Assembly (NCBI GenBank): GCA_016748015.1
Contig: JAAOMT010000402.1
Span: forward strand, 40,196 to 104,195
Origin: Geosiphon pyriformis uo1
Taxonomy: Eukaryota > Fungi > Glomeromycota
Direction of reading: 5' to 3'
Length of the DNA: 64,000 nt
The position numbers and the translations under genes are program-made. Position 1 is the first letter of the stretch; every line of letters begins with the position of its first letter. The notes under the pieces were generated by a model. The model worked only from the letters and a program-made list of their open reading frames with translations. It ran no database searches and was not told where the DNA came from. Below are positions 1 to 64,000 of the stretch, piece by piece.

Positions 1-591
1 GGAAACATAATATAACTTTAGAGTTAAATTAATTCCACACTATAATACATTTGTCATTGTTAGAACTTTTCTAGTTAGTTTTTTAGTGAAAATTTTATTT
101 AACAAATAATATGAGAAGGGGTTTAAATTCAAATCCAAAAATAATTATTGAAAGGTCAAACTGATCGGGATCTAAACCTTTAAAAGCCTTTGTACATGCA
201 TAAACAATGATTTTTGATGATCGATTCAATTCATTGATAGCGATCTTTCCATAAAACTAAATTTTCTATAAAACGCTGGGACCAGTCTACTAAGTATAGC
301 ATCACCTTCAAGTATCTATGGTCATATGCTTTATTAATAAAAAAATATTAGAAATAATCTAAAATTAATTTTAATTCTTAAGAAAAGAATTTTCTAAACC
401 AGAAGGCAAACTTGCTTAAAAATTAGTAAAAGAAACCATTCGCGTAACCAAATATGCTTTACAATCATTAAGTGTTATCAAAGAGAATAGATACTTATTA
501 AAAAATTCAGTTTTACAACTTTTTTATAAAAAGCTTCAACCTTTTTGACCATTATTAAACCTAATATACCATTTTCTTGAAAAAAGGTCAA

Positions 592-2314
592 ATGATAAAC
601 CTATTTCTTATCATTCTTGTTTTATTACAAAACAATGCGATCCTTGTATCGTCCAATTTCACGCCATCCCCTCGGTGGGGCCATACAGCTTCTCTAATTG
701 ATAACAGAATTTATTTGGTTAGCGGAGGGATATTTCATAGTTATGCAGTTGATAACGCATACTTGGATCTATCTCAAAATTTCTCCACTGATTCGCCCGC
801 GTTTTATGAATTTGAGACATTACCCAAAATCTTTAAACGTGTCTTACGCATCAGCAGAGATAGTAAAAACTAAAGATAAAACTGAAGTAATTGTATTTGC
901 GGGAGATGTAAGTTTCTTAAGTTTAGAACTTTATTTGTTAAAATACGCAGTTTTGATGCTCAAAAGATTTTTTTTAAAGTCGATAGATCCAAAGGAGTAT
1001 ATTTACACTTATAAATTCGCTCAAAATAAGCTCACCTGGTTTAGAAATAGTGATAATAAGTCGGGAAATTCAGAGGGCAAGGACAGAGATTGATACAGTT
1101 ATTGATGAAAAAGGAAAAATATATTTTTGGGGAGGAATTCGAAATAACGTTTATATGAATAAAAAAATGTATATATATGATACAAACTCTACATCCTGGA
1201 CTCAAATCACACCATTGAATTGTCCTTTACCAAGGTTTTCTTATACTGCCACATTATTACCAGATGGACGCATTATTTATATTGGTGGATCTAGTGGTTC
1301 TTATCCAGATCCAGAAGCAGATCTGAGTGCGGTAATTTGCAATCTAAAGCTCGAGGGAAATTTATTATGAGTTCTTAAATTTTTGATTTTTTATATAGAT
1401 CTTAATTTTTAATATCAATGGAAAGCCTGAGGATCCATGGTCTTATGAGGTTATTTAATATAAAAATATTAAATTAAATTTTTTTAATTTTGATGACACT
1501 AACTTTGGGTTAAAAATATAAACAGTCAGCAAAAAGCGTCGTTGCTCTAGGATCTAGGAGGGGACATACAGCAATCCTTGGTAATTTAATAATTGATTGT
1601 AAATTTTTATTAATTGAATTTTTCTTTAATATCATTAAAACTATTTAGCTGCTGATGAATACAATATCATAATTTATGGAGGTCATGACAACTTCACTCG
1701 TCCAGCTTATCCTCTCATGGTTTTAGATACAAAAACATTTACGTGGTCAGTGCCAATTGTAGAATCTCTTCCTAACAATTTATCTGTCCTTTCTTATCAT
1801 ACCGCTACAAGATATCAAAACTTGATGATTATTGCATTTGGTAAGTCTGCTTATTGCGATACTTTTAATTTCCGCAATTCAAATCTTATAATAATATATT
1901 TGCAATATAGGGGCTCATAACTTGACAGATCAAGTGTATAATCCGAGTAAAGAAATAAGAATATTCGATATATCTAACGGGACTTTTAAGTGGCTACAAA
2001 ATTATGTAGCTCCATTAATGCTCACGAAAATCACCAAAGCTCCTACACCTTCCACTGAAATTAACGTAACTCAAACAGCTACCGCTACCGCTGTACTAAA
2101 AAACTCGAAAAATTCAGGACTTATTATTGGAGTCTCTATTGGTTCAATTATTTTAATATTTTTAGGATTAGCTATTATAGTTATTTTATATCGTCGTCGT
2201 TTAACAAAGACTAATAATAATGAAGGAAGCACGACAAACAACCAATTAATCCAAAATCCAGGATTTCATATTCAAGGGAACACAACAAACAACCAAGTAA
2301 TCGAAAATCCATGA
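592..2314 (+). CDS. Kelch-repeat single-pass membrane protein with signal peptide (multi-exon; one apparent +1 frameshift near 826)
   Basis: Signal peptide MINLFLIILVLL; kelch motifs PSPRWGHTASLIDNRIY, PRFSYTATLLPDGRIIYIGG and LSYHTATRYQNLMIIAFG; Thr-rich stalk; TM helix followed by RRR; GT..AG introns. Comparison with the paralog at 22-23.7 kb shows a frame switch at CCCAAAATC. Confidence 0.85.
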
Positions 2315-4009
2315 GTTTACCCACATTTATCAATGGCAGTACCAAATGTAATTTTTCAAAAAATTTATGAAATTCTTAAAAAGACACTGGAAAAAATATT
2401 AAGACGGCTTTTGAATTTATTATTAAGAAACGTAATTAATTATATTTTAATTGACCTACCGATTGAAACCGCTCTCGGCTAGCTGAAGGTTAAAAGATGG
2501 TCAGTTACCCATAAAGATATACTTTAAGCTTAGCATATTTATGAAAAATCTTTTAAAGAGAAAAGCAGCAGATTGTAATATCAAAGTTTATACTTGTTGA
2601 GTTATTGCTTTATAAATTATCAGTCTATTGATGGTGGTTGATTAGCCTGAATCTCGAAAAAAAAAAAAAAAAAATTACCGATTTTAGGTTTTTATAATAA
2701 ACTATTGTCAGATATCTATTTATACGCATATAATTGTGAAATTAATTAACTTTCTACAAATCTATTGAAAAATTCTTCATTTGTTTATTTAGGCTAAAGA
2801 TAGCATCTTAAAAGATTAAAAACAGCCCCATAATTTATCATGGGTTTACTTTGTCGCAAATGTAGAATTAATATTTAAAAGCCTATAAAATTTTCCCACA
2901 TTATAATGATTTTGAATATAATTTGTTTTATCGTATTTTAAGAAATTACAAATCATCTTAAAAAAATCCAAATTTCTAACATAGAAAAATTAATCTATTA
3001 ATAAAGTTCTTTTCAAATAATATAAGACATTTGATATTAATAATTTCAGAGTTATCTTTATAAGTTTATACTTTTTATTTCGAAATAAATTCACTTATAA
3101 ATCGATCATAATTGCGTATTAGTTTTTATTTTATTAGATATATCGATAAAAATATATTAATAAAATAAATGTGACTTGTCTTTTGATTGTATTAAACCAA
3201 AAATAAAGTTATTAAGTTTATTATTAACAGCAAGTCAAAGTAATTTAAAATTTTTAAAATAATATCTATTTATTTGATTTAATTTCAACTTAGAAACTGT
3301 GATTAGAAATTCATGTTATATAAATTCAGTTTTTATTAGTTTGTGTAAAATAATTTTTTTTAGTTTAATTCCAATTAGTTTTTGCCAATTTAATAAAACT
3401 TTCCCTTTAAAAATTAGACCACTGAAAATTATTAAAATAAAATGAGAATTTTAAGATACATTTTTTTAAAATATCTTAATATCTAATAATTATTTATTTT
3501 ATTGTATATTCTTTATTCAAAAATTAAATTATAATAAAAATAATTTTTTTTGTAATAGTTTTCTTTACTATTTAAAAATTATTTATTAAAATTATTTCAT
3601 TTTTTGATTAATTCGCGATCCACATCTAATGTACAGTAGATGTGTTGTACGATAATAATTGGTGGTTGGATTACATCGTGAATGGCAAGGAAATAAAATA
3701 AAAATAAAAAATAATTTATTAGATAAGAATAAAAATAATTTTTTTTGCGAACTATATATATAAAGTTTATTAAATAAATATTATTTAAATTTGAAGTAAA
3801 TTAATGTCATGATAGTTTAAAAAATTTATGTTTTTTTGATTTTTCATTTATTTGATTAAAATTTTTTGAAAAGGTAGTTTTTTTTTAAATAAGGGTCAAT
3901 CATCAACTAATATCTTTTAAACCAAACAGCTTTCAATTTTTGTTGTAAATTAACTTATTTTATTGGGATTTTAATTTAATCAAAAAATTAATTTTGAAAA
4001 AGTCTAAGG

Positions 4010-6309
4010 TTAGGAGCTATTACTAATATCTGATTTATTATCACTTTCACACTCTTCCTCAAGAGCATTAGTAATATTAACGTTTCTGTCAAATTCTTCT
4101 CCCTTATCACTCTTTCCGACAACTCTGTTAATTCTACTATTCTCGCTAGATTGATCATTATTATTTCTCTCATTAGCATTATGATCCTCATCCTCAACAT
4201 TTTCAAAATGAACCCGAGCACGTTGCATCGCTTCGAAATATCTAATCGGTAAATGATTTTGGAAAAATGAAGGTAAAATTCGTTCCATCCATATCAAAGG
4301 ACTCCTAGCAGGATGTTCGTGAAGTGGTTTAGTACGAAAAACGTCTTTTCTACTTGACCATAATTTACCATTTTTCATAAATTTTATTCCTGTTTCATTT
4401 TCCGTGTCAACTTCTTCTCCTTTCAATGTATTCCATCCAAAAATTGAAGCTAAAGAATAGTCACTCCTTTTTCGTTCCACAATAACCGGTTCAACCGCAG
4501 TATCAAAAGAATCGCAAGTCGATACTGGTTTCCTACCATTCTGGAAAAATCTTACTCCTTCACCAACATGCGCATAATTTAACAGATTCATTTTATTAAC
4601 GAGACGTCTGATACCAGGATCTTCATAGCCGGGCGGTAATTTTGTGATGATATCGGTATCATTGATCACTCGCCATAAAGTATTTGGGCGGTCGAAAGGA
4701 TCATTTGAAACGGCTGAAAAATGAGCCGCGAAATCTGCGTCACCGATAGCCGGGGTACCGAAGAGATATCCGTCTCGTAAAATGCAATTCTCGCCAAGAT
4801 CTAATGGGGAACGAAGGAGGCGAGAGTAGAATAGAGTTCCAAGGGCGGCACCTAATGAATGACCAGTTACCCAGAGATTTATTGGTTGATCAAGACTAAA
4901 GCTGGAAGAGTTGTTATTTGATGTTGAAGCTGATGAAGACTGCCTAGAACGAATTTGTAAAGCTTTAGCGCGAATTGCTTTTATGATTGTTATATATGGA
5001 CTTGCTGAATGACCTCTTGAGGTTTTGTGGCCTCCGTCTGGAAAGAGGGAGGTGTAAAAACCTTCATGAATTTCCCCAAATACATATCCTCTTTGGTAGT
5101 GAAACATAAATGAATGAGGGGTGTAAATGTTTGATGGATGTTGAATAATAAAAATTTAAACGATCTTTTGAAATCATCATTATTCAAAAACTCTTTTTAA
5201 ATTACCTCGCATCAATGCGTTGAATCATCGAATCTACCAAGAAATCCTCGAAATCAGTTGGTGTCGTTCCTTTAAATACGACCACTATAAATCGATGTTC
5301 ATATGACCAAAACATTCCAGCGAATGGTCCACCCAGCGAATTTAATTCTGATAAAGAGGTAAATTCTAATCCCCATTTTTGAGATTGTTCACGTATACGA
5401 AGTTCGCTTTCATACAACTGTCGATTCACATCTTGATATGCTTCCGAAGTTCGTTCTAATTTATTTTTAGCGAGATCTGTAATCTTTTTATGAGCATTAC
5501 GAACCTTCATATCATCACGTTCATAGACAATCGCGGACATTAGAAGGAGAGTTTCGGCAATATCTAAATTAAAGGGTCGAGCTTTTTTCGTGCTGGTTAT
5601 ATCAAATTTTGTAGCTTGATGGTGGTATTTTTGTGTAGTCGGTAGGGGTTGTTCTAACCCTAGAAGACCATCATTTATAATTTCAGAGACTTCTTCGGAA
5701 AATAATCTTGGATCCCCTAGGTAAAAGAAAATTAAAGTTATGTGAGTATTGGTGAATCATCAATTCAATTTTTGAGTTTAAATTTTAAATCACTTATTAG
5801 TGACAAATTAAAAATTTCCCATGTTTATACTCACACCAATTAACCGGACTCAAACCGTCACCCCATTTCTTCGAGATTCCATTTAACACATTTCCCAATC
5901 CACAATAAAAAGATAGTTTTAATGATAATTCGACAACTACCAGCGAAATGACAATAGTAGGGAACACGGTCATAATCAAAATAAAATTCACGGGATGAAA
6001 AAGTGGCATTGACCAATCAAATAATATTGTGAATAGTAAATTTCTTATAGCGCGATGAACATAAACCATATAAGTTAAAGAGGGAAAAAGTGTTGGAAGA
6101 GAAGTAAATGATTGTGTAGCTGCTGATTTATTTTTATGCGTTTCTGTTAAATCGCGAAAATGGGGATTAGCATCTTCATTATAACTCTTGATATAGTCAC
6201 TAATAGATGGGGGAGACGTTTTGAGGTGGAATTGGGAGAGTGGATTCGATTTTTGATCAGGTACAGAGTTATTTGTGAATTGAAGGAAAGTTGATTTTTG
6301 AGTTGGCAT
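4010..6309 (-). CDS. Class 3 lipase / alpha-beta hydrolase (multi-exon, N-terminal hydrophobic segment)
   Basis: VVVFKGT, GHSLG nucleophile motif, YLFGTPAIGD, RVINDTDIITKLPP and a later His; GT..AG introns join ORFs 5797-6309, 5202-5540 and 4010-5107. Confidence 0.9.
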
Positions 6310-9300
6310 TTTTGATGATTTGTTTTAATCTGATTTGATATATGAAATGATTCAATTTCGAATGGATTTAGATCAAAGAGGTTCTAAGATGAAATCCAAA
6401 GGAACAAAGATGAACAAAGAAACTTTATAGAATATTTAAGAATTTTTTTATGTCAGATAGAATGAGTTTTTTGAATTTTTACCAAATATCGACAATGTTT
6501 ATTTAAAGGGAAACTAATTTCCTGACCTTTTTGAACGAATTAAGTCAAAAAACTGGTCTGGGTAAAAATGAAAATCAAATAACCTAATTTTATGATGATG
6601 ATGATAATGATGTATTGTTTGTGTCATTTTAAAAGATTTTCTTTCTTTGTTCTACGATCAGAAAAGCAAATAATTATGCATAAGATGATATTGGGAAAGG
6701 ATTTTTTCAAAAGAGTCTTAACTTAATTATCTTAAATATGATTATGGTATACAACTTCATATGTCAAATATTTTTTATTAGATTCTAAATGGTTAAGTTC
6801 TAGAATAAAACTAGCTTTAAAAAAGATTATTTTAGAGCGTAATTTGACAATGATTAATTATATTTTCTATAAATTAAAACAGTTTTTGACAATTAGTATT
6901 TGAATCTATTTCAATGTAAATTAAATTTGAGATATTATAAAAGATTCAAATTTATTATACCATATATTTTATATTACAAATTTTTTTTTAAATATTTATA
7001 TTGAAAATAATTGTCGAGTAATTAGCGCAATAAAATTGTAATTAAATAAATTTTGCATTTTTGTTTGAATTGGTTAAAACATGAACCGATATAAATAATA
7101 ATTATAATATTTTTTTTTGATTATTTTGATTATTTATTTTTATAAGGTGGTATCATTTTGTATTTGGTAAAATTTATTTGTTTATTTGACTGTTTTTTTT
7201 TTACGTAAATCTGCGAATAATAAATTCATTTATTAATGATATAAAATTATCAAATAAAAATCTGCTTTCAAGAGGATATTTTTTTAATTTTCTTTTAAAT
7301 AAATTTTTTTAACTATAATGCTAAGTAAATATTTTTTAATTTTTGAAAATCTATTAAATTTTTACAAATTTTAATAACATTTTAGATTGTTAAATGATAT
7401 GATAAATTGTATATACAACATATATCGTGTATATTCTAAACAATTGTGATCTGGTTCTACAACATGCTTAAATTTTTTGGTTGTTTGTTAATGATGATGT
7501 AGTGTTTTGCTGACATGATCATGACGTATTAATCATTTTGCTACATACAATGCACAAATTTCCTATCTCTATGCCTACAAGTATATTCACATATGAAAAA
7601 TTAACAAAATTGCATGATTGACATAAAACCTATTATGCAAAATTTAACTGGTCATGAGATTTTCATTGAAGTTCGCAGAATTCTTGGGAATCATGATTTA
7701 TTTATTTCACGAGGCTGTACAGGTTGAATTTATTTATTTTTCATAAAATGATGAGTCTAATATAGATTAATTAAGATTGATTATGTGAGAACTGTGAGAA
7801 CTGCTAAACCAAATGAGTTCTGTCATTATCTCCTTTTTAATTGCGTATTCAACCCTGTCTCGCTGCTAACAACGGGAATAGGAATTCCGGAAAAGAAAAA
7901 ATTTGGGTCCCACATTACCTAACTTATTAATATCTCGGCTTCACATTATCTCAAATCAGTCATCAATTTTTAATGCTTTGTTATTGGTTGAGTTTTTTAA
8001 TTATACTTTCTTATGATTGCCAGCATGAGAAAAAACCAGATTCTATCGATAAAATTTGGTGCTTTCGATATGTTGAGTGAAATAAACTAAATGAGAGAAC
8101 TTAAAAACTAGATCTTTCAAGAAGTCATGCTTTTCTTTGTTTAGTCAAATAAAAATTCAATTTTCTTGAATACGCAAGTCATCTAAACGGAAAATTATTC
8201 CTCTAATCTTTAGGCTGATAATATTTAGACTAATAAAATTTTTACAAAGAAAAAGTTTTTCTTTAAATCATGTATAACAGGAAAAAATTATATTTTATAA
8301 TGTATTTTTAGCATCTGGATACAGTATCATTTTCATCTTAATGCAATTGGTAAATTTTATTCAAATTATCATAAGTATTTAATATAAACCCAAAGTAAAA
8401 ATTTTATCATCAAATTAAAAATTTACTAAAATTTTAATTTTTAAAACTGATTTTTGAATGTTAAAAGCAATGATAATAATTCTTATTTTTTTTGAATATA
8501 TCTAATTCTTAAAAATCAAAGAAAAAATAATTAAATATTGAAATATAGGTTTACAAAGAAAATTTCGTTTAAAAAAAATTTTATTTAAATTAAAATCTTG
8601 ATTTTTTGTAATTGATTTATTTTAACCAAAAAAAAATTTTAAAATTGTTTCTTGTAAAATTGAAATTATGAGATTATCTATTTATAAACAATTATAATAT
8701 CAATATAATAAAAAAGTTCTTTTAAATAAAAATTTTGACATTTAAAAATAATATAATTTATTAAAAAAAATTTATAGCCTGAAATTTTTTTTTTAAATAA
8801 AACAGTTATTTTTGATTTAAATAAAAATACACATGAATTAAATTTTTATAAATATATTCTATATATTGAAAATAGTTAATGAAACTCGGGATTTAAAAAT
8901 ATTTTTACTTTAAAAAAAAATTTTAATATTACTCTTAATATTATTATTTAATTTAATTAAAGTAAATTTACTTTGAAAAAAAATTAAATAATTAATCTGA
9001 TAAATTTTAATAAAAAACAAATGTATCCAAAATTTTTTTGAACTTCACATTATTTAAAAAGAAAATAATAAATCGGTTTTCTTCATTCTGTAAAAATTTG
9101 TCATTTTGATATGTTGAAAATCAAAATATTTCGTTAAATTTTATATAAGAATTGACAATTTTTCTGCAACTTAAAAATTTATTTTGCGCATATAAAATAA
9201 GATTTATATATCCCTATACATTTTTATCAATCAAGAAATAATTTGAATGTTTCATTTTTAATCTATAGAAAAAATTCAAAAGCCAATTTGCATTTAACAA

Positions 9301-9739
9301 AAATTTTTCAGTACCTTAATGAAAATTTTTTATTATGCATGAAATTATAAGATTTTAGAATAATTCCAGTTCATTGTAACAGTTACAAATTTTTCTCATT
9401 TATAGTTTTTTCTATATCAGAGGGAAATTAAATTCAATTAAATTAAACTAGATTAAATTAAGTAAAGTAATACAAGTTTTTTGGATTAAGATCAAAGAAA
9501 TAATATTAGAAACCTAATGTCATGTTTAAAAATTTTGTGAATCGGAATCAAGACCAATCCTCTTAAATATAAAAAAAAAAAGTGTTAAAATTTTTAAATG
9601 ATAAATTTTATAAAAATTTTCGGTTAATTTCTTACCTTCAGGAAGATAGACAAATTCTGTTAAAATTGACATTAAGAGAAGAAAGAAAAAAAGTTTAAAT
9701 AAGTTAATCCATAAAAATTTTCAAAATGAATAAAGTTAA

Positions 9740-11159
9740 TCAATAAAAATCTTCAAAAATAAAAAAAAAAACTAAACCTTTTAAAAAATTAATCATTCGG
9801 AAAGTTAAAAGTCGACTTGAATAAACTGCTTTTGGATGAATATTGGGTGGTGATTTAGCTGTTTCCAATGTTTCTTTTACGAGTTTATCTGCTTCGGAAA
9901 ACTGTAAATACTCAGTTGTAGAAGAGTAATTATTAAAACGTCCAAGATCATAAAGTCTCAATCTAACTTGAGTAACAGCAGGACGATTCGATGGAATACT
10001 ATCCCAACATTCTTCTATTAGTTCAGCAAGACAAGGTGGAATATGAAAAGTGATTTCAGGTCTAATACCATTTAAAATATCTATGACAAGTTTGGAGTCA
10101 TGAGGACGATCATGAAAAGGAGGCTTTCCTGTTGCCAATTCCCATAATAACATTCCGAAACTATAAATATCACCAGCTTTATCGAACTCTTCACCTCGTA
10201 AAACTTCAGGTGGTATGTATGGAATTACTCCAAATATTCCTTTTTCTGCTAATTTCTTGTTAGCAGGTTGACATAATCCGAGGTCTGAAACATTTGCAAA
10301 TTCTCCATTGGCCAGGCGATAAATTAGAATGTTACCAGAGTGTAGGTCACGATGAACTAAACCAGCAGAATGAACTGTGATAAGACCTGACGCAATTCCT
10401 GAAGCTATTCTCAACCTATCAGACCAATAGCTAGAATAAAAATTTGATGATAGATAATCTCGCATATCTCCATGTTCGGCAAATTCCATTACAAATCCGT
10501 AATCAAGTGTTTCCGGGTTTTGAGTGATCCCAATAACATCAGAAATACCAATCACAAATTCGGGGTTATTTGCCATTATAGAACTTTGAATATTTATCTA
10601 TTAAGAGACACCCCCCCCCCCGTAAAAATTTTTATCAAGTTCAAAAATTAAAAAAATATAAAAAGATCAAATTTTCAATGAAAAATTACTCAATTACCTT
10701 TTTAAAGAGTTCATCCCCCTGTCTTGAATCATTCATAAATTTTACTGCAACATTTATCGATCCATTTCTTTTAAATTTCGTTTCACCATGGTGCTTTAAA
10801 GTCTCGAAATCAATCATTCCATCAATCCATGTTGCTTTATAAAAAATACCAAAACCTCCTTGGGCAATATAGGAAATATCTGTCAAACGTTCATATGGAA
10901 TCCATTCATAGTGATGAATCTCATTGTAGAGGTTGGGATTATAAATTGGATTTTTGATTATCTCGTCAATTGCTTGATTTCCACTTGAAAAATCTTTATA
11001 TAGATTTTGAAAAATTATGATTTTACATGTCGTGCAATCATTGTATCTATTATATCTCATGCTCAATTTGCATTTTTTACATTTATTACAATTATGAGGC
11101 TTTTCTGGTCGAGTTCTCTTGCATCGAAATTTTTTTATTGATGAAATCAATAAACCCAT
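9740..11159 (-). CDS. TKL-type protein kinase of the Glomeromycota-expanded family
   Basis: AQGGFG loop, VAVK, HRDLHSGN, SDLG, YIPPE, DIYSFG; N-terminal Cys cluster and SGN..ID motif; intron at about 10600-10697. The 3' end may continue into a small exon near 9640. Confidence 0.9.
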
Positions 11160-12610
11160 ATTCGGTATAAGAAACGTGGATGAAATGTGTTTGTCGATGT
11201 TTATGAATATTTTTGTTTTTCAATACACTTTCTCTTAAGTTAGGAATGAGAGTTTTTAAAAAAGTTTGGGAACGAGATAAAAATGACATCAACTTTTTTA
11301 CGATTTGGGAAATCTGATGTTTTAATCGGTTTTTATTTATCGATAAACATTTCTATTTTGATGATCATACGTTACAATCGGAATATTTGGGCATCGAACA
11401 ATGTTAATTTAAAGTTTTCCATTGTTTTGATAGACTTTTCCATGGAACAATGCCCCCGCTGTTCTGATCGGATCGAACATTAATCAGAGACTTTTTGTAA
11501 ATATTCAAGATCTTTTAACATCAAAATAATTTATATATTAATATAAAATAATAATTTTTGAAAACTTTTGTATTTTTATAAAATGTCTGAAATCAATGTC
11601 AAATGAAATAAATTTTTTTCATTTTTCTTGGACTTTGATTTTTTAAGCTTATAAACAAACTTATGACATAAACATAAAAGTTTCAAGTATCAAAGGCATT
11701 AATAACTTTCTATATAAATATATATATAACATTTCTAAAAATTTACAATAAAAACAATTCCAGCATCACAATTCAATAAATAGGTCTTCTTATCACATAC
11801 CAAGTAAAAGAGTCAATAACCTTTTTTAATTCACTAACAAAATAAATGATCATTGTTTTTAATTAAAAACTATTTGTTTTGTTGTATTATAACAAATAGG
11901 TTTTGATTCAATCCAAAAATTTTGATTTATTCCTTGATAAATGAACCAAAATATTTTGAAATTATCAAAAGGATTCTATTATCATTTAAAAGTGTACACA
12001 ATGTAAAATTTCAAGAGAATTTATTAGCAGTAAATGTCTCATTATTATTATTCAAAATGTTCGAACTTTCATTCTTTAAATTGCAAGTTAAACTGGGAAT
12101 ATTAAATTAATTGGCTTTCATTTGATTTTATCTAAAGCCAAAAAAATAAGGCTTAATACTAAGAAGCAAACAATTTAGTAGCCTTTCTATTGAATAAATG
12201 ACGGAAACCTGTATTATTCTTGAAAACACAAAATATTGTGATCCCTAAGATTTCTTTTGTTCACCAAACTCAATACTAGAAACCAAGTCAAATATAACGA
12301 CAATAAAAAATTTAGTAAACAACATTGCACTAATGCTAAATATATATAATTAAGATTCAAAATAATATCTATATACTTTGGTTGTAAATAGTTTTAATAA
12401 CTTTTCTTTTGTTTTTCATTATTAAAAGTTAAATAATCATGTAAAGAGCCTAAATTAGTATTATATTAATTTAGATAAAATTCTAAAGTTCCCCTTGAAA
12501 AAGTATAAATTAGAAGGAATGGCTATGACTTTTATAAATTTCGGTCGATAATAAATTGTTGACGGTGATGGATTGAAGAGGAGAATTATTATTGTGGATA
12601 AAATGTAACT

Positions 12611-12742
12611 TTACATAATCGAGCATTGGCCGGTACCACTACCGTCGTCTGGGTCACCGGTTGGTCCTTTAATAGACCCGTTACCCGGAGCGATAATTGA
12701 GAGGGGATTAAAGGACGATTGATTGTTGGTTGTTGGTTGCAT
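12611..12742 (-). CDS. CaaX-terminated 43-aa peptide, putative lipopeptide pheromone precursor (copy 1)
   Basis: Hand translation: MQPTTNNQSSFNPLSIIAPGNGSIKGPTGDPDDGSGTGQCSIM*. Same peptide as copies 2 and 4. Confidence 0.85.
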   Translation of the reverse strand: MQPTTNNQSSFNPLSIIAPGNGSIKGPTGDPDDGSGTGQCSIM

Positions 12743-12843
12743 TTTTTCAAATTATTTGATTTACTTTTAACGTTATTGTTTTGCTTTTTGTCTTTGTTAT
12801 TTCAGTGAGATTGAGGGAAAAGAAATTGGGAAAGCACCACCAG

Positions 12844-12850
12844 TTTTATA
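12844..12850 (-). promoter_or_regulatory. TATA box of peptide copy 1
   Basis: GCTATAAAA about 108 nt upstream of the ATG, at the same spacing in all four copies. Confidence 0.65.
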
Positions 12851-14815
12851 GCAAAACATCATAGTCTTCACGCTAAAATTAAGTATTAGAAACAATACTA
12901 AATAAATCAGAATAATAAAATGCAAAAAATGTGACTAATAATAAGTTGCGTTTATTGTTCTTTTTAATCATTATTTCGATGGATGCATTGTTAAGCTATC
13001 TCAACAATGCCCCAAATATTTAAAACAAAAAATTATTTATTTGATCATCAGTCAAAAAAGGTTGGAGATGGAGCATTATTCTTTGATATCATACCCCCTA
13101 TTTAATAAAACTATAGTACGGTAATGGTACAAATTCAGCCATTAAGGAGATTGCCTATGTGTTTATCTTTAGTTATGCATTAATTCATAAAACCGAAAAC
13201 AGGATTTTCTTAAGAACAATGCTAAAAGCATTGCTTTAATATTTGATTATTCAGTTCCTAATAATCACTTGACGCTATGTATCACTAAAATTCAAATAGA
13301 TTTCATTCTTGATAAATTAAGATTGTGTTTTTGGGAGCAAAATATCCTTATATTCCTAATTTTTTAGATGCAAATAAGAGAGTTTGCTATTTTTCTGGTG
13401 TAAAACAGCAGTCTATGAAGAAATGAATTTACCGTATTGTTCTTTGTTGGTCAAGTTTGGAAATTAATCGGAATTGATAAATTTTAATTAATTAATTAAT
13501 GTCAACTACTAACCATTTTGCTACATATGAATTTTGAGCTGAGAATACTTATACGGAAATTAATCTTGAAAATTACAAACTTTTTATTAGATCTAATTCT
13601 GTGGAACCACAGTATGTGTAAATATTTTTAAATCATTACTACCAAGTATTTGATGGTAAATTTTGCTTGTAAAATCAAGATTAAGTTTAGCAAACAGGGA
13701 AAGCCGGAGAATTGAATAGGTTTTTTCCAGTTTGGAATTTGCTAACTAGCTTAATAAACTGCAAGATGAATTGAACTATTTTTCTCAGAACAAAATCTTT
13801 AAATGAAAAAATAAATATCTTTCTATTTAAATTTAAAAATTACTCAATTATTTTGTAAATTTCAATAATTCCTATGAAATTTTTTGAGAATTTATTCAAT
13901 TCAATTTTTCTGGCTAAATCGATACTTAGTTTCCAAATTTCCAAATTTTTGGCTTTGAGCATTATTAAATAAAGGTCAATGTCACTTCAAAATCTTCTCT
14001 CTTTAAATATCTCACTTTTAAAGGTAGTAACTTTGTATTGTGATTATTTTGATCAAGCAATATTTTTGAATAAAAAATTGTTTCATAATGAAGATGCCTA
14101 TTGTAAGTTTTATTCAAATGGCTACTCTTGAAATCTTCAAACAAATTATACATAAGCTAGTAATAAAATTATTTTATTCACATCTCTTGCAAAAATATTA
14201 CATGACTATTTCCCAGTTTTAGGCAATCAGTATCGTATAAAAATTTATTTTATAACATTTTATTTGTATTGATATTAAAATCTTCGCCCAATTTTTGAAT
14301 TGGAACTAATCATAAAATAACTTTTTGTATAACCCAAAATTAAATAATTTACTGAATCAAAACACAGTATAAAAGTTTGTTTCAATCATTAAAATATTGT
14401 TTCTGCCATTTTAAGAAATTATCCTTTAATTTCAAGCCATGGTTCAAAGATATTTATAGAAGACCTGAATAACTTTCTTTATTGGTGATAAAATTTTTGA
14501 AAAAAAACTTGCTTTTTCCAAATTAGCTATTTTTTGTGCTATTTTTTATTGGTAGATTAATATTATATTATATAAAAACAAGTCATGATATAAAATTATT
14601 TAAAAATCTAGTCAAAATACATTGCCCTAAATGCTAATATATAATTAAGATTAAAACAAGGAACGAGAAATTCTCCTAATAATGTATATATTTGAAAGGT
14701 TAGGCAACTATGTAAAGAGTTTAAATTCGGCAATAAACCGGAGGTAACGGCCTTAATTCGGTTGATAGTAATTCGGTGACGGTGAGGAGGATCTTTAATG
14801 CGACTAATATCGAAT

Positions 14816-14947
14816 TTACATAATTGAGCATTGACCGGTACCGCTACCATCATCTGGATCACCGGTTGGTCCTTTAATAGAGCCATTGCCCGGAGCGATA
14901 ATTGAGAGGGGATTAAAGGAAGATTGATTATTAGTTGTTGGTTGCAT
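14816..14947 (-). CDS. CaaX-terminated 43-aa peptide, putative lipopeptide pheromone precursor (copy 2)
   Basis: MQPTTNNQSSFNPLSIIAPGNGSIKGPTGDPDDGSGTGQCSIM*; 12 nucleotide differences from copy 4, all synonymous. Confidence 0.85.
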   Translation of the reverse strand: MQPTTNNQSSFNPLSIIAPGNGSIKGPTGDPDDGSGTGQCSIM

Positions 14948-15048
14948 TTCTTCAAATTGTTTGATTTACTTTAAATGTTATTGCTTTGATTTTTTCTCTT
15001 TGTTATTTAGTTAGATTGAATGAAAAAAATTTGGGAAAGCACTCCCAA

Positions 15049-15055
15049 TTTTATA
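15049..15055 (-). promoter_or_regulatory. TATA box of peptide copy 2
   Basis: GCTATAAAA about 108 nt upstream of the ATG. Confidence 0.65.
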
Positions 15056-17402
15056 GCAAAACATCATAGCCTTCACGCTAACATCTATCATCAGAAACAA
15101 TAGTAACTTAAACACAATGTTAAAAATGCAAAATCGATAGAAAATCATAAATAATATGTTGAATTTATTGTTTTTTAGATTATTGATTGACAGATGCATT
15201 GTTAAGATATTTAAACAATGCTCAAAAGATCTAAAAAGCATATTGCGTTTCAAAATTCATTATCAATTAAAGAAGGATTAGAGAAGGCATTTTATTCATA
15301 ACATGTAATATTAAACATACATACGATACAATTCAGCCATTGAGAAGGTTTTTTACCATGTATACATTATATATTAGCTTTACATTAATTAACATGCTGA
15401 AACCAGAGTTCGAAAAACGTGATATTTTTGCAAGAGTAATGCTCAAAGCCTTGCACTAAGTTTGATTATTCAATTTTTCTACCCTATGTAAATTAAATTT
15501 GACCATTGATGATTCAAAATTCTCTTTTTGAAGCAAATATGCTTTAGATATTTCTATTTTCATTGTGTTTATTCAGAAATAAAAGATATTTCCTGTTTTC
15601 CATCTACAAATAACCATCTATAAGAAATATATATCGTCATATTTTTCTTTATCATTCAATTTTGGAATTCATTGGAATGGATAAAATTTTTTCATTCATA
15701 CGTAGTTGATGGGAATATAATATTGGACTCCAAGCAATTTTACTAATCAAGGATTGGACCAAAAAATAGCTATGCAAAAAATCAATTGATTTACTTAAAT
15801 AAATTAAAGCTTTTCATTAGATATGATTTTCAGCTGTATTTATTTTTTTAGAAATATTTATAAAGATAATTTTGCAGGCTACTCTTGTGATGATTGTTAC
15901 CATATGGCAATAATATTTCATGTTTTGTGTTTGGTCATTGATATAGGTTTGAGAATGTTCTTGCTTGAAGTTAATTTCATTTGCAAAATGAAGATTAATT
16001 ATAATAAACAGGCGAATGAGGATGTATAAATTTTTAGTTTATAAAGCTAGCATCAAATTACAAGGATAAATTGCCTTAATTTTCTGAATTTTCTGTAGGG
16101 AATCAAATAAAACTTAATAAATTGTAGTTTCAAATACCTAAAAAGGCTATGAAAATACAAACATTAGATTTTTGTTTAACAATAATAAATATAATAGATT
16201 ATTTTATATTTTAAAATAATTATTATTTATTCTTGAAAAGTAATTAAAATTTTTAATAATATACAGTTTTTTAGATATTGTTTCTAAAATTGCAAAAATT
16301 TTATTATTGGGATTGAATATATCTTCAATTTTAATCAGACTAATATTATTTTTTTATTAATCATATGATTTTGGTTGAAACTGCATTTGTTTTTAAGCCT
16401 TATTATATTGTTAATTTTCAATTTTCTGTTTCTAACAATAAATTGATAAACTTCCACATAAAATAATATATGTAAATCAATTTTAAAAGTTTTTGAGTAA
16501 ATGATTAAAAAAACTTAAATTTAGATTTGACTTCTTTGTTAATAACATAATTGTAAATTAGCACATAAATTCTAAATATTTGTTTATTATTTCATATATT
16601 ACAACCAATTTCATTATATTTTAAATCAATAATCTGTTTTTTGCGTGTTGTATCTATATGTTTTTGAAAAATCGTTTATTTGGCAACTTTTAAGATACAT
16701 TAAAGTAAGAAAAAGTAGCCAAGTATAAATGCCAATGACATTGAAAAATTTTATATTTTTTATTAATATGTATGGCATATCCAATTAGGGTGATTCAGGA
16801 AATAAATAATTCAAAACGTTTCTTTAAAACAAATTTCATAAATTGTTATTGTTACCAAGGAAACTAGAAGGCTTTTTAATTTGCATTAAAGAAATTTCAA
16901 TTCCAATCTCTAAAATATTTTTTGGTTCGGAATATTCAAAAAATACTTCTAGTCATAAATTTCAAATTCAAAGTTCTTTTATTTTTTTTCCTATCACACA
17001 AGAATAGAACAATCAATATTTTTATTATTTTCTGTAAAAAATTCTCATTAATACAAAGGTGCCGAGAATTATGAATTGGTGGACACCTGATATATAATGT
17101 ACAAATGTAAAAAACCTTCTCAATTGCGGGATTTGTACCGTATTTATGTTTAATATTATATGCTATTAAAAACTATGCCTTCTCTAATTTTTCTTTAACT
17201 GATAATCAATTTTGAAAGCTAATATGCTTTCAGATCTTTTGGGGCATTTTTTAATATCTTAAAACTGCATCTGTCAATAAATAAATGAAAGAACAATAAA
17301 TTTAACAAATTATTTGTAATTTTCTATCGAGTTTTGCTTTTTAAACTTATGATCAAGTTATTATTGTTTCTAATTTTTGATGTTAGGATTAAACTGTCTT
17401 GC

Positions 17403-17409
17403 TATAAAA
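17403..17409 (+). promoter_or_regulatory. TATA box of peptide copy 3
   Basis: GCTATAAAA 107 nt upstream of the ATG. Confidence 0.65.
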
Positions 17410-17509
17410 CTAAAAGTGCTTCCCCAATTTCTTTTCATTCAATCTAACTAAAATAACAAAGAGAAAAGCAAAACAATAACATTTAAAGTAAATCAAATAA
17501 TTTGAAGAA

Positions 17510-17641
17510 ATGCAACAAACAACCAATGATCAATCTTCCTTTAATTTTCTCTCAATTATCACTCCAGGTAATGCCTCTATTAAAGGACCAACCGGTGACC
17601 CAGACGATGGTAGCGGTACCCGTCAATGCTCAATTATGTAA
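17510..17641 (+). CDS. CaaX-terminated 43-aa peptide, variant putative pheromone precursor (copy 3)
   Basis: MQQTTNDQSSFNFLSIITPGNASIKGPTGDPDDGSGTRQCSIM*; 6 amino-acid changes versus the other copies, with length and CSIM retained. Confidence 0.8.
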   Translation: MQQTTNDQSSFNFLSIITPGNASIKGPTGDPDDGSGTRQCSIM

Positions 17642-19630
17642 AGTCAGTTATTATTGACATTAGTCATCCTCCTCACCGTTACCAAATTACTATCAACCGA
17701 GATTTGCAAAGCTTAAGGCTGTTACCTCCGTTTTATGTTGAATTTGAACCCTTTACATGATTACCTAGCCTTCAAATATACATGTCATTAGGGGAATTTC
17801 TCTTTCACTGTTTTAATCTTAATTATACATTAGCATTTAGTGCAATGTAGTTTACAATATTATTAAATAATTTTATATTATGACTTGTTTTATAAAATAT
17901 AATTAATCTACGAAATAGATATAAAATAATCCCGTATCAAACTTAATCAAAATAACACAAAAAAGATATCTACTCTGGAAAAAGGCAAATATTTTTTTCA
18001 TTAACTTTTTTTGGATTTATTAACAATAAATAAAGCTATTCAGGCTTTCTATAAATATCTTTTAACTATAGCTTGAAATTCAAAGGTATTTTCTCAATAT
18101 GGCAAAAACAATGTTTTTTTGATTGAAACAAACTTTTATACTGTGTTTTAATTTAGTATATCTATTATGTAGAATTTTTAATCGAAATTGATTTATTTAT
18201 TTTGAAGTTTTCGTAAAAAAATCTGCGGCATTTTATCATTGTAGAAAAGTTTCCTCAACAAGAAAGATAGTTTCGGTATGCGTGATAAAAGATATTGTAC
18301 AGACAAATCAAACTTGGTAGAGAAATAGACTGTTATATAGATATTGTTTACCTAAAACTAGTAAATACTCATGTAATATCTTTGCAAAAAATTTGAATAA
18401 AGTGATTCGATTACTAGCTTAGGTATAATTTTTTGAACATTTCACGAAAGAGCTATTTGAATGAAACCTACAATTGGTATCTTCTGTATGAAACCACTTT
18501 TTTTAATTTTTCAACATCAACAACATTGCATGATCAAAATAATTACAATAGAATGTTCTCACCTTTAAAGTTGAGATATTTAAAAAGAGAAGATTTTGAA
18601 ATGACACTGACCTTATTTAATAATGATCAAACCCAGAAATATAAAGATTTAAAAATTTAGTATTTACAGACTAAGAATTTAATAGGTATCATTAATATTT
18701 ACAAAATAATTAAGTAATTTTTAAATTTAACTAGAAAAATTTTCATTTATTTATTTAAAGATTTTGGACATCTATATATTTTATTTTGTTCTTAAAAAAA
18801 TAGATTAATTCATCTTTGGAATTTGCTAACTAGCTTAATAAAGAGCAAAGTGGAAAACCTATTCAATTCCTCGGCTTGCCCTGTTTACTAAGCCTAATCT
18901 TTGATATTTGCAAGCAAAATTAACCATCACAGGATCAGATCAAATGAAAAATTTAAGGTTCTCAAAATTAGCTTTCTGCACAAGTATTTGAATTAAAAAA
19001 CTTATCATTTCTGATTAATTTCTAAACTTAACTAATAAAGGACAATATGATAAATTCATTTTTTCATAGACTGGTGTTTTACACTAGGAAAATAGCAAAT
19101 CTTTTATTTTTCATCTAAAAATTAGAAATATAAGGATATTTTGCTCCCAAAAACACAATCTTAATTTATCAAGAATGAAATCTATTTGAATTTTAGTGAT
19201 ACATAGCGTCAAGTGATTATTAGGAACTGAATAATCAAATATTAAAGCAATGCTTTTAGCATTGTTCTTAAGAAAATCCTGTTTTCGGTTTTATGAATTA
19301 ATGCATAACTAAAGATAAACACATAGACAATCTCCTTAATGGCTGAATTTGTACCATTACCGTACCGTAGTTTTATTAAATAGGGGGTATGATATCAAAG
19401 AATAATGCTCCATCTCCAACCTTTTTTGACTGATGATCAAATAAATAATTTTTTGTTTTAAATATTTGGGGCATTGTTGAGATAGCTTAACAATGCATCT
19501 ATCCAAATAATGATTAAAAAGAACAATAAATGCAACCTCTTATTAGTCACATTTTTTGCATTTTATCATTCTGATTCATTTAGTATTGTTTCTAATACTT
19601 AATGTTAGCGTGAAGACTATGATGTTTTGC

Positions 19631-19637
19631 TATAAAA
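19631..19637 (+). promoter_or_regulatory. TATA box of peptide copy 4
   Basis: GCTATAAAA 108 nt upstream of the ATG. Confidence 0.65.
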
Positions 19638-19738
19638 CTGGTGGTGCTTTCCCAATTTCTTTTCCCTCAAGCTCACTGAAATAACAAAGACAAAAAGCAA
19701 AACAATAACGTTAAAAGTAAATCAAATAATTTGAAAAA

Positions 19739-19870
19739 ATGCAACCAACAACCAACAATCAATCGTCCTTTAATCCCCTCTCAATTATCGCTCCGGGTAA
19801 TGGCTCTATTAAAGGACCAACCGGTGACCCTGACGACGGTAGCGGTACTGGCCAATGCTCGATCATGTAA
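19739..19870 (+). CDS. CaaX-terminated 43-aa peptide, putative lipopeptide pheromone precursor (copy 4)
   Basis: MQPTTNNQSSFNPLSIIAPGNGSIKGPTGDPDDGSGTGQCSIM*; 6 synonymous differences from copy 1. Confidence 0.85.
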   Translation: MQPTTNNQSSFNPLSIIAPGNGSIKGPTGDPDDGSGTGQCSIM

Positions 19871-20387
19871 AGTCGAATATTATTGGCATTAGCAATTCAC
19901 CTCTCCAAATTATCATCGTCAACAATTTATTATCAGCCGAAATTTATAAAAGATATGGCCATTCCTTCTGATTTATACTTTTTCAAGAGGAACTTTAGAA
20001 TTTTATCTAAATTAATATAAAACTAAATTTAGACTTTGCACAGGATCATTTAACCTTTAATCATGAATAACAAAAGAAAAGTCATTAGGACTATTCACAG
20101 CCAAAGTGTATAGATATTATTTCGAATTTTAATTATATATTTGTATTAATGTGATGTTGTTTGCTGAATTTTTTATTGCCGTTATATTGGACTTGCTTTC
20201 TAGTAAATTGCTTAATAATACAATAAATAATTATAATAATAGAAAAAAATTATAGGCTTTTAAATATTAAACTTGTATTTGCGATAAAGATAACTCATAA
20301 TAAATTGAAATAATTGTCACTGTTTTAAACTTTTGAGATGATATCTTTCGCCATAAAACAAAAATTTTTGGTAGATTTATACACTTA

Positions 20388-21632
20388 CTGTCTTGTAAGA
20401 AAAAATTGGAAAAATATGAATCTACTAAGATTACGTTTGGTTTAACCATTTTTGGTAAGTTTTATGACAGTAAAATAGAAACAGAATATTAGGTAAGTCG
20501 CTGAGCTCTAAAAACGTATTAACTAATAGTTTTTTTTAAAACTTGTTTTTGAAATGCCGACTTCAAAGCAAGAAATGCAAAGTCGTATTACATTTTTGGA
20601 AGCAAGAAATATGAAAGGCGAAAAAAATACAGAATAAAACGAATATACCCCTTTCTACAATCTATAATATCCTCAAAAAACTCAAAAAAAAGGAACAATA
20701 AAGCATGCGAGTGGTAATGGTCAGCCAAGAAAGATTATGGGAAATTCTTTGAAAGTATTAGGGCAGATTCTTCGTAGAGATTCCTTAGTTTCGTCTAGAT
20801 ATTTAGCAATAAAGTTTACTAAGAAAAGAATAAATGTTTCTCATGTTACTATTCAAAACCCTATATCTAATCTTAATTATAAAAAAAGTCTTCCTAGAGC
20901 AACACCAATGCTGACTGAAGAGCATAAGCGAAAACGTGTAAAATGGGCCAAAAACACCTGAATTATTATTGGAAAAGAACAGTTTTTACTGATAAAACGT
21001 CTTTTCAACTTTTTCAAAACATAGTAAAATGTTGGCATAAAGGTACTCGACTAATTTGTTTTATGCCTAAAGATCAAACAAAAATTCTCGCATGGGGGGG
21101 TTTCTACGAAAAAGGAAAAACTAGTTTATTCTGTTTTGTTCAAATAATGAATGCTCAATTTTATATAGATATTCTTCGTAACCACTTACCTGAAATTAGA
21201 GCAATGCTGGGGGATAATTGGCGATTCCAACAAGATAATAACCGCAAGAATACTAGCAAGCTTGCCAAAGAGTTTATTACTGAGAATACAACTGATTTGT
21301 TGGGGTGGCCATCTAATAGTCCCGACTTAAACCCAATAGAAACCTTTGAGCTATTGTTAAAAAGAATGTAGAAAAAAGAATGTGTTAAAATCGTAGTGAA
21401 TTAGAGAGATTTATTGGGGAAGAGTGGCAAGATATTTCTGAATCTATCTTAATTGGGTTAGTAGGATCAATAAGTGAAATGATAATTGAGACAAATGGTG
21501 AAAGAATTTCCTATTAATTTTTTTTAATAAAATTATAATGGTATTTGACTTTCTAATAAAAGTTGTAATTTGGTACATTAGTTAAGACATAGTGATTATT
21601 TTTATATTTCCGATTTTTTTTTTACCAGACTG
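20388..21632 (+). mobile_element. Tc1/IS630-family DNA transposon (DD34E), degenerate
   Basis: Transposase fragments TVFTDKT, QQDNNRKNT and WPSNSPDLNPIE with 34 residues between D and E; frameshifts; degenerate TIRs TA-CTGTCTTGTAAGAAAAAATTGG and CCGATTTTTTTTTTACCAGACTG-TA with TA on both sides. Confidence 0.88.
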
Positions 21633-22157
21633 TATTTTTGAGATTCAGATTAATCAACCACCATAAATAAACTGAAATTTATAAAACAAAATCAGCAAGT
21701 GTGAATTTTAACATTACAATCTGCTACTTTCCTCTTTAAAGATTTTTCAAACATAAAATACTGAAAATTTGTGCGCGAAGTGGTCAAAAAGATACATAGA
21801 ATTATTGTCATTGGTTTTAAAAATAGTAAATATCTGTCAAAACGGAATTCGTTTTAGCTGTTATTAAATTGAAATTTATTTGCCTTGTCAATCAGGTTTA
21901 TAATAAAAACTTAACAGAATTCAGAGGTCAATTTATCTTTATGAAACCCATCTTATGGTACATGTATATGGGGTAATTGACCATCTTTTAACCTTAAGCT
22001 AGCGAGTGCAGTTTCAACCGGAATGCCAATTTATAATTAATTACGTTTCTTAATAGTAATTTCAAAGCCGTCTTGAAAATTGTTTTTCAGTTTCTTTCTA
22101 AGAATTTCATATAATTACATTAAGATTAACATTTTGTACTGTCATTGATAAATGTGG

Positions 22158-23709
22158 CTAAATTCTTGGATTTTTGATTGCTTGGTTGTTTGTTGTATTT
22201 CCTTGAATATTATTAGCCTTTGTTGAGCGGCGACGATATAAAATAAATACAAAAGCTGATCCTAAAAATATTAAACCAATTGAAGCAAGAGGGACTCCAA
22301 TAATAAGTGCTAAATTCTTCGGATTTTTTTGTGGAGCAGGAGTTACTGGAATTTCGTGGATTACAGTGGGGGTCAATGGAACTACATAATTTTGTAGCCA
22401 CTTAAAAGCTCCATTAGTTATGTCGAATATTCTTATTTCCTTAGTCGGTTTGCTTTCTGTAGCTGTGGTATTATATTCCCCTATATTTCCAAAAAATATT
22501 ATTATAAGATTTGAAATGCGGAAATTAAAAGTATCGCATTAAGAAGACTTACCAAATGCAATAATCATCAAGTTTTGATATCTTGTAGCGGTATGATAAG
22601 AGAGCACAGAAATATTGTTAGGAAGAGATTCTACAATTGGTACTGACCATGTAAATGTTTTTGTAATTAAAAACCATTAGAGGATAAGACCCCCATAAAT
22701 TATGATATTGTATTCATCAGCAGCTAAACAAATATTAAATCATTTTAAAAAAAGTTAATTAATAAACATCTACAATTAATTATCAAATTACCAAGGATTG
22801 CTATATGTGCCATCCTATATCTTAGACTAACGACGTTTTTTGCCTCCTTTTTACATTAAATAACCTTGTAAGACCATAAATTCTCAGGCTTTTCGTTAAT
22901 GTTAAAAATTAATATATATATATAAAATCAGATATTAAAGTATTTATAATAAATCTCGCTCGAACTTTTGATTGCAAATTACTCTACTCAAGTCTCCATC
23001 TGGATCTGGATAAGAATGGCCAAATTCACCAATATAAATAATGCGTCCATCTGGTAATAATGTGGCAGTATAAGAATTCCTTGGTGAAGGAGAATTTAAT
23101 GGAGTGATTTGAGTCCAGGATGTAGAGTTTGTATCATATATATACATTGTTCTATCCTCTGAGTAAGTATAATATTGAGGTCCTCTTCAAACATATATTC
23201 TTCTATTTTTATCAATTATTGTCTTAATATCTCTCCTTGCCTCTGAATTTTCAAATTGATTATGACTATTTGGAACCAGATAAGTTTATTTTATAAGTAT
23301 AAATATTATACTTTTTGGGACCTATCCACTTAAAAAAAATTCTTTTGAGCGTATTTTAGTATTGGATTTCTAAGCTTAAGAAATTTACATTTTCATCAAA
23401 TAAAATAACTTCAGATATATCTTTGGTTTCTACTACCTCAGTTGATAAATAAGATAGATTTGGAGAGTTGGGTAATGTCTCAAGTTCATAAAATGCGGGC
23501 GAATCGATGGAGAAATTTCGAGAAAGATCTAAGTACATGTTATTACTTGCAAAAATTTCATTTGAACTCATTACCCCGCTAAAGAAATAAATTCTTTCAT
23601 CAATTAGAGAAGCTATATGGGCCACCCGAGGAGATGGCGAGAAATAGGAAGAAATAAGGATCGCATCATTTTGTAATAAAACAAGTAATATAAGAAATAG
23701 GTTTATCAT
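22158..23709 (-). pseudogene. Kelch-repeat membrane protein paralog, probably a pseudogene
   Basis: Inverted paralog of 592-2314 with the same exon layout; a deletion near 22690 gives an in-frame TAA (YGGLIL*). Confidence 0.8.
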
Positions 23710-24825
23710 TTGGGCTTTCTTGAGTGTTAAAGCAGATAACATATTAGGTTCATAATAATGAAGGTGGAAATGATTTAGACTTTTTATAATTAAAACTTAA
23801 CGAGGTTGTAAACATTGTGAAAATTTCTAGTTTCTTAATATGGCATCTATTCTCTTTGATTACCCATTTTTGGATCTTGGTGATTGTAAAAAATGCATAT
23901 TACACCAAATTAAGATTTTCACTTAACCTCGATAGATTCGCCAAACAGTCTTTCAAAAAGTTTTACTAATAAAGAGCGTTGTGCTGGTTTAAATGCACAT
24001 TTAAGCTTAAACTCTAGTGTTATATTCTATTAATAAAGTAGTAACTTGCTGCTTCATTAATAACCACTTTATATAGAATTCAGGAAACTATGCAAGACTT
24101 GTTATTTAATATAGTATATATACATGTAGTATGTGACATTGTCCAATATAATATTGCTATAGAAATGATTATTCACTTGAGGTGATAAATATTTAGTGGC
24201 TAAGAGTTTTAGGATTTTTTGAAAATTGAACTCGGTTTAATCTTTTAGTTCATTTGATACAACATTTCTTGCTAGATGTAGAAAAAAAGTAATATCGAAG
24301 GAATACTACATTAAATTCATAAAAGATTTAATGTGCATTTACATTGTCACACCTTTATCGGTAACTAAAATTTATCATGTTTAAATAATAATATCCATCT
24401 CATAGATAGATAATTTGTTTCAGTATGCAATATGCTAAATCTTTTTTTCTGATGCAAATATACAGTTCTGATAGAAAGTAATGTTGGACAACTTTTTTTG
24501 GATTGGATAATTTTTTAAACACACTAAAAATTCAAGATAAAATTTACCCAAGCGAGAGCCTAAGAAATTATATTAAACTTGTTATTAAAACTATTATTAA
24601 AGAAGCTAGCGAAACGATCTGCAACCCCAACTTAAGATTTCCATTTAAACTAAAAATAGCAATAACCAGTTTAAAAATATAAATGAGGGAACCAACTAAG
24701 CATCTATTTTCATAGCTAACTTTCATTTCAGATTTCTTTGAATTATAAGTTGAAATCTTTATTTATTAGCGAGAAAAACTTTTTAAAACTTCTTCTTTAC
24801 TAATCCAAAATATTGAAGTTTGATA

Positions 24826-27013
24826 ATGCATTCTTCAACTTCATCAATTCAAAAGAAAACAATACCTCTCGAACGGCTTTAAGGAGCATTCATAGTCATC
24901 AAAGAAAATTTGGCCCTTTTTCCAGCTAGTGAACATTCAACAAAAGTTGCTAACTTGGTGAAAGAATATCTTGTGCATAATCAGAAAACACCTTAAGACT
25001 TATTCAATTGCTTGAATGATAAAAGTTCAAAGCGTTCGATAGACAATATTTTGCTCGGCTTTTCTTTAGAACATGGAATTGGAACTATTCCTAATTTAAC
25101 AAAAACATTTTTAGAATATCAGAAAGCAGCGAATGCAGAAGATTCTCTTGGACAATTCTTCTTAGGTTACTGCTATAGCTATGGCATTGGTGCTTCACAA
25201 GATCGAAAAAAAGCATTTGAACTCTTTTCAAAAGCAGCAGAGGCAGGAAATCCTTTTGCACAAAACAATCTCGGATGGTGTTATCTAAATGGAATAGGAA
25301 CAACGAAAAATGAGAAAAAAGCATTTGATCTCTTTTCAAAAGTAGCAGAGGCGGGACATTTAATGGCACAAAACAATCTTGGACTTTGTTATGAAGATGG
25401 GGGAACGACGAAAAACCTCTGAAAAAGCAGCAGAGGCAAATAACTTAAGTTATGGTAACAATTTTTCTAATTTGAATGCTCGCAACCTTACTTTAATGGT
25501 TCAAGATGATTTAGAACATTTCATGTTACAATTCCTAAATCGAGGTTTAAGACTCTCGGATGACTCTAAAGGGAATTTGTCGATTTTGAAGCTTTCTTCG
25601 ACCAGCTTTTTGATGAATTCAAGTGTTTTAAATGTGGTAGCATGGGCATAATTATTACTGGATTTCTTATATGTCCATTTTGTGACACTGATAATATTAA
25701 TAATGATATATTTGAATCCAGATTACCGGAATGTCTGGAATGCTATCGCACATTAAAAGATCCACTTTGGTGTAATTTTTGTGAATCATTACAATTTTCA
25801 AAGACTTGGGGTACATGGAATAGTGGAAATCATAATATTAATCACTATATAAAATATACACAAAGCGCTTCCGAAAGCTGTAGGGAATATTTAGAATGGA
25901 TTTCTCCTGACGAGATGATATTTTTAGATCAGGTGGGAATGGGAGGATTTGGTGTTGTTAAAGAAGGCAGATGGGAGAGAGGCAAAATTCTTTTTTGGGA
26001 CAAGAAAACTCAAAAGCATGAACGAGGCGGTGTTACAAAAGCTGCTTTGAAATATTTTAAAAATAGTCAAAATCTTAGAATATATCAATTTAAATGAAGT
26101 ATTTTCTTTTAAGAATATTGTTAAATTTTTATTAGCCTTAATTCTTATTCTAACACGAGAAAACATCTTAATTTAGTTCATTGCTCATCTTCGTTGTGCC
26201 TTTTGCAAATACATCCTTGAATTCTATGGAATCACAAAAGATCTTATAAACAATGAATTCGTTATGGTTTTACCATTTGCAGAACATGAGGACCTTAGAG
26301 CTATTCTAAAGATGAACAAGGATACTTTTACTTGATATATGTTTCTTCGTATTCTTTTTCAAGTCGCTGGTGGCCTACGATTTATACATGACTCAAAACT
26401 GGTGCATGGGGACTTACATCCTGGAAATATCCTTGTTTTGAAATTAAACCCCTTAAAATTAGTCATTTCCGATCTTGGATTTTGTTGTCCTGCCGATTAT
26501 GCTTCACAGTCTGGGAAAATATATTGCGTTCTTGAGTATCTCGCACCCGAGATTTGCAAGGGAGCTCAAAATACTAAGTATAGCGATATATACAGCTTTG
26601 CTATAGTTTCCTGTGAAATTATTTCAGGAGAAAGACCTTTGAATAATACGGACCTTATTTACGATCAATTTGATGTGATTGATGGAAAGCGTCCTATAAT
26701 CAAAAAACATACACCTCAATGTATTCAGGAAATGATTCAAAAAAATTGGCAATATAATCCATATTATCGTGATAGTGCAGATAACTGTAACTTAAAATGA
26801 ACCTGTCCGTGAAAAAGACTTAATTCTGAAGAGATACAAGATGGTAACCATGACATGTCAAGATATAAAAGTCAATTAATCTCGCAATCTAGAAAAAAGG
26901 AATCTGCTTCTTTTACACATGGTAAGCATCCCATTTAATTTATTTAACATTTAACAAATTTTTCTAATACTAACGCCTTTTTTTTTAGATATGGATTGTT
27001 CCATTAGCCTAAG
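24826..27013 (+). pseudogene. Sel1-repeat + TKL kinase pseudogene
   Basis: Sel1 repeats (AQNNLGWCYLNGIGT), CPFC/CxxC region, GMGGFG, HGDLHPGN, SDLG, YLAPE; several premature stops and frameshifts. Confidence 0.85.
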
Positions 27014-29174
27014 TTATTCATTCAATTAAAATAGAAACCCACGAATAAATGATATAATATTTTATATTAACTATAAAAATATGAAGAATTTTCATCAAAG
27101 AACGGGCTCTTTATAATAGTTTTAAATAATTTTTTTGTTTAAGATGATTTTGGAAACCGCTTTCTTATTTTTTTTTAATATTTTTATATAAAAGTATTAT
27201 TCCATTTAACCATTAGTTAAGTTAATTTAATATTTTTATTCTCTAAAAAGAAACATGTATTAATCTTTTTAATATTTTTTATTAATAGCGTTGTTTTGCT
27301 GTTATGTTATTTATCAAATGAATACAAAACCCCCAAATCAATTTGACAAGAATGAATTGATGGGAGAAAGATTAATTAAAAAAAGGAGAAAATTATGTGA
27401 GCGGGGCAAAACATTAAGTGCCTTTTACTTATATTTTTAGCATAAAAGGTATTAAACGCTTCAATATAAGATTTTAAATTATTAAAACTTATCATGATAT
27501 ATGTAAATATTTTCAAAGGAATGTGTTAGGGTTTTAAATCTTTATCAGAATAGAAAGTTTCTCAAAATTCTAGAATCTAAAATAGCTTAATTTCCTAAAT
27601 TATAAGGTTAACCTCTTTAATTCATAAAATCAAGAAAAAAAGCGGGCAAACATGATGGTACCATAAGGTCTATTAGGCTTTTTAATGGTGATTACTTTTT
27701 TATAAATAAAGCAACAAGCATTATACTTCAATTTTTCATATCAGATTAAACCTACAAAAACTGAATCAGACCCTAATCTTCTAATATTGAATAGACCATT
27801 CAGAGAGGCAAATAAACGAGGTCATTCAACTCATTTTGATGAACGCGTTACAATTGATTCAGGGAAAGATTATTTATCACAAGAAATTTCAAAATCAAAT
27901 CTTGTTAGGAAAAGAGGATAAATATTTTGTGATGAAAAGTTAGATGATGACGTGGAAATAAAACCTTTAGACAAAAATTCGCAAAGCAAACCGAAAAATG
28001 AGTATAATAATTCTAAATTAATTTTTTATGAATTCTTTGCTTCTAATAAAAAAAAAGGGGATATTGACGAAAAGAGGGGTATTGAAACAAACGGTTTTAA
28101 CAGTCTTCTAGTTTACAAAGATATGTCTCTTCTTTGTTGAAATTATCTTGATTGGAATCAAAGTGATGAAGGGGTCGTATATTTATCACACTACCTTAAT
28201 GTTTGTTTCGAATGTATAGATTTTATGAACAAAATTCAATATGACAACCAGATAAACTACTTTTTCCAAACATTAGCCTTATAAATGTACTTTATAAAGA
28301 TGCAGTAGCATCAACAAGTGAAGCAGGTAAGTGAGAACTTTAAAAAAAAAAAAAAAAGATACCATTAACAGTATTAATTTATTTGCTTCTGATTTTTTTA
28401 TTGGTTCCAGTGTTGGGTAAACTTTTTGTTTGTAGGTATGCGTTTGGGCCAAAAAAGGGACTTTACAATAAGTTGAAAAAAGATACACCAGTGGGATAAG
28501 TTTGACAAAATCTGTAATTTTCATTTTTATTATTTCCCATCAATCTCTGTTTAATGGAGAACCCATTTTGAAACACAGGAATCGTATATGCACTTAAGAG
28601 TTGCCAAAGTGTCTGTCTATTCTTCACGTTATAACCAGGATGTGAATGCAGTTGTTACCAGTTTAATCTATGTGTGAAGACAAAAAAGGGCAGAGGCCAG
28701 TGGAATTTTCATATGTGTGTATGTATGTATGTATGTATGTAAGTGTGTGGTAAAAATGGATATCAATCTTGAGATGTTATAACTATTCCAAAAGTCTCTT
28801 ATAACTAGTAAAGGCTCAAAAATCTGAAATAGAAAGAGCAGAAAATTCTTATCAATTTAAATCTATAGGTTTCAAGCTATTAAAGATCGCTCAGTTTTTA
28901 AGAGGCCTAAGATGACAGCATATATTTTTTGTGTAAGAAAATAAAAAAAAAAGGTTTATACTCAAAAAATCATTCTTTTTTTGGGGTCTTAAAACTAAAA
29001 CAAGATTATCCTCAAAATTATCTTTTTTAGCATTATTTAAAATTGAAAAGATTTTTTTGGTGCAACAATTAATCTTTTGTACAGCAATGTACTCAAAAAG
29101 TTATTGTTTTTGAGCGAATATACAGCAAGATACATATTTATGCATGTACTTTACGTGGGGGGGGGGGGGGGGGG

Positions 29175-29473
29175 NNNNNNNNNNNNNNNNNNNNNNNNNN
29201 NNNNNNNNNNNNNNNNNNNNNNNNNNNNNNNNNNNNNNNNNNNNNNNNNNNNNNNNNNNNNNNNNNNNNNNNNNNNNNNNNNNNNNNNNNNNNNNNNNNN
29301 NNNNNNNNNNNNNNNNNNNNNNNNNNNNNNNNNNNNNNNNNNNNNNNNNNNNNNNNNNNNNNNNNNNNNNNNNNNNNNNNNNNNNNNNNNNNNNNNNNNN
29401 NNNNNNNNNNNNNNNNNNNNNNNNNNNNNNNNNNNNNNNNNNNNNNNNNNNNNNNNNNNNNNNNNNNNNNNNN
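29175..29473. other. Assembly gap flanked by poly-G
   Basis: Run of N. Confidence 0.99.
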
Positions 29474-30117
29474 NGGGGGTTTTTTAATTAAACAATCGAT
29501 TATGTCAATATTAGTTGATAATCAAAATTGTGAAACAATTGTTTAGGAAAAAAAAACTCGTTTAAAAAGTTATCTATGGGAAAGAGGTTCGAAAATTAGA
29601 TTTTCCAATAATAAAAAACTTGTCAAATACTATTAAATGATTCATTTTACACTGTGTGTTGGTTTGACTTGTAATTATTTAATTTTCTTCCTTTTGACAC
29701 TCAAAATATTTTTTTCCAAGCTTTTGTTTATATAAATAAAATAATTATCGAAATTCACAAATCAATTGTAAACAAACATACATGGATATTAAATAGCTTG
29801 TTATTAGAAAATAATATAGTCTAACTTTCGAAATTCTTGATCAAACATTACTTTCCATCAAGTATTTCTCAATTTCTTATAAAAAGAACAGTTGAGTTTC
29901 TTCTACTTTTAGTCATCAAAATTTAATATTGATTCAAAAATAAAAACTTGAACTAAATTTCACACCAGATTTTCCAATGCTATTATTTTAACAAGTTATT
30001 TCAAAGCTTTTTTATTTATCCAACCAAAAATTTCGAGAAATTCAATTTTGTCTGTAGTGTTATCAGTTATTTCTCCATGGAAATCATTCTTTAAAGTTAA
30101 TGAGAGTAGAGTGAACA

Positions 30118-30150
<33 letters not shown>
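30118..30150. repeat. (CAT)n microsatellite
   Basis: Seen directly. Confidence 0.95.
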
Positions 30151-30154
<4 letters not shown>

Positions 30155-30589
30155 AATTTGATAATAAATATGTTTTCAAAGTGGGTTGTATTTGTAAGGG
30201 AAATTTAAAGATCAACAAATTTCTGTATAGCTTGGCTTGAAATAACAATTCTTGGGCCGAGAAAATAATGAGTTGAGTTGGCACTTTAATAATTAAAATT
30301 GAATTTCTGTCATAGAAACAAAAATAACGAAAGAAACTTTCTGGCTATTATTGATGTGACAAAAAGATGTGAGATTTACCAAATTTATCATTGAATCTAG
30401 TAATTGAGTTGATTTCGGAGAAGCATATATTTGATCCCTTTTGAAAATATCAGATATAATGGTGGTGGTGATACTTGAAGCCTAAAAAAAATGGAAATTA
30501 ATTAAACGGCTATTATAGCTCAACTAACAAATCAAATCAAAAAGCTTTTTATTTAATAGAAAATTCGATTACCATTTCCTTCTATAATT

Positions 30590-30931
30590 AGTTCACAACG
30601 TCACTTCTTCTAGCCTTTTAAGAAGGCAATAGACTGTGGTAAAAGGGACGTTTGTTTGAGCTTGTATTTCTTTTTCCATTTTGTATACCCTCCTTCCTTC
30701 CACAAATGTAACACGGCTTGGCGTTTCATCTCTGTCTTGGAAACCGATATTTCAAAGTAAAGTTTTTTTAAAAAAGTTATTTACAACCTAACAAATTCGG
30801 GGCCAATTTGCATTCTGTAACATACTGTAACATAGAATTAGAACTAGAGCACAAGATAGGTGGCTAAGTCTTTGATAATTTTTTAGCGCATTATTATTAT
30901 AGTAGATGTAAAAGTTTTTTGTCCCAGACTG
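30590..30931 (-). mobile_element. Truncated Tc1-like element (5' TIR and transposase N-terminal HTH relic)
   Basis: Terminus TA-CAGTCTGGGACAAAAAA resembles the TIR of the 20.4-21.6 kb element. The minus strand encodes EMKRQAVLHLWKEG…TNVPFTTVYCLLKRL, similar to the N-terminus at ~20560-20690. Confidence 0.65.
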
Positions 30932-31513
30932 TATTAATAATTTATTTCAAGCCTCATCTAAGGCTTCTTTGACTTAGATTTTTATTGAGGAAATAAAAAG
31001 CAGCAGGATAAATAGGTTTTTTTTTAATTGAAATTTGAGATTTTTTTTCAATTTATAGCTTTCTTCACATTACCAAGAGCTCCTCTCTATTTATGATGAT
31101 AATAATTTTATAAAATTTTTGATATACTAACATCATTTAATTCAAATAAAATCAAGAAATTTAAAAGAAGTTTCAATTGTTTTTTAAATTAAATATATAC
31201 TATACAAAATTTAATTTACCAAAAAAATTTAGTTCCGGGTAACTAGCCACGTGTAGAAAGCGTCTATAATTACCACTATGTAGTTGCAGTAGATAGCGGT
31301 TGGGAACCCACTTTTTTAAATTTTTCCTCGAGAGAGTTATTCCTTGTGACAAGAGTATAATAAAAAAAAAATTAAGTCTTTAATTCAAGTTACAAAATTT
31401 TTTATTCAAAAATGTCAATTTTTACAAGAGACATTTTATTAATAATGATTCTTTAAAAAAAAAAAGTTGAATTAAAATGCTAAATACATGTACTTGCTTT
31501 TTAATAAATTTGC

Positions 31514-31515
<2 letters not shown>

Positions 31516-31580
<65 letters not shown>
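31516..31580. repeat. (TAT)n microsatellite
   Basis: Seen directly. Confidence 0.97.
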
Positions 31581-32667
31581 GATCTGATAAAAGTAAATTT
31601 AATTTCTTCGGGTAGCTGGTCACGTGTAGAAAGTGCACCTATTTTAGTAATAGGCAGTGGCTGGGTCGCACTAGAAAAAAAAAATTTCCTAATTCTGATT
31701 ACCCAAACCTCAAATTATCACATCTACATGTTAGCTTTTTCCGCAATGTCTAGACAATTAATCAATTCCCATAATGAACACACAATCTAACTCTAGAAAA
31801 ATATACGTAATCACGCATTGAAAATTTCTATTATACCAAATACTGCTCTGTCATTTTTTATATTTGTATGCGTTAAACTTACAGCTTGCAGATTTCAAGA
31901 GCATTATTATGAAATCATGAAAAACTCAACAGAATTAAATACTTTATTCTTCAATTTAAAAAAAAATTTCACAATTGAAATCAAAAATGGGTAAACACGG
32001 TACACCCGTGGCCAGAACAATGAAACTTCTTGAGAACATTCTAGCAATAGTTTTAGTTCAAAGAATCCTTCAAAATGGTAATCCCTCCTACAAATTTAAT
32101 GTGTTCAAATGCAAAGGTATGTGGGCTAAGATTGTGAATCGGAATACAAATTAAATTAACTGCTTTACACCACCTTATTATTTAATCTACAGATGTGTGT
32201 AAGAGTTACCTTTCATTTATATATTTTAGAAAGGAATTGGCTTTTACGCAGTTATCAGAATAGAACGTTGGAAATACATAAAAATTCTTAACTTTATTTT
32301 ATCTCTATAACGCTCAAAGGAACTTTGACATCATGTACTTTTAAATTGCGTCAAGAAAAAAAAAGAAGAAGCCCTTTCAATAGCCTATATCGGGAGTTGT
32401 GTATGAATTAAATGTTGATGACGAACAATTTTTCTAGTTAATTTATCATCATCATCATCAAAGATTATCTTTAATAAATTTCCAAGCATTGAAACGCTGT
32501 CTCCCTTTTTCTCAAATATAATATTAAGTTTTTATCTTAAAGCCAGTGAAATCTTATAGCATTAAAAAGGTTTCAAAAAGAAAATAGGTTCATCTTTCCA
32601 TTAATAAATATCTCACATAATTGTCTAAGGTGGGACAATAAACCCCCTAGTCCATTTCCTCTCTCAA

Positions 32668-32710
32668 TTACTACTACTACTACTACTACTACTATTATTA
32701 CTACTACTAT

Positions 32711-32742
<32 letters not shown>
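32668..32742. repeat. (TAC/TAT)n microsatellite upstream of the double-kinase gene
   Basis: Seen directly. Confidence 0.95.
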
Positions 32743-32852
32743 ACCTACCGAAACTATTCTCCAACCAACCATTTCCAAAAGTATATTGTTTATGAGATCG
32801 TGGAACCTATCGTATCACACCTCACTCATAAATACTAGAGCCAAAAGCAAAT

Positions 32853-35800
32853 ATGTCTGAACGTTGTCAACTCTTTCAACCTTTTACGAACATTATGGAA
32901 AATCTTGGAGTTTTGCGTAAACAAAATCTTAATAATTCTTTCGCTAATCAGGGTAGTGATTTTGAGAGTGATTTTGAAGACCAACGAAACCCAAATACCG
33001 TAAATTCATTGATTAAAACGATAGATGTTGGAGGTAGGTTTTGATTGCTAAGTGCAGGATTTTTGATAATCAAGTTTTTACAATATTATGTACATGTACA
33101 ATAAATTTTTATGATATAAATGAAAATATTTTAAAAATTCCAGTGATAGTCCGTGGTCGGTACAAAGTAATAAGAAGATATGGCCTTGGCACATCACATT
33201 ATGTGTGGAAAGCAACCGATAAAACCAAAAATTTTGCCCTTAAACTTTATCTTGAAAAAAAACTTTTTGAAACAGAATCTCATATGTTGAATGAATTAAA
33301 GGATCAGGGTGCAAAGGTGAAATTCTAATCTTAAATTTTATTCCAAAAATTAGATAAAATCGTTAAATAATATTATTCCCATGTGAATATAGCATATAGT
33401 CCAAATTAAAGAAGCCCTTTTACCAGAGCTGATTATTTCCTTTGAATTTGGTCTGGTATGTGAAAAAAATATTACAAAAATACCCTTTCTAAACTATTCA
33501 AGTTCTCAGCAATATGCTAACTATTTTTATCTTTAGTATGACCTGGAAACCTTTGTACGGTATTTGACTTACAATGAATGTCAACAAGAAAAATTTCAAA
33601 TTATTGAGGTAATTCCCTGTAGATATTTGATTTCTAATTCATTGAATCATCTTTTAATCTCTTACTTTTTATAGAGCATAATTGCAGGTTTAGAAGAATG
33701 CCATCGAGCTGACATTGGTAATTTGATAATAAGTTGATTTTTTCATTTAACTAAATTTTTATTGTATACACCCCCTAAATCTTTTTGGGGCATGATGAAA
33801 ATTCTTAGTGCATACAAACTTGACGCCTAAGAATGTAATGCTTTTCAAAAATGGAAATCGAAAAATTTGGAAGTTAATCGATTTTGATAGTGCTTGCCAG
33901 GTTGACGATGTCGTACAAATTGGTTCCCGTTCCATTCATTATTGCTGGTAAAACAAAAGATGTTTTTTAAATAGCGGCTCTTTCATTTATTTGATGAAAT
34001 TATTCCTTTTTTCGAATTTCATAAAGTCCTGAATTGATTCGAGCAGAATACAGTCGAAATGGAAAGCCTCTTAAGGCTCATCAATCAATGGACATGTTCT
34101 CCTTTGGACTCTTGTTATTTTTCCTTGAAACAGGTTGCCATTACTTTAGTGGTGTTACAGAAGAAACGCTTGAATCATTAAAATCACCCGAACCACTACC
34201 GGAACGTCATGAAGTTATTGATGTAAAAGCACGTGAACTAATCCAAAAGTTATTAGAGAAAAAGAAGAAAAACCGAATGACGATTAAACAGTTCAAGGTG
34301 AGAAAATTTAATACTTTTTTAATTTATTATAATCCATAATTCTGATTCCTTTAATCATTTACACACATACAAAAATACCGCAAGGAATCTGAATTCTTGC
34401 CACAGAACTCAAAAAGGGACAGTACTGGTAAGTTCTTATAAATAATTATCGTTTGTCTCCGCTGGTACTAGACCTTTGGAGAGTTTCTACTGGATAAATG
34501 AATACTACTAAATAGATTTGCCAAAGTAGGTAAGAAAAGTAGCTTTACAAGAACGCAAAACTATGCTGTTGAGAAACTTGCGCAAGAAAGTCAGCCCCAT
34601 AATTCTGTTATGGACATGGAGGAATATAAAGTAATTTAAATATGTTATGACCTCTACTTAAGTTTCCTGACCCTTTTGCCTTTGAATTTTTTAATTTAAT
34701 CTTTTTTTTTTCTAATTAGCGAGTTCTAATGGAAACGTTAAAAAAATACCAAGAGGACAGAATGGATCGGTTAAATTCAATCGAAGAAAAAATAGGGGAA
34801 GTCCTTAATGTCTGCAAAGAATTAAAACAATTAATTCCAAGATGGGTAAATCATTGCTTGAATTCTGTGACTTCCACACGTTTGGCATGCTTTCTTTTTT
34901 ACGCTCAATAATGATGATTATATATTTAGCTGTCGAAATTAAAAAACGAAAAAATGCCACGTATTTTTTTCCTATTACCTAATCACCCTAACTGGAAAAA
35001 TCCTGCGTAAATTTTAAACCCATCCTTTTTGAGTTTCTTTTTTCTGCCGTGAGAAGTTCTAATCACATACATTTCATTCTGAAAAGTAATTGGCTAAGTA
35101 AAAGTTTTAAGCTATACTTCGTATGTGAGCACAGTCAACAAATGCATGTTCCAAAGCATGACGGCTATGAAGTTAAACAGATACCAGAGTTTATCAAAAA
35201 GTATGGGCCTTGGATCAAGATAGGGTATGTTTTTTTGTCATTTTTACTTGAAATTTAAAAAAAATTGATCTAATAAGTATTCTCATGTCACTCTTGAAAG
35301 TCTCCAAACACTATCAGGTGTCTTTCGAGCACTGACTTCCAATATCTTTCCCGGAGGTATTGTTGAAATGTTGGGCTCAGTCTTTGATATCCGCACAGAT
35401 TGTGATCTGGTAAAATATGTCCAGCAAATTGCTGACGCTATGGACGCCTGGAATGAATTTATGCCTGATACAAATCCACGGTTAAAAGCTTCGGAATTTG
35501 ATAGCGCATCAAAGTATCAAACCCTTAGCATTCAAGGGTTAAAGGCATTGAAAGGTGAGTATTCATTCACTTTCATGCAAAAAAGAATTTTCAATTGTCT
35601 AAATCTTTGAAATTTTTTTTTGTAAAGGGTATATTGACGAAATGGATAGCAATCATTCTTATGGTGGACTCGTCCAAGGAATTCATAAAGAAACCAAGGA
35701 AGTTGTGTGGGTGTGTGAAGAACACGCCCATGAATATTACGGACAATCACAAAAAGAAGTTCATATAGAAGATCAGCAAAACTTACCACATTCTCCGAAT

Positions 35801-38426
35801 AGTAGTGCAGCTGGAAAACAGGAACAATACTTTCAGCATGAAAGAAATAGGCGTATATCAGAGGGCTTAAATACCGATTGGTCCCAAAATCAATCCTGTG
35901 AAGTTGTTGATCGTTATAGCATGGCGGATCATCATAGCACGATGGATCATCATAGCACGACGAATCATTATAGCACGATAGATGAATATTCTCTGTGTAG
36001 GCACGCTTCAAGATATTCTTTTAATAGTGTTTGTTCTTCTGTCGGCACAGATTTCGGTTTTTCCACCACTACATGCACAGATATTTTGAAAAACGTTCAA
36101 TTTCTCATAATTGACATTCAGAAAAGTGCAAATAACACACAACATCGAAAACGATATCGTCAACGAATCAATAAATTTTTGGAAACAGCTGTTGATAATG
36201 CATCGAATCTTCAAGCGGGGCTCATAAAACTAACGGAATACGAAAACCAACATAGACTTTTACCAATCTTGAAACGTTATGTCGCCTTGCTGCTCTACCT
36301 TTTACGATTCATAGTTCGTTGTAATTTCGGTTGTGTATCATTCCATTCTTTTTATTCATTTTAAAGGATTCATTGATAACTATTTGATCTGATGAAACAT
36401 TGATGCTTTCAAATTACAGTGGATCGAACCACTGCTTTTCTCAACGTTGTCAATGCTCATAATGTATTCCATGAGTAAGTAATTTTTTGTTTGAAAATTT
36501 TCTCATAATCGATAACATAATTGACACAGCGTTTGATATATGATTTAGGTTACATAATAATGGGCTCAATTTTCACAAATCTTTTGAGAGAATAGTGAAA
36601 TGCTTGGATGCCTACCAGCGTTCTCCAACCTTTAGAGAAGATCCCAACGTTGCTCTCTACCAAAGAGCTACCTCAAACGAAGTAAATTCATTTTTTGAAT
36701 GGGCACAAAACCTGAAATGGGAGAATCACCGATGGCTCCCTGAAGAGTTCATGATTAGTAATTATATAAACACAAATAAAATTACGACACCTGATGCAAG
36801 TTACTTGCGAGATCGTGATGGGGAGTCGCCTTTTCGAATTATCAAAAAGACTCTGGATAAGAAGATTGCAGTTGGCGAAATGTCTTTAAAAGAAGCAACT
36901 GATGTTGAAGAATTGCATATGCTAGAGAAAATTGTCTATATGTACACAAAGTTTGAGTTCAACAAATGTTCAAATATTATCCAGGTAATTAAAATGTTGA
37001 ATGTCAAAATTAATTTTTAAACGTAAATTTATTTATTTTTCTCGTAATTTACCGTCTCTCTAAAGTTCTATGGATATTCTGTGAGAGATGAAGCATGTTT
37101 CTGTTTATTATTTGACTGGGCCGAAGGCGGGGATCTCTGGACTCATATGAGAAAGTTTAACAAAGTGGAATCCCTCGATTCTCCTGCACTGAAGTGGGAT
37201 GAAAGGATTAGGCTTTCATGTGAAATTGCTCAGGCTGTTAATTATTTACATAAGGTTTGTTTTTTCATTTCTTTTAGATTTTTAAAACGTACAGTGAATA
37301 TAATAAAAATAAAAATATTATTATTATTATTATTATTATTATCATTAAATTTATCCAATCTTCTCAGAAATCAGTCGTACATCTTGATTTACGTGCCAGC
37401 AATATTCTTCTCGTTCCAGACAAAACATCAAACACAATCAAACCAAAGTTGACCAATTTTATTTTCAGTCAGCATTTAATCGGTGAAAGAACAAATGTAA
37501 GATGCATGATTAATAATAAACTTCGAAAACGTTGGTATGACCCACAACGTCTCGTCCAAGCTCAATTTATCCCAGACTTACCCTCGGATGTATACAGTCT
37601 ATCCATTTTATTCTGGGAAATTCTGAATGGAACTGGCGAAATACCCTATGCAGATGTTAAAGATGATCGTCTCAAAGACCATGTATCGCGTGGTCAACGA
37701 AATAAAATCCCAGAGGTTCCAGAATGGGCCCAAGAAATTAAGGTTTTGATGAACCAGATGTGGCGACATGACGCTAGTGAAAGGCCCAACATAGAAGAGG
37801 TTGTCAGTATCCTTGAGAAGATAATTGAAACCATGACACAATTAAACACACTACAAATCCTTCAGGATATACCCCGAAGTTCAAGCCCTATAGCAATTAC
37901 TTCATTACCGGAATCACAAGAAACTCAAAATATTTTACCAATCGAAGAAGCGATCAACTTATTTGAAAGTAAAGCCTACGAAGAAGCCTTCCCATCACTT
38001 TTATATCATGCTGATCGTGGAAACATTCTGGCATGCGATTACGTTGGAAAATCCTATCAATCAGGACTTGGCACGTTGCCTGAGGTTGAAAAAGCCATTG
38101 AATATTTTATCAAAAGTTCTCGACTTAAGCAGCAGGCAAAGGTGATCCCATTGACACCTCCAATACCAAATCAGGATGAATATAATGTCCTAAACATATA
38201 TGGACGTCAAAGCACCATCAGTTCTATTGATTCTTGGACATCTGATTCAACATTATCAACTCATGAAGGTTTTACAGATGAGAAAAGGGTTTTTAATATT
38301 GATTCAGCTAAAATATACCGTGAAACACGTGCCCCAACTCAACTAAAGTTGGACTTTGATACTGCCGAATATCGATCAAGAGCCGGACGAATTGATTCGG
38401 CAATTGGGTCACCTCTTTTTGAATAG
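32853..38426 (+). CDS. Large multi-exon protein: kinase-like domain, Cys/His-motif domain, helical region, second kinase-like domain, Sel1 repeat
   Basis: Many GT..AG introns. Kinase 1: GLGTSHYVWKA, FALK, HTNLTPKN, LIDFD, DMFSFG. Middle: PRIFFLLP…FKLYFVCEH…HVPKHDGYE…WVCEEH. Kinase 2: HLDLRASN, KLTNF, WYDPQ, SDVYSL. Sel1-like ACDYVGKSYQSGLGT. Confidence 0.8.
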
Positions 38427-39490
38427 GATTTATAAATCAATTAATCATTATTTAATCTTTTTTAATAGGTTTCAAGTCGGAAGGAATAATAGGCTTTCTT
38501 TAATGTATATTAGAGGTATCGGTTATTTATTCAAGCTTAAAAATTAGGAAACGAAACTTTTACTATATGACTAGCTCATGAGCTTTCATAAGTCTAACAA
38601 TAATTTATAATCTTTTGGTTTACTTTTAAAAATTCTACCACTTTTTATTATTGTATTATTGTAATTATTGTAATTATTATAATTATTTGCTTGCTGACTA
38701 CGCTAACAATAAATTAATTTAAAAATCAGGTTTTTATCTATATTCAAGTTCTGAGTTAATAATATTTCAAAGATCAAAGAAAGCAAATTTTTTTCTTTTT
38801 AAATTATTTTTTTTCGGCCAGACCACCTTAAATTTTTTTTAAAAGAAATAGATGTAAAGTTTAACATAGAATATCTAAAACTTTGCTAAAATCAGTTTTT
38901 AACTTTGGATCGAGATTATTATTAGATGAAAGGTTTATAATAAAGTTGATGTACGACACATGTATATCAAATGCTTCAAGAATATTTAGATTCGTCACAG
39001 GAAAACTTAACTAATGTTATTTAAGAAGGTAGATATGAAAGCAGAAGCTTGATTTCAATTAATTTGCCAGATTTTTTCATGTTTAATTTATTAAAAAGCA
39101 GTTTCTAAATTAAGTTTGGTTTTATCGACTCATTGAAATCCAACATAAAAATTTACTCAAGTGGGAACCTTTAATTTCTGGATTTGATCTTGAGAAAGAT
39201 TTTTGGAAGCGGCTAGGGTTCAAAGAGCAATCACCAATCAAAGTGTCAAGTTTTCATTTAACAATGGCAATAAACCAATGACAAGCATAGTTAGCCTTCA
39301 TATCCCTTTACAGTCATTTGAGCTCTAGACGATCTCTATCTATTTAAGCAATGTAAATAAGAGAATGGAGTAGGTATCTATTTTCAAGCCCTAGCCTTTC
39401 CGGGAATGTGATTATAGATTGAAATCCTTATTTATTAACAAGAGGGAACTCTTTAAAAATACTTCTTTACCCATACAAAATATTCAATTC

Positions 39491-41740
39491 ATGTCTTCAA
39501 CTTCATCAATTGAAAACGCAACTTCACTCCTTGACTGGCTTGAAGGAGCATTGATTGTCATCAAAGAACATTTGGCCATTATCCCAGTTAGTGAATGTTC
39601 AAAAGTTGCCAACTTTGTGAAAATATATCTTGAGCATAATCAGGAAACACCTGAAGACTTATTCAGAAAGCAGCGAATGCAGAAGATTCTTTTAGACAAT
39701 TATTTTTAGGACGTTGTTACAATCATGGACTTGGTACTTCACAAGATCGAGGAAAAGCATTTGAGCTATATTCAAAAGCAACAATGGGGGGTAATACAAA
39801 TGCACAATTGAATCTTAGACTTTGTTATCAATATGGATGGGAACAACAAAAGATTCAGAAAAAGCATTTGAACTCTATTCAAAAGTAGCAGAAGCGGGAC
39901 ATGCAAATGTACAATACAATCTTGGAAACTGTTATCAATATGGATGGGGAACGACGAAAAATGAGGGAAAAGAATTTGAACTCTATTCAAAAGCAGCAGA
40001 GGCAGGAAGTTAACTTGGACATATCGCTCTTGGAGAATATTATCTAAATGAACTAGAAACGATAAAAGATCCGCAAAATGGATGGGAAATAGTGAAAAAT
40101 CTGGATGAAACGTTTCAATTCTTTTTAAAAACAGCAGAGGCGGGAAATTAAAATACACAATATAACCTTGGATGGGGTTATCAAAGTGGATGGGGAACCA
40201 CAAGAAACCTAGAAAAAGCCTTTGAACTCTATTTAAAAGCAGCAGGAGCAAATAAATTTTGTTTTCAAAGTGATTTTCCTGATTTGAATGTCCATGACCT
40301 TACTTTAGTGGATCAAAACAATCTGGAATATAACCTTTTACGATTCCAAAATCGAGGTTTTAAATATCCAGATAATTTGCAAGGAGAATTTTTAAATTTT
40401 GAAGCTTTCTTTGACCAGCTCTCGGATGAATTCAAGTGTTTTAAATGTGACAACTTGAGTATAATCATTAATGGATCTGCTATATGTCCATTTTGTGATA
40501 CTGATAAAACTGATGATACCTTTAAAGCCGGATTGCCGAAATATCTAGAATGCTATAGAGCATTAAAAGATCCACTTTGGTGTGAATCTTGTGAATCATC
40601 GCGATTTTCACGGATTTGGGACACATGGAAAAGTGGAAATGAAAATATTGATCAGTATATACTATACACACAGCGAAATTCTGAAAACTGCAGAGGCTGT
40701 CTGGAATTGATTTTTCCCGATGAGATTATATATTTAGATAAAGTGGGAGAGGGAGGATTTGGTATTGTCGGTGGGAGAGAGGCAGAATTCTATTTTCGGG
40801 ATAAGAAAAATCAAAAGCATGAAGGAAGCGGGGTTACAAAAGTTACTTTAAAATGCCTTAAAGACAAATAAAACATACAATATATCAATTCAAATGAGGT
40901 ATCTATCTTTAAGAATCTATGTAGTTTTTATTATACTCATTTCTTCACTAAAATCAAGAAATTTATTGAATAGTTTATTCCGCATCTTAGGAGTGCCTCT
41001 TGCAAATACATCCTTGAATGCTATGGAATCACAAAAGATGTTACAACTAATGAATTCGTTATGGTTTTACCATTTGCAGAACATGGGGACCTTAGAGCTT
41101 TTCTAAAGATGAACAAGGATACTTTTACTTGGGATATGTTTCTTCGAATTCTTTTTCAAATTGTTAGTGGCCTAAGGTTTATGCATGATTCAGAACTAGT
41201 GCATGGGGACATGCATCCTGGCAATATCCTTGTTTCGAAATCAAATCCCTTAAAAGTGGCCATTGCTGACCTAGGATTCTGTAGTCCTGCCAATTTCTCT
41301 ACACAACCTAACGAGATCTTTGGCGTTGTTGAATACTCAGCGCCTGAAGTTTGTAACTTGTCGTCTCATACCAAATACAGCGATATTTATAGTTGTGCTA
41401 ACATTTCCTGGGAAATTATTTCAGGAGAAAGACCGTGGAATGATGTTAAAAATTTTATGTACATTCAAATAGACATAGTTCAGGGAAAGCACCCCATAAT
41501 CGAGAAGCGTACGCCTCAATGTATTCAGGAAATGATTGAAAAGAATTGGGATCAGAATCTATATTGCCGTGATACTGCAGAAGAACTTCAACAAAAAGTT
41601 ATTTGCTGCTCGTGACGATTGCAACTTAAACAAACTTGTCCGTGAAAAAAGACTTAATTTCGAAGAGACACAAGATGCTACCCGAGATACAACAAGATAT
41701 AGAAGCCAATTAATCTCAAAACCTACATTTTCTATGGGTA
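39491..41740 (+). pseudogene. Sel1-repeat + TKL kinase pseudogene (paralog of 24826-27013)
   Basis: Same layout and intron positions; HGDMHPGN, ADLG, YSAPE; frameshifts and stops in the Sel1 and glycine-loop regions. Confidence 0.85.
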
Positions 41741-44700
41741 AGGCCTTCTATTTATTATTATTATTATTATTTAATATCTAAAAAACTTTCTATGATTCGC
41801 TTCCCATTTTTGAGTGCGAGAGTTATTAACTATAAAGCGTTGCCTTCTTCATGATATTTATATATAACACATTTTGAAAGCGAACCATTAGGTAATTTAT
41901 TTTTTTTGATTGAAGTATTCAACTGCAATTTTTTTTTATAGGTGTTAAAGATTATAAACATATTTTAGTATATCCTAAATTAAAATCTCAAGTAACCAAA
42001 AATTATACAAATATATTAAACCTAAAATAGTTATATATATATTTCTCAAATGAATAATGATTAATAATGTTATTGTGGATTTTTCGAAATGGGTATGAAT
42101 TAATAAAATTGTTGTTTTTAACTTATTAATTTGATGATTTCAATAAAAAACAATAGAATGAAGTGAATTTTTTAAAAAAAATGAGAACTCTATGTGAATG
42201 TTTTTAACCATAAATTGAGATTATTTTCATTCTGAAAATTAACAACTATTAAATAAATAAAAATAAATATATATAATAATTAAAAATCTATTAGGCTTTC
42301 TTAATAATAATAATAATAATAAATTTGGAGTAAAATTTTTGTTTAACTTATTATTTCTTCATGAAATTCAGTCAGATTTTAATTTAAAAAAAAGTCCAGT
42401 ATTTTTATAATATAATAAAAGAGAAAAATTTTTTAAACATTAACACTTTAATAATAAAGCAAAATTTGAAATCAAAAATAAATAATTTGTTATAAGTTAT
42501 AATATCAATAATAAAAAAATGTGAAAATTTGAAATCGCTGTTGAAAATAAATAAAATTGCAAAAATGGTAACAAATAAGTTTTCTAAAATAAGTTTTCAA
42601 TTAATTGAAATTATAATAATTATTATTACTTAGATTTTTAAAATGGGAAACGATATTTTAAAAAATGGTCATTTTTAACCACAAAATATATTTTTTAAAT
42701 AATATTATATTTTGTTGTGTATTTATAACATGTCGCGTTATAAGCAGTTATTAAATATCAATATGCGATTAAAAAGATATTGTATATGGTCTGATTAATA
42801 TTACAATTACTTTTTGATATTTAAACATTATTCAAAAAATCTTAAAATTACCTTTTTAAAATATATTATTCATTTAAATCTTGGTGCTTTTCCAAATCCT
42901 TTATGTATATATATATATATATATATATATAAATATATTTTCAAACCTTTTGAAATGTAAAAAGCCAAATGATTTAAGAAGGACTTATTAAAGTACGCAT
43001 CTTAAAAGTTTAGTTTAAAATTTTATTTATCAAATCTAATTCATTCCTTTTTTTCATGTTTAATTGGTATCAAACATAGAATCCAATCAAGATTTCATGA
43101 ACTATAGTAATTAAATTAATTGTCAACATTACTAAGCTTATAAGAAAGCTTTATTATAGAATATTTTGATGATAAATAATTTAGTTGAATAATAATAATA
43201 ATAATAATAATTTAATTAAATATAAATTTTTTTAAAAAAGTCATATATTTACAATCAGACTCGTATTATGAATTGTAGAATGAGAGGGTTTTTTAATCTG
43301 CTACTCAAATAAATGGTGCTGTGATATATTGTTTTCGAATGTTATATAGCCGCTTTAAAATTAAAAAATTCATATATAATTTCTTCAAATGAAAAAAATA
43401 TTATTATTATTACAGTGTCTTATGATGGTTCATTAATTGAAACCTATAGAAAAAAAGAAAATGTACTCATTGTAAACTTACATGATTAAAATAGAATCTG
43501 AAATATTTTAAATTGGATTCAAAATTTAATTCAGAATTAGGAGTGTTAATGAGATTGAATGGAATAAAAGATTATAGAAGAATAACTACTGTTTTTGGTA
43601 AATATTTATAATATTTGATTTGATAAATTAATGAAAATTAAGCTATCACTTTGATTTTGATTATGATTTTCATGATTGAATTTGACAATCATAAATAAAG
43701 ATAGTAAAATAATCAAATCAATTAATCTATTCAAAAGACAATATACGATTTATTACACATTCCAGATTATCTCAATAAAACTGATTCAAGAAAAGAATTT
43801 TTCTTTATACTGGACATGGAAGAAAGTTCTTAAAAAACTAATAAACAATCTTTTTCTGACAAGAAGATTATTATAATCTGTATTTTCATAAAAAACATTT
43901 AATATATTTTTGAAAAAGATATTTTACCCCGAAAGTTTTTCATAAAGGTGTAGCACAATTTATATAAAAAAATTAAAAAATGAAACGAGTTTCACAGATT
44001 TGACTTTTAATTAAATGTGATGAAAGAAAATTATTTGTCTTATTTCTATACAAGAATGTTCAAAACCAAGGTGGAAGCATGGATATTCGTGAAATAGATA
44101 GAATAAATACCCCCATATACCTTACTATATAAATAATTTAAAGGTTCTGACAGTTAAAAAAAAGTTTGGTTTGAAAAATAGATTTATTCTCAATTTTCTC
44201 AAGTGGTATAATGACTTTTGTAAGCCACTATACTTCTATCTATTTATTTATCTATCTATTTATCTATCTATCAAAGCGATAAACTAAACCTGATTCTGAT
44301 GCAAAGGATTTCTGCAAATTCACAATATTCATGGAAGGCGGGGTGATGTTGTAATGATGAAAATTCATAAAAAAATTTGGTAATTCAAAACAGGTAAATG
44401 TAAATACTCAGTTTTTACTTTCTTAAAAAATTTTTTATAGATTAAATATACTTTCTTTTTTTTTATGAGTCATTATAAAAAAGTTTACTATCAGAAAATT
44501 TTGAATCTTATTATTACTATTGATTTTTAAGCTACACCGATTAGACTTTTACATTTTGATTTAGAAAGAACCTCAAAAGTAAATTCTTTTAAAATATTAA
44601 AATATTTATTATCTTTTACAATTTCAGTTGAACAAAAATCATTAATCATAAGACTAATAAAATTAAAATCAGAATCAGTAGACGGGGAAATGATATGACG

Positions 44701-47169
44701 TAAAATTCTTTGAAATAAAGATTTTATTGAATACAAAGTTTAGGATCAAAGAAAAAATTTTTCCTTATTTTATATCTGACATTTTAAATGGAGGCGTTTT
44801 TATGTCTGGATCTAGAAGGAATCTCGAATTTTACCCAATGTAGAAAAATAAAAATAGAATTCTTCAAGACACTTGAAAATTAATTATCTTATAATTTCAG
44901 TTGTATCAAAATTATTATTAATCAGAATCAGCAGGCCAGGAAATATTATGATCTTAAATTTTTCAAAAAGGGCTTAGAAATCCAAAGTAAATAGCAAATA
45001 ATTTTGATATAATGATTCAAATAAATAAATAAATCACTTCCATTAACATTTAATTGACATATGAGTTTTCAGTAATATTAATAGCTTTATATTTCATAAG
45101 AAAGAGGAAAATTTTCAATGTATGTTATTTTCACTGCTATCTATTTTGTAGCAATGATTGTTTTAAATTTAAAATTAAGTAAATATTCAACAACTTTTGT
45201 TCAGTTAAGATAACAGTTTTGTAGTTGTGTTTCTATTAAATGAATTCCAGTCTCTATTGATGTTATAATCGATTCATATTCATAATAAATAATGAAAAAG
45301 ATGTGAAAGCTTTATATTTATTAAAGCAATCTTTAAAGTTTTCAAATTTAAACAGATTTATCGTGTGCACATTTTTAATTCAATATTTTTTTTCTCAAAT
45401 TTCTTATAAATTTTATTTTGTGCAAATGTTGATAACTTAAGAAATTAGTACATTGAGCAAATCAAAATAAAAAATTTGCTTTCTTAAATAGATTAACTTT
45501 TGGTTTTAAATAATGTCAATAGCTGAAATCAGAACTTAAAAATAAATTAAAACCATTACTTATTTGTAAAATTAAATTTCCATCGTTATTTATTACTTTC
45601 AATTATTTTTGTCAAAATTACCGTAATTTGCCGCATAAAAGAGGGTCTGTTACATTTCTACCCTTGAATTTTTTATTTTGACTCCCCCCCTCCCAGAAGG
45701 TGTTGAGGAGGTACTATATTTGGAGGGTATTAATCGTGATTTTTTTTATCATTACTTTTTTTGATTTTTTTTATAAATCACATGGCAATCACAGCATCTA
45801 ATTAATATTATAGACCTGAATCTACAGTAATCATCTTTAACCAATTGATTTTGATCGATAATTTTATTTTATTTTATTTTTTTTCTAATTTTTTATTAAG
45901 AATTGAATTGTTCTGCTGATGACTTAAATAAGTATTGGGACTGTAATTCTATTTCGCTTTCAATTAGTCAAAGAAAATTATGGCTCTATTCGCAGTAATA
46001 TTTTTTGATTAATAGATTGATTAATATATATATCAAAAGCAATTAGCTTTAAAAAAAAAAATTTCGAAATAGGACTCCATATATGTTGATTTATATTATA
46101 TATCTATAATTTCTTTATTAATAGTCACATTTCAAATTAATATATTAGAGAGAGAATGTATTTATGGAAAATATTTTTCATGAAAATACTTCGAGGAAAC
46201 TGTTATCTCAAAGCGATATTTCTAAATATACAAAATAAAATTTCCTAATTCTTATATTACTACTGTTTAAAAGGCATCGTGAAAGTTCTCAAAGTTAATT
46301 TTATATAATTCATTATTAATAATAGTTAATAAATTTGATATGATAAATTTATAATTATAATTATATTTATATTTATAAATAATTTTGTATATATGTTTTT
46401 ATTAAAAGTGTAGAAAATCGTTTAATTAATTATTAACTTTAAAAAAATTTATTTTTTACTTTTTTTTTATTTATTACATTAATTAAAAACATAAATTGTT
46501 TAATTTGAAAATAATTTGAGATTAGACTTTTACACAAAATATGACTTTTTTAAAATTATTATAAATAGTTAGAACTGGTTATAAATTTTCAAAAAGTGGC
46601 TTTAAAACAGAACCCAATTGAGCCTTTTTAAAAATAATAATTAAATTACACTCAATTAAGCATATTAAAAAAAAATAATTAAATATTTTAGTTTGAAATA
46701 ATTTTTTACGACTTAAAAAAAAAGTCAATAGCCAAATTTATGATTAGATTAAAAACTTGATTAAAAATCAGATTAATAATTTGGTTATTAATTAGATTAA
46801 TGATTAAATAAATAATCTAATTCTAATTAAGATATATATATTATTAATAAAAAACATATAATTATTTAAATAATAATAATAATTATAAGTTTGCTAATTT
46901 GAAAATTCAACTATAATAATATGTTTAAATTAATTTTGAAAATTTTTAAATTGGAAACTAAATTATTGTCTTAATAAGCAATTTTGCTTCAAATTATAAT
47001 ATTATAAATCGCTAAATTTTTTAATTTTTTTTATATAATATTCTTTTAAATGACTAAAATAATTTGATTCATCTTATCAATTTTAAAAAGAAATAAATGT
47101 CTAAAAAATTATGAAAAAACTACAAGTTAATAACAAAAAAAAGAATTAAATTTAAGACTAGAACTCTAT

Positions 47170-49300
47170 TTACATGGAATTTAATTCATTCATCTTCTGA
47201 GGTTTATCCGTTTATTTTTGAACATGGAACCAAATAAAGACACCATAAATTCGAGAAATTAAATTCATGCTCAAAATTATTGAGTTTATAATAAGACTTA
47301 TTAAAAGAATAATATTATAAACGAATGTTTTTTGATAATAAATAATATATTTGAAAATAATTATATAAGATATTTAATCTAATCAAGCATTGAAAATTTA
47401 ATTTAGCTAAAACGTACCTGAATTATAAATTGTGGAATATTTTTAATGAAAATATTAATACCACTACCCCAGAATATTAAATATTCAACTCTTTTGAATA
47501 TTGGGGCATTGAAAATATCAAAGTTGGCGTATTTCGAATAGAAGAGATTTAGGGTATCAATATCGGTAGCGGAGAACAAAGTAAATAACGCAGCGGGTTT
47601 TGTATGTTTCTGTAACCACAAAACATATTCATCATTTATGGTAATCTCTGTAATTACGATTTAAGCTGCTAATCCACTATTAAAAAGAAAAGATATAACT
47701 AGGAAAAGAATGCTTATTGATAAAATAATTAATAAGATTTTTGTAGATTTTAAGGAATTTACTAAAGATTTAAAAATTTTTGAGAATTACCTTGGTAAAT
47801 ATAAATCTCTCACATGTTTTCCATTATTTACAACAAATATGATTTCGATTACAACATCGAATAGAATTAATGTAATAGAAACGATTATAAAATTCTTACC
47901 CTAAAATTGTAAAAGTTATTAAATATTTGTTAAATTTTTAATTTCAAACTAGCAATAATTCTAATATACTGTAACTATAAAAAAGTTTAATACCTCGGGA
48001 TTTTTCTTTCTTCCTATAAAATATAGTGCCATTAATATTACTGCAATAATAGCAATCGCAATTAACTTTAATTTATTTTCTTCCCAAAGATTGGCTAAAG
48101 AAATAGAGCAAGTACACATGTATTAGATGATATGTAATTTAATAAAAATCAAGTGTTGAAGATTATATTATAATTACTCACATTCAACTTGAAACCCATA
48201 AGCTTCATCTAAAAAACCTGTATGTGAATAATTACTAATAGGACTGAACCATTTATTTTTAACTATTGTATCAAGATTATTTGTAATTTCTTTTCAATTT
48301 ATCATTTATTGAAAATATTTTGAGTTGTAATATTTTGTGACTGATTTATCAGTCTTATAATTAATGATTTTGAAATAATGGCTTTTAACTAGAATGGTTA
48401 AAGCCAATTGATCTTCAAGTGTCTCGAAAAATTCACTGCTGTTTCTACTTTCGGTGAAATTCGAAGTTCCGTCTTGATTCAGACGCAAAAGTCCAGTCAA
48501 GATAGCTTAAATCAATAAATGATATGTATTTTAAATAAATGGCAATTTTCAAAATTTTTTAATAGAAAATAAACAATAAACTTTCTTATCTGCATAAATG
48601 CTCTTTTGCTCTAAATAAATAAGTGAACAAACAAATTAATGAATGAATAAATGAATAATTAATAATTAAATTTTAAAATAAATTTCTTAAAAAGCAAAAA
48701 AAATAAAAAATGAATATTTCCTTGTTTTAAATTACAAAATATTTCTATGAATTTCCCTAATGACTTCATTATATTTTACATCTTTTACAAAATTATTAGT
48801 GATAATTATAAAATAAACTTAATCTGGTTAATTAAATATGCTTTCTAATAGTTTCACAATAATTGTTTTCTTATCTAAATAACAATTTATTCTAAAGATA
48901 TTTTGTCATAGAATTGGTATAGTATTATTTTTGATAAATAGAATTCATTAACAAAAAAATGTTTAAATATTAATATAACTTTCTCTTCTTAACAATAGTA
49001 ATAAGTAATTTGCTGATAAACAAAGATGTATTAATAATCTATTAGTTGATAGAAACAGTTATAATTTTGTTAATATTAATAGATATACTATTGAATTTAA
49101 AAAATTTACTTGTAATATTGAAAATACACTATATTTTTACATAATTATTGTCAATTTATATAGTATTATCAACAAAAACATTAGCAGCCAAAAAATATAA
49201 GACTTGCTTGATTCTTTATACAACCCAATTTGGTTATAAATTTGGTATCAATATAATAATTACAGAATTGTTTATACTTTTTAATCTTACACAAAAAAAA
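47170..49300 (-). pseudogene. Decayed multi-TM membrane protein gene of a Glomeromycota multicopy family
   Basis: Motif AALFTLFSATDIDTL…FNAP…IFWGSGINIFIKNIPQFIIQ, several TM-rich exons, internal stops; the 5' part is heavily AT-eroded. Confidence 0.6.
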
Positions 49301-52300
49301 GTCATTAAAAATCTGTCAAAGCAAAAGAAAAAACACTTTATTTTGATCTAAACTATCATAAATTTTATAGTTATTTATAAACTAAAATCTGTTATAACAC
49401 AATTAATTTTTTTACTTTAAATATTATTAACAAATTTAACAAACCTATTACTATTTATTAAATAAAACTAATTTATTAAATTGTATATTTTGCACATGTT
49501 CTATAAAAACCAGTCACACTTTAAAATTAAACGTATAGTAAAAATTGGTAAAAAATGAAATTATTTTTTAAAACTAAAAAGTTGTCTCTTTAAAACATAT
49601 TAAACTTATTACAAGTAACAAAAATATAATTATACAACAGTTTTAATAAAGTTTTTTTGGAAGTTTTAATCAGAATTATTAGTTAAGTATTAATTAAAAT
49701 ATTTTTCCAATCATAAAATTTAAAAATTATTAAAACTCAAATATGTTTTTACTAAATAGATATTAATTCTAAGATTAAATAAGAATTAATTAGATTTAAT
49801 AACAAATTATTAATACACTTACTACAGTAATTCTAAAATTTAATTAAAATGCTTAACAATTTAGCAGTTTTGTCATTAAAAAAAATTTTAATTATATTTA
49901 AAATTTTATTTTAAGTAACTTAATTTATTATGTTTGCAAAAGTATTTTTATTAACATAGTCAAAAAAAGTATATTAACATTATTAAAAATGATAAAATTT
50001 ATGAAAAATAATATGTTTTTTGGTTCAGTTTTTTATAATTAAATTAACAAATAATTTTACATTATTAATATTCAAAATAAAATTATTATTTACAACCAAA
50101 TAATTCAAAACTATTTTGTAAAAAAAATATTTTAAAACATTGTATATTACATAATTCTTATTAATAATAAAGTTTTCTATATATTAATTAATAACAATAT
50201 AAATTTTATTTGATTTGATCTTGTAAAATTTACAAAATTTTAAAACATAATAACTCTTTTTGTTTTATACAAAACTAATCTAATAATATTAATTTTAAAA
50301 TTAATATACATTAGATTCCAAACTACAATAACTTTTAAAAAATTTAAGGCTAACTAATTGTATATAAAACAAATAAAATTAAGATTTAATATTAAAGCAA
50401 ATAATTTAAAAATAAAAATTTTAACTTATAAAATATAATATATAAGCATTTTTTTATATATAACAATTTATTATATCAAGATTTTAAAAACATCTAATTA
50501 GCAACAAAATATACAATCTTTTTATATAATCTCTAAATTACTAACAAATTTTAATTTTCTAAAAGCATTTAAAAAGACAGTAGACTAAAACAGAAAAGTA
50601 TTCTTAAATTTAATCTATTTAAAACCATTAATATTTTTGAAATTAAATTTTTAATAATCTTTATTGGTTTGCTTATACAAAGTAAAAAGCTATATATCTA
50701 AAAAAAATTCCAAATTAACCAAATTACTAAAGTTTTGTAATTTATAAAAAAAATTTTATATTTTTATAATATCATAAACAATTATTGTATTATTTAAAAA
50801 AAGATACTAAAATACAATTAATTGTTTTTTTAATACCATGTAAATTTTTTTAAGTTATAGTTTTAATAAATAAATTATGAAAGAGAAAATTAACCAAATC
50901 TAAATTTAAACATTTTTTAAATACAAAGCGTCACTTTTTGAAACCTTGGTACTTTCTGGAAATTATTTATATTATTACGCGGATCCTCATGACTCATTTT
51001 TTTGACTCTGTTATCCTAAAATGGCTAAATACAATCAGTATGGAAATCAAATTCACATCCCCCTTAAAACCGTGGGATTCATTATAACGTTTAATTTAAC
51101 TCTTCTCTTTGTCTAAGAAAACAATATAAATGGTCACAGATGGATTAGCCATTAAGAACATATCTCGTATCCGAAAAAAAAATTAATATACTAGACTGAA
51201 TAATGTAAAAAAAATGGAAAACCACCGGGCGTAGCCAATACGCGTACTCCCTGTTGTAACATGGGATCTGGAAACACGACTGTTTACTTAAAACACAGCC
51301 TCCAAACATTCAAAAGATTTCAAAACAAGTTTAGTGTTCATCATTATCATATCAAGATTACATTTTCAACATGAGATACTAAAAAAAAATAGGGCTTTGG
51401 CAATGGGCAACAAATGACAAAGAATTGGAAAAGTATTGACAATCAACAAATAATTAACTATCTAATTTAAAGACCTGAATAAAATCGAGCGCATTATTTT
51501 AAATGAATTCCATTCCATGGAAGCGTATCCCCGCCTCGACCCACGTAACGGAAAGTTCGAATGTCGGTAAATATTTACATTTTTAGATGGGTGATTGATT
51601 TAATTCACTTGATTTAATCTACTTAAACAGGCTTACTGGGTGATTGATTTAATACACTTAAACAGACTAGTTTTTCAAAAAGTTCTTGGTTAACTTTACA
51701 AGAGATTATTAAACGTAATTAGACTTAATAGGGATTTTTCTATATTAATTCCCCTCATTATAACACAATAATTTCATTAAGATTGCATGAAATAAATAGA
51801 ACTTATTCCAATAAAGTCTCATAATCTAAAAATAACAATACTAATATTTCTATTTATTAAATCACTGTGCCTAAACCAAATAATATCCTATGAGAAAACA
51901 TTAATGCAGGCAAGAACATTAATTGTTTATTTCTATTAGAAATTTTTTAAACGATTGCCAGCTAAATAAAATACATAATAAATGTTTTTGTTGATTTTAA
52001 GCTACCATTACTGGGCTTTTGCATTTGAACCTCGATATTCACCAAAAGTGAACATAATAGTAAATTTTATGACAAAAAAATCTGAAAATAAAGAATAGTC
52101 TATATTGTCAATAAAAAATAATACATTAATATAATTTTATGTCTTATGTTGATGTTTTTAGAATTTAATATTAGGCATTAGTTATCTTTTTTAATAAATG
52201 TTTATTTAATATACTTTACAAAAACTAACAATTATACAAATCAAGAAAAGAAAAAAAATAAATAGTGGAAAAAAATAAAAAAGTTGATATTATTGTATTG

Positions 52301-53699
52301 ATTTAAGTGTAAATTCGAATGTAAATATTCTTTTACAGCTTTACTTATATACTTTTAAAAAAGAAAATAATGATCAAATCAATAATTTAATTAATAATTA
52401 AATCTATAATTAAGTTAATAATCAAGTTAATAATTAAGTTAATAATTAAGTTATTGATCAAATTAATAATCATATCAACAATTAATTCTAAAAATAGAAT
52501 AACTAATTAATAATATTAATGACTAATACATATGACTAATTATAATTAAGTAAATAAATAAAAATTAAAAAGTAAAAGTTTCAACTATAACAATATTATT
52601 TTTAACAAATTTTATATCAAATATTTTAGACAAAAAAAACTAATCAAAGATGATATTAATAATTATATTTTTAAACTAATATATTACAACTTTATTACTA
52701 AAATAAAAAAATAATAAAAAAACAGAAAAAAAAATTTAGCTAAATATTATAGTTTATTATAATAACTTATTTATAATAATTAGTAAAGAAAAAAATATTT
52801 AAGATAAATTATTAATTATAACACAAATATTAAATAATTATATTTAATTTTGAAATTTATTTACTTTCAATAACTTATTGTTTATTTTAATTTTTATAAT
52901 AAAAAATACATATTTGCAATTTTACTATTATTATATAAACAATATAACAGACTTAATAACAAAATATTAACTAATTATATCGTAATAATATATTTTTATT
53001 AAAAAAATAGATAAATCAAGTATTATTGATCTTAATTTTTATAAAAAATTTTACCAAATATGTTTTTAGGCTTATAACCAATTAGAATTCTTAATTATTA
53101 TCTTATAAAATACTTAATAGTAATATATTTGACTTTAATTGGTTTTATGATATTTTCTAAATATAAATATAAATTATAAAATACTATATAGCATATAATT
53201 ATAATGTTAAAAAAACTTTATAAGATAAATATTTTAATTAGAAATATTTATTAAAATAATATTTTAAAATTTTCAGATAATAATTAAATATAAATTAACT
53301 TTAAAAAAACTGTTTTTTTAAAAATTTTAAAATACAATAATAATAAAAATATTGTCTTATAATTAGATATGTTTGTTATTTATTTTACAAAAACCTTTAT
53401 TGTTTTTTAAAACTTTAGAATTTAAATTAAAAACAAATTGGTATAGTATTACAAACAATATATTGTTATAGTCAGATATAACATATTAATAAATAGCAAA
53501 ATAAAATGGTTATTAATTATATTAGTAGCTAATACATGAAACTACTATAACTAAATAAATAAATAAAAGCTGAAAAGTAAAAGTTTTAATTGTAATATTA
53601 TTATCTTTAAAAAATTGAGCTCTAGTAAAATAAAATTATGTATAAATAGTTTTAGTGTTTTTATCTTAAAACTAATTAATTTGTTAAAATTTTTAACTA

Positions 53700-56680
53700 A
53701 TAAGATATAAAAAAGCTGTAACAATATTAGTTTTAAGTTCACAAAACCAAATTTTTGTACAAGTATATTGGCTTTTTTTGCAATAATTAAAACTTTTGGG
53801 ACATTATAAATATATAATGTCTAAGAATTTTGCCTAAATTCTTGCAGTTGTTTTTTTTATAAGTTTTATGTCTTTTATTATTTTACCAAGTTTTTTATAA
53901 TATTTCAGTTGTCTTTTATATGACAATTTTTGGTCTATAGGTAAAATTCTTTTATTATTCTTCTAAATATATTTAAAAAAAAAGTATTTTGGCAGTTATG
54001 TATTTAAATATATATTTCTCTATTTTAGTACCAATTTTTAGTTTTTTATAACAGTTTTTTAGGAAATAATAACAGAATGTACTCTAATTTTGTCTTCAAT
54101 TGTTATTTGTTTTTTGATAGCAAGCAAAACATCTAAGTAAATTTATTATGTATTTGCTTTTAAATAGCTTTTGATGTGAAATTTGCTGTTTCGAGTTTTA
54201 GTTTTTTTTATGTAGTATTTTTTCAATATAAAAATATCTATAAATTGGAAGGTATTTATTGTTCTGTTTATTAAGACACTATTGGAGTTTTTGTTGAATT
54301 GTAATATTTGGAGGAATATCAATAGAGACGAATAATAAGTTTTCTCTTAAAGCTTGCTTTAAAAGTTTTAGTAAGTGAACTTTAGAATAACTTCTTGTAT
54401 TTTTTCTATAAAGATAATAATTTCGAATCTCTGTTATTAAGATTATAGTAGATTCTATTTGAATATAATTAATTTGTTTTTTAATAATTTTTATGAATAA
54501 TTTGAGAAGTGTTTTTAAAGTTAATATTAGTTTTTAAAATATTTGTTGAATGTTTTAGAGAATAGTTATTGAAAAAATTTTAAAGTATAAAAAGAAAATG
54601 AAATTATTTTTGGTATACAGAATTTATATTATTTTTGTTATTGGATTTTTTATGTAATTTTAACTTGTTTTTGTGTAATTGTTTTTGTTATCCTTAAATC
54701 ATAAGAAATAATTTTAAGATAATTAAATTTAATTAGTTCAAGTTCAAAAGTTGTTCAATAACAACTATTGGTTTTAAGTTTCAAAAAATATCTTTTAAGT
54801 TAATTAAGAAAAATTGTATATTAATTTGTAGAATTAAAGATTCAATATTAGTTCTTAAATATTAGTATTTTAGTTTGTCATCATGTGTAACCTTCTTTAA
54901 AACTTTATTATTATGTCTTAATTTGTATAATCTATTTCTTAGAATTTCGTTTGCATAAAATAATTTATTTCATTTATGATTGAATTTTCTATTCTAACGT
55001 TTTTTAGCCTTAGTTTTATATAAGCAAACTTTGTTTTCAACTTTAAATTTGGTGGTTAATAACAGTTTATTGTTATGGCATTCTTTTTGTTGAACTTGAA
55101 AATATTTTATATAAGTAGCTGCAATTTTGTTTTTTTCTTTTTAAAGGGCTAAGTAATGTGTAGGTTTTTTATTAGAGTGTTTTTTGGAAGTTTTTTCTGT
55201 AATTGATTAAACTATATAAGTTTCTATTGTAAAATTGATTGGTAATTTTGCTGTTTTTCTATAAGTCAAGTCAAATAATATATGTTTTGTTGTATTTTGT
55301 TTTAGTGTTCTATATACTAATAACATTAATGAAATAAAAATATTCTATTTTTACTCAAAATTAGTTAAAACTTTGGTTAATAATTTATAAAGTGTTCTGC
55401 TAAAACATTATATAAATCTATTTGTTTGTGAATAATAAAATGATAATAAAGATTTTTTGGCATTAAATTGTTTACAAATGTTTTGTATCAAGTTGTTTAC
55501 AATGTTACTGGAGGCTTTTTGCCCTCTTTTTTAATATTGTTAATACTGTTTTGCTATTAATTTTTTGTTGATAAGAACTAGTAAATTTCCAAGAAGTTAA
55601 TTTATCTTCTAAATTATTTTTCTATATTTTAGAATATGTTTTACTGTTGAACTTATAATAGAATGAGCTTTAAATACTGTTCTGTAATTTTCAAATAGTA
55701 ATCTAAAATTATTAAAGTAATTTGGTTTAAAAATTGTTAGAATTTCAGTTTTGTAAGCTTTCTAATGTATTGAATTTTCAATAGTTGTAAAATTGGGTTT
55801 TGTAAAATATTTTTACAGATATAAAATAGATATAGAGTCTTAAAGCTGCTTTGATTTTGTAACAGATGTTTGTTGATCCGACTGTTGTCTTGAATTCATT
55901 GTGTATTTGCAATATTTGTTAAATGTTTTAGAGAATAGTCATAATAAAAGAATTTGTGATAACAATGAATTTATTATATATTAATTTTATTAGTTTTTAG
56001 TATAAGATTTTTATATTATTTTTGTTTTGAGTTTTTATGTAATTTTTTTTCATGTTTTTGTTTCTGTTATCTTTTAAATTATTAAAATTAAAATATCAAA
56101 TAAATGAATTTTAAATGTTTAAGTTTGAAAGTTGTTTAATAATAACTATCAGTTTTAAGTTTCAAAAAATATTTTTTGGATTAATTAAGAAAAATTGTAT
56201 ACCAACTTGTGGAATTAAAGACTTGAGATTGATTTTTAAATGAGAATGTTTCAGTTTGTCATTATGTACAACTTTTTTTAAAATCTTATCATCAAGTCTT
56301 AATTTATATAATTTTGTGTACATAAAATAATTCATTCTATTTATAATCAAACTTTTCACTTCATTGTTTTTTAGTCTTAATTCTGTGTAAAAAAACTTTG
56401 TTTTCAACTTTGAACTTATTGGTGGCAGGTAATAATTTGTTGTCATGTAATTCTTTTTGTTAAGCTTAAGAATGTTTAATATAGGTGGCTGTACTTTATT
56501 ATTTTTCTTCTAAAGTGCTTAGAAGTGTGTAGGCTTTTTACTTGGAAATTTTCTTCTATAATTGACTGGACTAAATAAATTTCTACTGAGAAATTAACTA
56601 ATAGTCTTGTTAATTTTCCGTAAGTCAGATCAAATAGAATGTGTCTTTACAAGTTTATTTGTCTGTAGATAGTATGGTAA
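53700..56680 (-). mobile_element. Two tandem, heavily mutated Ty3/Gypsy relics (integrase C-terminal region and downstream sequence)
   Basis: The minus strand of ~56260-56620 reads TYG…QKELHDNKL…KFKVENKVFLHR…KQ*SEKFDYK*NELFYVH…YKLRL..KILKKVVHNDKLK, matching the eroded Gypsy consensus KF.IGDKV..KW.GPF.(I/V)…YKL…HGDRLK. 54540-55270 and 55915-56640 are direct repeats. Confidence 0.7.
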
Positions 56681-58186
56681 AGATTAAGATCTTTTGATAT
56701 TGAATCATATATGCAAAAAATGTCTTTGTAAATAAAGTTTGCTACTGATTTCAGACATTATTCACCGTCTAAGGACCACATGGACGATGTGGGTAAAAAA
56801 AGAAAAGAGAACAAAATAGCAGGCCAAATATTTTCTAATCCTCAAAGTGGCTTATTGAAAAGAAAAAAAATAGAATAGCTTTAGCAGGAATAGAAACTCA
56901 ATATTTAAAAATATTAAGTGTCGAATTAATATCACGCATAAAAGACACCTCCACAGCAAGTTCCTCTCCAATTTTTGATGACAACTCCTCAAATCGTCTC
57001 CCCAAATACACATACTATAGAGATGTCTTGGATAAATCTACCATATAAAGAGAGCAAAGTTAAGAATCTCTTATTGTAAAGTGATACGTAGCAGGTAGAA
57101 AAACGGGACTTATAGCTAAAGTTCTTCCTTCTCCAAATTGCCATCCCCATAAGACTTATCAGTATAACCAAATAATAGGATCCCTCTTTATCGTTCATAA
57201 TTGACATAGAAAAAAAACAGTTGTTGGCACAGCAAAATGAGCAATACCAAAACAAAGACACACGTATAAATTTTTGTAAGACTGCTGATCAAAAATATTT
57301 TCACTGCCATCTGATGTCATGATGACGATTTGATCAGTAGTCATACAAAACTGTTTTTCCTATGTCGGTTAATTTTTCATTCCACGTTTATTTCACCGTT
57401 AGAGTTACCATATATTCCGAGTTCTCGTAAAGAGGAATTAAGCAAGCAATGGACGAGTCAAGTAGTAAGCGAAACGGACCGACCTTCTCGAAGCGGAACA
57501 TGCGGTGAAGTTACAACGACATGCCAAGAAGGCGAAGGTCGAGATTTTTTACGATCCAGTTAAAGTAAGTTAAATTATATAGTTAGTATTTTTTAGCGGT
57601 TTCGAGATATATTGTATATATCATTCGACAGTTGAACTTGAAGTATAGTGGCAATCATTTGCCTTTCGAGGCAAAGTCTAGGGGCTGATTGAACCCTCCC
57701 TTGCAAAGTTTTACTTTATATATTTTACCTTCAAGAATGGGTTACCAAATTATTATTGTCCTTTAGTGAGGAGAGAAAGTTCCGATACGCTTTCTAAAAT
57801 CTCCGAGCTATCTATAGGATAAGAAATTTTTTGCGTGTATCCTTCTTATTCTTCTTGAAATCTATGACTGCTTAAAATATATTACCCCTTTAATATCTAC
57901 ATATATTCATATCTATTATATATTTTTTTCTTAGCACAAAACACAAGCGGAGACTCGCAAACTTACAAAAAAAGAAATCCGTGATTATATTCAGTCATAT
58001 TGGGTTTCTAAAGACTTTGACTCCGACGATCTTAAATTAACTAATATATCGCAAGATCTACATTCATCGAAAAACTTTTAGAAGATAAATTTCAAAGACA
58101 TATTAGTGAAATAAATTCAAACGATTTAATTTCCAACGACAATAAAGAATACTCAGTACTCACTCAATATTTAGAATTGTCCGAGT

Positions 58187-59115
58187 GTGAAATTTTTCAT
58201 GCTAGAGACCCTTTTAGATCAAACCTCTTCAGAACTATGGGAAAAGTTTGAACAGTGGGCAGGTTTTGAAAAAACTAAAAATTTCGACATCATTGCTATC
58301 ACTTATGAAGAAAAAAACAAAGCACGCGTACGAACTACATATAGAAGCCCAAAAAAGTCCTATGGAACTTTATGATATCCTAAATGTGTTCCTATGCCAT
58401 CTGAATGATAAAATTTTTATAGTGAATGAAACAACTAAGAAGGTTGCGATTGACGTCCATCTAGACGGTTACAAGTATATTTCTAAACCTAGGTGTTTTA
58501 AAAATGCAATCAGTGAAACAATGATAGATTTCTTCGACCTCAACAGCCACCTGGTCGTAAAGACTGCATGGGTGATAGTAGATCAATATTATAAACACAA
58601 CCTTAGTGAGCCTTCTCATTGATCTAACCAATTCATCAAAAATTTAATAGAACATTTCAGTTGTTTTACTGATAATAACAATATACCATATGTCATTTCG
58701 AATATTGCTTTTACACATTCCCAGGAGCATCGTAAGTGTGTTCAGGATTTGATCCGAGGACTTCAGTCACTTTCCGACGCAGTAAACAATTATATTAACA
58801 ACGCATATCCAGCATTATACGCTAAAATGAAAAAACTCAACTTACGTCTTAACACTCCTAAATTTTTTGGAGCCTTCCCCACTATTAGTATTAACTTTAA
58901 TAGCATCTGCCAATTTCATCGAGATCTAAAAGATCATCGTAATACACTCTGTATCGTCTGCCCTCTCAGAAGGTTTGAGGGTGGGCATCTAACATTTCCT
59001 GAACTAAAGTTGGCAGTTATGGTGAAGCAAGGGAAAATGAATAAAGCGGGATATAGCGATTCGTCTTCGGCTAGGAAATTAAAAATTTTTTCTAGGTATT
59101 CAGGCCATAGTAAAT
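58187..59115 (+). pseudogene. TET/JBP-like 2-oxoglutarate/Fe(II) dioxygenase, disrupted and 3'-truncated
   Basis: FGAFPTISINFNSICQFHRDLKD…CPL..FEGGHLTFPELKL..VKQG (HxD motif); in-frame TGA at 58620-58622; distal His not found. Confidence 0.7.
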
Positions 59116-59249
59116 AGAGTATATAACGAGGTAATAAAAAATACTTATCTTTAATTTGGGGAGGCTTAGCCTCGTTGCTCCGCAACCCCGAAATNNNNNN
59201 NNNNNNNNNNNNNNTTTATGTTTATTCATCGTATTCAACAAAATTTTTG

Positions 59250-60640
59250 ACTTTATGAGAGATGAACCAGTGAAGCATATCACAGCAGGGTCAGTAATTT
59301 ATATAGGCGCAGAAGACGATCAAACAATATCAAAAGATGAACTCTTAAAGCTGACAATTGATGCAATTCGGTCCATGAAAAACATTGCTGGTGAAGATTC
59401 TGAACGCTTTAGAAAGATTTCTAATATTCCTTTAGAGGTTAGTTATTCTCTTTTTTAGACATTTTTTTATACATTATGATGACAACGCAGATATCACTTG
59501 ACAAAGTCAAAATAAATACCCGAGCCTACAAGTACACAAGTTACGACTTTCGAACGTAGTGAAAGGTGTTTCGACTCCGTGGAGTAATATTTAGATAAGT
59601 TAGAGTCCTTGTGGCGGCCGAACAAGGATGACAACTTTAGGATATTTCTGATTGCGCGCGCAAATGGAGGGAGATAATATATACATTATCAAGTTATACT
59701 AACATCATATTATTCTGTGTCAGTTCGAATGTGCCTATGAAACCATCTGTAGTCTACGTGATATCAAGGCATTGAAGATGGTATGACGGATTACTTTTTG
59801 TAACAATAATATCTATGAATTTAAACTAATATGTATATGTGTAGAAAGAGTGAACAAGTTCTTCTTGATGATGATAGGATAAAGAAAAATATAAGATATT
59901 TACAAGGGAGACTTTTGAGCGATTCTTCTTCCCTTTCTGTGGAACTCTATGAAAGTATGAAAAATATTCCTATTAGAAATCTAACCTGGAAAGATCCTCT
60001 AGCTAGTCGAGTCATAAGTGATGATTCCATCATTGTAGGAAAGTTGTCACCTAAACAGCATCAAAAGTTTATGGTAAGAATAACTTCGTTTTTCTTTGTT
60101 GTAATTAAAATTTTAATTAAATTGATGCTTCAACAGAAACGAGCACGTAATATGGTCGTCACACTCCCAAACTCGATCCAAGATAAATGCCATAGCAGAT
60201 AAAGTCTTGGTACTGTAAGATTATTTCAGAACTTTTCATTGTTTGCCGATTTAATAACAAGTTATGATATTATAGGGACCGAGATCCAGTTGAATGTACT
60301 CATTAGGGACAATCTCGATATACACCGATATTATCATCTGAAAAAAACGCAAATTTCAATACAGTGGTCTGAACAAGCTTTATCGACCTTACCTGAATTT
60401 GTTGAGCTATTGTTGAATTTACGGGTATTTATTCTAATACATCAAATTTCATTTATGCGTACAACAAAAGTAATTTTATTTTATATAGAATATCCTGGTC
60501 GTTAATTTATCTCTGTTAATGCAAGTACCCATAAGTGAAAGGCATCGTGTTGAAAAAAATATCACCGTATCATCACTTAGACAAGAAGTACCTGATGAAC
60601 AAAACAAAAAGAGGCAGAGAAGATCCAAGAAAACGTTAGG
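59250..60640 (+). pseudogene. Fragmented spliced gene of unknown function
   Basis: Exon-like ORF pieces with GT..AG introns; a near-identical inverted copy is at 63420-64000. Confidence 0.45.
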
Positions 60641-61114
60641 ATCTATTAAGCATAGAAAAACCGCGTATTTTTAGAATATAGATGATTGCCTTGTATTTCT
60701 ATTTGTAATAATAAAGAACTTGGTCATTTTATGTGTAATCGCGTTCGGTTATTTTTTTTCCAGATAATATGAAGCGTAGTCTGATTTATCAGCCATATGA
60801 TCTAGTGTAAAGTCGTGCAACCCAAATTAGATTTCACAAACATCTCTTATAATTGGAAGCATAATATCAAGCCCTACCCATCCAATTTAAAAGACGCGTT
60901 CTATGAGTCGAAGACTCGCTCCTTATGGAAGGCACGGAGTGACATTGCTCTGCAATCCTCAAGTCTCATCGTGACGGAATCTAACTATCAAGCTTTAATG
61001 GCTGGTCCCAACCTTTGCAAAGATAAAACGGGTCCTCTTTTGGTCTAGTCAAATCAATTACAACAAATTGCCGGCCTTGCAAATTTGTACAATATAAATC
61101 CAGATTCTTTCTTA

Positions 61115-61654
61115 TTAATTTTGGACAGTCGAAAAACTTTGTGTTACGTAGATTGAACTAATGTTAGAGTGACGTCCTTCAGTGAAGTAAGGGACAATTT
61201 TCTCTTGTATTTTTTTAGGCTCAGTACATAGACCTTCAAATATAACCACTGTCCCTCTTTCGGGAGAAAACTCATCAATTTTTGGTATTTTGTCAGGCTT
61301 CATTGATCGGAATGTAATATCTTCTCGATATGGCTTTGGACTATTTGAAATTATTCAGTAACAATCTTTCAGGTGTCTATATTTCGGCTCCTTAAGGTGA
61401 TGTCCAATCAAAACCAGATCATCATTTTTAATATAGCATGTTTCACCTTTTTTCCCACTAAATATTCGATACATCTTGTTTCCAAGTAAAAGGCTGATAA
61501 CTTCATTAGTTTTCCCCGATCTAGTTTGCCCTGAGACCACCATAGTGAACCGCCATTGGCATGTTGAATTTAATCCATTAAATCTCTCTGGGTGTTTGTA
61601 TTCATCTACATTCAAAACTATTTTCTCAACTCGATCAAGCTTCATTCTAATCAA
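61115..61654 (-). pseudogene. A32/FtsK-HerA-type viral DNA-packaging ATPase, disrupted
   Basis: Walker [12 protein letters not shown], Walker B-like GTVVIFEGL, and the A32 signature [19 protein letters not shown]; split by a stop at ~61355. Confidence 0.8.
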
Positions 61655-61829
61655 GATAAGTACTAGATATTAGATCGAAAAATAAAGATCTTTATTGCTA
61701 TATATTTACCGAATTTTTTATTTGCAGAGCAAAGACACTTACGTGCCCTTTGATGAATTATCATTTCGCAAGTAACCCTTCTCTCGCAATATATGCTGGA
61801 TATAGGGGAATGGGTCTGCTGTATGTGGA

Positions 61830-62040
61830 AACCTCGATGAGATCTATATCTTCTCACTTACATATATCCCGCTTTTTTTGATCTCGCAGTTGCTGACTTG
61901 CCAAACCACTCTCACCATTGGTCCGGTAGTATAAATCATTAACACTATAATGTTGAGATCCTTGGTATTCCCATGCCAACTTTAGCTCTTCATTATATCC
62001 ATCAAGTCGAAGCCCATCTAAAAATTTAGCCCTACGAGAA
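61830..62040 (-). pseudogene. NCLDV-type restriction-endonuclease-like (Vsr / PD-(D/E)xK) nuclease, disrupted
   Basis: Hand translation, not in the ORF track: [68 protein letters not shown]. Confidence 0.75.
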
Positions 62041-62700
62041 AATCATAATGTGTCCAGAATTTTATGAAGTCATACGCAATGATCAGGAACGTATCAAGAA
62101 TTCCATCTCGTATATGTCAGGACTGCATAGGGAACCATTTGGAATTCATCAGGAATTATGGGTCCGCATACATAATACGGAATTTTTAAATGCACACGGA
62201 ACTCCACACTTTAAATCCAGATGTGTTGCATATCTCATATAAATTTCATATGTTTCGATGTGATGCATCCAGAAATTCACATCGAATTCTCGGATAACTT
62301 ATGATGGCACGTTATATATATGAAATCTCTCAGTGCAAATCCAATAGTTGTAATAATGCTACTATTTGGATATTAGAAAAAGAAAAAAGTGCTAGGCCAT
62401 AGAATAGTACTATGACAAGTTGTATAAAAGAAAAGCTTTTTCTTCGAGAAATATATCTTAACTAGAATTATTTTCCTTAGTATCAATTTCAGTTCAGAAA
62501 ATTGTTACAAATCTATTTAAATAAAAATTCACCTTGAAAACCCAAAATTTCTAATCATTACTATTTCAAAATTACCAATAATTAAAACTAACATTTTAAA
62601 ATTGATTAACTACTGATTTCAGTAACTGTTAGTACTTTCAGGCTTGAACTAGAAATGACTTCTTGGAATGTAATTTTATTACTTCTTTTCTTTAAATTTT

Positions 62701-63086
62701 NNNNNNNNNNNNNNNNNNNNNNNNNNNNNNNNNNNNNNNNNNNNNNNNNNNNNNNNNNNNNNNNNNNNNNNNNNNNNNNNNNNNNNNNNNNNNNNNNNNN
62801 NNNNNNNNNNNNNNNNNNNNNNNNNNNNNNNNNNNNNNNNNNNNNNNNNNNNNNNNNNNNNNNNNNNNNNNNNNNNNNNNNNNNNNNNNNNNNNNNNNNN
62901 NNNNNNNNNNNNNNNNNNNNNNNNNNNNNNNNNNNNNNNNNNNNNNNNNNNNNNNNNNNNNNNNNNNNNNNNNNNNNNNNNNNNNNNNNNNNNNNNNNNN
63001 NNNNNNNNNNNNNNNNNNNNNNNNNNNNNNNNNNNNNNNNNNNNNNNNNNNNNNNNNNNNNNNNNNNNNNNNNNNNNNNNNNNNNN
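62701..63086. other. Assembly gap
   Basis: Run of N (a further small gap is at 59195-59213). Confidence 0.99.
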
Positions 63087-63419
63087 CAATCTACTAACCT
63101 CGTGTAATCTAATTGAAGCAGAAAAATTTTCTTGATATCAACGTGTTAAATGGCGATATTCAAGACTTGAGTTGTCTATTATGTAAGATTTGGATGGCCA
63201 CCAAAGTTCTTCTCCATCTTCAGTATTATAAAATACCTTTTCTGGTGTATATGTTGTTTTTTGAGAAGATAGAGATACCTTATCCCATATACCAGATAAA
63301 AATTGAATATGATTGAATTTTTAACGTAAAAAAATATTATTGACCAAATTTTGATATTATTAAAAATAGAAATACAAAGCAATCATCTATATTATCTATA
63401 TTCTATAAATATGCAGTTT

Positions 63420-64000
63420 TTCTATGCTTAATAGATCCTAATGTTTTCTTGGATCTTCTCCGCCTCTTTTTGTTTTGTTCGTCAAGTACTTCTTCTCTAG
63501 GTGATGATACGGTGATACTTTTTTCGACACGATGCGTTTTACTTATGGGTACTTGCATTAACAGAGATAAATTAACGACCAGGATATTCTATATAAAATA
63601 AAATTACTTTTGTTGTACACATAAATAAAATTTGATGTATTAGAATAAATACCCGTAAATTCAACAATAGCTCAACAAATTCAGGTAAGGTTGATAAAGC
63701 TTGTTTAGACCACTGTATTGGAATTTGCGTTTTTTTCAGATGATAATATCGGTGTATATCGAGATTGTCCCTAATGAGTACATTCAACTGGATCTCGGTC
63801 CCTATAATATCATAACTTGTTATTAAATCGGCAAACAATGAAAAGTTCTGAAATAATCTTACAGTACCAAGACTTTATCTGCTATGGCATTTATCTTGGA
63901 TCGAGTTTGGGAGTGTGACGACCATATTACGTGCTCGTTTCTGTTGAAGCATCAATTTAATTAAAATTTTAATTACAACAAAGAAAAACGAAGTTATTCT
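63420..64000 (-). repeat. Near-identical inverted copy of ~60075-60660
   Basis: ORFs 60239-60505(+) and 63572-63838(-) differ at only 4 of 88 residues; the flanks also match. Confidence 0.92.

Follow-up and report, generated by a model that had tools for sequence, protein, structure and literature searches.

Fungi of the Glomeromycota have kept meiosis genes, a MAT-like locus and a STE3 receptor, and no sexual cycle has been observed in them; a dedicated search in Rhizophagus and Glomus reported STE3 and STE6 and no pheromone gene (2013 study, PMC3834313). A 64,000-nucleotide stretch of fungal DNA, referred to here as the window, contains four short ORFs that end in a CaaX box, and the question raised by this locus is whether they encode a lipopeptide signal for such a receptor. 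The genome is that of Geosiphon pyriformis, in agreement with the Glomeromycota-like origin proposed in an earlier reading of the sequence only.

Four short ORFs in a palindrome

Each of the four ORFs comprises 132 nt and encodes 43 amino acids with a CSIM-stop terminus, and re-reading of the sequence confirmed these lengths as well as the exact difference counts given in the sequence-only reading. Copy 1 (12611-12742, minus strand) carries the majority sequence of the family, with the predicted mature region at 12623-12679 and the CaaX box at 12614-12625. The same peptide is encoded by copy 2 (14816-14947, minus strand) and by copy 4 (19739-19870, plus strand; predicted mature region 19802-19858, CaaX box 19856-19867). 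Copy 2 differs from copies 1 and 4 at 12 nucleotides each and copies 1 and 4 differ at 6, every one of these being a synonymous third-position difference. They correspond to 15 independent changes, all 15 of them synonymous (P ~4e-10 under neutrality), which upholds the purifying selection initially read from the three identical peptides. Copy 3 (17510-17641, plus strand) is divergent, with six amino-acid changes, two of which lie inside the predicted mature region; its own branch has about 7 non-synonymous versus 2 synonymous changes, and this copy is probably under relaxed selection.

The four copies are distributed over both arms of an 8-kb palindrome. The left arm (12274-15390) consists of the copy 1 unit, a spacer and the copy 2 unit, and the right arm (17074-20205) of the copy 3 unit, a spacer and the copy 4 unit; the arms are 1683 nt apart and share 92% identity in the outer units, 74% in the middle and 80% in the inner units.

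A multicopy family under purifying selection

The locus had been described as a cluster of four genes, which holds for the window, but the family is wider: the genome contains 33 intact copies on 12 contigs, and these approximately 33 copies arose from a unit of about 1 kb that was duplicated in tandem and in inverted orientation. The dN/dS-type comparison called for at the outset yielded a pN of 0.017 and a pS of 0.385 over the 33 copies (pN/pS 0.04), consistent with purifying selection. Their coding sequences display no indels, versus approximately 2,000 pairwise indels per 130-nt flank, three quarters of which are frame-breaking. Identical peptides are encoded by 24 of the 33 copies; in 31 of them residues 21-43 are invariant and the five variant residues all fall within residues 1-20. 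The family members are genuine protein-coding genes that lack introns and are subject to strong purifying selection.

Six homologues were detected in two Ambispora species, with 59-74% identity to the Geosiphon peptide. Asn21, invariant in all 33 Geosiphon copies, is retained in all six, together with Gln39-Cys40 and a CaaX-stop (CVIM, CVIV, CIIW), so that both the Cys and the stop position, on whose conservation the sequence-only reading had hinged, are kept. The spacing of 19 residues between Asn and Cys is the same as in Geosiphon in five of the six, and the genera differ by a one-codon indel immediately upstream of Asn21. The Cys-adjacent half varies between species, as would be expected of a specificity region. 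In the genomes searched, no homologue was found in Rhizophagus or other orders, nor anywhere beyond Geosiphon and Ambispora; the bacterial genomes searched, Pfam and the ESM Atlas returned no match to the peptide. Metagenome scans produced a single match, inside a bacterial ATPase-like ORF, which was judged to be due to chance, and three long matches (P0013, P0017 and P0020) were repeat-driven and unrelated to the family. One Geosiphon and one Ambispora copy are followed by members of a common Ig-like membrane-protein family; this was rejected as synteny because dozens of loci of that family exist. In the literature collection searched, no paper describing this peptide family was found.

Promoter elements

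The family promoters have a TATA box and AACAAT/ATTGTT sites of the HMG-box type in common, the sites being enriched 7-10 times in both genera: 3.5 per 200 nt were observed in Geosiphon versus 0.34 expected, and 16 in the six Ambispora promoters versus 2.4 expected. The copy 1 promoter (12844-13008, minus strand) contains a TATA box at 12844-12850, sites at 12891 and 12954, and an inverted pair at 12987-13008, and the copy 2 promoter (15049-15219, minus strand) has the same layout (TATA box 15049-15055, sites at 15096 and 15167, inverted pair 15198-15219). On the plus strand, the copy 4 promoter (19473-19637) comprises an inverted pair at 19473-19494, sites at 19522 and 19585, and a TATA box at 19631-19637, and the copy 3 promoter (17292-17409) has only the sites at 17292 and 17363 and a TATA box at 17403-17409, without the palindromic pair. 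The Ste12 site TGAAACA occurs in none of the 33 promoters. Co-regulation of the family with STE3 and ABCB transporter genes through HMG-type sites was rejected, because AACAAT/ATTGTT sites are absent from 1 kb of the STE3 promoter and occur in the ABCB promoters at background level; the paired site was likewise rejected as a regulon marker, since the pair also occurs in an unrelated repeat.

Receptor, processing and export genes

The proposed search for a Ste3-type receptor revealed a single, intact three-exon STE3 gene on contig C642, which was examined exon by exon; a search for relatives of this gene gave one exon-sized match with 50% identity, and no match to STE2 was found in the genome. 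No family copy is located on contig C642, nor within 38 kb around STE3. Among the C-terminal processing genes that had been listed for a search, an ICMT (Ste14-type) gene, a Ste24-type gene and three prenyltransferase beta loci were found, and three G-alpha loci are present as well. Rce1 was not detected, and the AXL1 gene on the same list was not recovered either: three profiles (PF16187, PF22456 and NF011681) gave no Ste23/Axl1-type match in an approach that also missed Rce1, and four other M16 loci are present. As for STE6, the genome contains several full-size ABCB exporters, none of which was assignable as STE6: by PDB score none was nearer to the solved a-factor exporter than it was to ABCB1, and the Atlas was non-discriminating. 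Most of these processing genes belong to the eukaryotic housekeeping set and weigh little as evidence.

A candidate a-factor-type precursor

Taken together, these sequence data suggest that the ORFs are probably precursor genes of a farnesylated, exported lipopeptide signal of the a-factor type, acting as a ligand of Ste3. The predictions of this reading that could be tested in sequence held (the Glomeromycota origin, selection, the Cys and the stop in a second genus, an Asn 19 residues before the Cys, STE3, Ste14- and Ste24-type genes, prenyltransferase beta subunits and ABCB exporters), and none of the observations named in the sequence-only reading as refuting it was made. Ste23/Axl1 was not detected, STE6 was not assignable, and the function itself is what we infer. 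The precursor would be synthesized in the cytosol, without a signal peptide; farnesyltransferase would modify Cys40 of CSIM, a CaaX protease would remove SIM and Ste14 would then methylate the Cys. Trimming of the N-terminal part, most likely after Asn21, would leave a 19-residue farnesyl peptide (residues 22-40), which may be exported through an ABCB (Ste6-like) pump and bind the single Ste3 GPCR of a neighbouring hypha, leading via G-protein/MAPK signalling to partner recognition and fusion. The high copy number would most simply reflect dosage.

The family comes through all four of the published a-factor filters (bioRxiv 10.1101/2021.09.28.462209). Like the a-factor types of Saccharomycotina, including Saccharomyces cerevisiae MFA1 and MFA2, it comprises short cytosolic precursors (below 100 residues, no signal peptide) with a CaaX-stop, several copies with a near-identical mature region, conservation in related species, and an Asn 5-20 residues ahead of the Cys. 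The invariant Asn occupies position 21, the same as in Mfa1, which is cleaved between N21 and Y22 (PMC2134810). Of the ten residues following Asn21, five (IKG, DP) coincide in register with mature a-factor; homology was not accepted on this basis, the P value of ~3e-4 for a single comparison becoming ~0.02 over some fifty known pheromones, and no copy matches Pfam MFA1_2 (PF17317) at E values up to 10. Several features differ from yeast a-factor: the predicted mature region is long and hydrophilic (19 residues, GRAVY -1.0) rather than a hydrophobic 12-mer, the copies number approximately 33 versus 1-19 candidates in yeasts, and the STE2/alpha-factor side, Ste23/Axl1 and the Ste12 site were not detected. 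Moreover, the pro-region is conserved, far beyond the needs of a disposable spacer, which speaks against the a-factor-type reading. The long, hydrophilic mature region, the unassigned STE6, the location of all copies off the STE3 contig, the STE3 promoter without HMG-type sites and the failure to find homologues beyond the two genera count against it as well, and so, weakly, does the undetected Ste23/Axl1.

The mfm1-3 genes of Schizosaccharomyces pombe are also multicopy CaaX precursor genes, and their promoters similarly carry HMG-type sites, namely ACAAT M-boxes that lie 130-190 nt ahead of the start and are bound by the HMG protein Mat1-Mc (PMC1693924); the S. pombe genes contain introns as well as a Ste11 box (AACAAAG), whereas only AACAAT/ATTGTT, including the palindromic pair, is found here. 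With the basidiomycete pheromones (Ustilago mfa1/2, Cryptococcus MFalpha, tremerogens, rhodotorucine A) the family shares a Ste3-only system and, by prediction, farnesylated peptides, but in basidiomycetes the pheromone genes and STE3 are linked within a P/R locus that has mating-type alleles. The mature basidiomycete peptides are polar and rich in Gly, Pro, Asp and Asn, similar to the predicted Geosiphon peptide.

Alternative explanations

The conservation of the entire 43-mer, with its hydrophobic stretch at residues 11-19, together with the undetected Ste23/Axl1, would also suit a prenylated micro-protein that is kept on internal or plasma membranes and acts whole as a structural or regulatory element or as a decoy substrate. 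Such a role is unlikely, given that variation in Geosiphon is limited to residues 1-20 while the distance from Asn to Cys is maintained between the genera, that no second membrane-targeting signal (a polybasic run or a second Cys) precedes the CaaX box, and that dozens of copies with HMG-type promoters befit a signal made in bulk.

Geosiphon has to attract and engulf its Nostoc partner, and an exported lipopeptide might address that partner, plants or bacteria, or a receptor other than Ste3, a possibility to which the extreme copy number and the absence of linkage to STE3 lend some weight. This is quite unlikely in view of Ambispora, a plant symbiont that also has several copies, so that the family is not tied to Nostoc; moreover, the known role of short fungal CaaX peptides is that of a Ste3 ligand, and the genome contains an orphan STE3.

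Residues 14-19 form a hydrophobic hexapeptide, with Pro19 as its last residue and Pro13 directly before it in nearly all copies, which raises the idea of a cyclic-hexapeptide precursor cut by a prolyl oligopeptidase, with the CaaX tail only tethering it. The MSDIN families of Amanita and Galerina comprise dozens of short precursor genes with a Pro-flanked hydrophobic core, hypervariable between genes, and an acidic follower with a C-terminal Cys. The core differs among all six Ambispora copies, it holds three of the five variant residues of the typical Geosiphon copies, and two S9A-type peptidase genes are present. This origin is nevertheless very unlikely: a Pro-flanked core of 6-10 residues is found, but neither an MSDIN leader nor a hypervariable core, the changes being conservative only and most copies identical; the tail following the core is the most constrained part; and neither S9A gene shares a contig with a precursor, the clusters containing no enzyme genes. 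MSDIN genes, in contrast, have introns and are accompanied by a dedicated POPB, and in their precursors no aaX follows the Cys, which is the last residue or close neighbour of the last.

The locus had been called unannotated, which holds only in part: the NCBI model G9A89_004937 begins with copy 2 and G9A89_004938 with copy 4; both models splice off the CaaX end, the former through a 32-nt intron and the latter onto a Tc1 transposase remnant. As a splice leads out of the ORF in every annotated model found, and a GT arises from the Met-stop in every copy, the ORFs could be first exons of longer genes and the CaaX-stop a by-product of a splice donor. It is highly improbable that this is so, since the models disagree on where the ORF is left (five positions: after residue 33, 34, 37, 42 or 43), join it to mostly unrelated tails, depend in the window on that short intron or transposase remnant, and run into downstream DNA with abundant frame-breaking indels, while within Geosiphon codons 39-43 show synonymous variation only, and their differences between genera are swaps compatible with a CaaX box.

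Finally, the scatter over 12 contigs and the Tc1/DDE remnant 900 nt downstream of copy 4 might suggest a neutral repeat or mobile-element passenger, a reading that is scarcely credible and effectively refuted by the codon pattern (in the window copies alone and genome-wide); the conservation in a second genus and the conserved promoter elements also speak against it.

Implications

We consider the chances evenly balanced that the Ste3 of Glomeromycota has its natural ligand in this family, which would then be the first peptide pheromone outside the Dikarya, controlled by MATA-HMG factors and matured without Axl1/Ste23. If true, the lipopeptide/Ste3 system would be at least as old as the ancestor that Glomeromycota and Dikarya have in common, and the family would offer a chemical means of approaching cryptic sex or hyphal fusion in arbuscular mycorrhizal fungi. 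A short, synthesisable candidate ligand makes mate signalling in the Glomeromycota directly assayable and provides the orphan Ste3 with a concrete candidate. The combination of Asn, CaaX, HMG-type promoter and multiple copies may serve as a search recipe for equivalents in Rhizophagus and other crop symbionts, in which annotation misses or mis-splices short ORFs.

Peptide genes in the window

The peptide ORFs are real CaaX micro-genes under strong selection, with a promoter design common to two genera. All four lie where the sequence-only reading had placed them, each being 132 nt long and ending in CSIM-stop: copy 1 (12611-12742) and copy 2 (14816-14947) on the minus strand, copy 3 (17510-17641) and copy 4 (19739-19870) on the plus strand. 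They sit in a palindrome, of which the arm at 12274-15390 is mirrored by the arm at 17074-20205 across a spacer of 1683 nt, such that copy 1 faces copy 4 (92%) and copy 2 faces copy 3 (80%), with transcription directed outwards in all. The locus is a tandem pair, duplicated in inverted orientation, and its surroundings are ordinary gene content for this group, including kinases, a class 3 lipase, kelch and Sel1 genes, and a Tc1 remnant. The Tc1 remnant is a broken Tc1/mariner transposase at 20737-21371, with HTH_Tnp_Tc3_2 and DDE_3 in different frames, and fragmented ORFs at 58248-59117 weakly match, under the cut-off, the Tet/JBP dioxygenase family, a frequent cargo of fungal transposons.

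Copies 1, 2 and 4 encode one peptide, as had been claimed, and their pairwise differences (12, 6 and 12) are all at third positions. On the three-way tree these represent 15 independent changes, all synonymous (P ~4e-10, with 24% of sites synonymous). Copy 3 carries six amino-acid changes, and its own branch holds approximately seven non-synonymous versus two synonymous changes, a neutral ratio, and therefore this copy is probably decaying.

The peptide family in the Geosiphon genome

In the genome, which database matches assign to Geosiphon pyriformis, 33 intact copies were detected over 12 contigs, in addition to about five decayed ones; these 33 represent 29 distinct CDS, and a handful of identical pairs could have arisen by duplication in the assembly. 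The exact window peptide is encoded by 24 of them. Mean pS is 0.385 and mean pN 0.017, and the resulting ratio of 0.044, together with the window changes, bears out the purifying selection proposed earlier. Indels are absent from the CDS versus some 2,000 (pairwise) per 130-nt flank, three quarters of which are not multiples of three. Among 31 typical copies only five residues vary, all within positions 1-20; positions 21-43, with 21 synonymous alleles, are unchanged at the amino-acid level. In a tree, copies from the same contig mostly cluster together, consistent with local duplication. On the window's own contig (C551, stretch L027) a fifth intact copy lies 6 kb before the window start (C551:34214-34342), and a frameshifted copy 0.4 kb before it (about 39720-39850). 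The most divergent intact copy (L026:1500-1628, cut from contig C704) has 8 changes and has several residues in common with the Ambispora peptides, and could represent either a variant of greater age or a second specificity.

Relatives and known pheromone precursors

When 1.84 billion proteins were scanned in full and a profile search was added, Ambispora leptoticha and A. gerdemannii were the only species to yield relatives; as annotated proteins were searched and such peptides diverge fast, the lack of matches in Rhizophagus and other orders is not taken as absence. Ambispora DNA contains six ORFs of 39-43 aa, ending in CVIM, CVIV or CIIW and a stop, so that the cysteine and CaaX-stop are conserved in homologues, as the sequence-only reading had anticipated. 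Asn21, Gly26-Pro27-Thr28, Gln39 and Cys40 are kept, as is the Asn-to-Cys distance of 19 residues in five of the six. A one-codon indel between the genera falls immediately before the Asn, and the Cys-proximal half varies between species and also between two A. gerdemannii copies.

Srikant et al. (bioRxiv 10.1101/2021.09.28.462209) define candidate a-factors by four features: a length of <100 aa, a terminal CaaX-stop, an Asn lying 5-20 residues upstream of the Cys, and conservation in multiple copies. The Geosiphon/Ambispora family displays all four. Yeast a-factor is cleaved between N21 and Y22 (PMC2134810); the invariant Asn here occupies the same position, 21, and of the ten residues that follow it five agree with a-factor in register. 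The Pfam yeast a-factor profile gives the Geosiphon peptide no score, and the register match is therefore regarded as a curiosity only. Judged from sequence, the peptide appears a-factor-precursor-like on every test that could be run, yet outside the yeast sequence family, and it differs from a-factor precursors in copy number, conservation of the pro-region, and perhaps processing. Unlike in basidiomycetes, the peptide genes are not part of a pheromone/receptor (P/R) locus.

Promoters

A TATA box lies 103-147 nt upstream of the ATG in nearly all copies, together with several AACAAT/ATTGTT sites, among them a palindromic pair ~220-270 nt upstream. Site density in the Geosiphon promoters, which are related by descent, averages 3.5 per 200 nt versus 0.34 in shuffles and the rest of the window. 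The six far more diverged Ambispora promoters contain 16 sites versus 2.4 expected (0/2,000 shuffles as high). No Ste12 site was found in the Geosiphon peptide-gene promoters. AACAAT/ATTGTT is the core motif recognized by HMG boxes of the SOX/MATA type, suggesting that an HMG protein may bind these sites. The S. pombe M-factor genes carry M-boxes of such type, for Mat1-Mc (PMC1693924). A separate dispersed repeat has a similar palindromic ATTGTT...AACAATG site in dozens of places (e.g., C136:155600, C340:217980, C424:228892).

Receptor and processing genes

The Ste3-type receptor invoked by the sequence-only reading is encoded in the same genome by a single gene on contig C642, with three exons and intact frames when read exon by exon. 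No peptide genes were found on C642, and STE2 had no match in the genome, where no control matched either. Four HMG-box-type ORFs lie in tandem on C642 (L041:7896-9080, L043:281-883, L043:1969-3078 and L043:5176-6423), the first ~5 kb downstream of STE3; three of them score above the Pfam cut-off, and the remaining one is similar. As these fungi have a greatly expanded set of HMG-box genes, the adjacency may be chance.

STE14 and STE24 were matched by an ICMT and a Ste24-type protease, and the genome also contains three prenyltransferase beta subunits, three G-alpha genes, several full-size ABCB pumps and four M16 loci. None of the ABCB genes stood out as STE6. AXL1 fared differently: three profiles gave no match to a Ste23/Axl1 (insulin-degrading-enzyme) type protease in the whole genome. 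Rce1 was missed as well, and low sensitivity on intron-rich genes is therefore possible; if real, the lack of Ste23/Axl1 is an unusual gene loss. Two S9A prolyl-oligopeptidase-type genes occur (whole-genome set G000, C642:112.4-114.5 kb and C348:105.2-107.3 kb), the latter having a full-size ABCB gene ~18 kb away.

Interpretation

We consider it rather probable that the precursor would be farnesylated, freed of its aaX, methylated, trimmed N-terminally after Asn21, and exported through an ABCB pump, and that the exported peptide would bind Ste3. Instead of being exported, it could be a micro-protein retained at the membrane, which is unlikely, or it could be a signal aimed at another organism rather than at the fungus's own Ste3, which is slightly less likely again. 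That the ORF is the precursor of a cyclic hexapeptide, modeled on the MSDIN precursors of Amanita, is improbable.

Contrary to the sequence-only reading, the ORFs were not strictly unannotated: NCBI gene models start at their ATGs, including G9A89_004937 and G9A89_004938 in the window, but lose the CaaX end by splicing. Taken literally, these models would make the ORFs first exons of spliced genes, which is very improbable: the models leave the ORF at five different exit points and join mostly unrelated tails, G9A89_004937 requires an intron of 32 nt, and G9A89_004938 is spliced to a transposase remnant 1 kb off. We regard the models as errors of gene prediction, and this accounts for the fact that the family, of which no description was found in the literature, escaped notice. 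Least credible, given the selection on the peptide, is a neutral repeat.

For the favored reading, a farnesylated signal that would be perceived by Ste3, the comparison is with Rhizophagus and Glomus, in which a single-copy STE3 and a STE6 orthologue, and 'no peptide pheromone coding genes', were reported (Halary et al. 2013, PMC3834313). The Geosiphon genome that holds the CaaX micro-genes also has an orphan STE3.
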